This document shows positions 1 through 64,000 of a stretch of DNA of 64,000 nucleotides, piece by piece. The notes below the pieces were generated by a model. The model was not told where the DNA came from and did not search any database. It saw only the letters and a list, made by a program, of their open reading frames with translations. A program made the position numbers and the translations under genes. Numbering within the stretch: the first letter of the stretch is position 1; every line of letters begins with the position of its first letter. The stretch is from Octopus vulgaris (lineage: Eukaryota), in contig OX597819.1 in assembly GCA_951406725.2 (NCBI GenBank), positions 35,278,001 through 35,342,000 of the forward strand. Direction: 5' to 3'.

Positions 1-659
1 TCACTGAATACAATCCTTCAGCTATCCATTGATGTTGCTTAGTGTTGTCTCATTTATAACATCATAGGAGAGGATGAGAAAATATACCAGATTATGACAA
101 TAAAAATATACAATGGCATTTAATGCATGGATGTCTGAGTATTTAAAAAAAATACTTGGTGTAACATATCTGTTTTGATTTCATATAACTGAGACTGCAA
201 ATAGGTACACTGCATGTAAAAAGACAACAACTAAAAGTATTGGCAACAGGAAGGGGATACATGGCTATAAAATACCACCTCAGAAAAACCACCCAACCTA
301 TAACAGTGTAGAAAAAGAGAACATAAAACACAACTGAAGTTATTGGCCCTTATAATAAGGAGTGAAAAATAAACCGTAGTAAACCACTTGTTATATGAAA
401 GGGGCTATGAAAGAGTAGTTGTAGTAAAAATTAAAGTCACAATTTTAAATAATTCTATTGAGACTTGTTCTCTATATGATTTTAAGTTTTGAGGTAATCC
501 TTTTTATTAAGTTTGTTCTCTCTCTCATGAAGCACTGCTTAAATTATAGATTGCAATATTTATGGAGATGTTTTATAAATTCTTCTAAAAAAATCTACCA
601 ATCAACATTGAACTGGTGATTTATTTTGGCAATTGTCTTAAAAATAGGCTAAAGAGGGT

Positions 660-985
660 GACATGGCTTGCTAGAAATAACAGCCAAATATCTCTCAAAG
701 TACAACTTGGTGTCTTAAAAACAGGAAGGACATTAAATAATGTCACTTTAGACATCCCTAAAAAGATGGGATAGTTGTAACTTGAATGCCATTGATACTA
801 ATTCTGCTTAATTATGGCTAACCTAGGGCTAAAGACAACTACTGTCTTTAGAATGGACATATTTGGCAATGTTGTCCAAAGTAGACTGTGTCTGATAAAA
901 AAGTCAGGCTAATCATGGCTGGACTGCCTCTAATCATAAGTCTGCTTTCTGCTTACTAATATTCATTTTAGAACTGAACAACAAT
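660..985 (+). repeat. Old interspersed repeat of unknown class (also about 4955-5030 minus, 10615-10770, 30480-30670, 37690-38480, 45450-45633)
   Basis: Recurring ctagaaatagcagccaaatctc..atggctggaatgcctttgatcata.gtctgct..gggctaaacaacaac. Confidence 0.65.
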
Positions 986-2012
986 GATTTGAAGGAGCTA
1001 GAAATAGCAATCAAATCTCCCTTAAATACTGTTCCAGGACTTAGATAAAACAGTCCTAAATACTCCAAAGGCTGGACAGATCACACATCTGCTTGAACAG
1101 GATTGCATTTGGAGTAAATGATAAACACCAATAGTTTCCCCTTCATATGAAAAATGCAGACTGTAAAAAGCGTTTTTGTTAATGAAACATTGAGTTGAGA
1201 GAACTCTCTTAATCTTACAAGGAACATGACAACCTTACTAGTGCTGGTGCCTTGATAAAATGTACTTCTGTAAAGTGGTTGGTGAATAAGTGGAGACAAC
1301 GTAGGGTTGAGACAATGGTTTAGTCTTGTCTCATTGAGAACATGACAACCTCATCAGTGCTGGTGCCCTGATGTACCCAATATGTTCTGTAAAGTGGTTG
1401 ACAAATAAATGGAGACAACATAAGACTGAGAGGATCTTTAGTCTTGTCAAGGACATGACTCACTAGTGGTGGTACCATGGAAAAAAAAAGGCACACAGTG
1501 TACTGTAAAGTAGTTGGTATAGACTATTCAGTGATAGAAACGAAGCCAAAAAACAAAATATATGAGTGTGATGTGGTCTTTTGACCCATCTATGTGGGCA
1601 GTAACTCTAAATAGAACTGACTCAGACCACAAACAACCCCCAGCCCATGCCATCCTTGAAAGAGAATGTAAAATGATGATGATGATGTGTGTTAAATGAA
1701 AGAAACCAAGATTGGCTTTGGAAGGAAAAATTGAGTACGACCTGTTGGGTGTGTAATACTAATCAGAGAAGGAAAGATAATGAACACAAGCATAGAGGAG
1801 CAGTCAGACCAAGCATAAAAGAGGAGTGAGTAGAAGCATGGAGAAAGCAGAGTGAGTACATTAGACTGCACAGAAGACAAGATGTAGAATTTAATATGAC
1901 AAAGGGACAATGTACTGAATATCTGGACAGTCCATGTTATTATGGTAATTCGTGAATGTTAAAAACGATGATGATGACAATAACAACATTGACAACAACA
2001 ACTATAACTTAC

Positions 2013-2096
2013 CTCTAATTTTGTTTTCTGTAGCTTGGTAGTGGACTTGAACACCATTTGGATGGATTTGTTTGATATTGTCTGAAGGTCTGTTAC
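2013..2096 (-). CDS. Probable 84-nt exon 7 of the LRP11-like gene (GNRPSDNIKQIHPNGVQVHYQATENKIR); gene continues beyond window start
   Basis: Acceptor aaaaatag|GT, strong donor GAG|GTAAGT, phase 1-1, open frame. Confidence 0.68.
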
Positions 2097-3459
2097 CTAT
2101 TTTTAAACACAAGACTTCGTAAGTTCCATCAAACTTTTATTTGAAGTCTATTTCTGTTTTATACTCAAGTCAAACCAAAATAATCCACAGAATGAATAAA
2201 TAATAAGATACTAACACTATAGTAATTATTAAGTATTTCTCTATGTCAGAAATCTCTTTAAACATATTTTTGTGAGAATTAATTCTTCAAAGATTAAATA
2301 ATTCTGTAATTCAGATATCTACAATGTTGTTTTAGAATTGGTACATCAGAGTGATGTTTACTCAAACTGAGTGAGTATAATACCTATTTTTTCCTAAAAT
2401 ATATTAAGGATTGAAATCATTGCTTTTAGATATATAACCTAACCTTTCTAACTACTTAAGTAATGTAAAGAGCTGCCTGTATTGAGTTAAATTATTTTTA
2501 ATCACAGGAGATATTTTAATAGGTAATGGTTATCTCAGAAAAAGTATCAAAGTTATGAATTGGTTCTCTGTAGAAATCTTTAAATATATTATTTACTCTC
2601 ACATTTTTCTTTTTTTATCTGGATTAATTTCCCTGCATCTACTCACTAGTGAAATTGTGTGACCTAATAGTTATAATTTTGGACTCTAGATCATTAAGTC
2701 TTGGGTTCAATTCTCAAACTGGATGGCACTTTATGCCCTTGAGGATGACACTTCATTTTATATTATTACAGTACATTAAGTTGAAAATGAGTACCTGAGA
2801 CATTTGGGGGTTAACCCTGTGGTACTGGCATCCCATTCAGGAGAGTGCAGTCTTATTCACTCAACCTAAATGCCTTAAAGATCCAGATAAATTCCAACTG
2901 TACAAGCATGAATGCTCAGAGCAGACCCTTAATTTAACTAAATAATGTCATTATACTTCAATCCAAATCAATTGTCTCTGGTATATCTTGACTATAATTC
3001 TTTTAAAAGACTTTTCCCATTTTTTTAAAAAAGAAAAAAAGAACCCATGATGCTGCAACATCTAATTGTTTTTTCCTTCATAAAAGTTCCAAGGCCCTGT
3101 GACTATGTAATAAATCAATACCATTGGTATAATTAATCTATAAATGTTAAATTTAATTATGAATAAGACTGTATTTAGTGACAGCCTTTTTTTAAAAGGC
3201 AACATCTTAATTCACTTGTATATTATAAGTTATACTAGTTTCATACATTCTCCAAATTTTTCCATGGTGTTGCTTCAGTAAAACATGCATGCATCCAAAG
3301 CAAATGACAATTTTAAAAAAGTAAAACAGTAAACTTTTCTTTCAATAGAAACTCCTATATTGATATTAACAGAAGTTTCAAGGATTAGAATTAATAATTA
3401 GCAAATCTTACACATATTCAGAACTTGCATCTTATATCCTATTCATAACTTGAATCATT

Positions 3460-3917
3460 TGAGGAATTGTTACTCAAGAATTTCCACCTAAAGAATTCTT
3501 ATCAAAGTCTATTCTATTCAAAGAATTGTTACTTAAACCTGCTCTACCTGAAGAATCCTCATCCCAGCCTACTCTATCTGAAGAATCATTAACCCCAGTT
3601 TGCTCTACCTGAAAGACTCATCACTCCAGGCTGTTCTGTCTGAAGAGTAGACATCTCAGCTAGCTCCACCTAAAGAATAATCACCCTCAGAGTACTCTAT
3701 TTGAAGAATCTTAACTCTAAGCTGCTCTAAGCTGAAGAATTTTCACCCTAGCCTGCCCACTTGAAGAACTGTCTCCCCAACCTGCCCTACATAAAGAATT
3801 TTCATCCCCATTTATTCCACTTGAAGAATAGTCATTCCAGCTTGCTCCACCTAAAAAACTGTTAGCCCAGCCTGCTCTTCTCAAAGAATTGTTAACCACT
3901 TTTCTATCTGAAGAATC
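3460..3917. repeat. Degenerate 30-bp minisatellite, about 15 units (4 more at about 5360-5480)
   Basis: Consensus about tgaagaattgttaccccagcctgctctacc; units 27-31 bp. Confidence 0.88.
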
Positions 3918-4074
3918 AAACCCTTTGTACCATTAGGATAAAGCAAATCTATTCTTTTAAGCTATGTATCATAACTGCGAATGTTTAAAGAAAAGAATAA
4001 AAATAATGACCAGTGTCTTCTAAAATTAAGGTGAAACAACAATAATTATGATATTACAAGACATTATCTATATA

Positions 4075-4935
4075 TATGGTCTGATCAATAAGTATCTGGA
4101 CTGTTGCTACAGTAATAAAACTAAAGCAAGCAGAATGAAGCCGCTTGGCACAGATTGACCTTAAACTCTGCTGTGCATGTGCACTAAGTTTTAATGTCCT
4201 AGCTCATGCTGTTTACAGCAGTGCTTGGAAGGAACGTGTGTTGCATTTGATCATCGCATTGACCATGACAGAGAAAGTTGAGCAGAGAATCTGCATCAAA
4301 TTCTGCCAAAAGCTTGGTGATACCTGCTCAGAAGCCAATGCAAAGTTTTCAAAAAGTTGTCATCATTCTCAACACAATAAAGGAGATCGTGTGCAACTGA
4401 AACCTGAGTGTCTTTTTAGTCAGCTGAAAGCAGTTTTGCCACAAACTTGGCAGACACTCATCTCATACCCAAATCTTCAGTGATAATGGACTGAACTGAA
4501 CCATAACTAATCTGCACATCCTCTGATAACTCATAGATGATGATTCAAATATTTCTCCTCACAGCTGCATGCACATCTGCAAGGTTTTTCTCATTTCTGC
4601 TGGTTGCAGGTCTCCCAAAACATTCGTTAATATCAACATTTTTTCGACCATCTTAGAAACCTCTGGACCACTTGTACACTTGTGTGTGGCTCAAACACTC
4701 CTCTTCATACACTTTCTGCAACTTTATGTAGGCCTCTGAGCAGGTATTGCCATGACAACTTTCTCTGTCATGGTCACTGCAACGATCACATGCTACATAC
4801 CTTCCTTCCAAGCACTGCTGTAAACAGTAGAAGTGTGCTAGAATGTTAAAACTTAGTGCACATGCACAGCTTCACTCTGCGTGCTTTAGCTTTGTTACTA
4901 TGGCAACAGTCTGGATACTTATTAATCAGACCTTG
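4075..4935. mobile_element. Non-autonomous mariner derivative built from two head-to-head 5' ends
   Basis: TIRs ggtctgatcaataagtatctggactgttgc / gcaacagtctggatacttattaatcagacc with TA on both sides; about 200-bp inverted arms; plus strand MTEKVEQRICIKFCQKLG; minus strand decayed HTH region (VYKW..F.DGR..GRP..LGMR.VSAKFV). Confidence 0.85.
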
Positions 4936-5127
4936 TATTATGTGTTTTCTCATGGCTGTTTAACCCTAGGTCAACCCTGATCAAGCAGATCTATGATCAA
5001 AGGCATTCCAGCCATGACCATCTCCTTTTTCTCTTTATCTAGGACTACTCATCAAGAAATCCCTAGGGAATGATTTAAGGGAGATTTGTCTGTTGTTTCT
5101 AGTAAAGTGGCATAAAGATTTCTTTGA

Positions 5128-5340
5128 ATGGTGGTAGTGGTGGTTGTAGTAGTTGTACTAGGGATAGTAGTTCTGGTATTATTGTTGATGGTATTGGTAG
5201 CTTTGGTGATGTTGGAGGTAAAGGTGATAATGGTCTTGGCATTAGTGATGATGTTGTTAGTGGTGGTGATGGTATTAGTAGCAGCGTTGTTGTTAGTAGT
5301 GGCAATGTTGTTAGTAGCATTGGTGCTGTTGGTGGAATGT
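5128..5340. repeat. Cryptic (GGT/AGT/GTT)n trinucleotide low-complexity tract
   Basis: Period-3 G/T-rich sequence giving poly-Val, Gly/Ser and Thr/Asn ORFs in several frames. Confidence 0.8.
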
Positions 5341-5551
5341 GTCAAAGTTCTCACCCCACTTGAAAAATTAATCACCCTAGAGACTGTTATCTGAAGTATC
5401 ACTACCCCAGAATATCCCAGCTGAAAAATTGTTATCCCAGTCAGCTCCAGCTGAAGAATCATGACTGTCCTAAAGCTATGCAGGTGACAATTTTTCAGGT
5501 GATCTAATAAATTAAATATCATTTAGCGTTTTGTTTTAAAGTTTTACTTAC

Positions 5552-5593
5552 CGTTTCCAAGATTATGCAGATCCTGGTTTACTCTTCCATTAT
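5552..5593 (-). CDS. Probable 42-nt exon 6 of the LRP11-like gene (DNGRVNQDLHNLGN)
   Basis: Strong acceptor tatttttcag and donor G|GTAAGT, length divisible by 3, phase 1-1, no stop, composition like exon 5. Confidence 0.7.
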
Positions 5594-6644
5594 CTGAAAA
5601 ATACAAACATTTGTTTTAAATTTTCCTCTAACATACGCATACACCAATTCAAGATTATAAAAAATGTACAACTCATGAAAGGATAACAAACAGATAAATA
5701 AACATTTACAATATAAAACCTGTAAATACTTTGGCATAATGTATAAATATTTAACCTTGAATAAAGATTAAGGTGTGCATAAAAAGATACACCATAATAT
5801 GATACTAGTAGATATTATTAAAATGTATAGCACATTTCAGAAATTCCAGCTTTAAAAGTTATATAATAAAATCATAATTATATATTAAGAAAATGTACTA
5901 TTTGTAATTTTTATTTGATGCAAGATGTCTTTTTTTTTTATATTGAATAGAAATTTTAATTTTAAAAATGAATCTATTTGAAGTTTGATGAGATTTAATT
6001 AGGTTTTCTTGATTTTTGATGAAGTAAAAAGTAACTTGAAACAATTTCCCAAATTTTGATGACAAAAACAAAACAGCTTAGTAAATGGTATCATTAATTA
6101 ATTAATAATTAAAAGCTGTAAATTAATAAATCATAGCAATAAATAAGGACTTTTATTAAACGTTCAAAATGTTGCTTTTCAATAAATTGGTATTTTAAAA
6201 ATTAGTAAACAGAAAATTCTGATAGATGGGGAAAAAAACATAATAAAAATGTCAAATTGTTAAAACAAAAACAAAAAAGAAATAAAAGAAAATAAGAAAA
6301 GAAAAAAAAGAAAAATCAAATCTATGTTCCAGTGTGACATATTATAACAGATTTATGGTAAAGGGTGAAAACAATGAAGATAATACAATTAAAAACAGTA
6401 ATATCTTATATGTGTGTTTAAGTGGGAGGTTACTTTTGAGGCAGTATTAGAAGCCCCTGCCCTCCATAAGAATTAATAGAATTAAACTAATAATAATGTA
6501 GAGATAGGGAGGGGGAATTCTTCAAGAAATAAGAAGAAACCTCATTGAGATATATCATTTCATCAGGCCAGTGTTGTTTTTTTAGACTTCATCACAAATC
6601 AACCCTTCCCCTCAAAATTGCTGGCCTTGTGTCTAAGTTGTCAT

Positions 6645-7255
6645 TAATGGTGAACTGGCAGAATCAACAGCATGCTAGACAAAATGTTTCATGACATTTC
6701 TTCTGGCTTTACATTCTGAGTTTAAATTTTGCTGAGATCAACATTGCTTTTTATCCTTCTGGGGTCGATAAAACAAACTGCAGTTCAACACTACAAAGTT
6801 TCAGGCCTTGTGCCAATAATAGGAAGGATTGTTATCATCATTATTAGTAAGGTTAAGGTAGTGAGCAGGCAGAATCGTTAGAACACCAGACAAAATGCTA
6901 AGCAGCATTTCATCTGTCTTTACATTCTGAGTTCAAATTCCATCGAGGTTGACTTAGTCTTTCATTCTTCTGGAGTCAATGAAATAAGTACCAGTAGAGT
7001 ACTGAGGTTGATGTAATCACTTAGCCCCCTCTCCCAAAATTTTAGACCGTGTGTCTACAGCAGAAAGGATTATTATTATTAAGATAGTGAAGTAACAGAA
7101 AAATATCAAATTAAATGTCTAATGGTATCCAAATCTGGTTCTGGGCACACTGAGTTCAAATCTTGCTGGTGTTGATTAAAATAAAAAGTCACACATTGAG
7201 AGTGATTTAATTGACTATGTCTTTCCCCACCCCCTTAATATAAGAAATCACTATT
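6645..7255 (+). mobile_element. Three tandem family-A SINEs
   Basis: Same unit as the 13.2-15.7 kb cluster; further copies at about 34040-34238, 36567-36766, 48945-49150 (minus), 56645-56840 (minus), 58333-58565. Confidence 0.82.
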
Positions 7256-7695
7256 ATTAAATATGCACTTAAAAAACAAGTAATAAAATAAATCAAAATG
7301 CAAACAAAAATATAGGTTTTTCAGCCCAATGTTATGCTTAACAAAATCTAACTATAAATGCAATATTATATGTATATAGACATATGCATACACAAGTTAA
7401 AATCTGTCTTGAGACTGTAGGCCCACTAGGCTGGAGACTATCTTGGTTTCCATCACATTTAAGTGGCTGAGAATACAAGAATTCCCTCTGAATGCTACTG
7501 GAACACATTTTCAGCCAAGTAGACTGAAGTAATGTGAAATGAAGAGCCCTACTTAAGAAAACAATGTACCAACCGGTTTGGGTCGGATTCAGACTTACAA
7601 CCCAAAGATTGTGAGACCAGCATCCTTACCACTAGGTCAAGCACCTTCACTTATATATGTATGTATATACAATTATTTTTTTAATAAGGTCAAAA

Positions 7696-7907
7696 CAATG
7701 CAAGTTATAAAAGATAATACAGATTGATAGTCTGTACTTTTACATCATATTTCAATATTTGAGGGTTATGAATCCTTTCTTCAGGAAATGGTGTTTAGAG
7801 TTAAATTCTCTGCTGTGTAGTGTGTTCTCTGAAGATTTCCTAACTCCGAAATATTGAAATATAAGGTAAAAGTACAAACCATCGATCCGTATATATAACT
7901 TGCATTG
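7696..7907. repeat. Degenerate fold-back repeat with decayed hammerhead-like motif on both arms
   Basis: 7696-7784 is roughly the reverse complement of 7829-7907; right arm reads CTGAAGA..GAAATATT-gaaat, left arm (minus) atttc-CTGAAGA..CAAATATT-gaaat. Confidence 0.6.
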
Positions 7908-8117
7908 ATATGGCTATATATAAACAAAAGTAATTAAAAACATTTATAAATATCAGACAATGCGTCATGTAAACTCTACTACTCAAAAGACATACAGCTT
8001 TTACATGCTTCAGTCATTAGACTGCAGCTGTGTTGGGGCACAATCTTGAGGAATTTTAGTTGAATGAATTCTCCCTAGTACTTATTTTTTTAAGCCTGGT
8101 ACTTATTTTATCAGTCT

Positions 8118-8178
<61 letters not shown>

Positions 8179-9217
8179 ATTTGAGGGAATAAAATCCAAA
8201 CTTACATGGAAAAAGAATTCAATTTAGAAATACTAGATCAAATTCCACACCTATTATATACATTATATTATTTTTGTAATTTACTTAATCTTTACTTTTT
8301 AATTGTTATTTTAATTTTAACTTTTCTATTATATGTAATTTTCTAGATGGCGTAATTTAATTATTAATTTTGAATTGATAGAAGGTGGTTTTTTCTAATA
8401 TTTTATATATATATATACACATACACACACATATACATATATATAAGCATAATTAGCATATAAATTTGTTGTTTTGCATCACTCAGAGCAAGCCAGTTAC
8501 TAAATATACTATTAATATATGAAAAAGAATTTCATCAGAGTAGCAACATTTTGAGAAATTTGAAAGAACAACTTTTTGTCCTGAGTTTTTTTTTTAAAGA
8601 ACATGAAAACTGAAAGAAAAAAATAGAAAAAGAAAAAAAGTATGAAAATAAATGATTGGGAAATTGTGACATTTGTAGAAATATTTGACTTCCCAAGAAA
8701 TATTCAAGCAGTGAGACATATAAGAACACAGTAACAAAAGTGTTCAACTGAAACATGCAAACTAGTAGTGGTGGTTGTGGCAACAGAATTATAACAAAGT
8801 AATAAATGCAAATCAGGATTTGAACATGGAAAAACAAACACAAAATTGAGTTTATTTTCTGAAGAAAGTATTTTTTTTTTTTTGGTCTTTAATAAGAAAT
8901 TATGTCTAAGAAAAAAATGAATGTTAAATGAAATTTTGTGGATCCTATTATTCACAAAACTGAATTGTTTGCACATGTTTCTATCACAGATAGAAGCTTA
9001 ATTGATTTAATTTCATACTAAGTAGTATGAAACAAAATAGCAGTAGCTAAATTAGAATGGTCAAGGTCTCCTGCAATGGAAATGATAACATTATTCTGGC
9101 AGTTTTATCCACTAATGATAAAGAATTATAAATTCCCAGAGTGAACATCCTTAAATTTGTACCCGAGTAAAATGTTTCCGTAAAACAGTAAATATTCCTT
9201 TTGTAATAAAAAAAAAG

Positions 9218-9272
<55 letters not shown>

Positions 9273-9280
<8 letters not shown>

Positions 9281-9717
9281 TTGAACTTCTAAATGTCTCA
9301 GAGAGACATGAGCAGTTGTGGGGTGATATAGTGGTTGTATACTGTCAACTCAACGTGACAGTCCCACTATATCGCCCCACCACCGCTCATGTCTCTCTGA
9401 GACAGTTAGAAATTCAATATTTCTAATTTTGCTGATCAGTGAATAAATTTCACTGAAAATATTATATATTTGCAAAGTGGTTGCAGCCATCTCAGCTAGC
9501 AGGATTTGCTACCCTGGACTGATGACGGGCAAGACCCAGAAACATGCATGTCTTCAGGTGCTAATCCTAGCTGGCAGGGGTGCTTGCCTCCCCTTTGCAA
9601 ATATAAGGACACAGGAAATGTGTCAAAGCCGACAGGAAGCGTCGATGCTTCCTAGGGCTAAATAGCGGTGGTGTGATTCCTTTTACGGGACTGTCACGTT
9701 GAGTTGACAGTATACAA

Positions 9718-9719
<2 letters not shown>
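9273..9719 (+). mobile_element. Non-coding hammerhead-bearing element (retrozyme-like or Penelope pLTR-derived) with inverted 5' segment, between (TA)n tracts
   Basis: 9273-9334 is the reverse complement of 9364-9425 (5 mismatches); 9333-9365 is the exact reverse complement of 9687-9719; hammerhead inside; (TA)n on both sides. Confidence 0.65.
9513..9558 (+). ncRNA. Type I hammerhead ribozyme motif (near canonical)
   Basis: cctgga-CTGATGA-c ggg caaga ccc a-GAAA-catgcatg-TC-ttcagg: stem I cctgga/ttcagg, core CUGAUGA and GAAA, palindromic stem III, GUC cleavage triplet at 9550-9552. Confidence 0.8.
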
Positions 9720-9780
<61 letters not shown>

Positions 9781-9815
9781 TTTGAAAAGGAAGCAATATT
9801 GTAGGTTGCAAAGAG

Positions 9816-9974
9816 AGATATATTTTTTCAACGCATAAATACTAAACAGTATATATAAAGGATAAAATCCTTTTTAAAAGCAGAAAAATTTACTGGCAAA
9901 TTTTTCTGCTCTTAAAAAGGATTTTATCCTTTATACATACTGTTCAGTATTTACGTGCTGAAAAAAATATATCT
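9816..9974. repeat. AT-rich imperfect palindrome (about 76-bp arms, 6-nt spacer)
   Basis: ...aaaggataaaatcctttttaaaagcagaaaaattt-actggc-aaatttttctgctcttaaaaaggattttatccttt... Confidence 0.85.
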
Positions 9975-10080
9975 TTCTACTTATATATATATTGTAATTA
10001 TTACTTCTGAGGTTCCGCTTGCTATGAAACATATGTAGTCTGGATTCTATCTACTCCATTCTCTAATTTTGGACAGACAG

Positions 10081-10115
<35 letters not shown>

Positions 10116-11328
10116 AGCAAATCGTCTGTATCATTGTTTAGCAAGAAACTGCAGAACCCTCATACATTGTCTAACAACAGGAGAGTCCATGATGTACACA
10201 CACACACATATATATACATAAACTCCACACACATAGACTATTTTTAGAAACTGATAAAGGAACCACTACATAGCTGATCAATATTTTTTATTGCTTAGAC
10301 AGGAGGGAAGGCAGTGCCCATTATCCTTCCAGCGTTTCTGAGACTGGTGGGAGGGGGCAAACTATTATCACCGGACCTAAATGCTAAAGTCACACAGAAA
10401 CCTGGTAATAGTGTTAAACCAGACAACAACTTAAGTTTGTATGCAAGTTGGCCGGTTAGAACAAATAGCAAACTACCACTAGGATGATTTCTATCCAATT
10501 TTTCTATGATTTAACCAGTCCATCATCCTAGCTTGGTGCTTTATCAACTGTGAAAGGGATGAAAAGCAAAGTTGACCTGGTAGGATTTATCTGCCAGAAA
10601 TACCAGATAATTTACTATCTAGAAATACTAGATAAATCTCCTTCAAATCATAATCTATCACTTTGGGGAATATATTCTAGATATAAAAACAAAATAGAGT
10701 GGTCACTACTGGAATAGCTTCGATCATGTGTTGACTGATTAAGGTTGGCCTGGGTTAAACAACAACAATTACCACTATTTCTAATGGCTGAGAAATTTCA
10801 GATGTAAGAACTTAGACAAAAGGTATAGCTACCAAAGAAAATAGTTGTGTAAATAAAATGAAACAAGATAGAAATAAAATATTGCTAAAATCATCAATTT
10901 TAATGGAAAATATATTATCAAATGAATACAAACTCAGAGAAATATCAGTATAACTCAAGGAATATTATGAGAAGACAAATATGTAAAGCATAAAGACAAT
11001 GATATTCAAGAAAAGTCAAGTCGAGCTAATCAGATAGAAAATATAACTAGACCATCACATCTAATACAAAAAAAGCATTGATTGTTTTGAAGTCAGTCAA
11101 AATGTGGTAGAATATAGTTAGATATTTGTTAGCTTTACATGTTTGTAATTTATTATAAAATTCAATTGGACTGGGACTTTAAGTTTCACCAGATGGCTTA
11201 TTCACTATGTCAACTGACTACCTGAATTAACTATCAGGGAAAATTTAGAGCTCTTTAAAACTAAATTTATAAATTTGACTCTACTTTCAATACTGAGTTG
11301 TTATAAAACTTGCTATAAAATAATGTCC

Positions 11329-11552
11329 ATAACCTTTTAGGATTCAGGTTACTTTGTCTAATGTATGCTTATTTATTCACATTGTTTTGAATTAATCATA
11401 AATAATTTTGTAGCTTCAAGAATTTGATGATGAGATTGGTTAGTTTTTAGACTGACATTTTAATTTAGGTGTAGAAGATCTTGCCAATTTGAACATAAAG
11501 CAGGTAGAACATTTTGGTTGGATATGACTGGTTTAAATACTAAAGGGTTAAA
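11329..11552. mobile_element. Possible piggyBac-type MITE (smaller analogue at about 18291-18405)
   Basis: Ends taaccttttag ... ctaaagggttaa, resembling TTAA|CCCTTTAG termini. Confidence 0.5.
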
Positions 11553-13184
11553 TGAATACTTTAATAGTATTTTGTTTTAAAATATATAAATATGATATGG
11601 AAGATATTGAGTCATCGAAAGAACTTTGACAAACAAGAACAAAGCAAATTAAATAATCGATTAGTTAGTTGGATATTTAACCAACTGACAAATAATAAAA
11701 GAGTGAAATTGAACCAATGTGTGTGCTAATTATATTGGCTCCCTAGACCCAACAAAATCTTGATACAAATAACAGAAAAACAGCTTTACAAACAATATTT
11801 TCCCATGAAAATTCTGAATGTTTGAAAACAAATAAGAACAGATGGGAGAGTCAGCTAATTTCAAACAAAACAATTTTCTACGATGTCTTTTAATCACATG
11901 ATTAATATAAATTACATTCATCAGCTTAATAGTTACTTTTCCAGATAAATAATTATTGATCTCTGGTTATCTATGCTTGAAATTACAAGTAATATTGCAG
12001 AAGCCATATACTAATGTAATAAGATATAGACAAGACATGAAACAGATATAAAAACTGTATCCAATTTCTAACAATTGCGCAAAAAATCTACTTTGCATCC
12101 TTTTTTATAGATGATATTTAAATTATTTTACATAATAGAGATGCAGACGTGGCTGTGTGGATACACAGTTTGCTTCTTGACCATATGGTTTTTGAGTTCT
12201 ATCCAACTGCATGAAACCTCGGGCAATTGTCTTCTACTATAAACCCCAAAGTGACCAATACCTTGAACTGCAAGGAAGCCTGTTGTGTGTGTGTGTGTGT
12301 ACATGTATGTTCGTATGTGTGTGCATAAATATTTATATTTCACAGCTTTACTTGTCACTGCTTGAGTGAAACTGATGTAATTCTTACATTTTCCATTGAC
12401 AATACGTCCCACTGCTCTGCACTTTGCAAGATTAGTGGAATGAAAAAAATCAGGTAAAGGTTAGTGACAGAAAGGGCATCTGGCTGTAAAATGCTGCTTC
12501 ATACTGACATGGAGAAGTGGTGGACATAAAACAGGGAAACAATACAGCGTAGTTTAGTATAAATTATCTCGATATTATTGAAAATATATGTGATCACAGA
12601 ATTTTTAAAATTGCAATCTTTAATATTCACTACAGTGTCACCATGTAATTTTTCTTGTTAATTTAATAACTAGAATATGCAAATTTTCATACCTAGACAC
12701 ATACAATATTGTATAGGTATCTAGTGAGTGTACCACTTCAGTATACAAGGTGAAGTCTATGTTTCACTGATGAGGTTTGATAAAACCAAAACATATCCAG
12801 AGCTCTCTTTTATGTTTGTTGGAATGATCAAAATAATATTAGTCATAGACTAATATTATCTTTCCTTCACCACATAATTATTTCTGATTAGAATTTAGAT
12901 GCTTACTACATTAAATATGTTAATACTACTTTGATTATTGTTTTTCATGCAAATGACCTCTCTAAGTATTTTCATTCAGTAATATGTTCTATAAAATATT
13001 CTTCAGAGTTAAGTGATCATTTATATAATTTATGCAGGAACTTTTGAAAGGCTATTTTTATAGAATATAATTTCATGTTGCATGTTTCTGAGTTCAATTC
13101 TTGTCAATGCATTTTCATTCCTTCCTCAAAGGTAACTAATTATTTTACAGCTTTGAACTTAAAAAATCTCACGTATAAAAACAA

Positions 13185-14627
13185 AATGCTTGGTGGTATT
13201 TGTCTGTCTTTACATTCTGAGTTCAAATGGTGCTAGGATTGACTTTGCCTTTCATCCTTTAGGGGTCAGTAAAATAAGTACCAGTTGAGCACCGGGGTCA
13301 ATGTAATCAACTTAGCCCATCCCTCAAAAAAAAAATCAAGCCTTGTGCCTATAGTAGAAAGGATTATTATTAATGTCAGTGGGTCATTTAACTTAATAGT
13401 AAAGTAATCAGCTGGTACTCAAACTTGTATGAGTTTGACTGCCTTAGTCATCTGCTGGCAACTTTTTAAAGGCGGCGAGCTGGCAGAACCATTAGTGTGT
13501 CAGACAGAATGCTTAGCAGCATTTTGTCCATCTTCACATTCTGAGTTCAAACCCCAAAGTCGAGTTTGCTTTTCATCCTTTCAGGGTCTATAAAATAAGT
13601 AGAAGTTGAGCACTGGGGTCTTTGTAATGGACTTACCCCCTATCCTTGAAACTATGGGCTTTGTACCAAAATTTGAAATCAATATTTTAAGGCGGTGAGC
13701 TGGCAAAATCATTAGCATGCCAGGTAAAATGCTAAGTGACATTTCTTCTGTCCTTAAGTTCTGAGTTCAAATTCTGCCATGGTTGACTTTCATCCTTTTG
13801 AGGTTGATAAATTAAGTACCAATGAGACACTGGGGTCAATGTAATCAATTAGTCCCTTCCCACCAAATTTCAGGCCTTATGCCTTTAGTAGAAAGGAGTA
13901 TTATTATTATTATTTGTTGTTGTTGTTTCTAATATAAACACAAGAAGCTGATATTTTGTAGGGAGCATCTTAGCCCAGTATTTGACAGGCATTTTATTTT
14001 TGTTGCTCCTAGAAGGATGACAGGCAAAATTAATCCTGTCAAGACAACCATTGCATTTTGGAAGCTGAGAAATTTAAATGCCAGTCATGGACTGGGACCA
14101 ATGTAGTTGGCTTACTCCTGGTGCCACTCTTTCTATCTATATCGGAATCAATTATAAAGGGTGGTGGATTGAAAAACTTGTCACAGTGTCAAAAAAAAAA
14201 AAAGGTCTTGTGGTATTCATTCTGGTGTTTAATCTGATTTCCAAACCCATTAACTTCACCTTTCCTCTTTTCAGGGTCAATGAAGAAAATACCTTAAATA
14301 TACAGGGGTAGGTTTGATATAACTGACTTGTCTCCTATTCCAAATTTTAGGCTTTGTGCCTATTTGTCTTTAGAAACAATAATAATAATTATTATTAGTA
14401 TCATTCTATTTATTATTATTCTTAAAGAAGTAAGCTGGCAGAATTGTTACTGCACTGGGCAAAATGCTTAACAGTATTTCATCTGTCTTTAAGTTCTGAG
14501 TTCAACTTTACCTTTCATCCTTTTGGGGTCATTAACATAAGGACCAGTTGATTACTAGGGTTGAGGTAATCAACTTACTCCTCCCCCAAAATTACTGGCC
14601 TTGTTCCAAAATTTGAAACTATTATTA

Positions 14628-14664
<37 letters not shown>

Positions 14665-15725
14665 GAGCTGGCAGAATTGTTAGCATACTGGATGAAATGC
14701 TTAGCAGTATTTCACCTGTGTCATTGTGTTCTGAGTTCAAATTCTGTTGACTTTGCATTTCATCCGTTAAGGGTCGATGTAATCAACTAGTCCCCTCCCT
14801 GCAAATTTCAGGCCTTGTGCCTTTATTCTTTTATTTGATTCAGTCATTTGACTGTGGCCATGCTAGAGCACTGCCTTTAGTTGAACAAATCAACCCTCGG
14901 ACTTATTCTTTGTAAGTCTGGTACTTATTCTGTTGGTCTCTTTTGCCGAATCGCTAGGTTAGTAGAAAGATTATTATTATTATTATTATTATTATTAAGG
15001 CAGTGAGCTGGCAGAATTTTTAGCATGTCGGATGAAATGTTTAGCAGTATTTCATCCGTCTTTATACTCTGAATTCAAATTCTACTGAAGTCAACTTTGC
15101 CACTCATTCTTTTGGGGTCAATGAAGTAAGTACCAGTTTAGCACTGAGGTCAATGTAAACAACTAGTCCCCTCCCCAAAATTTCACGCTTTATGCCTATA
15201 GTGGAAAGGATTATTATTTGAGAATGGCCCAAGCATGCAGCTCTAGATCAATGTTAGATTAAGAAATGAGGGCACTTGCCCTAGAGGTTAGAGTGATCGC
15301 AGTTTTTGTGGGGTTTTCCACAAGTAGCCCTAGGAAGTCTCCCTCTTCTAGAAATTTTAATGGTTATGACTTTTATCGTTCTTTATTTATACATTCCAAT
15401 CCCTCTCATTTTGTATTGTCCTGTACTGTCCCCAATCTTCTATATGAACCCTCAGTGGTAATAAAGATTATTATTATTGTTATTATTATTATTATTATTA
15501 TTAAGGCAATGAGTTGGCAGAATTGTTAGCATATCACAAAAAATGTATTTCTTCTGGTTCTTTACATTCTAAGTTCAAATCCCATGAAGGTCAACTTTTG
15601 GCTTTCATCCCTTTGGGGTTTGGGGTTCATAAAATAAAGTACCCACTAAGTATTGTGTCAATGTAACTGGCTAGCCCCCTACTCCCAAAATTGCAGCCTT
15701 GTGCCAAACTTAGAAAGAATTCTTC
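13185..15725 (+). mobile_element. Cluster of about 8 head-to-tail tRNA-derived SINEs (family A)
   Basis: Repeated ggtgagctggcagaat (A box)..ttctgagttcaaat (B box)..ctttcatcctt..taagtaccag..ggccttgtgcc units, several separated by (ATT)n. Confidence 0.88.
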
Positions 15726-18700
15726 TTCTTCTTATTGTTATTTTAGCTTTTTGTTAGTTTTTATTAAAGAAAAGAAATTGATGTAAGCTGAATTTTAAGA
15801 CAAGATAAAAAAAAATACTTGCTAACAGAAGAACGTTGGCTACAAGAGGGTATTTAAGATTAAAAAATAATATTGAAAACAAAAACGAGCAAGGTTTGGT
15901 ATAAATAATAGATAGCAACACTGAAGAAACAGAAGCTAGGGTAGACACAAACCTGGAAACAAAACAAAATGTAGAATTGCTAATATTGGACTATTATTGG
16001 AATTCCTTCAGTTTTTCTTTCAACAAAAGGTTTTTACAAAATATAGAAAAATAAACATGCAACAAAAAAAAAAGGACAGGCTACACGTGCATGTGTGTGC
16101 GAATATATGTATACATACACACACACATACATGTATATACATACATTTATATATACATAGATGCACATATACACACATGTATATATGTATATATATATAC
16201 ATATACACACACACACATATATACACATACAACACACTCACACACACATATGTGTGTGTGTATGTGAATGTAAGGAAGCAGCAGTGGGGTATAACAGAGG
16301 ATCCTGTGCACATACATTATTATTAGGGGGGAAAGTGTTACAGTAAGTGTTCATACTTAGACTGGCAGGTTTCCAGCAAGAAGACCGATTGGAACATATA
16401 AAGGAGGTCAAGATGACCATATGATTCATTCCAGATGGTCTGAGTGCAGTTCTTAGGATAAATGATTTAGTTATTTGGAAAACCACTACGACAGGTGCTT
16501 TATGGAAGTTAAATTGAATAATTAAAATTAACAAAAAATATGGCAAATTTTTTTCAATTTGTTAGAAAAGAGAAATATCACTGTCCATGGGTTTTCAATA
16601 TATATATTATATATATATATTTAGAGGAATAAAAATATATACTTAATAACAACCACTTCAATGGTAGAGAGTGGTCAGATAAAGTTTAAAAAGACACCAA
16701 CATAAAAACAATGACAAAAAAAAAATACAGTTAGAAAACAACTTTCTAGACTTTTCCCAATGTGACAAAGAAGAAAATCTTATCACAACAAAAATTAATG
16801 CTATAATTTAGGAGCAGGGTGAAAAAAAATTATGAATCTGAAATATGGAATAAGAGAAACAACAAAATGACCAAAACTTAAAGAAAATGGTTTAGAAAAG
16901 AATTTATAAGAGCAGACAATTAGACACTTGCATTTTTATTGAGGGCTCCCTCAAATGAGAAGAATAGGAGATCATCAATAATTTCTGATAACAATGCAAT
17001 ATGTGTGTGTATGTGTGTCTGCAGGCATGGTAGTGTGGTTACAATGTTCACTTTACAAGTATGTGCTTTCAATTAAGTCCACTCCATGTCACCTTGGGCG
17101 TTTTCTGATATAACTTCAGACTGTGCAATGGCTTTAGAGTAGAATTGCTAGATAAGAAGCCAGTCATGTGTGTGTGTGTGAGTATGTGAGTGTCATTTAC
17201 ATGTGTTATCACTAGTACCACCTGAGCAACAAAATAGTGTTTCTTTACACTTTTTAGTAATCAAAAGCCCCTTAGTTTCAGTGACATTGTTGCTTTTAAC
17301 ATGTGTGGACCAATGTAATGAAAATAGCTTATAGATAAGGGTTATCAACAGGAAACTGATAGAATTAGTACTGGGCTTACAACGAATAAGTCCCAGGGTC
17401 GATTTGCTTGACTAAAGGCGGTGCCCCGGCATGGCCGCAGTCAAATGACTGAAACAAGTAAAAGTAAAAGTAAAAAAAAAAGTAATTAATAGTTTCTGGT
17501 ATTTAAGAATTCTGAGATAATGAATATTTTTAACCATTTTGTATACTATCAGAATATTACAGGCCTTTTCAATTATGATTAACTATTGAAATTCCTAGAC
17601 AATAATTAAGATACAAATTTAAAGACCAAATATGTAAAAAAAAACAATGCCATGTAAACAGGCTAATCTGATGCTGGTAAACTATTTTAAAAAGAACTCA
17701 TAATTTTCCTAGTGGGCCAACAATATCAAACACTATTTCAATATCATTATTGTAAAATTAATAATTATTACAAAAATGGTTAAACTTCATAACCTTTTTT
17801 AATAAATATCCATGAGGAAAACACATGGAAACAAAATAGAATGTATTGAAAGTTTCAAATCTGAATCAGTAACATGATTAATTTGATTTGTAATACCAGC
17901 ATAAGACTACTAATTCAGAAGATAGGTATAGTCAATTAAATTAACCTCAGTGTTTTATTGATACTTTATTTTATTGAACTTGGAAGGATGAAAGTAAAGT
18001 TGACCTCAGTGGGATTTGAAATCAGAATACGAAGAACTACAAGTAAATACTGAAAAACACTAATCATTCTACTACTCTAATAGCCTGGTAACCAAACTAC
18101 TTTGCATATTAACTAATTTATATGTGAACTAATTTATGTTAACTTTTGTTATTCAAATTAGTTTTGTTTCTAGTTTTACTTTCCAAGGCAATTGAAGAAG
18201 AAAACATAACTCAATGATAAATATAGATTTTTGGAAATTTCATGCAAAAGTCACTCTATAAAGGAGGTGGTATTTATTATTAGGTGCATGTAACCTTTAG
18301 CACATTGTAGGTGCATCATGTCATCATATGAGTTTTCTCCCCTGTAGTAACAGGGCAGTGGCAGAGAAAACAATTCTAGAGAAAATGCAGTGTGCTAAGG
18401 GTTAATAGTGAAATTGCTCAACATTAAGCTCATAGCAACAGCAAACTAGCTAAAACTATCCACAGAGAAACAAACAAAACATAGACACCAAATATTAGAC
18501 ACACATACATATGTAATATGAGAGTTTGAGTTATTTTAATTGGGAAATGAAACTTGCTATCAAATTCCTTTTACTGAGAATTTACCTCTCTGCTTGCACC
18601 CATCTTAAATTTGATATGATCATAGTTCACTAAAACTAAATTGAAATCTTTTGTGTGTAATGAATAAGAAACATTTTTGTATTTTATTATTGGTTAACCC

Positions 18701-21351
18701 TCCAAAACAGTCCTTATCCACTTACCCAGTCTTGCTGCTACATACATACCAATGTAAAAACACCTCCAGTCATTTCAAACCAACAAGGTCACTAGCCCTT
18801 CCATAGCCCTTGAAATTGGTGGAACTCTGACCACTTAGCTGATTTAAAGTATCATAGGGTTTATGGTGGTGGGTAGGAGTGATTAGGTAATGATAAATTG
18901 GTTTAGTATGTACAGAAATGGTAACAGAGTGAAAAATAAAAAGATACAATGGGTTAAAAATAATAAGCTATTACCTATCAAAAAATAGTTATTTAATATC
19001 ATAATTAAAATAGAGTCCATGTTCCGTGCTGGCATGGATCCAACCCACACCAGCATAGAACATAGAAATTAAATGATGATGGTAATGATAATGATGATTC
19101 TTATAATATTCAATATGAAAAGAAAACAAATCCTATGCTAATATCTTCATGTCTAAACTTTAGTTACTTGTTGGCAAATTACATTTATTTGCGTTACATT
19201 TTCTTTTCATTTTATTTTAAAACATTCTTACCAAATTGGTTCAATAGTTGTACTGTGTCCTGAATTAAGATATTTTACTTATAAATTTCATTAAAAATGA
19301 AGATGCTTTATTTCGATATGTATCATTTTGTTTCTATGTATGTCTTTTCTTATCCAGCAAAGCTATTTGTAAATATGTATCTAAAATTTCAACAAAAATA
19401 ACTAAGTTAGAATTAGCCAGGTTTCAAATGCCGAAGAATATTCTGATGTAAAGGTGTTTTAGGGCAAACAGGACTGCTGGTAAATAAAATAAGAGGAAAA
19501 CTAAAATAAACCAACTAAAATAAGAGTTGTAGCACACTGGTAATTAACATGCACAGTTACTGGCAATGCAAAATTAATTATCAACAAAATTTTGAATGTA
19601 TTCCATCAGGTAAAAGTAAAACAAAACTGACTTCTGAATTATTCTAAGTTTCACAAAAGCTATTAATTTTAAACAAACACAAATGGATATAGTAAATAAA
19701 AACAAAATACAGAAACATGCAATGACGTATCATTGTATTTCAGTGGTTAATGAAGCTGAAGAAAACATTTACTAAGTAGAAATAGTTCATAATGAAAGTG
19801 AGTGTATTGCAGAATTAAAGGTTTTAGCAGAAAAATGTTTAGTGACAGAAGAGAGAGAAAATGTAATTTTTAAAGTTTGCTCCTTTTGAAATTTAAAAAC
19901 TATAAAATTCAGCAGATGATAGTATGGAAGAAGTACATAGAATTTATTAATATTTCATAATTATAATATCATTCAGCAGTTAAAATATAGAATTTATAGA
20001 TATTTTCCCATCACAAGATAATCAATAACTTATATGATCAGATTAATTTAATTATCCTATGTTATTTATAAAATAAGATGACAACCTAATAAAAATAAAG
20101 ACAAGAAATTTCATGAAAAACTGTTACTAAATTGAGAAAGATTTTCCTCTTTTGATTACTCATATGAAGAAAAGTAACAGCTGAAAAATTCTAGTCGACA
20201 TTCAGAAGCCAAGAAAAATGGTGTCATTAAAAGTGTCAATTATTTAAAACCCTAAATAACCATCAGGTTAGATTAAAAAACAAACAAACAAAATAAAACA
20301 AGTAATATGTAAACAAATGAAGTAACCAAAACTTAAAGAGAAAACATTGATATTTTATCAGTGGAAAGTGAGAAAATAAGACATTGATTTGTGAAGTCCT
20401 AATTTTGAAAAGGGAAGTCTCACAAATATTTGGCAGTATTTCGAGACTGTAAGGGAATTATATTTCCACAACTGTTATTTAATACTTTATAATAACTATA
20501 CAACAAATGCTATAATAAGACATGGCAGTGTAATAAGTTTGCTTCCCAGCCACTTGGCTTTGGGTTCAGTCCTACTGTAAGGTACCTTCAAAAAGTGTCA
20601 GTGTCTTCTACTATAGCCCCAGGCTGACCAAAGCCTTGTGAGTGGATCTGGTAGACACAAACTAAAAGAAACCTGTCATGTGTGTGTGCGTGTGTGTGTG
20701 TGCACATGCATGCAGATGCATATATATGTATATATGTGTGTTACAATCTCCTTGCCATGACTTAATGCGTTGGCTGTAAACAAAGGTCACTGTCATGCAA
20801 GCAGTGTCCTGCATTTGCAATCTTCCATGAAAACATGTCCGGTTATGGGAAATATTACCTTGCCTGGAAATAGGTAAGGATTGGCAACAGAAAGGGCAAC
20901 TGGCCAAAGAAAATCTGCCTCAATACCTTCCATCTGACCTATGTGAGTATGGAAAAGTGTACATTATGATGAAGATGATGTGTAAATAGATGTGTAATTA
21001 GAAGATATAAAATTATTCAATGTTTTTTTGTAACTACTGGCTTAATTGATAGAACCTCATTAACTTTTGCATCACTAATGCTACATTGTGTCTATGGTCA
21101 ACACCACTCACACAGGTCAGCTTATTTAATTATAAAAAAGTGCATGGTGGACATAGTTAGTCTTACACAGGCATCAGGGACACAGACGGTAAATCTTAAG
21201 TGCAGAGCACAAATTCTTCAATGAGCCTGGAATAGGAAATGAGAAAGTGTATCCTTCTTTCAATGACTGCATGAAGATGAGGTCTCTAGTGAGGTTCCAT
21301 TGAACAGCACCTGGGACAAGTATTAAATATTCTTCTCTTTCAGTGATGTAC

Positions 21352-21760
21352 TCTCTCTTTTTACTTGTTTCAGTCATTTGACTGTGGCCATGCTGGAGCA
21401 CTGCCTTTTAGTCGAGCAAATCGACCACAGGACTTATTCTTTGTAAGCTTAGTACTTATTCTATCAGTCTCATTTGCTGAACCGCTAAGTTACGGGGACG
21501 TAAACCCACCAGCATAGGTTGTCAAGTGATGTTGGGAGGGGGGGGGGGGGGGCACAAACACACAAACACACATATATATATATATATACACATATATATG
21601 ACAGGCTTCTTTCAGTTTCCGTCTACCAAGTCCACTCACAAGACTTTGGTCGGCTTGACACTATAGTAGACACTTGCCCAAGGTGCTACACAGTGGAACT
21701 GAACCCGGAACCATGTGGTTGGTAAGCAAGCTACTTATCACACAGCCACTCCTACACCTA
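21352..21760 (-). mobile_element. Full-length tRNA-derived SINE (family B, CORE-like, internal microsatellite)
   Basis: Minus strand: ggagtggctgtgt..ggttccgggttcag..ccttgggcaagtgtc..(TA)n..gctccagcatggccacagtcaaatgactgaaacaagtaaaa; its first 33 bp are triplicated at about 21729-21819. Confidence 0.88.
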
Positions 21761-23089
21761 TAGCTACTTACCACACAGCCACTCCTACGCCTATAGCTAC
21801 TTACCACACAGCCACTCCTTACAGTCTATTTTTTTGTTTGGTCCTGCTCTACATTAATTTTTATATCCTCCATGGCCCACGCAATGTAAACTAAATAAAC
21901 CCCAAAACCAATAATGAAATATGAATTTAATTAAAAAAAAATAATAATTCACACCTTTAGCCATAAACGATGAATACAAATATCAAATTAAGTAAAATTA
22001 AATAACACAATTATGATCAAACTCTTGAAACAATATTTTTCTAACAAATTATAGAGCATGATTATGAAAAACTCATGTTACAATGTTGTCCTAAATATGC
22101 AAATATCACTGTGACCCACTAAAAAATTTTGTGTGGATCACATCTGGTTTATAGCTCATCTAGTATATCACTGTTTTAATGTAACCCTGGAAGGCTATTA
22201 AAAGGATTGTTCCTGCTCTTAGGTCATAGAATTAATCTATAGGCTGGCTTACCTCCCCACCACCACCACCCTGACCTTGAGTGTCTTTAGTGGTGTCCAT
22301 TCTGATGCAAACATTTGGGCCAGGTCTCCAGTCTGAAGAAAACTTCTTCTTCAATCTTGGAAGCCCTGAACAAAGCCCTGAACAAAGCCCTGAACAAAGT
22401 CATGTGCTGTCCCTCCCACACTGACTAAATCCTCAAAAAAAAAAAAATTTTTTTAACTGTTTCTTGAGAAATATATTTATAGAAATGTCAACTTGAAAGA
22501 GGTTAATGAGAAAAAGTAAAAAAATTATAGTAAGGGATTGATTACAGATTATTAAAATAATATATTTTTAAGGATGAAATAAATAATAAATATTTTTCAT
22601 GCCAGAATAATTTTTCAAATATTAGAGACATAAGACAGTAAATTTTTCTTAATAATTCATATATAAATCCATTCTTGAAAGAGCCTATAATGTAACCAAA
22701 AAAAAATACAAAACAAAAAAAAGTGAAATTTAGGAAATGATTATGAAGAACATATCACAAAAGAGCCAAACAACAACAAAAGTTCCTTTTAGCAGCTAAG
22801 ATTTACAGTAAGACAAACTTTGTAAAAATTCTTCAAACATATTTTATAAAGGAAATCAAAATAAAACATGGAGTCTAAAACACCCAGTTTAATGGAAGAC
22901 AGTGACAATCCTCTTTTCCAGCATTGTTTGGTACTATTCAAAATAAAAGGAATCAAATATAATGTATACATAAAAAAGAATTAATAGGAATCAATTAAAT
23001 ATATGTAAATGTTCTTTCTGCCAATCTAAGTATGATGTTTTTGAAGTAAAGAAGAAGAAAGAGAAGAAAGAGGTTAGAGCAGTTAGTAC

Positions 23090-24172
23090 CTGGTGCATAC
23101 TGATAACCTTGAGCTGTGTTGGCAGCCAAATTACTGTAGTCTGAATTTTGGTCTGTGTACATGTAATCATTGGGGTAGTCACCCCAATTGTAAGCCTGTG
23201 CTGTATTCTGGACATAGTTGACACCATCTTGGTTAATACCAGAATTTTGAGGTTGAAGAACAGGATAACCATTATTATAAGTAGCAGCTACCTTTTGTTG
23301 GTAAGCATAGTTATTTCCAGAATAACCATACAAGTTCTGTTTCTGAGGGAACTGACTATTGTCTGAGATATACTGACTGTCCATATAATTCTGGTTAGCA
23401 GTTTGATAGCGCTGTCTTGATCTTTGTGGTAACTGAACTTGATTATTAGCCCCAGGAAGCAACTCCTCTTGAGAATCACCATTGAGTCTATTGTAAGACT
23501 TTGGTTGGTTTATAGCAAACTTTTGATTTTCTTCAGCAATCAGACCAGATTGTTTATGTCCTGATCCTACAAAACCTTGATTATCAACTTGGTTTATGCC
23601 TAATTGCTGGTGTTGGTTTGGGTAATTTGATATGAAATTTCTATTGCCAACATACTGAGGGTTCACATCAGGATGTTTTTGATATTGTGATAGCTGATTT
23701 TGATTCCATATTCTATTTGAAGAAGCTGAATTTGCTCTGTGTCTGTCAGTCTCTCGTGATGAAGGCTGAATTATATCTTCACCGAGAGAGAGTTTCTTTG
23801 AATTTCCATCATTTTCTTGAAGTAAATCCTTAGAGCCATCACTTTTAACCCAACCTTGATTGATGTTGGTGTTATGATTAGAAAATTGTTGTCCTTTACC
23901 TCTCTGAGCAACAGGTGGATTTGAAGTTGCAAATTCTTTTGGATTGAGTAATGCTTCTTTTGGTTTGTCCTTTTTTATCATAGTTTCAGTATTATACTTA
24001 GCTATTGGTAACTGACCTTTCTGTTTTAATAGTTTATTACTGCTTTCATCATGCCGAGATACACTAGGACCGACTGGTTTCAATTTTATCTTTCTGAACT
24101 TATCAGTAGGCATTTTCTTGGGATTAGCATCCACTTGGTAAAGAATTTCATTTTGCCTTCCATCTTTGAATG
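23090..24172 (-). CDS. LRP11: Exon 5 of the LRP11-like gene: large low-complexity K-rich then Q/N/Y-rich region
   Basis: 1083-nt open frame in AT-rich DNA; acceptor ttgttcag|CA gives phase 1 continuity; donor G|GTACTA (weaker) gives phase 1. Confidence 0.82.
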
Positions 24173-26394
24173 CTGAACAAATCATCGAAAAATTTCAGGT
24201 TAATGCCAAGATAAATAAACAAGACATTTGTTAAACTATAAGTACCGTCTTTGCTTCAAAGCAGCAAAACAATTTCAAATAACACTGAATAACTCTTCGC
24301 AATTGACAAAACTGTATGCTTTTATTTTAATAGAAGTACAAAGAAAAAATATTACCACAAAATGAACATTCAGAAATATAATTTAGAAATTAATATTGAT
24401 AAAACTCAAAATAATTTAGCATTTCACAGAGGATAATCCATAAACAATTTTGAAATAAATCATTTTAAAGTGATATGAACCATTTTATGGTATTAGATTT
24501 CTTTTCATTTTCATTTTATTTTCTAATCTTAAGAGACAAAACACATCTAACATCTACTATGAATTCAATCTCTAAAACAACCTTCAGAGTTTTATAAAAA
24601 GTGTTTTAAAAACAAAGGGTTGTTTTAAATACAAATTATGAAATTTGTAACTTTTTAATGATCAAAGAATTCAGTTTCATAGTAGGGGTGTAGAGTAAAT
24701 TTTTTTAAAATTTAGCTATAAGCTTAAAGCTGAAAGGAACATCCCATAAGTAAGAAAATAGTCTATAATCCAACTAATTTGATTACTTCTTAAAGCTTAA
24801 GGTCTTTTTAGAGTTAATTTTCTCAACATTAGTACAGTACATGAACATATTTTAACAGAGTCAAAGCAAAATTGACTCTGGCATGAAGCACTGGTATTTT
24901 AAAAAATATCATAGAGCTCTTTACTATCAGTGTCAACTCCACTACTAGGCATAAGTAATGTAAGCAAATAGATAACTATAAATGAAATGTATATGGCATA
25001 TGTCATGTGAGTTACAGCTTGGTCCTGCAAATATAACATGAGCTACTATTTGTAAATATCAAAAATGATATGTTATGAGGATAGTTTTAATTTCATTCTT
25101 TAAATCATTACTAGTTAGGATTTGCAAAGAAGTATATCTGCTTATTTAATGTAATTTAAGCGCTTCATTACAGAAAATTGTACCTCGTTTGTTATGTTGA
25201 ATTTTATTGCATTAAAAAGTAGTAGTAATTTATTTTGCATCTCAAACATATTATTAAACTTACTTAACATAATTATTTTATTGCAGTAGTTGAAAAATAG
25301 AATATTAAAATAATTGTGCTTTTTACATAAAAATGAAGCCTGAGAATTTTAGATGAGATGAAATTTGGGGTTGTAACATTCATATCATTGTTAAAAGCAT
25401 GAGCAATATAATCAGAAGGAAAGAGTTTCAGCTGGAAATTAAAACTAGATGATAGACTTTAAAAAGAAAGTATTAAAAAGTAAGGGATGAGGATTAAAGC
25501 AATTCAAGGTTGTTATTTTTTTTTTTTTTGCATGAATAATATTTTATCAAGGATACAAATAACAGAAGGAATTTATTAAAGATTAAAAACAATATTTGAA
25601 GAAATAAATATATAAGGAAAAATGAGATAAATGGTATCTAATTGAAATATTACAGTTTTCAATTTGGATCATGGTATCACTTATGTCATTGATTATAATA
25701 TATGATCTTGGAGCAGGACATGAGAGGAAGTGATGAAAGTTAGATCTATTGATGAGCCTCACACAAAAGATGACACTAAACTGAGAGAAGTAGTGATATA
25801 TTGTGCAGTTCATGAGAAAAAACAAACTGATGTTTAAAATATGATCATGATGATGATAGTAATGATGCTGACAAGAAGGATTTGTAAACTACATAGAGAA
25901 GTAGGAATTGTAGAAATTAAGATGTATTTGAAACTAGATTTACAAAAATATACATTTGGTTGTAAATTAAAAAAAAAAAATAATCATAATTTCTGAAGGG
26001 AGGGGTGAAGAAGAAAAATAAAACATTTCAAAATAATTATAATAATGATTCCTTTACTTGCCACAAGGGCACAAAATAATAGTAATAACATTTAAATATA
26101 AATACTGAAAGAGGAAATGGAAGATAGTTATGACCAATGGTTCCGTTACATTCTCAGAATGCATCAACATGCAACATTCCATTTTAAGTTCAAATTAAAG
26201 TAAAAAAAAAAAAGAAAACAAACAAAATATTTACAATATATGACAATAAAAAACAAACATAGTTTTAGAGAATGATAAAAGGAAAAAAAATGAATAAATA
26301 AAAAAAGTAACGTGATACGAGAAAGCACTTTGACATTAGTTTAGCTAAACTAAGGCAAAAATGAAGAGGCAAAAATAAGAAACAAAATATTTAC

Positions 26395-26538
26395 CATTAG
26401 AAGAACATCCAAACTCATCTGAACCATCACCACATTGAGGTACTCCATCACAAACATTCGCCAGCTCAATGCATTCTACACCGATACTCTTAGAACCTCT
26501 TTCCTCACACTCAAAATGATGTTTGTCACATTGTTTTC
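26395..26538 (-). CDS. LRP11: Exon 4 of the LRP11-like gene: LDL-receptor class A repeat
   Basis: tttttag|GA ... G|GTAAAT, 144 nt, phase 1-1; CDKHHFEC...CIELANVCDGVPQCGDGSDEFGC with the CDG..QC.DGSDE..C calcium-binding signature. Confidence 0.92.
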
Positions 26539-29500
26539 CTAAAAATATAAGCAATAATAACACAACGTTTTATCATTAGCAAAAATATTCTCCTGTAAAA
26601 TATAACAACTGGTTAAAATGTATTTTGCTCATCCAAATATAAATCTATTTTCAATTTTAAGTTTATCTCACCCATTAAGTCAATTAACAAAGAATTTCTA
26701 CCAGAGGAAAAAAAGAATTTCTACTTCAGTGTTTCTCAGAGAAGGGGCCAGCCCCTATCTGTAAGTGAATGTGGGGGTTCAGGAAGATAGAGAAAGAAGT
26801 TGATTAATTGCCATTATTATCATTTTTAACATCCATTTTCCATGTTGGCATGGGCTGGTTGATTTGACAGGAGCCAACATGCCAGTTGACTGCACCAAGC
26901 TCCAATATTTGCTTTAACAGGGTATATATGGCTGGATACCCTTCCTAATGTCAACTGCTTCACAGAGTGTAGTGGGTGCCTTTTACATAGCACCAACACA
27001 AGTGAAATCAACAAGTAATTTGCAAGACAAGACCCCTCAACTGAGGCAAGGGGTATTAATGAAAGTAGTTTTATGCCAGGTAATGAGAAGTTTAAAAAAT
27101 TATAGAGGGACAGAAACAAGTGCAGTAGAGGAAATAGTTTTAAACTTTTAAAACTTGTCTACCCTCACAGTGAAGGAAGACCAATAATATGAATGCAGAA
27201 CTGGCAAAGTCATTAGAGCTGCAGAGTATTTGTTCCAACTTTCTAAGTTCAAATAAAACCAAGGTCAACCTTGCTTTGTTTTTTTTTCAGAGTCAATGGA
27301 AAAGTACCAGTCTAGAACTGTTAAGGTGTTGGGTGAGAAGCCTTATGGTATCTCTTCCAGTCTTTTGCATTCTGAATTCAAATCCTACATGAAAACTAGA
27401 CTTAATCCATTACCTGCTCTAACACCCCAACCTGGCACCTTGGGTGCCTTTAGTGGAGTCAACTCTATTGCAAGCATTTAGGCCAGGTGCCCATTTTGAA
27501 AATACTTTCCTCCCTCCTTCCCACTAGTCTTGAAGAGCATTGTGAAGTATCACTGATACTACCTTCCTAATCAAAATACTAAAACAAAACAAAACTTTGT
27601 TGTGCCTAGGGAAAGTCATTATGCCAGTATTAATAACACACACACTGGTTCAATTCCACTCCTTCATTATCAGTCAATTGGCTAAATATCCAGTTAACTA
27701 ATTGATTGTCTGATTTTGTTTGTTTTTTGTTGTCCAAAGGTCTTTTGTTGCTATCTGCAACCTTTTCAATGACTGTTCTCTTAGTCAATGAATTCTATTT
27801 TGTCTTCTCATCATAAAAAGAGGAGTGGGCAAAAAATTTCATTAACACCTTGGTAGGTGGCTGGGGTTGGTATTTGACAGTTTGAGAACCATTAATCTAC
27901 TACATAATGTGATGGGTGCACATTCACTTTTCTATGCAAGCAGTGATATGTATTTTGCAACAGCCACATAACAATCTAACTATTATTTAACTGTAGAAGA
28001 ATAATAGTGAATATTTTTCAGCCAAATAGGCACCATGTAATGAGTCATAAGTTCAACCAAACTTGCATAACTAGTTACAATGGTATCTTCAAAGTGACCT
28101 AGATAAAAACAAGTTTATTCAAACTAGCAGCAGAAAATAAAGATATTTTGGAAAGACTGGACTCTAACTTAAGATAGCCAAGATAAATATGAATTTATGA
28201 TGTTAGACAAAATAATATAGGATCTGAGCGAACTGTGATTAATAAGGAACCAATTCAGAGTAGATATTGTTTCTGATATTAAAAACAGAAATGTAAGTGC
28301 AGTTAAGTTCAGTCATTTCTAGAATCTTTATAGTTTAATTTGTTTTTACTGAAGTTCTTTTCTACAATCACAGAGAGATAAGGCTGTAACACTGTTACAG
28401 ATATTCTCGTTGCCAGTAATGAAAAAAATCTAATCTTACATTAAAGTACAGCAGTATACAAACTAGAATGAACTTCAGAAGACAATAAGACATTACAAAC
28501 CAGCTAAAAAGTATCTTCTCCATACTTAAAAACCCTAACTATCTGATGGTAGGCTTTGACTCAGAGGTTTTCTTTATTAGTACCTTCAAGAAAACTGTGA
28601 AGATTCTAGAAAAATCAAAATCAAGGAAATTAAAAAGAATATTCCAAGATTTGAGGAACTCTAAATAACAATGTTGTGTCAACTGCAGATAAACATGGAG
28701 TAGTTAACAAATGAATGACTCCTTCTGTATTCAACCAAGTACATATATAACTCTGTGGTCTACAACATAGCTATGTGGTTACAAATTTGGTTCCACTGCA
28801 AGACATTTTTGGCAAGAGATTTTCGTAGCAGCAGGTAGACAATGTGTGAAATTTGGCAGATGGAAACTGTACAAATGCCCATATTGTGTGTGTGCGCGTG
28901 TGTGTGTGTGCACGCACGCGCATGTGTATCAATGTCTTTTGCTGTTACTTGTCAGCAAAAGATGTAAGCATCAATGATAGAACAGGTGTTCTTTGAACAA
29001 AATTCTTTGTGAGAATGAAGTTCTTTGTATCAACTACCAGACACTCTCTTGACACAGCTTCTCAATGGACTAGTCCCTAGAACCCACAACCAACTATAAT
29101 ATAGTTCACAAATTTTGATATAAAATAAATAATATATGCTCTCATCGTTCATCATCCGCTTTCCATGCTGGCATGGGTTGGATGATTTTGACTGAAGGCT
29201 GGCAAACCAGATGGCTGCACCAGGCTCTAGTCTTGATCTGGCAGAGTTTCTACAGCTGGATGCCCTTCCTAATGCCAACCAGTCCGAGAGTGTAGTGGAT
29301 GCTTTTTACGTGCCATCGGCACGGGGGCCAGTCAGGTGGTACTGGCAATGACCTCGCTAGAATCTTTTTACACGTGCCACCTGTGCTCTGTTATATAATA
29401 ATGTCAAACTCCATTCTTATCTATCAATTGCAGTTGTCATTCATAGTCAACCCTTCAATAGTCTACATTCCTGTAGTAAAGAACTAAAAGACATTCTAAG

Positions 29501-30238
29501 TTCCAATATCTTGAATTTTTTAGCAATGTTTCAAAGACAGATATTCTTTTCCAGAAAATGGTGTTTCAGAATCTGAGTATTTCAGATTAACTCAGATTAA
29601 TTTCAGAGTTAATCATTAGCTGGAATGATTCCAGCTAATGATTAACTCAATACTATAAGTATACCAAATTCCACACCAGGTCTAGTAACATCATTAGTAA
29701 TAACTTGTCAAAAGCCTGCAATCTCGGTGTCTTTAAAACAGTAGTAAGGAGATTAGGTTTCCTTTTCAGCAATAAAAAATATACATATACTTTAGTCCTA
29801 AGCAGCTATAAAGCTTCATAATGCCTTTTCCTTATCCATGTTGTAAAAGTAGTCCTGTATTTGGAAATCTAATATGTACCTCATGTTTTAAAGTGTCAGA
29901 TCATGTCACAAAAAGAAAATGTATTTACTTGTTAGACAAACTTACCACCATAAAGTTACTAATAACTGACCACCTACTGGGATATTGTTACTTCTCTACA
30001 CCTCTTAATATACTATTCCTCTCTGTACTTGCCCAATATCACATTGGGTTTACTTGTCATTACTTTACTTTACTACATTCTCCTAAACATTATGTGTTTC
30101 ATTCCACCTCTTTCAAAGAGCCTATACTTACCACTTTCTCTCCTAGATTCTATCTCTGCCAACACTACTCCTATTCTATATAATGGTGAAAGCTAATCAA
30201 TAATCTTACGAATGTTACAGAATATTTTGCCCTCATAG

Positions 30239-30424
30239 ACCAAGAAAATACCTATAAGACCACTAACCACAGCAAAAGAGTTTCATAAGTCCACTTATTA
30301 CATCAGGAGGGTTTCATAAAACCACTAGCCAAGCCAGGAAAGTCCTACAAGGCTGCTAATCAAACCAGGAAAGTCCTATAAAACTACTAATTAGATCAGG
30401 AAAATTCCATAACACTGCTAATCA
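30239..30424. repeat. Degenerate 31-bp minisatellite, about 6 units
   Basis: Consensus about aaccaggaaagtcctataagaccactaatca. Confidence 0.8.
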
Positions 30425-30814
30425 GCCATTCTGTCTAAGAATAAAAATGTTTATTGAACCAATGTGAGTATCACTACATAGCCATTTGATCTGTTAGAAA
30501 TAGTAGCATATGTCCCTCTTTATCCTCTATCATCTTGAAAAGAAAGAGATGCACTGAAAAATGTAGCCTTTGATCTGCAATGCCTGATTGAAGACTAGGA
30601 TGGTCATGAATGGAAACAACTGTTTATCATAAGTCTGCTCAGTCAGAAATGATCAGGGGCTAAATAACAAAAACAATGGTAACTACAATAAAAAAAAGAC
30701 TGATATTTAAAAAGCAATTATGGTAATTTTTCTTTCATTCCAAGAAATTATTCTATATAAATATTCCAAGTCATGAGTCTTGATAGCAAAATTGAACTGA
30801 AAAGGGATACTCAC

Positions 30815-30928
30815 TGCAAATTCCATATTTGATGATATAGCCCTCCTGACACCTACATTTTTCTTGAATACATTCTGCATGTTTATCCTCACATTCATCT
30901 GCTGGTGTACACACATCATCAAGAGACA
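30815..30928 (-). CDS. LRP11: Exon 3 of the LRP11-like gene: EB/EGF-like six-cysteine module
   Basis: ttttag|TG ... A|GTGAGT, 114 nt, phase 1-1; VSLDDVCTPADECEDKHAECIQEKCRCQEGYIIKYGIC. Confidence 0.88.
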
Positions 30929-31430
30929 CTAAAATAGAAATATTGCACAAATCCATTTTAATTAAAAATGGCAGTATGGTGTATAAAACACTAAATGGGG
31001 ATATCAATAAATATGGTGTATAAAAAATATTTATATCAAATTAAACATATATTAAATAGTGACATGAATAAAGTATTTAACATCTCTCCTGTTTCCCATA
31101 TTGTGTTCCACCAGGCACTGTGCTAACCTTTACACCCAATCCATCATTCCCAGGACGTCACTCTTCTGGAATCCCCTCTCTGCAAACATCTGCACAGTTG
31201 TTGATTTGCAAAGATTTAAGATGAATATTAATGTTGACGTTATTGATCGTGGAAGTCAGCAAACCATTAAAGAAAAAAAAAATGAACCAACAGTGCTTTC
31301 TGACATGCAAGTGGAAATGTGCTACAAACACAATTCTTTCATTCTTTTAGTAGCATCTGTTACTGTACAGAAGCCATGCTGGAGCACAGCATTCATGGTT
31401 TTATATGACTCTATCTACCACAATACACTG

Positions 31431-33665
31431 TCATCATCATCATTTAATGTCTGTTGTCCATGCTGGCATAGGTTGGATGGTTTGACTGGGCTGGCATGCT
31501 AGAAGGCTGCACCAGTCTGATTTGGCAGCGTTTTCTATGGCTGGATGCCCTTCCTAATGCCAACCACTGTGAGAATGTAATGGATGCTTTTACATTCCAC
31601 CGGCACAGGTGCCATTAGCATGATATCAGGGTGTGTTTATGTGCCACCAGCAGAGGTGCCAATTTGTGTGACACTGGTATCTGCCATGACTGCAATTTTG
31701 CTCAGCTTGAAGGGTCTTCTCAAGCACAACATAATGCCAAAGGTCTTCGTCATTGCCTTTGTGAAACCCAACACTCGAAAGGAACTCAACCACTTTGCCT
31801 CCGTGTGGCCCAACACTCAAAAGGAACTCAGCCACTTTGCTTCCATCAGGCCCAACACTTGAAAGGAACTCAGCCACTTTGCCTCCGTGAGGCAAGATGA
31901 TCTTCACATGCCACTAGCATGGGTGCATTTGGCTTAACAAGTCCTCTCAAGCACAGCACATCACTAAAAGTCTCAGTCATTGCCTCTGTGAGGTTTAAAG
32001 TTCGAAGGTCATGCTTCACCACCTCGTCCCATGTCTGCCTGGGTCTACGTCTACCACAGGTTCCCTCCACAGTTAGAGACTGACACTTCTTTACACAGCT
32101 GTCCTCATCCATACACATCACATGACCATACCAGCAGTCATCTCTCTTGTACACTGCATCTGGTTCTTTTTATGCCTAACTTTTCTCTCATGATACTTAC
32201 ACTCTGTTGAACATGCACACTGACATTGCATATCAAGCGAAGCATAGTGGCTTCGTTTCTTTCAAGCCTACACATATATGTCCTCAGCTGTCATAGCCCA
32301 TATTTCACTGCCATGCAGCATAGCTGTTTGCACACAGGCATCAAACAATTTCCTTTCACTCTGAGAGAGAGGCCGTTTGTTGCCAGCAGAGGTAGGAGCT
32401 CTCTGAACTTTGCCCAGCCTAATCTTATTCTCACAGCTATGCTCTCAGACCACCCACCTCCACTACTAACTTGGTCACCTAGATAATGGAAGCTATCTAC
32501 TACATCTAGCTTGCCTCACTGGCAGTTGATGGAATTTATTTTCAGTGCATTTTCAGCATTGGTTGTACTTGTGCACCTTCCACATGCAAAATTTAGTTTC
32601 CCTGTTAACCTTCTTTTGATGTTGCTGCACCTTTTATGTATCCAAAGCTTACACCAAGTGCATCTGATGAAGTTTCTACCTACACCTTTTCTACAGATTG
32701 AGCAGGGCCATCTACCTGAAGGAATTTATGATTTGTCTGCCTTCCTACTTACTATGACTGGTTTTTGCTAGGTTAACTCTAAAGCCCTTTGATTCTAGAC
32801 CATACTTCCATATCTAGAATTTCTTCTCTAGTTCAGGTGTGATTCAGCTATAAGAGCAAGGTCATCAGCATAGAGGAGCTCCCAAGGGCAGCCTGTCTTG
32901 AATTCCTGTTATTGCCTGAAGGACTATGATGAACAAGAGGGGGATGAGCACCGATCCTTGGTGAACCCCTATTTGTATCCTGAATTCTTCGCTGTACTTC
33001 CCACCCTCACCTTACTTGTAGCAAGGCAGGTATTTTTCCTGCAGTTGCCTTACCAGAAATATAGCATCATTGGTGCTTCTATCTGATGCAACGTCAAACT
33101 GCATCCAATATAGACTAACTCTCTCCCTAATTAGCTGGGCTATGACCCTCTCTGTAACTTTTATCACCTGATTCAACAATTTGATACCTCTGTAATTATT
33201 TCTATTTAAGGTATCACCTTTTCCTTTGTAGCAGTTGACTATGGTGCTGCTACACCAGTCATTGGGTATGATTCCTTCATGAGCCATCTGATTTACAATA
33301 TATATGACTAGACCATAACCCACACCACCAGATATTTTAAGCATCTCAGCAGTGATTTCTGATGGGCCAGGGGCTTCCCTGTCTTGATATCCTTAATTGC
33401 TTTATCTACCAGGGTACTGTCGATTAGGGTAGCTGGTTCCTCAATTGGCAGACTCTCCTCTTCCCATTCATTCTCCACGTTTAGCAGTCTTTCATAACGG
33501 CATCTCCAAGCCTCTTTCTTTGTTGACTCATTAAAAGCAAGTGCACCATCATCCATGCAGACACATTTCTCTCCTATGACATCGCAATTTTCTCTCACAC
33601 ACTGTCTTGCAATCCAAAATACTTCAGTTCTTTGGTCCTCACGATGCTGAACATTGGCAAACTCC
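31431..33665 (-). mobile_element. 5'-truncated RTE-clade LINE (decayed reverse transcriptase, 3' UTR, (GAT)n tail)
   Basis: NYRGIKLL, DAIFLVRQLQEKY, PWELLYADDLAL, C-terminal WYGHV..GRRRPRQTW; 3' UTR has 39-bp tandem repeats at about 31760-31895. Confidence 0.9.
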
Positions 33666-34568
33666 TTTTTTACTGATGCATTTTATCAAACAGGGAGGCA
33701 GATGAAAGGTAGAGTTAAGTAGGTGTACAAAAGGAAACTAATGTGAAACTAGATACTGCAAAGTATTTTCAGTCAGCATACATTTTGATTCCCATTGGTG
33801 ATACACACACACACATACTCATATATATATGTATGCTGCAGTTTGGAGAAAAATTCTAGCACAAAGGTTCTTAACTAAAATCATGACAGAAATTTTATAT
33901 TTGAATATGAACACTTTAAAACAGTTTTGTATCATGGAATCTATCAGATGTGGATAGATATCAAAAGGGTAAGAGAGGGCCTTGACAGTTACTTTAGAAT
34001 GTAGTATAAATGAAAAAAAAAAAAAAGAAAAGAAACAGGAGCAGAATTGTTAGCACACCAGGCAAAATACTTAGCAGCATTTTATCTGTCTTTATGTTGA
34101 GTTCAAGTTCTGCCATGGTCAACTTTGCCTTTCATTCTTTCAGGGTTGATAAAATAAGTACCAGTTGAGCATTGGGGTCAATATAATTAACTTACCTCCT
34201 CCCCCAAACTTGCCGGCCTCGTGCAAAAATTTGAAACCAATCATCATCATTTAACATCTGTTGTCCATATTGGCACGGACTGGATGGTGTGACCAGAGCT
34301 AGCAAGCCAGGACCAGATTCCAGTCTGACTGGACCTGGTTTCTATGGCTGGATGCCCTTCCTAACGCCAACCACTTTGCAAAGTGTGCTGGGTGCTTTTA
34401 TGTGGCACTGCACAGGCACTTTTACATGGCACTGCATGGGTACTGTACAAACACTTTTACGTGACTCCACACAGGTGCTTTTATGTGCATGGGCGCTTTT
34501 ATGTAGCATGCAAAAGTACATAGAATAAAGAAAGAAAACTATAGCAAAATAAATAAACATTTGGTTAC

Positions 34569-34842
34569 CTATTTTTGTTCTTTTTTTCAAAGTAGTAGGC
34601 TGGAATGTAGTATGGGTTGTTGTTGTTGTTGTAGTTGTGGTACTCTGTACTATAGAGTCCTTTGAAGAGCCTTGGTTATCGAGGCCTGCCAGTTCACTTT
34701 CATGTTTGATTGCAAGGTGTGCATGAGATGTCTCCACTTTATTTTTTATTTGCTGGAAATTCATGGAGATGTAGCTGTTGTGTGGGGCAAAAACACAAAC
34801 ACTTGGATTTCCACAGTCAAAAAGGTAACAGCTGTGGTCCTT
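34569..34842 (-). CDS. LRP11: Exon 2 of the LRP11-like gene: C-terminal half of MANSC domain plus Thr-rich linker
   Basis: Acceptor ttttgcag|AAG (NAGNAG); KDHSCYLFDCGNPSVCVFAPHNSY completes the MANSC cysteine pattern in frame with exon 1; donor G|GTAACC (phase 0 to 1). Confidence 0.88.
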
Positions 34843-35028
34843 CTGCAAAATTATAGTATGAAAAAAAAAAAATAAAGCAATTTTCGTGAAGAGCAAAACA
34901 ATTTAATCTTAGAAGAATAAAGGAAATGCATTTTGTGACAATGTTTTAAGATGGTTTATAATAAAATCTACTATATCATATCAGCAGTAATAGTGAAACT
35001 GTTGCTACGACCACCACTACCATAGCCA

Positions 35029-35321
35029 AATATATAAATGCAAATATATGGGAAACTACCACCTGTGTCATCTCTTGTGAAAGGTAGGAGAGTCCAGTTT
35101 GCTGGACATTGTTGTAGAGCTGAAAACGAGGCAATTTCTACTCTTCTCCTCTGGAAGCCATCTACTCGCGATACCAGAGGGTGCACACTCTCCTACCCTG
35201 ATGTAATCTCCAGGGATACAGGCATCCAGCAACAGGACCTCCATAATGCTATGATGGACCATGAAGCCTGGCGTAGCATGGTAAATTCCATTGTCTCAAC
35301 CACGGTTGAACAATGATGATG
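35029..35321 (+). mobile_element. Short 5'-truncated RTE-type LINE of a second family with 10-bp TSD
   Basis: C-terminal RRVQFAGHCCR..LLLWKP..AMMDHEAWR, stop, (TGA)n tail; direct repeat accatagcca at 35019-35028 and 35322-35331. Confidence 0.85.
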
Positions 35322-37793
35322 ACCATAGCCAGTAACAACAACAGTGAATCTATCGCATCACAATCATCATCAGTAGCAACAATAAAAGTTTTTCTTTTTT
35401 ATCATCATTAATAAAGTATTTCTCCTGATTTCTCTCAGTCTTCCTGTATTGCCTATTTACTTGAGGTTTTTTTTTTTTACTTTACTCCACTTTACTACAT
35501 ACGACCAGTTAATCCTTCTGATAACATAGTTCTTATGAAATAGTAACACAACACTTTTCCATATTAATTAAGCTGGTATTAATGAAGAATTAGTTTTCTC
35601 ATAAAATATAGATACTTTAAAACAAGAGGGTTGTTATCGAAAGGGTTAATCCTTATTGTTCATTTTCCCAATTTCATCTCTATAGCTTACTTGTCAAAAA
35701 CAATTAGCAAATGACTTGTCAATGCATCCAAATTCTATTCCACTTGAAATGTGTTCATATGCTTGCACATAAAAACGCTCCTTCACATTTTCTTTTTATT
35801 GTAATTGGAAAAAGAGACCTCTCAATGTTCTTTTTCTTAACTTCCTTTTTTTTTTTACACAGCAATAAACAATCACAGGTATGTCGTTCAACAGGTCTCA
35901 ATAACAAGCAATAAAGACTTTTAATAAAAACCATAGGATATATAATTACAAAAGGTGAATGGAATTGGGTTAGGATCCAATAATAATAAGAGAAGTTGAA
36001 CTTTTTTTTTCTGTGCTTAAAAATAATAACAATACAAGCAATGAGTTAGAATGATGTAAAATGACATAAACTAATCACAATTCAGACATTGTGAGTTATT
36101 TCATTTTTTATTTTATCTAGTTTCAGCTCACGAGCTGTGGCCATGCTGGGGCACCACCATTTATACTGTCACCGACAGTTATACTGTCAATTCAAAGACA
36201 TTTGTTTCATGATCAGTCCCAAAGACGAAAAGAATGACAATGAAATATAAGGAAAGCAAAGGTATCAAGCTCTATTTACTTGTGAAATCATTGAAAAATC
36301 TAACATATAACCTGAGCACATACCTAATAAATACAAGAACCAAAAGAATATACTCCAGAAACCTTCTGTTGTTATAAAAAGTAGACATGAAATATTTTGT
36401 GATCAGTTTTATTTTGAATCTCAGAATCTGTTTTTTTTTTATAACCACCCAATTATTATGCCACAAATCTTTACAAAACTTGAATAATCAACTGGAGAGA
36501 TTCTCAATAAACCATGTAGCTGGTTAAATATATCTTTATTGTTTTATCAATATATGGTATTTCATAAGGCAGTGAGCTGGCAGAAATGCTAGCACGCCGG
36601 GCGAAATGCTTTGCGGTATTCTGAGTTCAAATTCCACTGAAGTCGACTTTGCCTTTCATTCTTTCAGGGTCGATAAATTAAGCACCAGTTGCATACTGGG
36701 GTTGATCTAATCGATTGACCCCCTCCCCAAAAAATTTTGGTCATTGTTCCTAGAGTAGAAAAGAATATATGGTATTTCATGATTTTGGCACTGTTTCACA
36801 GGCTGGATGTTCTTTCAGTAACCAACCACTTTTCGCAAGTGATGACAAAGGAACACAAGAAATAGTGAGACACGTTGGAGAAGACCTGCCCAACACCTAT
36901 AAGCCTGATAAAGAATATGTAAAATTGATGAAGATGATGATGCCCATCTTATATCATGGAATCATATGTCACTATTTCTTTTTTAACTAGCATGAAAAAT
37001 ACAGATAGAATGGTTATTGAAAAAACAAAGTGTTTTTAACTGAATTTAAATAACTTAATTTTAAGTGGGAGTATGGTCTATTAATTAAATTCTATCACAG
37101 ATGAAATAACTAAAATGTATTTAGTAGATTATAAAGTCTGATATTGAACTTTCCTATAGCTGATTTATATTTGAGGGATTTAACATAATGAAACATGTAG
37201 CCAATCATTATCATCATCATCTTTTAATGTTTGCTTTCCATGCTGGGGCATGCATTGGGTGTTTTGACCAGAACAGGTAATTCAGAGAACTGTACCAGGT
37301 TCCAGTCTGATTTGGCTTGGTTTCTATGGCTGGAGTGGCACCAGCACAAGCGCTTGTAAATGGCACTGACACAGAATTCTTGCAGGCCAATCCGCTTTAT
37401 CAAGCGGGGCAGCCTTAACACTTCTGCTGTGGTGGATGGGTCTTCTTGAGAACAAGGCGAGTCATTAATGAGACAGTAGTTTATTACCCATGTGATACAG
37501 GTGTGCTTAATTAGAACTAACTAAAGCCTCTACAGAATAAAACTTCTATTAGTATACAACTAAGTTCTATGACAGAACTATGACTTTTTCACAATGGATC
37601 AATTACAACTTCTGTCATAAAATATATCAGTTTGCAATTTTTGCTTTCAATAATAATACAATAGACAATATTGTGAGCGATAGTAGAAGGTCTTGACTTG
37701 TTACAAATAGTAGTCATCAAATCTTACCCTATCATCTTAAAAAGAGACACATTTAATAATGTAGTCATATATATATATATATATATATATATA

Positions 37794-38353
37794 TCTTATG
37801 ATATATTATATAAAATCCATTCTGTTTGTCTGTATGTGTGTCTTCTAGGATCTCGGGCATCTTCCATCCGATTGCGCACAAATTTGATATGTAGATACCG
37901 ACGGTATCAGGGCATGTATAAGTCTTGAAAAAATTACAAAAATCGATTCCAGGTGAGAATGCAATTGATAAAGCCGTGGGAATGTGCATTTGTACACACA
38001 TTTGTACATCAGCTGTTGCGATCGATACTACGCGTACATGAGAAAAATGCACGTGTAGTTTGCGCAAAAAAAGCCGGCTGGTTTGAAATAATACCACAAA
38101 ATGCAGTATATTTAAGAGACCAAAAAAGTAAGATGCAAAAGAGATATTTTCTTCAAATTTGGCATGAAGGAAGGAAAGACTATTTGGTTTGTCAAGAAGT
38201 TTTTTTTTTGCCTTAACTTCGTTTAACAAAACCAAAACTTTTATTAAAATAAAGGCATGCTCAATTATTTTTTAATGAAAAGAAAACACTGATTGCTTTT
38301 TATTCAGCAGATATGATTCAGCACCGTCCATTGGATGGGGGCACGTTTTGCTC

Positions 38354-38354
<1 letters not shown>
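37794..38354 (+). mobile_element. Non-autonomous Helitron-like element in a (TA)n tract
   Basis: 5' TC terminus, internal ctgt-type microsatellite, subterminal hairpin cgtcca/tggatg, CTCG end, no TIR; second copy at 50320-50685. Confidence 0.65.
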
Positions 38355-38393
<39 letters not shown>

Positions 38394-40204
38394 TGTATTT
38401 AAAAAATGGGCAGGTCAGGACTGGAAGGCCAGTGACTACAGGTCTGCTTAGTCAGGACTGACACAGAGCTAAACAACAACGTAATATTGTTTGGACATGA
38501 CAAACAACCTATAATTTTATTCTCCAAAATTGTCTTCAATTATGATAATTTAGCCTATTTATTATAAAACATTATTCTAATTTTTCTTATAATTCATAAA
38601 CTTTTCATATATATATATATATAAATGTAAGATCCAGGAATCAAGGTGTAGGAAGAAAGTTAGCTTCAAGTAATCCACAGTGAATATAAAAAAAGCAACT
38701 TTCAGGAATAATAGTGGTTTATTGAGATGGAAGGTTGTGAAATTTTTTTCTATATCAAAGAACGATGAACTGAGAAAAAGTTCTTTTTATATTCCACGCT
38801 AGGCAAGTGTGCAAACAAGAATACAAGAGTTACAGAATGGAGTATGGAAAATCCAGGCTACTTATGTTTCATAGTAAGTGGAACCTCAGAAGTGGTAAAA
38901 TCCAAGTGAGGTGTATATATATAGGTAAGACACTGCCTTGGTAATAAACTCTGAAGTTCACACCTTCAGTGACAGCTCTTACTAAAGCAGCCACACTTCA
39001 TTGCCAGAACCACAGCTACAATCTGTTAGATGATAAGTAGAGAGGGACAAATGGTGCATTTTGGGCCATTCCTAAGAAAACAATGACTGTGTAGTTCCCA
39101 GCCTCACCCCACAGCAATAATGTATGCACACTGGTCAACTACCCTAATAACAATGTGAACATATGTTTATACGATGTACAACATAGTGAGGAATAAATCT
39201 GGGGAAGTTTACATTGGTAGCCCCATTCACAAATTGCATTTTGTGTGTTAAAGAACACATTCATGTGAATGCTCCCTACGTTAAAAAACATTTGGAGAAA
39301 TATTATAACTAGGATATAGTGGTGATCATCAAAACCCCAGAATGGAATACTGGAAATCTGAGGAAAAAAGAAGCTATTCTTATTAATAAAATAAATCTCA
39401 CCATCAACAACAAGGCAAGAGATGTGTGACACTAATTGGATAACACTAAAAAGCTGCACATATTGGACCCTTCATCCCTACATAATTATGTAGATTTGTA
39501 CTGAACTCCCAATTTTCTTTTGATAAATGTTTTTTGAAGTCAAAATACTGGAAAATAAGAGGAAAATGTCAAGTTTAGTTTTTGTTTTGTTTGTTTACAC
39601 TCCTTTATTTCCAATTTGTATTGTAGTGACTTTCTAAAACAACACAAAGGTTATATTTTATTAATTAGATAATTTTACTGAATTAATTACTGCTAAAATA
39701 TGAAAAGGTTAGGAAAAGGAAACGGTTAGACAAATATTGTTTATTAGCGTATTTGGAAAACTAGGAATTTCATTTCAACTATATTCAGCTATTTGAATTT
39801 GTTCTTAATTGTGTGTATTTGCAGGAAGCATGAACTAAAATCATTTATTTATATAGTAAAAGAAAAAAAAAGATTTTATATGAAAATTAATTCTTTTATT
39901 TTTAAAAATGTCTACAGTAAAATAAACTGGTTTAATTAATAACTGATCATTGCAACAATACTTGGACTTTTCTAATTGTTTGCTTGAAGAGAAAAAAAAT
40001 ATCCACATGATGAACTTTGAGGGTACAGGAATACATTGACTTAATGATTCAATTGGTTCTAAGTGTCTACACATTATGTGAGAGATCGTTAAGTCAGAGG
40101 CAATTTCATATAGAAACAATATTATATGGAAGGCGAGTACATTGTTGCTGATGAGACTGGATGTAAGAAGTTTTTAAAACTGTTAAATAAGGTGCAATAA
40201 AATA

Positions 40205-40497
40205 GTCCGAACGTGGCAGATACTAGCGTCGCCTGACTGGCGTCCGTGTCGGTGACACATAAAAGCACCAACTGATTGTGGCTGTTTGCCAGCCTGCTCT
40301 GGCCCCTGTGCCGGTGGCATGTAAAAAACACCCACTACACTTGCGGAGTGGTTGGTGCTAGGAAGGGCATCCAGCTGTAGAAACACTGCCAAATCAGACT
40401 AGAGCCTGGTGCAGCCTCCATGGCTTACCAGACCCCGGTCGAACCGTCCAACCCATGCTAGCATGGAAAACAGTCGTTAAATGATGATGATGATGAT
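40205..40497 (+). mobile_element. RTE-derived 3'-end fragment (related copies at about 26820-27120, 29145-29380, 34240-34510, 37207-37455, 50113-50305, 61410-61512)
   Basis: ggaagggcatccagctgtagaaac..ccaacccatgctagcatggaaa..gttaaa(tga)n, the same as the 3' ends of the longer RTE copies. Confidence 0.8.
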
Positions 40498-42509
40498 AAC
40501 CAATGGTTGGATTAACTAAATACTTCATAAATAATAAACAATCAAATATTTCCAGTTATTTTTCATTCATTACAGAATGTTTCTTTGCAACTCAGTTTGG
40601 GTTCCAACACTAGATTTATAATTATCTGATAGGTGACAATTCTTGTTGGCTATATTATGCTAAAACACTAGCTTTAGCTACAAATCAGCTACCATGATTT
40701 GGAAAGATGGATTAATGAAAAAGTTTTAAGATGAAAGAGTAGTAGAGAGAATATGAATGTAGTATGTTCATGTGGTAATTAAACTCTGAAAGCAATCATT
40801 ATAAATGCTTATCATTTATTTGCACAGTTAACTAAGTTTTTATTTTATGTTGTTTTTTTTTTCTTTTCTTAAATCATTAAACTGGGGAATTATTAAATGG
40901 ATGGTTGTGAAGTGAGGTATTGCTGTATGAAACTTGCCAAGATTTCTGTTGATAAACACTACTTAAATAAAACAGTTTAATAATGCTGGAACACAATACA
41001 GCTTATGCTGCAGTTCATTAGAGATTAGTTATAAGCTTAGAAATTTCAATAAGTTGATGAACCAGGTTGTTAATTGTGATTGGATTTTGTATTGTGGTAG
41101 GTTATAAGTGAAAAAGAATGTAAACTATCTCTTATTACATATCCTTTAATGACAATTTGATTGCTTTGTTCTTAATATAATGTTCTATGAATAATGATAC
41201 AATGCAACAATAGGTTTCCATCTATTAGTAAAATGCAATAGATGCTATTGCCAGATAATTATATTAGGTGATGGTTAGACTAGGAAAACCAATAAAAAAC
41301 GTCAATGAGGTCTCTAAGTCTGCTAGAAAAGCACTTTGCAACTACATGATTTTATGTTCAATCCAGCACTGTACTACTTTAGACCAGTGTCTTCTACTAG
41401 AATGTTCAACTGACCAAAGATTGAGTAGAATCAGTGTGGAAGCCTGCTGGAGTAGCCATTCCTATTCTTGGGTGCGAGAACTTGATCTTTGCTAGGTTGA
41501 AAACCACCACCAGGTTCTTAGGTGCCTTTAACACAGCACACACATGCTGCAAGTATCTGGGTGAGGTCTCCTGCTTGAGGATCACTTTCTGCCACCAATC
41601 TTGAATGCTCATGAAAGTGTCATGAGTACTATCCTAAGTGATTTAATAACCCCCATATGATAGGATATTTTTAGGAGAATAAGAATCATGCCGAGGTTCC
41701 TTTATTGGTCCAGATGGGAGGGATTAAGACTGAAGGTTGATGTGTGTGTGTGTGTGAGGTCTGTTATGATGCAGAGCATTAAGATGGTTTCTTGTATTGT
41801 GAGAGAAAGTTTGAAAGTTAAACTAAGACTGGCATACAACTTCATAGATCCTTAATCTAAAATGGAATAACCAAATCTCCTTCAAACATTCAATAATCTT
41901 TAACAATGGGTGACTTGCTTAAGTTTTAAATCTAAGGACAAGAGGGATCTAAATAAAGACAATAAAGACAAAATGGCCACAGCTAAAATGCCAGCTGGCC
42001 GATGAAGTTCAACCTACATAGATGAACATGATAGATATTTTATTGTGTAAGAGAAAAGGGTACTCATAATCAACACTTAAGGTTTGAAAATAAAGGAATA
42101 CAAGGTGAAATCAGAATTACTGTAGCTTGAATTGATTCAGATTTTAAAATCAATAGAACATCAATTTAGGAGATAGTGTAATCTATATGTAACAAGAGGC
42201 TGGCAAAGGATGATGATGAGTTTAAGCTTTTAGAGACATCAAAAGTGTATGGATCACTCTATTTTTTTTTTAAGGCTATTTCCAGAGTATTCTTCCAAAC
42301 AATTGAAATAATTCATTTCATGAGTACTCTTACAGCATAGCTGCTAAATATGAATATCTTTGTCATCTTTTGTGCACTCATACTTTACACTGGGTACATT
42401 ATATGTAATTCCTACCAACTCCTTTTCTGCATGTTGAGTATGGCCATTTTCCAGATGATAGTAAAATTCTGTTTTCTCTCCTGAAGGCCTCTTGATTGTA
42501 GGCTTTGCT

Positions 42510-44110
42510 TCTTCATCATCGTCATCGTTTAATGTCCATCTTCCATGCATGCATAAGTAGGACAGTTGACAAGAGCTGACCAGCTAGAAAACTACCCTAG
42601 GCTATTGTGTCTGTTTTGGCAGGGATTTTACGGCTGGATGCTCTTCCTAACACCATCCACTCTGCAGAGTGGACTCAGTGCTTTTTATGTGGCACTAGCA
42701 CAGGCAAGGATAACTTTAGCATGATTTTTATAGCTGGATGCCCTTCCAAATGCCAACCACATTACGATGTGGACTAAATGCTTTTAATGTGGCACCAGCA
42801 CTGGCAAGATGACCAGGTAACTCGCAAGACAAGGAATTATGAGAGGGGCAGAGCATTTGAGGAAGGGAACTTGTGTCAGAGGATGATAGATTAGAGTGTA
42901 ACAGAGAAATAGTGAGGCAAAAATAGGTGTCTTGCTATAGAGGAGGTAAATGGTTATCCAGTGAGAGAGAGAAAGAGAAAAGAGATAGAGAGTGAGAGAG
43001 AGGTACAAGAAAAAGGCCAGAAACAAGTGTGCTGATGTAAAGGAGATACTTGGTTACCTAGTCAGAGGTAAAACAAGAAGAGGAGAGAGTGTGGCCAAAG
43101 AAAAGAGAGAGAGAGAGAGAGTAGGCAGCAGCAAAAGTGTGTTGTTACATGTGGGTGGGACACAAATCTTCTACCATTAAGTTTCATGGACAGGAAGAAC
43201 CTCATATTGCCAAACAGCTTGGTCCATTGTTATTTCCTCAATGAGCCCTAACATCCTAAGATCAGTCCTCAACACTTCATCACATATCTTCCTGGGCCTC
43301 CCTCTTCTGCAGATACCATCCACTTTCAGTGACAAGCACTTCTGTATACAGTTGTTTTCACTCATACGTATCATGTCCAAACCTATGCATTCTCCTCTCC
43401 TGCATACCACATTTAATCCCATTCATGCCTAACTTTTCTCTCAACCGTTGTGCTTTGTCGGTCATGCACACCGATGTTGCAAATCTAACGAAGCCTACTA
43501 CCTTCATTCCTCTCCAGTTTACACATGTCCTCTGCAGCCAGAGCCCATGTCTCACTACCATGTAACATAGCCGTTCTCACATAAGCATACAATCTAGCTT
43601 TCACTCTGAGAGAGTTCTTTTACTGCCAACAGAGGTAGTAGTTCTCTGAACTTCTTTCATCTTATTCTTATTCTAGAGAGTTATAATAAACAGGAGGGGG
43701 TCTAAGAACCAAACCATGACAATCAATTACCTGCACGTTAAATTCTCAGCTGAACTTGATTCTAGCTCTCACCTTTCTGACAACATTTTTGTATATGGCT
43801 TGCACAGCTCTCACAAACAGTTCAATTACATCTGGTGTTCTTATACCATACACCATGAAACTTCAGGACATGGTGTCCTATCATGAGCCTTCTTCAGGTT
43901 AAAAAATGCAAGGTACAATAGCTTGCTTTTGGTTGAGAATTTCTGTAGTTATCTCATTAGGAAGAGAGCATCAACAGTACTCTGTCATGGCAAAAGTACA
44001 AACTACATCTCACTTAAAGCTGATTCTTTTCCTGATAGAAAAATCAATATTTCATTCAACAGTTTCAAGGTGAAAATAATATTCCAAGAGAGTCAACAGT
44101 TGCTCATGGC
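42510..44110 (-). mobile_element. Older RTE LINE fragment(s)
   Basis: RRGRPRK, LREKLG..RFGH, YLAFFNLKKAHDR remnants; (GAT)n tail near 42512-42526. Confidence 0.75.
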
Positions 44111-45675
44111 TGGCAATGAAATTTTGACATTTATAAATTGAAATTTCTAGAAATTAATAAATTGAAATTTCCAGAAAATAAATTGTACAGGAGATAGTGA
44201 TGTGATGTTAAGATGGCAGAATTTGATTTGAGAGTGATTTCACTGCTATTGCTATTTGGTTGTGTGAATACATAAATATTCTTATGATATTGCACATAGA
44301 AAATTCAAGTCAAATGCTTAAGGATGAGAATGGTAGATGACATTGCTTGTTTAAGAATATATGGGGTTAGTGACGATTGTGACCATGTAGTATGGTAAGC
44401 CCTAAGAAGAGATAAGGGAATTCAGGCAAGCCTATATATCAATTAAACATATATTTGGAGTACTATTCAGATGACACAAATGTCAAGTCAGAGACTTAAA
44501 GCCAAGACAACAAAAAAGAAGTGAGAAAGGTTGTTAGTTTATTAAGCACAGGTCAGCAATGGCCAAGCTGACTATAATGAAAGATGTTCCAACCATGACC
44601 ATACTATTTTTTACTCAAACACTGTATCTAAGACTACATTACCTAATGTATCCAATCATTTTTGAAACAACAAAATCTGAATTGGAGATTTGGTTGCTAG
44701 TTGTAGCAGGTGGAAATCATAATACAGTGGCTTCCCAATTGCACAAAAGACAGTCATGACAGGCAATGCTGTACAATGCTGTAACAATGGAAATAAAAGA
44801 AGAAAAAACCCAAAACCAGTCAAAAGAGGATCCATATTTAGATCTCCCTCTTTTGGTGCCCGTTAAGATTAACCTTCTGGAAATTATCCAGTCATTATGA
44901 ATAACAGCAATAATAATTCCCTGGATGACAACATTTCAAATTTTGTTATTTTGGTCAAATCTGATTCGTCACTATAATGTAAATGAAAAAGCATTCAAAT
45001 GTCAGACACACCAGAGATGCAAAATGAAGTTAGATATGTACTAACTCTACAACTTAGAGGCATACGGAAGTGCAAGAAAAAGCCCCAAAATATGTTAGGA
45101 TGTAATGCATGGTCAAAACCTGCTTTCATCCAGCAGCATCTGTTATGTAATATTCAAATCTTTTTAAGAAAACGTAGATACACTAATACAATACAGGAAT
45201 GTTACCACAACACTTTGCGCCATCTGATCTAGACAAATGCAAAACACCAAAATAGCTAAAAATAAAATGAAATAAAATAATTTCCTCAATTGGGCCTACT
45301 TGCAGCTTGGTTGCAAGCACCTATGAATTTCTTCCATATGTAACATCTGACCATCATTTGCAAAAAGAAATCAAGAGTAGTAACGCCATTTGACAATGTA
45401 ATTTGGATTGAATGAGTCAACAAGAGAGCCTCAGAATGGTCGCTGCTAAAATAGCAATAAAATCTCTCCAAAATCACGCCACTCTGCCTTAAAATACAGG
45501 ACTCAAATCGATAATATAGTTCAGAGTATACCAAAGCTTGAAAAAAAAAAATATTGAAGAAATGGTCATGGTTAGATTGCCTTTGATTTATAGGTCAACT
45601 TGATCAGCACTGACCAAGGGGCTAAGCAACAACTGGAATGGAAATCTAATTAGACTGCAAACCAGATGGGTTCGT

Positions 45676-45708
<33 letters not shown>

Positions 45709-46227
45709 GCATCAGGTAGTTACTGTAAAACGAGCTTGCAACTGGGGGATGGACGAGATCTACGAACAATAGTTGAGCACACATGACTGCAGTATGTGGT
45801 TCTGGCAATGTTTGTTAATAATAGAAATTAATATGGAAAATTGCACATCTGGTCATTAAAGATTTATGCAATGACTCCACTCATAAAGCTCCGTATGTGT
45901 TTTCCCTCTCTCTCTCACACACATACACACAAGCTCTCTCACTCTGAATATGAAGTGGCGGTAGTGGTGGTGGTGGTTAGTGATGCTTAAATGGATCCAT
46001 GAAATTTCTCCTTTCCTTGTTACAGTTAGTGAAAAATGAAAGAAGAGAATCTCCGGGACAAGTGCATATCTAGCAGTAGCAGAAAAAAATGGGAGCGATG
46101 TAATAAGACACATAAACACATATGTGATCGATTACAAAAGATTTGAAATATTAACTGACAGGTTCCTATGACATAAATGTGTATATGTATATACGAAAGA
46201 GAAAGACAGAGGGATATATATATATAC

Positions 46228-46264
<37 letters not shown>

Positions 46265-46875
46265 CAGATAGATAGATAGATAGATAGATAGACAGACAGA
46301 GAGTTCGAATTGATGTATCGTAGAAAAAAGAATGTATTTATACGGAGAAAATAGAAGTGTGTAATTTATAATGTGTAGCCCAATATCAGTTTCGACCGAA
46401 TAGATCAATTAAGGGTGTTCTAACCCTGAACATACTGGGTTATTTTCCTTTCTTTTTCGTGCAATATATTTTGGGTTACCTAATAAAATACATCCTTGCT
46501 TGTTTAAGTCAGTAAAGGCGTGGTTTAAAGGAGATTCTTCTGTTATTTCCAGCATATCGAGCAACTACGTAGAGGCCTTAATTCATTGGTCTGAGTAGTG
46601 ATCGTGATAATGCATTGTAATTATGTAAATAATTTTCTTGTACAGCTTTCGATAATCTAAATTTTTGTCCCTGAAAGGAGCAAAATATGTATTCAAGTAT
46701 ATTCGTTAGAAAGAAAGAGAGAGAATGTGTATGTATAAATAACATCGCCATATCACTGAATGAGACGACTTGAAAAAAAAAAAGCTGTTGGACCTATTCT
46801 ACAAACAGAACAGTTGTTTTCGTGACCTCACCCATCCTTTCTTATGATGAATTACATCGAGCATAAGCAAACTAC

Positions 46876-46908
<33 letters not shown>

Positions 46909-47190
46909 AGAGCAAAAGCAAACTGCTCTAATATATATATATATATAAGCAATTAGCCCACCTGTCTATACCTCATTTATAGTGTGTTTTACTTATTTAA
47001 GACGTAATTGAAAAGCGTACTTTGAGTGATATTTGGCAGTTATGCATGACAGGTTGCACGATTAAGAAGTGGCTCCTCCATTGACTTGATTATAAAGGTG
47101 TGTGAAATGTTGTGCTAGGATATCCTCAATATAAAAAATAATAATGAATATATAAACATATATATATATATATATATAATGCACATTTAC

Positions 47191-47637
47191 CTTATTCTCG
47201 AATATAGCTTCATTGCATCCTTTTGTGTCACAGCATTTTTTGGCACAGTCCATACTATTGACAGCCTGGGCATATTTCATGAATTTTGCTCCCGCTGTCA
47301 GAGAGCTGTTTGTTTTGATGATGACGCTTGTATTCTTGTTATAGTAGCAGACGCCATGCTCAGCCTGTGATCCAGAAACGGATAACGTACCCGAATTATC
47401 CCGATCGGGTGTTTTTATATTTCCTCGCAGATTATCTGCCTGTTTGGTGGGTGTTTGTGTTTCACTCTGGGCATCATCACTGTTTTGCAACAAATCCTGT
47501 TGGCCCCGCTTCGATCGTTCCAGTCTCTTACTCAACCTAATAGCTATAGAAGGTCCTTGTTCAAAGTCCTCAGCGATAAATTCTGAAGCTAAACAGTATA
47601 AAAATATACACGGAAAGATAAAAAGAGGTTTCATCAT
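47191..47637 (-). CDS. LRP11: Exon 1 of an LRP11-like (MANSC-EB-LDLa) protein: signal peptide, RSKR site, N-terminal half of MANSC domain
   Basis: aaaacaATG start; hydrophobic N-terminus MMKPLFIFPCIFLYCLAS; MANSC-type IIKTNSSLTAGAKF..CAKKCCDTKGCNEAIF; donor AAG|GTAAAT at 47190 (phase 0). The symbol is a family-level assignment from domain architecture, not proven orthology. Confidence 0.85.
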
Positions 47638-47639
47638 TG

Positions 47640-47830
47640 TTTTAAATTTTAAAAAAGGGACAAATTATGGATAATTCATAAGCAATAATTAGACAGGCAT
47701 TACACAAGACGGTCGACGAACGGAACCATTTTTGGAGACGCGAGCATGCGTTACCGGAAGTTATTGGAAATGACATTTCGGAATGAAAATAACGTCGAAG
47801 AAAATCACAAGCATACGTCACAAAGGAAAA
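47640..47830 (-). promoter_or_regulatory. Putative CpG-retaining promoter/5' UTR of the LRP11-like gene
   Basis: Local CpG density far above background; ETS-type CCGGAAGT at 47754-47761; YY1-like AAAATGG on the minus strand near 47726-47732; GCATGCG motif; directly upstream of the ATG. Confidence 0.55.
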
Positions 47831-48491
47831 CAGATTAATTTCTTTGCTATTTATTTATTTTACACATATATAAAAGCAAAAAAGAAAACAAGAAAAAAAA
47901 ACAGGGTTCCGTTCAAATATGTAAAAAAAAAAAGAAGAATTTTAATTGACCTTTTTCACATATAATAAAACAGTTGTGTTTCGTTTAATTTTGCGGTTCC
48001 GTAAATCAAATTTTATTAAACAAAATTTTAATTTTTTAATGGTTGAGAGAAAAGAAGGGGAAAATTGCATATATAATCATGAATATTTTTTTGATATTTT
48101 GATATTTTTGTCATTCATTTCTTAACGGCACTGTGGAAATGGTAATGGCTTTAAATAGAATGTGATGCAATGTTTACAGATGTCTTAGTATATCTATAAA
48201 CATTATATTCAAATTCATTTGTTAATTCTTCTTTTGCGGTTATACACCTGTATGCCTTGAACACAAATAAAGTTATTAGAATAAAATACACAGGAAAATA
48301 AAAATAAATATATTCTTTCACATATGGGTTTAGCAGAACAGCCCACGCATACAAAAGAAGGAAGATAACTCTTGAAGAATCTAAAATGTAAACTATTTTA
48401 GATATATCAAGCAGATGGGAGAGCATACATGCAAAAACAGTCTTCCTGATTATAGAAAGTAAATTACTTTTAGTGTGTTGTTTGGTGTTTG

Positions 48492-48894
48492 GGATCTTTT
48501 CGGTTTGAACGGCAGTTTTTAACATAATTTCTAGATAACTAAAAGATTTTAAACTTTGTATACTGGTAGAATGTGTTTATAAAACATCTTTTTCTCTTGG
48601 CTTTATTGAGAAAATTCTACAGTTTGTAAGATATTTGGTCTTTTTTTCTTCAATTTCAACCAATCACTGACGTCTATTGAGGTAAAAAAAAACATTCTGT
48701 GCCGTATGAATATGTCCCTCGTTTAAGAAATAGATTGGGTTTATTTACATTTGTGAAGAAAAAAAGATACCCTTACCCCCACCCTAACCCTAAAACAGAT
48801 TGAAATGCAATAGATCGATACTAGGGTCATAATTATGGGTGACAATTTCATATGACACCGCTAGAAACAACTGCCGTTCAAACCGAAAAGATCT
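48492..48894. mobile_element. MITE with about 27-bp TIRs and probable 8-bp TSD (Merlin-like termini)
   Basis: ggatcttttcggtttgaacggcagtt / aactgccgttcaaaccgaaaagatct; flanks ggtgtttg (48484-48491) and ggtgttag (48895-48902); internal ccctaaccctaa. Confidence 0.75.
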
Positions 48895-49628
48895 GGTGTT
48901 AGTAATCAAGTTGATATCAGAGCAAGTTACTTAATAATGATTTCATATTTTGGCACAAGGCCAGCAATTTTGGGGAAGTGGATAAGTCGATTTCATTGAC
49001 ACCAGTGCTCAACTGGTGTCAATGTTTTATCAACCTCAAAAGGACGAGAGGCAAAGTCAATCTTGGTGGAACTTAAACTCAGAACGTGAAGTCAGTAAAA
49101 ATAACGGTAAGCATTTGGCCCAGCACAAGAACAATTCTGTTAGTGCATTGCTTTGGAGTTGTGTAAAATTTAAAACTAAAAGTCGTGAAGGATTACATTT
49201 AGGGTAAACACGTGTGCCGAGGGTGCTGCTGTACTCCATCTCTGAATGCAGGAGCTGATGTCTCTTCAGGCAGTGAAACAGTTCTGTTGGTGTTTCAGCC
49301 TCTTCCACCATTATGCCAGAGCTGCCTTGGGCCACTGATCGATGTAGGCAACAAAACTCTCAGACAACACAAAGTTTATTGAGTTAGATGTTGCACCTCT
49401 GGGCCAGATGTTTCTACCACCCTCACTGCTCATTCGTGCTGTATCACTCATCCTCTCTCATGAGCCAGATGCAATGGTTGGCTTTCTCAGTGGCTTCTGA
49501 CAATTTTCTGCCAACATTTTTTTCGTCTCATTTGCAGCCATGCAGCCAGTTCAAAACTCTTGAGCATTGAGTTAACTCTTGTTCCAACAAATCCTAGCTC
49601 TTGAGATGATCCAGATGTTGTAAAGAAG

Positions 49629-49660
<32 letters not shown>

Positions 49661-50319
49661 CTTAATTAACTGGTTATTGATTGCATATATAATATGTAAA
49701 CGGAGTCCTTAAATAATTGTGAATAACCATTGTCTGCAATATGGTAAGGAATCCCTCAAAGGAGGAATCTCCATTGGCATGTGAGCAAATGTCTGTGGTA
49801 AATTCTTCACAAAAGACTATGTTATTAAAATGTGTTTGTCAGTGCTTAGTAAATTCTACCATCCTCTCCATCACCCTCACATTCTACAGCAAAGTATTTG
49901 TAAAGGTGAGTTCTTAGCTTCATTGAATTCTTCAACTAATGCAACTGAAATTTCGATTTTGAAATTATTTTTTTATTCATTTCTAATCAATTGTATAGTT
50001 CTGTTTATTTCTCTTTCTTTTAGAATGTATTAATTAATTTTTTTCCCTTCTTTTAGAATGTATTAATTAATTTTTCTTTCCTTCTTTTAGAATATATTAA
50101 TTAATAATTGTGCAGGTGGCACGTTAAAAGCACCCACTACACTCACGGAGTGGTTGGCGTTAGGAAGGGCATCCAGCCGTAGAAACACTGCCAGATCAGA
50201 CTGGACCTGGCGCAGCCTTCTGGCTTCCCAGACCCCAGTTGAACCGTCCAACCCATGCTAGCATGGAAAACGGACGTTAAACGATGATGATGATAATGAT
50301 GATGATATATATATATATA

Positions 50320-50685
50320 TCTTATATAAAATCCGTTCTGTGTGTGTGTGTGGTTTCTAGGATCTCGGGCATCCTCCATCCAATTGCGCTCAAATTTGAT
50401 ATGTAGATACTGACGGTATCACGGCATGTATAAGTCTTGAAAAAATTACAAAAATTGATTCCAGGCAAGAATGCAATCGATAAAGCCATGGGAAATCGTT
50501 TCTCTTTGGAATAGAAAAAAAGTCTATCTTTATTTCTTCTTTTGCTGGTGTCTCAAATTTTGCTGGTGTTTCTCAAAGGGGAGGCCTATGGGACAGTCGG
50601 ACAAGTTGTTTTGAGAAAATTTGGTTTTAATGTTTGATACCTCAGCACCATCCATTGGACGGGGGGGGGGGGGGCGTTTTGCTCA
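50320..50685 (+). mobile_element. Second, shorter copy of the Helitron-like family
   Basis: Shares about 170 bp of 5' sequence (ctaggatctcgggcatc..gataaagcc) and the 3' hairpin (catcca/tggacg..ttttgctc) with 37794-38354; different middle; in (TA)n. Confidence 0.65.
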
Positions 50686-50763
50686 CATATATATATATTG
50701 GTAAAAATAGTAAGATAACAAAAGAAAGAAAGAGACCTCAATATTATGTAAATAGAGGAAATT

Positions 50764-50966
50764 TATCTGTGAAATAATATGTGACAATTATTCAATAGCC
50801 AAGATAAAACTCTGAGTTTCGGATGCCGAGGTGGAAATCCACAACACCATCTCTTCGGTTATCTGGCCCCAGATAGCCGAAGAGATGGTGTTGTGGATTT
50901 CCACCTCGGCATCCGAAACTCAGAGTTTTATCTTGGCTATTGAATAATTGTCACATATTATTTCAC

Positions 50967-50971
<5 letters not shown>
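50764..50971. repeat. 208-bp near-perfect palindrome (103-bp arms) with a hammerhead-like motif on each strand
   Basis: Arms match with one mismatch (50859/50876), centre 50867-50868; agatag-CCGAAGA-gatg..catc c-GAAACTCAGAGTT-ttatct; followed by (TA)n. Confidence 0.9.
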
Positions 50972-51014
<43 letters not shown>

Positions 51015-51224
51015 TTATTTAGGTTACAATCAGAGATGCTATGATAAGATTTGAATGCTAAGCAGAGAGAGTAGGAATAAACACTGTAAAGCATTTTCTC
51101 CTATGCTGTAATAACAACTGATTTGCCACTTACACACATATTGAGGACTTCACCTATCAATGCAAGTATTTCTAGCATTTGTAAATAGTATTTATTAAAA
51201 GCTATCACATTATAATAGCATCTC

Positions 51225-52912
51225 TGATCGTCCGTTTTTCCATGCTGCTATGGGTTGGATGGTTTGACTGGGGACTGGCAAGCCAGGAGGCCTCACCAGG
51301 CTCCAATCTGATCTGGCAATGTTTCTATAGCTGGATACCCTTCCTAACACCAATCACACCAAGTGTGGGGTGGGCTGGCATCAACCACGTTCGGATGGTG
51401 CTTTTTACGTGTCACTGGCATGGGGAGCCAGTCGGGCAGCACTTGCAACGACCCATGCATAAATGATGCTTATTGCGTGCCACTAGCACGAGAGCCAGTT
51501 AGGTGGCACTGGCATTAGCCACAACTACAATTTCCATTTTTGATTGCGATTTGATTTTTTTGATTTTACTTGACTCAATAGGTCTCTTCAAGCATGGCAT
51601 GTTACCCGACGATTCAGTGGTACTTGTTAAATGGGCTGGTTATGCAACACTGGTATAGGCTATGGCTGTGATCTCACTTTACTTGCCAGGTCTTCTCAAT
51701 CACAGAGGTCTTGGCCTTTCATCATTGCCTCTGTGAGGCCCAACTTTCAGAGGTCATGCTTCACTACCTCATCCCATGTCTTCCTAGGCCTCCCTCTTCC
51801 ACGAGTTCCTTCCACTGTTAGGGAGTGACACTTCGTCACACAGCTCTCCTCATCCATTCACATGACCATACCAGCACAGTTGTCTCTCTTGCACACCACA
51901 TTTGATGCTTCTTATGTCCAACATTTCCCTCAGGGCACTTACACTCTGTTGTGTGTGCACACTGACATCACACATCCAGCGGATCATACCATCTTCATTT
52001 CTTTCAAGCCTACACATGTCTTCAGCAGTCATGGCCCATGTTTCACTGCTGCGTGGCATGGCAGTTCACACACATGCATCATACAATCTACCTTTCACTG
52101 TGAGCTTTCTGACCTTTGACTAGGCTATTCTTATTCTAGTGGCAACACTCTCTGAGCATCCACCCCTAGTACAGACATGGTTGCCTAAGTAGTGGAAGCT
52201 ATGAACTACTTCTTGTTTCTCTCCCAGCATGTGATGGAATCCATTTCCTGAGCATCTGCGTGGTTTATTGCCCCTGTGCATCTGCCACATACAAAAGCTA
52301 TCATCCCGGTTAACCTTCCTTTGATGTTGCTGTACCTCTTATGCATCCATAGCTCACACTGGGTACATCTTATGGAGTTTCTACCTACACCTTTTCTACA
52401 GATCAAGCAGGACCATCTACCTAAAGGGGCTTGTGATGTGTTTGCCTTCCTACTTTCTAGGACTTTGGTTTTTGCAACATTGACTCTAAGGCCCTTCAAT
52501 TCTAAACCTTGCTTCCACACCTGGAATTTCTTCTCTAGTTCTGGTAGTGATTCCACTATGAGAGCAAGGGCATCAGCATAGAGGAGCTCCTGGGTGCAAC
52601 CTGTCTTGAATTCCTCTGTTATTGCCTGGAGGACTATGATGAATAAGAGGGAGCTGAGGGCTGATCCTTGGTGAACCCCTACTTCTACCTAGAATTCTTC
52701 ACTATACTCATTGCCAACCCTTACCTTACTAACGGCATCCCTGTACAGCTCATATTAACCACTCGTCAATCCCCAGTTTCCCCAATCAGGGGATCCTGTC
52801 AAAGGCTTTCTCTAAGTCAACAAAAGCCAAGTATAGGAGTTTATCTTTGGCTAGGTATTTCTCCTGCAGTTGCCTTACCAGGAATATAGCATCAATGATG
52901 CTTCTCATTGGC
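51225..52912 (-). mobile_element. 5'-truncated RTE-clade LINE, same family
   Basis: DAIFLVRQLQEKYLAKDKLLYLAFVDLEKAFDRIP, ELLYADAL, GLRVNVAKTKV, WYGHV; 5' end abuts a (TA)n tract. Confidence 0.9.
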
Positions 52913-53924
52913 ATATATATATATATAAATATATATGTATATGTATGTATGTATGTATGTATGTATATATGTGTGTGTATATATGTTTGTGTGTCTGTGT
53001 TTGTCCCCGTCAACATCAGCCGATGCTGGTGTGATTACATTCCTGTAACTTAGCGGTTTAGCAAATGAGACTGATAGAATAAGTATTAGGCTTACAAAGA
53101 ATAAGTCCTGGGATCGATTTGCTCAACTAAAGGCGGTGCTCCAGCATGACCACAGTCAAATGACTGAAACAAGTAAAAGAGTAAAAAGAAAATTTGACAG
53201 TAATCTGAAAGCTTAGGCTCTAACCACTGAGCCATGTGCCTTCACATGGCTCAGCGGTTAGAGCATTGGGCTCACAATCATGAGGTAGTAAATTCGATTC
53301 CTGGACTCTTTTGTGTGTTGTGTTCTTGAGAAAGACACTTTATTTCATGTTGCTCCAGTTCACTCAGCTGTAGAAATGAGTTGTGACGTCACTTGTACCA
53401 AGCTGTAAATAGATCTCTGGTTTAGAGTAACTTCATTTCTTCATTCCATCAGTTTTAGAATCCCTAAAAAAAAATAAAGGGTTATAGATGTTGATCTTCT
53501 CTCCTTCCCCTACCACAAAACAGTAAAAAAGAGAAAAAAGAAAAAACAAAATACATGTGTTGCTGCTGCTATTTGAATAGAGACTATGATGAAGTCTTCC
53601 TCTCAGGATGTTTTAAAAGATGTGTAAGCCTAGTGAAAATTATTGAACTTATAGACAGAAAAGATGTGTGTACAAGAGAAAGGAAAATTTAAGTTACGTT
53701 ATCCATGTAGATTGTGCTCAATTACATGTAATATATATGACTGTGTATGAATGCATATGCAAAGCAAGCTATTAATTATATATGACTAAGTTGGACATAG
53801 TATTAGTGAATTTATTTTTACTAGAACAATTGATTTTCCTAAAATAGGTAACATATTTGCAGTTAGAGGGAACAATATTCTTCAGAAGAACAAAAAGTAG
53901 AAAAAGTGTTGTATGCTTAACTCT

Positions 53925-54152
53925 TTACTCTCTCTTTTACTCTCTTTTACTTGTTTCAGTCATTTGACTGTGGCCATGCTGGAGCACTGCCTTTAGTCGA
54001 GCAAATCGACCCCAGGATTTATTCTTTGTAAGCCTAGTACTTATTCTATCGGTCTCTTTTGCTGAATTGCTATGTTACAGGGACATGAACACACCAGCAT
54101 CGATTGTCAAGCAATGCTAGGGGGACAAACACAGACACACAAACACACACAC

Positions 54153-54210
<58 letters not shown>

Positions 54211-54375
54211 GACAAGCGTCTTTCAGTTTCCATCTACCAAATCCACTCACAAGGCATTGGTCGGCCCGAGGCTATAATAGAAGACACTTGCCCAAAGTGC
54301 CACGCAGTGGGACTGAACCCGGAACTATGTGGTTAGTAAGCAAGCTACTTACCACACAGCCACTCCTGCACCTAT
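53925..54375 (-). mobile_element. Full-length family-B SINE; an older plus-strand copy follows at about 54378-54720
   Basis: Closely matches 21352-21760; related heads at about 12140, 17020, 20520, 28770 and 3' parts at about 14823-14960, 17365-17470, 52990-53190. Confidence 0.88.
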
Positions 54376-55718
54376 AAGAAGTTTATTTTGCAACTATATG
54401 GTTTTTGGTTCAGTTCTACTGTGCAGCACCATTGGCAAGTGTCTTCTAGTATACAGCCCTGGATCAACCAATACTTTGTGAGTGAATTTGATGGACGGAA
54501 ACTGTGCAGAAACCTGTTGTGTGTGTTTGTGTTTGTCTCTCACCAGCTAGGTGCCAATTAGGTTTGTTTGCATCCCTGTAACTTAGTGGTTTAGCAAAAA
54601 GAGACTGATTAAATAAATACCAGATTTAAAATGCTGGAGGGTGATTTGATTTGATCAACTAACCCCTAAAAGACAGTGCCTTAGCTTGGCTACATTCAAT
54701 GACTGAAACATGTAAATGAGTTAATGAATATTTAATTATGTGAATTATAGCTAGACTAGCAAACACACATATCCTTTGGATGGTTTAAGTTGCTTTGGTG
54801 GTATTTTTTTCACCAAATAATTGAACTACTAAGAGGGTTTATGAGTAGCGCGCTAATCTATGTTTCTGATTAACCTAGGAATGAAAACCAAATTGAAAAC
54901 TGGTTATTGTGGAGGTCGTTGCACTTTAATGGTCATAGAACATATAAGGTTGCAAGTGATACAGAGTAGAGCTACTGAAGTGTTTGGGGAGTAGATTATG
55001 GATAATGACTACAAAATACAGTTGTTTTACATGGAAGTGAAATTTCTTGTCAGAAACAGCCACATGAATGGTGTAAGGAAATTGAAGGAAGATGTTGAAA
55101 CTTCCCCTCTGTGAATTTATTTTATTCAGCAGCAAAGGGAGCTATTTCATTTTGGCGAGAAGTATGATTGGTATGTTAAAAAATGGCAATATAATACCTG
55201 CTTGAAAAAGTAGAGTTAAAAAAATGTATTTGCTACATGTTTACAGTGTATGACCACTCTGAAATTGACTTCAGTAATGAAAAAGGAAGATATAAAGAGT
55301 TTGACTTTAGTAGGCGAATACCGTTTTGAATCTTTAGCAGTTCACAGTGAAAAGATGTTGCATTCGAAATATCATAATGGATGGGTAAATAAGCACCCTT
55401 AAAGTGAAACAACGCATTGGTAGGTATCAACAAATAGAAGAGAGGGAAGAGAACATCACCTTTCAAGTAACTCAGAATAGGTAAAGGTAAGCTTGCCAAA
55501 GTTTAATGCAGTTTAACTATGGAGATTAAGATTGTTTGCTATTGGACAGTTAAAATAAATAAATAGACAAAATCCTTTCACTTTTATATTCTCTAACCAA
55601 GTAATAATACACTGAAGCTCTGGGCAAAATGTTATTGTGTATGACCATCCTTGGGACATAAGTAATGTGTGTGTAAAGTTTAGTGAAAATCAGTTGAGAA
55701 TTGTGGAAATGTATGTGT

Positions 55719-56567
55719 TACATTATTTATGTTATTTACATTTGATGGATATTTGTCCTCATCTTGTTTATTGTTAACACATTTTGGCTGATATACTCTC
55801 CAGCCTTCATCAGGTGAAAGGCCTCTCTGAAAAGATACAAAAGATATGTGGCCCATATTACATCAGGACAGTATTCAAGAGTAATACAACACTTCACAAA
55901 TAACTCCTTTGAGTAAAACCACCAATAGAAGAGAATATGACCAAAGACTGCATGTACTCCATCTCATGCAGCTGTGGTAGGTTATATAAAGGTGAAACAT
56001 GCTGCCCCCTCAAAATAAGGGTAGAGGAACTTCACAAAGCTGTGACACGAGGAACTATTGATAAATCAGGTATAGCTTATCATGAATGGAAAAATGGAGA
56101 CCACCTTCCCCTGTGGGATGAAGCTAAAATAATAGACAGAGAACACCAGTGGAAAATATAAAAACTAAAAGAAGCAGCACATATGCTAGGACACAACAAC
56201 CTCCTAAGCAGATCAAGTGCAGATATGAATAGCATATGGGAACCAATATTAAGGAAGGATAGGAAAATATTAGATTTATGAGCCCTAAAATTCACTCCAT
56301 AATTGCCCGCGGGCATATGGTGTTGTGGTTAAGAGTGCAATCTACTAACCCCAAGATTCCGAGTTTGATTCCAGGCTGTGGAATTATTATGACATCGAAA
56401 ATTACCTTAGGAATGAGAACCCAAGTTCAAAATTTTCCCAAGACACCTGATGAAGGCTGGAGGGTATATCAGCTGAAACATTGTGTTAACAACAAACAAG
56501 ATGAGGACAAATATCCGTCAAATGTAAATAATGTACATAATTCCTCATCTCTTAAATATAGAACTGT
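55719..56567 (+). mobile_element. 5'-truncated Penelope-like retroelement: GIY-YIG endonuclease remnant with inverted pseudo-LTRs
   Basis: KGLSEKIQKICG..IRTVFKSNTTL..MYSISCSCGRLYKGET..LKIRVEE..SGIAYH..LWDEAKII..KLKEA with stop codons; 55732-55816 is an inverted copy of about 56444-56531. Confidence 0.85.
56442..56487 (+). ncRNA. Minimal hammerhead-like motif in the Penelope pseudo-LTR (CpG-decayed)
   Basis: gacac-CTGATGA-a ggctg gagggtatat cagct-GAAAC ATT-gtgtt; stem I gacac/gtgtt; stem III would be palindromic AACGTT before one CpG transition. Confidence 0.65.
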
Positions 56568-57604
56568 ATTATGTATGTATTAGTCAATATACACACACAT
56601 ACTGTGATTTATATATATTAGATAAGATATAATATTGACTTCAAATTTTTGGCACAAGGCCAGCAATTTCAGGGGAGTGATTAAGTCAGATTGATCCCAG
56701 TGCTCAATTGGTACTTATTTTATTGACCCCAAAATGATGAAAGGCTAAGTTGACCTTGACAGGAGTAAATGTAAAGATGGATGAAATGCTGCTTAAGATT
56801 TTACCTGGCATTCTAACAGTTGTGCCAGCTTGTCACCCTTGGAAAAAGATTCAATATTATTAGAAGATAATTATAGAAGATGAGTAACTCTTATTTAGCA
56901 TAATACTTTAGTTATGTAAATTAATGTCTAAGCATGTCCTCTTGGTTGCAAAATTTGTGAAAAATCAATAATATTTTGAAGCTGAATTTTTATGTCTTTA
57001 AAATTATATGATGATCAGAATTGCTTATTGATGTCTTTTATCTGTCAGTATACTTTCAGCAAATCATTTGTTGATGATTCCCACATTGAAAGTGTTAAGA
57101 AACTCAAATTCAGACTTCTAATCCCATCAAATAGTATGAAGCGATGATTACCTTCTTTGTATTAACTGTCCTCTAGGGGAGGGATCTCTAACCACTGGAC
57201 TGCAGACCAACACTGGGCCATAAAGCATTTGGTTCTGGGATGCACAGAAAGAATAAATTTAAAAATTTCTATTCTATTGGCTATCAGTCTCCAGTGTGCT
57301 TTTTGGCATTATATATGTAATAATTAAGTTATGAAAAAATTGTCTTGTATGAAATTGGTTTGTGGGAACATCATGCATTTTTACGTGAAATTCTAAAATA
57401 TACTATATATTAAAAAATGACATACTGATGAAATAGACAGATGTTGTAGAGATATTTTTGACCTGACAAGCCCTCTCCAGGTTTGATCATAGCCAATTTC
57501 TTCTTCAAGAAAGCAATACTCAGACTGAGAGAGAGAGAGAGAGTCTAGTTTGTCTAGCACTGTTGGTGAACAACAGCAAACAGCTCTTACCTCTGCTTAT
57601 GACA

Positions 57605-57702
57605 AAATGTTTTTAGGCTTACCACAGTCATGCCTCTGTACAAATTCATACAGTGGTATGAATTTGTACAGAGGCATGACTGTGGTAAGCCTAAAAACAT
57701 TT
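57605..57702. repeat. Perfect inverted repeat, 47-bp arms, 4-nt loop
   Basis: aaatgtttttaggcttaccacagtcatgcctctgtacaaattcatac-agtg-exact reverse complement. Confidence 0.95.
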
Positions 57703-57717
57703 AGTTAATCACTAAAT

Positions 57718-57835
57718 CAGTGGTCCCTAAACTTCTTATGTCGCAGAATCCTTCGACATTATTTTTAAAAACGTGGAACCCCTGATAACTTTCAGGGAAC
57801 CCTGGAGTTTTGTAGAACACATTTTGGGAATCCCT
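57718..57835. mobile_element. Small hAT/Charlie-like MITE remnant
   Basis: cagtggtccctaaac ... ttttgggaatccctg termini; TSD not convincingly preserved. Confidence 0.45.
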
Positions 57836-58764
57836 GCTCCAGATTAACAACTTGACACTACATTATGGACATTTAGTGGTAACTGCACAAGAAAGCTATG
57901 TGACCTTCTTTATAGGTTATGTTATTTACCAGGACGCATGTTTTGATGCATAGAATTAGTAATATTACTGTAATTCATTGTGCTTTTGTTTTTATTTGCT
58001 TAGAGATCAGTTGGGTTTCAGATTCTAGCTTGAATTTCAGCCCCTCAAAAGTAGTATCCATGTAATAGTTGACTCCATAAATTAGACCTTAAAAAATGGT
58101 CTAAAAAATTTGACTTTTACTTGAGTATATATGGTATGGATTTTGATCTCACACTCTAAGGAGGCCATAAAAATCTCTGTCCCTCCTTGTCTTCAAGACA
58201 AAGAATTAAAAGCCCCACATGTAATCCTTTTTTTACAAGTAGAAAACAACAAAAGTACTTTTAATTTTCAGAAGGCTATCAATTAGAGATATCTTAGTAA
58301 TTAACTTACATTTTAGTTTTTATATTAATTAAAGTGGTGGATTGGCAGAAGTGTTATAGCATCAAAGGAAAAAAAAAAGAGGAGAAAAAGAAAAGAAAAT
58401 GCACCTTGTGATGTTTGATTCAAAATTCTTTATATTTTAAGTTCAAAGCTTGCTTGGGTCAGTTTTGAATTTCATCTTTCTAGGATCAATAAAATAACTG
58501 TTGAAGTACTGGGTTGATTTAGTTGACTAATCATGCCAAAAATTTGTGGTTTTGTGCCTAGTTTGAAGTTAATGCTTATATTAATTAAGGTGGTGAGCTG
58601 GCAGAACTGTTAGCAGCAGCCCTCAACTCTATCCAAGTAAGATATTTACCCATGATCTTCCTTTTCTCATGGAAAAATAGGGATGAAGGACACTGCTTGC
58701 ATAGCAGAGATATTCATTTCCAACTAACATGCACTATCAAGGGAGGGGGCAGTAAAATACACAC

Positions 58765-59770
58765 TGCACCAGGCTCTAATCTGATCTGGCAGAGTTTCTA
58801 CAGCTGGATGCCCTTCCTGACGCCAACCACTCCAAGAGTGTAGTAGGTGCTTTTATGTGCCACCGGCACGAGGGCCAGTCAGGCGGTACTGGCAATAGCT
58901 GTGCTCAAATGGTGCTTTTTATGTGCCACTTACACAGGAGCCAGTCCAGTGGCACTGGCAACGACCTCACTCGAATGTTTTTTCACGTGCCACCAGCACA
59001 AGTGCCAGTAAGGCGACGCAGGCAATGATCATGCTCGAAAGGTGCTTTTTATGTGCCACCGGCACAGAAGCCAGTTTGATGCTCTGGCAACGATCACGCT
59101 CGGATGGTACTCTTAGTGCGCCACTAACACGGATGCCAGTCATCGAATTTGATTTCGATTTCAGTTGTCTCAACAGGTCTTTGCAAGCAGAGTTTAGTGT
59201 CCAATGAAGGATAGGTATGCATAAGTGGGCTGGTTACACCCCTGGCATAGGCCACGAGGTTATGGTCTCACTTGGCTTGCCGAGTCTTCTCAAGCACAGC
59301 ATATTTCTACAGGTCCTGGTCACTAGTCATTGCCTCGGTGAGGCCCAATGTTCAAAGGTCATGCTTCACCACCTCATCCCAGGTCTTCCTGGGTCTACCT
59401 CTTCCACAGGTTCCCTCAACCACTAGGGTATGGCACTTTTTCACACAGCTATCCTCATCCATTCTCGCCATATGGCCATACCAGTGCAGTCGTCTCTCTT
59501 GCACACCACCTTTGATGCGTCTTAGGTCCAACTTTTCTCTCAAGGTACTTACACTCTGTTGAGTATGCACGCTGACATTAAACACCCATGGGAGCATACT
59601 GGCTTCATTCCTTGTGAGCTTACACATGTCCTCAGCAGTTACACCCCATGTTTCGCTGCCATGTAGCATGGCTGTTTGTACACATGCGTCATACAGTCTA
59701 CCTTTTATTCTGAGCAAGAGGCCTTTTGTCATAAGCAGAGGTAAGAGCTCTCTGAAATTTTCCCAGGCTA
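58765..59770 (-). mobile_element. RTE LINE 3' fragment
   Basis: KGRLYDACVQTAMLHGSETW..RRLHWYGHMARM..GRGRPRKTW plus family 3' UTR. Confidence 0.88.
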
Positions 59771-59869
59771 TTTATATATATAACGGGAAGCTTTATGAAA
59801 ATAGACAAAAGACGAAGGCAGGTTTACGGAAATAAACAAAAGACGAAGGCAGGTGGAATACAAACAAAC

Positions 59870-59915
<46 letters not shown>

Positions 59916-59919
59916 ATAT

Positions 59920-60950
59920 ATCAAGTCATTAAGTGTGAAATGCCTGATTTTCTTATGCATCAAGTTTGACATTTGTTAAATCTAATGTTTTATGCTGACA
60001 ATTCTTTGTTTTACAACATTGAAGAGTTACGTTATCACTTTTCAAAATGCTATTCATGGTGTCTGATTATATTTTGAGTTTTCTCTTGTAAATCAATTTT
60101 TGTGAACCCATGGATAGATAAAAAATTTGCATTGTTTATGAAAATAAGTTTCGTTGTGGAACTAATGCATCCCAGACAGCTTGAAATATTGATGAGGTGT
60201 TTGGTGAAGATGTGGTGAATGAGCACACTGTATGTCGATGGTTTGAGAAGTTCTGGTCTGGTAACTTTACTCTTGAAAATCATCCTCATGGTAGACCTGA
60301 GACAAAGGTAGATAATAATGAACTAGAAACTGTAGTTTGATACATCTCAAATTACTTGAGTTAGCAGCAAGGTTTAATGTTTTGATTCCAACTGTATTAG
60401 ACCATCTGAAACAAATTGGTAAGGTAAATATACTGGACAAGTGGTTACCACACAAACTAAATGAGCATCAAATGACACATTGTCTTGAAACTTGCTGTTC
60501 TTTGCTGTCATGGCATAAAAGTGAGCCATTTTTGCATCATATTGTTACATGTGATGAAAAATGGATTCTTTCCAACAGTAGCAAGCATTCTGCATGGTGG
60601 TTGGATAGAGACGAAGTGCCAATACACAATCCAAAAAAAGAATATTCACCAAAAAAAACTAATGATGTCTGGTGGTCCAGTGCTGGTGTCATCCACTACA
60701 TCTTCTTGAGACCTGGTAAGTCAATTACAGCAAATGTATACATCAACGAATTGGATAAATGATGAGTGAACTTGTAAATAAACCAAGATTGGTCAATAGA
60801 GATAGGCCAATTCTCTTGCAAGACAATGTTTGACCACATGTTGCACAAAGAATGCTACTCAAGTTACAGGAACTGAACTTGGAAGTACTCTATCATCCAT
60901 CATAGTCACCAGACCTTGCACCAACTGACTATCACGTTTTCCAGGCATCT
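59920..60950 (+). mobile_element. Decayed mariner (DD34D-type) transposon, 3' end missing
   Basis: Frame-broken transposase from 60110: RWFEKF.SG, WLPHKL, IVTCDEKWI, LQDN..PH, SPDLAPTDYH. Confidence 0.9.
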
Positions 60951-61625
60951 ATAATTGTAAAAATTAAAAGTAATTCAAATTCAATGTCTTCTTGAAACAA
61001 TAAATTTCTATAGAGATTAGGATTTAAATTCCAATCTATGAAAAGTTTCCATTCTATAATGTTCTTAAAGGAACGAAACATTATCCAGCAACATGGGCTA
61101 ATATGAACAAGCCTAACCAGCATCTCTTGTCAAGAGTACAGGCAACAGCCAGATAGTTGATGTTTGTTGTTCACTCTGCTGTCATTATTTGATTGCTGTT
61201 ATTCTGTGTGTCTGTGTGTAAAGATCAGTTGTGTTTTGCTTTATTTTTCACCCTTAACCTAGAAATGGAGAAAGACATAGTCCTAGATATGACAAATAAG
61301 TAATCTGGGTTAGAAATAAAGCAGAAAAATGTGAAATTCTTTCAGCAGGCATGTGTCTTATGTGAAATCTGTGTTGAGCCTGAGTGACGCTGATGATCTG
61401 GAGTCACAGCCACCTCTGGCCCCTGTGCCAGTGGCACATAAAAAGCACCCACTACACTCATGGAGTGGTTGGCGTTAGGAAGGGCATCCCACTGTAGAAA
61501 CACTGCCAGATCTTGGTGTTTTAGTTACTAAGTTCTATCTATCTTTCACAGACTACTCCAACAATCTCTTTGCACCCTCAGTACATTTCAGCTTCCTTCA
61601 CAGCTTTCATTCCACACTGGACTGA

Positions 61626-61676
<51 letters not shown>

Positions 61677-61989
61677 GTCCAAGGAATAAGGCTAACCTTG
61701 AGCTTGCTGGAGAAGATACTTGCATGGTCACTTACAAAACCCAACCCAGAGAAATCTTGTGATCTGAGTATCCTGAATCCAGAAAGGAAAAAAGCAATAC
61801 AATGCCTTCAGAAGAATTCTGACAAGATCCTGTAGTACAGCAGTAATGCCAAACATACTATGACTCATCAAAACAGCTAGCTCAAAACAATTGACAATAA
61901 CCAACTACTTGGGATGCTTAACATGAATTTCTTCCAGAACAGCATATATCCAAACTGCAATGGCCATTCCTTCTATATATCAGAGTAAT

Positions 61990-63207
61990 GGCACTATCCC
62001 ATAAATAATGTGGTTTTTTACACTTATTTTTCAAATTTAAGATAAACAAAAATTCGTTTCTTATCTAAAATATACTCTTCTTCATTTCCTACAATGCTCT
62101 TCCATCTATCTGGTAGATTTGCAAGGCCCCTCTTCCAAAATTCACTTGTCTGTGATGCAAAATACTCCTTCTGCAGAAAAATACTACAGAATAAATGATA
62201 ATCAGATGGGCAGTGTCTGGTGAATATGGTGGCTGGGATATCATTTCCCATTCAAACTGCTCCAGCCTTTGGAATGTCATTCTTGCTGTATGTGGCCAAG
62301 CATTATCCTGATGGAAGAACACCTTTCGTCTTGAAACCAAAGATGGTCGTTTTTCTTCAGGCACTGACTTAAGCCACTCAAGCTGCCAACAGTAGATCTC
62401 CTTTGTTATTGTTTGGTTTGCATTTAAAAGATCAAAGTGGACTAAACCTTTCATACCGCACCAAACAGATAACTACACCTTATGTTGGTGAAGAGCTTCT
62501 TTGGCCTGGGGTACTGGTGTTTCTCCTCTCCCTACCCACTCTCCTCAGCACTTGACATTTTTATAGAGAACCCATTTCTCATCTCCAGTCACTATTCAGT
62601 CCAAAAAAGGTTAATTCGTGAGACATGACAGCAAAGAAGAGCACACATTCACTCTCTGTACGCGATTAGATTCAGGAAGTTTGTGAGGAACCCATTGACC
62701 CAATTTGCTGACTTTTCTGATGGCACATAGGTGTCGATGAATGGTTGAACGACCAAATCCAAGCTTCTCTGCTAGTTCCTCAACAGTTACGATGGGATTT
62801 TGTACCATCAGGGTTTGCAGAACATCCTCATCAAGCTCTGAGGCTTGTCTTCTAGGCTGTAGTTTCCAGCTTGGGATTTCTGGAACCACCGTTGACACTG
62901 GCTTGTGCTTATTGTCTGACCCCCATATACTGTATTAATATTCCTCACACATTCTTTTGTGTTGCTACCTTTATTGAACTCATAAAGCAAAATATGCCGA
63001 ATATGCTCCTTTACAACTTCTGTTATAGCTTTGAAAAAATAACTATTAAAATCGAACTGCACTCTTCAAAACTTGCACTAAGAATCAGTACAAGGTAAAA
63101 TTACTACCTGCTATTATAGCAAGTTGATGCCGTTATTTTATCCCATCCCCCTCTGACTTTTAGTTCATACAATTGAAAAAATTGCATTATTTATTGGATG
63201 ACCCCAA

Positions 63208-63208
<1 letters not shown>
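61990..63208 (-). mobile_element. Decayed near full-length mariner transposon
   Basis: KEHIRHILLYEFNKG, WVPHKL, HQDNAWPHT, PPYSPD, SDYHLF motifs across frameshifts; TIR ttggggtcatccaataaataatgc at the right end and a degenerate copy near 61995-62015. Confidence 0.9.
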
Positions 63209-63279
<71 letters not shown>

Positions 63280-63594
63280 CACACATTGGGGTCATCCAAT
63301 AAATAATGCGATTTTAATGGACTTAAAGAGAGTAAAAGAAAGAAGGAAAGAAAATAAAAAAATAAAAAAGATGCATCTATTTGCGGTAGATATATGAATG
63401 TAATTTCTATCCAGGCATGGATTTTGCTATGAATTTGCAATGGGAATATTGATAACTTTGATTTTGCCTAGGATTGGCAAGTGTACCTGTTGATTATGGG
63501 ATATAGTTCTATTGTTCTTTTTCTTTACCTCAGATAAGTATTGACACTGCTCCACTGCTAGGTGTTTTAGTTACTAAAAAACTTTCAAAAACTT

Positions 63595-64000
63595 TCCTCG
63601 CGAGAAGACCCGGCAGGACAAGTGAGTCCATAACCCGTGGCCTTCTACTTGGGATGGAGCCAGCCTACGTATGCATACCTTCCCTTCTTGGGACACAAAA
63701 CTCTACTTGTGAAGACCTGTTGAGGCAAGTGAGGATCAGAATCGAAATCGATCAATGGAAATTGCAGATGTGTTACCAGTGCCGGTGGCATGTCGAAACT
63801 CTACTTGTGAAGACCCGTTGAGGCAAGTGAGGATCAGAATGGAAATCAATCAATGGAAATTGCAGATGTGTTACCAGTGCCGGTGGCATGTAAGAGAACC
63901 TTCCGTTTCGCGACCGTTGCCAGCACCGCCCCATTTCGTGTCCGTTGCCAGCCTCGCCTGGCCCTTGTGCCAGTGGCACATAAAAAGCACCATCCGTTCG
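63595..64000 (+). mobile_element. RTE 3' UTR fragment with a roughly 99-bp tandem duplication, running off the window
   Basis: gtgccggtggca..aaaaagcacc motifs shared with the other RTE 3' ends; aaactctacttgtgaagacc..gtgccggtggcatgt repeated at about 63698 and 63797. Confidence 0.7.

Follow-up and report, generated by a model that had tools for sequence, protein, structure and literature searches.

A 64,000-nt stretch of Octopus vulgaris DNA, hereafter the window, harbours at positions 9366-9719 a 354-nt unit with a type I hammerhead and an adjoining inverted arm, recognized by sequence comparison and embedded in (TA)n. In all likelihood, this element is a decayed copy of a non-coding 354-nt hammerhead repeat that was copied from RNA and inserted by the reverse transcriptase (RT) and endonuclease of an autonomous Penelope-like element (PLE). 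We are similarly confident that it acts like a solo pseudo-LTR (pLTR) turned parasite, i.e., a non-LTR retrozyme or non-autonomous PLE. Non-LTR retrozymes are a known class; the window family is apparently, and provisionally, undescribed in print.

In the proposed mechanism, a TATA box and initiator inside an upstream unit would start an RNA near position 128, which would run through the junction between the end of one unit and the start of the next. The PLE endonuclease would cut AT-rich DNA, and each of the two cut strands would prime on its own, at the unit end in one case and at the tail end in the other, leaving a head-to-head scar as in the window copy. The hammerhead is predicted to be a weak cutter alone and a better one when paired, so that monomer release would be limited to the rare copies with two hammerheads.

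Anatomy of the window copy and its hammerhead

The direct arm (9366..9719, plus strand) is one full, non-coding, pLTR-like unit of 354 nt, which ends at the main 3' end of the family. The inverted arm, read on the minus strand of 9273-9365, consists of the unit end (B, unit 322-354) followed directly by the unit start (A, unit 1-60). Its inner, 5'-truncated part (9333..9365) is identical to 9687-9719 at 33/33 positions. The outer part (9273..9332), termed the “tail”, reaches the second preferred 3' end of the family (positions 58-70) and matches unit 1-60 at 55/60 positions; five mismatches in 62 result if the shared CC at 9364-9365 is counted, a 2-nt microhomology where the inverted and direct arms meet. 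The copy is enclosed by its target microsatellite, (CT)15 then (TA)13 on the left (9220..9274) and (TA)29 on the right (9720..9778). Re-reading of the sequence thus bore out the original prediction, which had described this hammerhead unit with its B-then-A inverted arm and the same mismatch counts, (TA)n on both sides and no credible ORF; the unit contains only three ATG ORFs of 35-47 aa.

The unit folds far more stably than expected (z = -8.4; 0/100 shuffles equally stable), and a long hairpin extending stem I of the hammerhead is predicted at 9465..9607 (plus strand). On the same strand, a TATA-like box (TATTATATATTTGC, 9460..9473) is the putative promoter, and an initiator-like TCAGCT (unit 127-132, 9492..9497) the putative start site, a layout resembling the TATA box and initiator of pLTRs in the accessible part of PMC3846280. 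ORF1-only elements insert at this TCAGCT site in other copies; in the window copy the site is empty. A search of the window yielded no further family copy besides 9273-9719 and no PLE protein match, and the unit lacks an ORF for RT and GIY-YIG endonuclease. The window copy has a single hammerhead, the inverted arm having none, and therefore could not release a monomer. It is an aged, decayed member of a dispersed repeat family.

Two other features of the window lie outside the element. An AT-rich hairpin with 69-nt arms, 91% complementary, is located at 9823-9966, about 45 nt to the right of (TA)29, and found no match among the other loci compared. The minus-strand segments 47065-47664, 34345-34902 and 22998-24194 are probable exons of a MANEC/MANSC-domain gene.

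The hammerhead occupies 9513..9558 on the plus strand. It comprises stem I (9513-9518/9553-9558), the core CTGATGA (9519-9525), a stem II of 3 bp (9527-9529/9535-9537) with a C9526-A9538 mismatch at its base, GAAA (9539-9542), a palindromic stem III (9542-9551) and GTC (9550-9552), with the cut predicted after C9552 (unit 187). Rfam returned no hammerhead family at the gathering score or at E<=10, so that the call is based on anatomy and covariation. The weak Rfam matches to miRNAs stem from the hairpin formed by the inversion and from (TA)n. Another hammerhead-like motif, at about 9431-9475, was discarded because 30 aligned copies showed no conservation of its would-be core.

Among 22 hand-picked hammerheads, 92.3% of cells pair and 11/13 pairs show double-sided changes, counts that overstate the number of independent events as the sequences are related. 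The covariation score is reached by 0/500 shuffles, and slid controls score far lower. A stem II pair alternates between G-C (57) and A-T (46), with three discordant cases (n=106), which may reflect one ancestral change. Judged from these alignments, the helices of the hammerhead covary across sister families around an invariant core. Within the family, conservation of the core is barely higher than the background median (0.977 vs 0.962), as expected for copies that decay neutrally. Ribozyme activity may be low, since pair 10.1-11.1 is unpaired in 14/22 sequences and the active fold is predicted at -28.1 vs -32.0 kcal/mol for the best local fold, i.e., 3.9 kcal/mol above it. Stem III can self-pair between molecules (-13.3 kcal/mol), a predicted interaction that fits a ribozyme acting as a dimer, as described in the accessible part of PMC4209133.

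A dispersed family with Penelope-type insertion scars

The genome searched comprises 2.80 Gb in 227 contigs. The unit gave 85 matches among the 40 scored of 2492 first-look candidates, and the full-length matches among these 40 are 88-95% identical to the window unit. Exact queries returned 228 matches for core plus stem II and 119 for a 22-mer downstream of the hammerhead, with 0 matches for either control. Sister units of the same size occur at 72-80% identity, and two more distant hammerhead units with similar layout were seen. The family is dispersed, multicopy, non-coding and non-autonomous.

Insertion ends were surveyed at 92 loci picked solely by the 22-mer, which represent most of the 100 listed among the 119 matches; L169, L174 and L179 were left out as duplicates, and L223/L224 and L230/L268, which look like duplicated segments, were kept in the counts. 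The 5' ends are ragged and randomly truncated, and the 3' ends are fixed at two positions: the right-hand end is the unit end at 51 loci, that end extended by a tail of about 62 nt at 32, and another position at 9. An inverted arm, with both 3' ends facing outward, is present at 35/92 loci. These 35 inverted insertions include 27 with one tail and one unit end, the window copy among them, one with two unit ends, none with two tails and seven unassigned cases. Hence, the tail is found at exactly one end in 27/28 resolved inverted insertions (p = 3e-8 vs independence). Flanking repeats of at least 9 nt occur at 27/70 loci vs 3.4 in shuffled pairs, and (TA)n abuts the right end at 28/92; the target duplication of the window copy is not resolvable inside (TA)n. 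A 9-bp hairpin is predicted at unit 40-62 (9405-9427 in the window); its last base is also where the tail ends, and it may define the second priming site.

PLEs are characterized by partial tandems, a truncated copy in inverted orientation next to them, a tail confined to one of the two ends, 9-10 bp target duplications, and a TATA box and initiator in the pLTR, according to the accessible parts of PMC8557442 and PMC3846280. The origin of the tandem and inverted structures is called an open problem in PMC8557442. The family displays several of the Penelope-type features, namely pLTR-forming partial tandems, an inverted truncated copy, a tail at one end, and target duplication with a (TA)n bias.

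A SINE or a DNA-level foldback element or MITE, bearing a hammerhead-like motif by chance, would account for the lack of an Rfam hammerhead, and the inverted arms do look like terminal inverted repeats. Yet, these arms vary in length and are absent from 57/92 loci, the combination of fixed 3' and ragged 5' ends points elsewhere, and all three helices covary around the invariant core; we consider such an origin improbable in the extreme.

A wider survey covered 320 distinct arms at 205 loci and includes loci chosen as full-length or dimeric, so that its proportions are biased upward. The end-to-start (B-A) junction, for which the original prediction had advised a genome search, was found in genomic DNA in 147/320 arms. 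It is an ordinary Penelope-type partial tandem or tail junction and loses its value as a sign of a circle; since the junction exists in genomic DNA, junction-spanning RNA-seq reads cannot discriminate either. The reading as a long tandem array was likewise not supported: two hammerheads were seen in 11 arms, and no arm has three junctions or forms a three-unit array. Moreover, a monomer released by the hammerhead would run from 188 to 187, and not from 1 to 354. What stands of the earlier proposal of a Penelope-mobilised element is a non-coding, hammerhead-bearing, multicopy, non-autonomous family with Penelope-pattern scars; the circle or array reading of the junction is not supported.

The proposal that the two window arms stem from different repeat units fared no better. 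The mismatch counts of 0/33 and 5/60 do not differ significantly (Fisher p = 0.16), 0/5 subfamily-informative sites differ between the arms, and of the five mismatches two are CpG-type changes, the other three being alleles with a frequency of 2%. Across the family, duplicates within an insertion differ at 44/660 (tandem) and 72/795 (inverted) informative sites, compared with 29% between loci. Like the arms of most insertions, the two window arms were likely made from one kind of template and diverged through subsequent decay.

Candidate helpers, possible RNA templates and nested cassettes

Candidate helpers are intact in the genome. Sixteen of 150 scored GIY-YIG matches lie in 781-aa frames of Neptune type, which carry RT and GIY-YIG domains (Pfam), and a second candidate is a near-identical 727-aa Hydra-like family that by eye resembles Hydra-1_Obim. 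The latter, at L337-L374, is a very young PLE family, with 150 scored matches at 98-100% protein identity and many 727-aa frames, including tandem and inverted pairs. Intact Neptune-type PLEs at L061-L064 carry a second upstream ORF of 333-479 aa without a clear Pfam match, and their pLTR harbours a possible U3-A8 variant of the hammerhead, noted by eye.

None of the 65 GIY-YIG and 38 Hydra-like loci inspected, some of them overlapping and few of the about 6000 candidates in each case, has a terminus homologous to the unit. Reading 3 kb upstream of 40 further hammerhead loci revealed no autonomous partner. PLE neighbours at L334, L069, L049, L228, L168 and L186 are separated from the unit by (TA)n or unrelated DNA. 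These data bear on the idea that every copy is a truncated pLTR end of an autonomous PLE, unsampled or lost, and that the 354-nt unit has no independent life. The unit is laid out like a pLTR (TATA, initiator, hammerhead, tail), and the PLE families are thinly sampled. On the other hand, beyond the unit end (junction present in 147/320 arms) comes the start of the unit again, and the sequence goes on across its full length to the same end, leaving no place for an ORF; PLE fragments near the arms vary in position and strand (205 loci); and the diverged sister units are of the same size. The original prediction had named as its refutation that all copies be termini of coding Penelope elements, and no copy examined ends a PLE ORF. 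We regard this possibility as very unlikely and already largely refuted, and favour a repeat mobilised in trans by a PLE.

How the RNA template of this PLE-mobilised repeat was formed is a separate matter. A full retrozyme cycle, in which self-cleavage of dimer transcripts would yield a 354-nt monomer, its ligation a circle, and rolling reverse transcription of that circle the partial tandems, is a sub-case of the favoured explanation and not an alternative origin. Consistent with such a cycle, a 9-mer dimer query found two-hammerhead copies, seven in the window family and four in a sister family (30 loci examined of 34 matches), and in the wider survey 11/320 arms have two hammerheads; a query of two exact 13-mers was too strict and gave 0 matches, compared with 42 for a gapped control. 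The copies read through the cut site, where 5' ends do not pile up (1/82 starts at 186-190, 1.8 expected). Rare alleles are common to tandem duplicates 14x above background (30/5251 vs 0.0004 per site), the unit is predicted to fold well as a circle (-136.9 kcal/mol), and at L168 one arm, 741 nt long, reaches further than a transcript initiated at 128 would. In mussel and axolotl, units of similar size form circles, as stated in the accessible part of PMC7229834.

Several observations argue for a linear template instead. The longest arm, the one of 741 nt, corresponds to about 2.1 units, and no trimer was found among 320 arms. BLAST starts fall at 124-152 in 9/11 two-hammerhead arms, in two of these because a half-LINE sits upstream, and on direct alignment three such arms start at about 126-128, as a linear RNA from the inferred start would. 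Single-arm 5' starts at 115-136 show a weak excess (13/82 vs 7.9 expected, p = 0.05). L098 combines hammerheads of two different subfamilies within one insertion, and 8/9 Xenopus dimers tested did not cleave, as given in the accessible part of bioRxiv 10.64898/2026.07.22.740005. Taken together, the full cycle is conceivable but in our judgement somewhat doubtful.

L098 (= L195) is the one clear subfamily switch at the cut site among 11 pairs compared and thus anecdotal: its upstream hammerhead region belongs to another subfamily, and the sequence after the core shares rare alleles. It possibly records a template switch near the cut site. The sole triple match in the trimer search was a 50-bp minisatellite. 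This array (L207/L211/L316, G000:C23:42842500-42843720) contains about 18 tandem copies directly upstream of a sister-family dimer, and the repeat covers the stretch between the inferred start site and a point shortly before the sister-family cut site; it could record repeated copying of a 5' cleavage product, or later minisatellite growth. Most of the unit is covered by contigs from four sequencing runs presumed to be RNA, and two of these runs share their depth profile with two large runs of unspecified type; no inference on expression or circularity is therefore drawn from this coverage.

In some copies the unit is interrupted by a 1.65-kb cassette, whose ORF of about 470 aa includes a CCHC knuckle, producing forms of about 2.05 kb that consist of unit 1-140, the ORF, unit 131-354 and the tail. 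The cassette is a separate ORF1-only, LINE-type insertion, positioned at the inferred start site (unit 127-132). A cassette-only query found 30 loci: in 24 the hammerhead comes immediately after the cassette, in three the cassette is nested in the same site and in three it lies elsewhere, proportions possibly biased by a query taken from a hammerhead-adjacent copy. Where a hammerhead is present, the cassette is found 21-40 nt upstream of its core; in unrelated hosts it sits about 30 nt below TATA boxes. Of 44 junctions, which are not independent, 19 have a TATA box 22-36 nt upstream, vs 4% background. The cassette family (L107-L155, e.g., L135:1682-3082 on the minus strand, L112 and L124) includes many intact frames, and cassettes stack head-to-tail at about 1.8-kb spacing (L136, L137, L152). 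The ORF1 protein gave one weak match in one search and has 431 unnamed relatives; Pfam zf-CCHC falls just under the cut-off, and Atlas neighbours are of the CCHC/ZCCHC3 type at 0.90-0.92, which serves as a lead only. Some composites of unit and cassette later moved as one piece with PLE-type scars. At L111, a SINEU-like stretch between (TG)n repeats is fused to the cassette; this upstream stretch presumably resembles the 5' end of U1 snRNA.

The unit-ORF-unit forms of about 2.05 kb could suggest a 2-kb element with a gag-like protein, which has the unit as its terminal repeat and gave rise to the 354-nt form by deletion. In accord with this view, the cassette is part of some 5'-truncated and some inverted copies (L081, L086, L096, L108, L123, L126). 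However, the cassette ends in AATAAA and a short A-rich tail, and its flanking duplications of 10-20 nt track the local subfamily. It occurs in unrelated hosts (sister families, an LTR-like promoter and other TATA sites), nests in its own site, can be 5'-truncated with the duplication intact (L112, L124), and is present in only 3/60 unbiased arms. Such target-duplicated, independently truncated insertions already refute a gag-like origin, which we consider exceedingly unlikely.

Beyond the favoured PLE-mobilised repeat, we put forward a more speculative joint reading, which as a whole is rather unlikely: a three-tier parasite system, in which a circular-RNA retrozyme with its own TATA promoter would be retrotransposed by a PLE that shares no terminal sequence with it, the two fixed ends would represent two priming events per insertion, and an ORF1-only half-LINE would land at the start site, borrow the promoter and hitchhike on the PLE machinery. 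If this reading were true, a 354-nt substrate would make the unsolved mechanism of PLE integration directly testable.

Comparison with known systems

The comparison refers to the accessible parts of the cited sources. The ORF1-only LINEs HAL1, HeT-A and Ag-Sponge (PMC5786205) and the target-specific Tx1 elements (PMC4494074) pertain to the nested cassette only, which shares with them the ORF1-only structure, an end with a poly(A) signal, target duplication and insertion into other repeats. In contrast to these elements, the cassette lands just upstream of a hammerhead core and below a TATA box, at the distances given above.

Endonuclease-bearing PLEs such as Neptune, Hydra (including Hydra-1_Obim) and Adineta Pen2/Pen3 (PMC8557442, PMC3846280, PMC4209133) share with the window family a pLTR, an adjacent inverted 5'-truncated copy, a tail at one end only, target duplications of 9-15 nt, a preference for (TA)n, and a hammerhead with TATA box and initiator in the repeat. 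The window unit differs by lacking RT and endonuclease, by a tail of 62 nt rather than 30-40 nt, and by a canonical hammerhead, which is minimal in these PLEs; it has no sequence match to the PLE termini examined in the genome. Chlamys elements, including MRC1 (PMC8557442), similarly parasitize PLEs, are non-coding, and form both pLTRs and copies joined head-to-tail. Yet, they usually share their 3' end with a helper, whereas no shared end was found for the window family among the PLE loci sampled, and most lack hammerheads.

The supplement of PMC8557442 contains an octopus PLE with a different hammerhead, Hydra-1_Obim. The remark in the original prediction that no description of the family in cephalopods was known therefore has to be narrowed: a hammerhead PLE had been recorded in octopus, and five window-family motifs searched in the accessible part of that supplement gave no match. 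In the literature surveyed, searches for a cephalopod retrozyme led to PMC8557442 only, and the family counts provisionally as undescribed.

The closest counterparts are the metazoan non-LTR retrozymes (Cervera and de la Pena 2020, PMC7229834; Li, Clavereau and Pollet 2026, bioRxiv 10.64898/2026.07.22.740005). Like the window unit, they are non-coding and about 350 nt in size (mussel 350-390, axolotl 330/350; PMC7229834) and have a hammerhead of type I whose helix III is short and palindromic; the mismatch at the base of helix II is U-U in axolotl HHR_Amex2 and C-A in the window unit. In both cases monomers and dimers occur and PLEs reside in the same genome. The unit falls within the published size range of 170-400 nt and has no LTR features, and its GC content of 45.2% lies at the published border of <45%. 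By hammerhead, size and lack of coding capacity the window family is a non-LTR retrozyme, cleavage being predicted and a circle hypothetical. The window copy itself is not “active” in the sense of Li et al. (2026), having one complete hammerhead where two consecutive units are required.

Both papers propose mobilisation by PLEs, and the window family fits the view, taken in the 2026 preprint, of retrozymes as non-autonomous PLE derivatives. Unlike these retrozymes, the window family is dispersed and exceeds about 2.1 units in none of the arms surveyed. Earlier support for PLE mobilisation came from co-occurrence and sequence similarity, including that to pLTRs; the window family shows PLE scars directly and adds evidence at the level of insertions, with hundreds of small scars that bear the PLE signature and an almost strict pairing of a tail end with a unit end within inverted insertions. 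With its 354-nt length, lack of coding capacity and many natural insertions, the unit lends itself to probing how tandem and inverted structures form, and the family extends the retrozyme class to a cephalopod.
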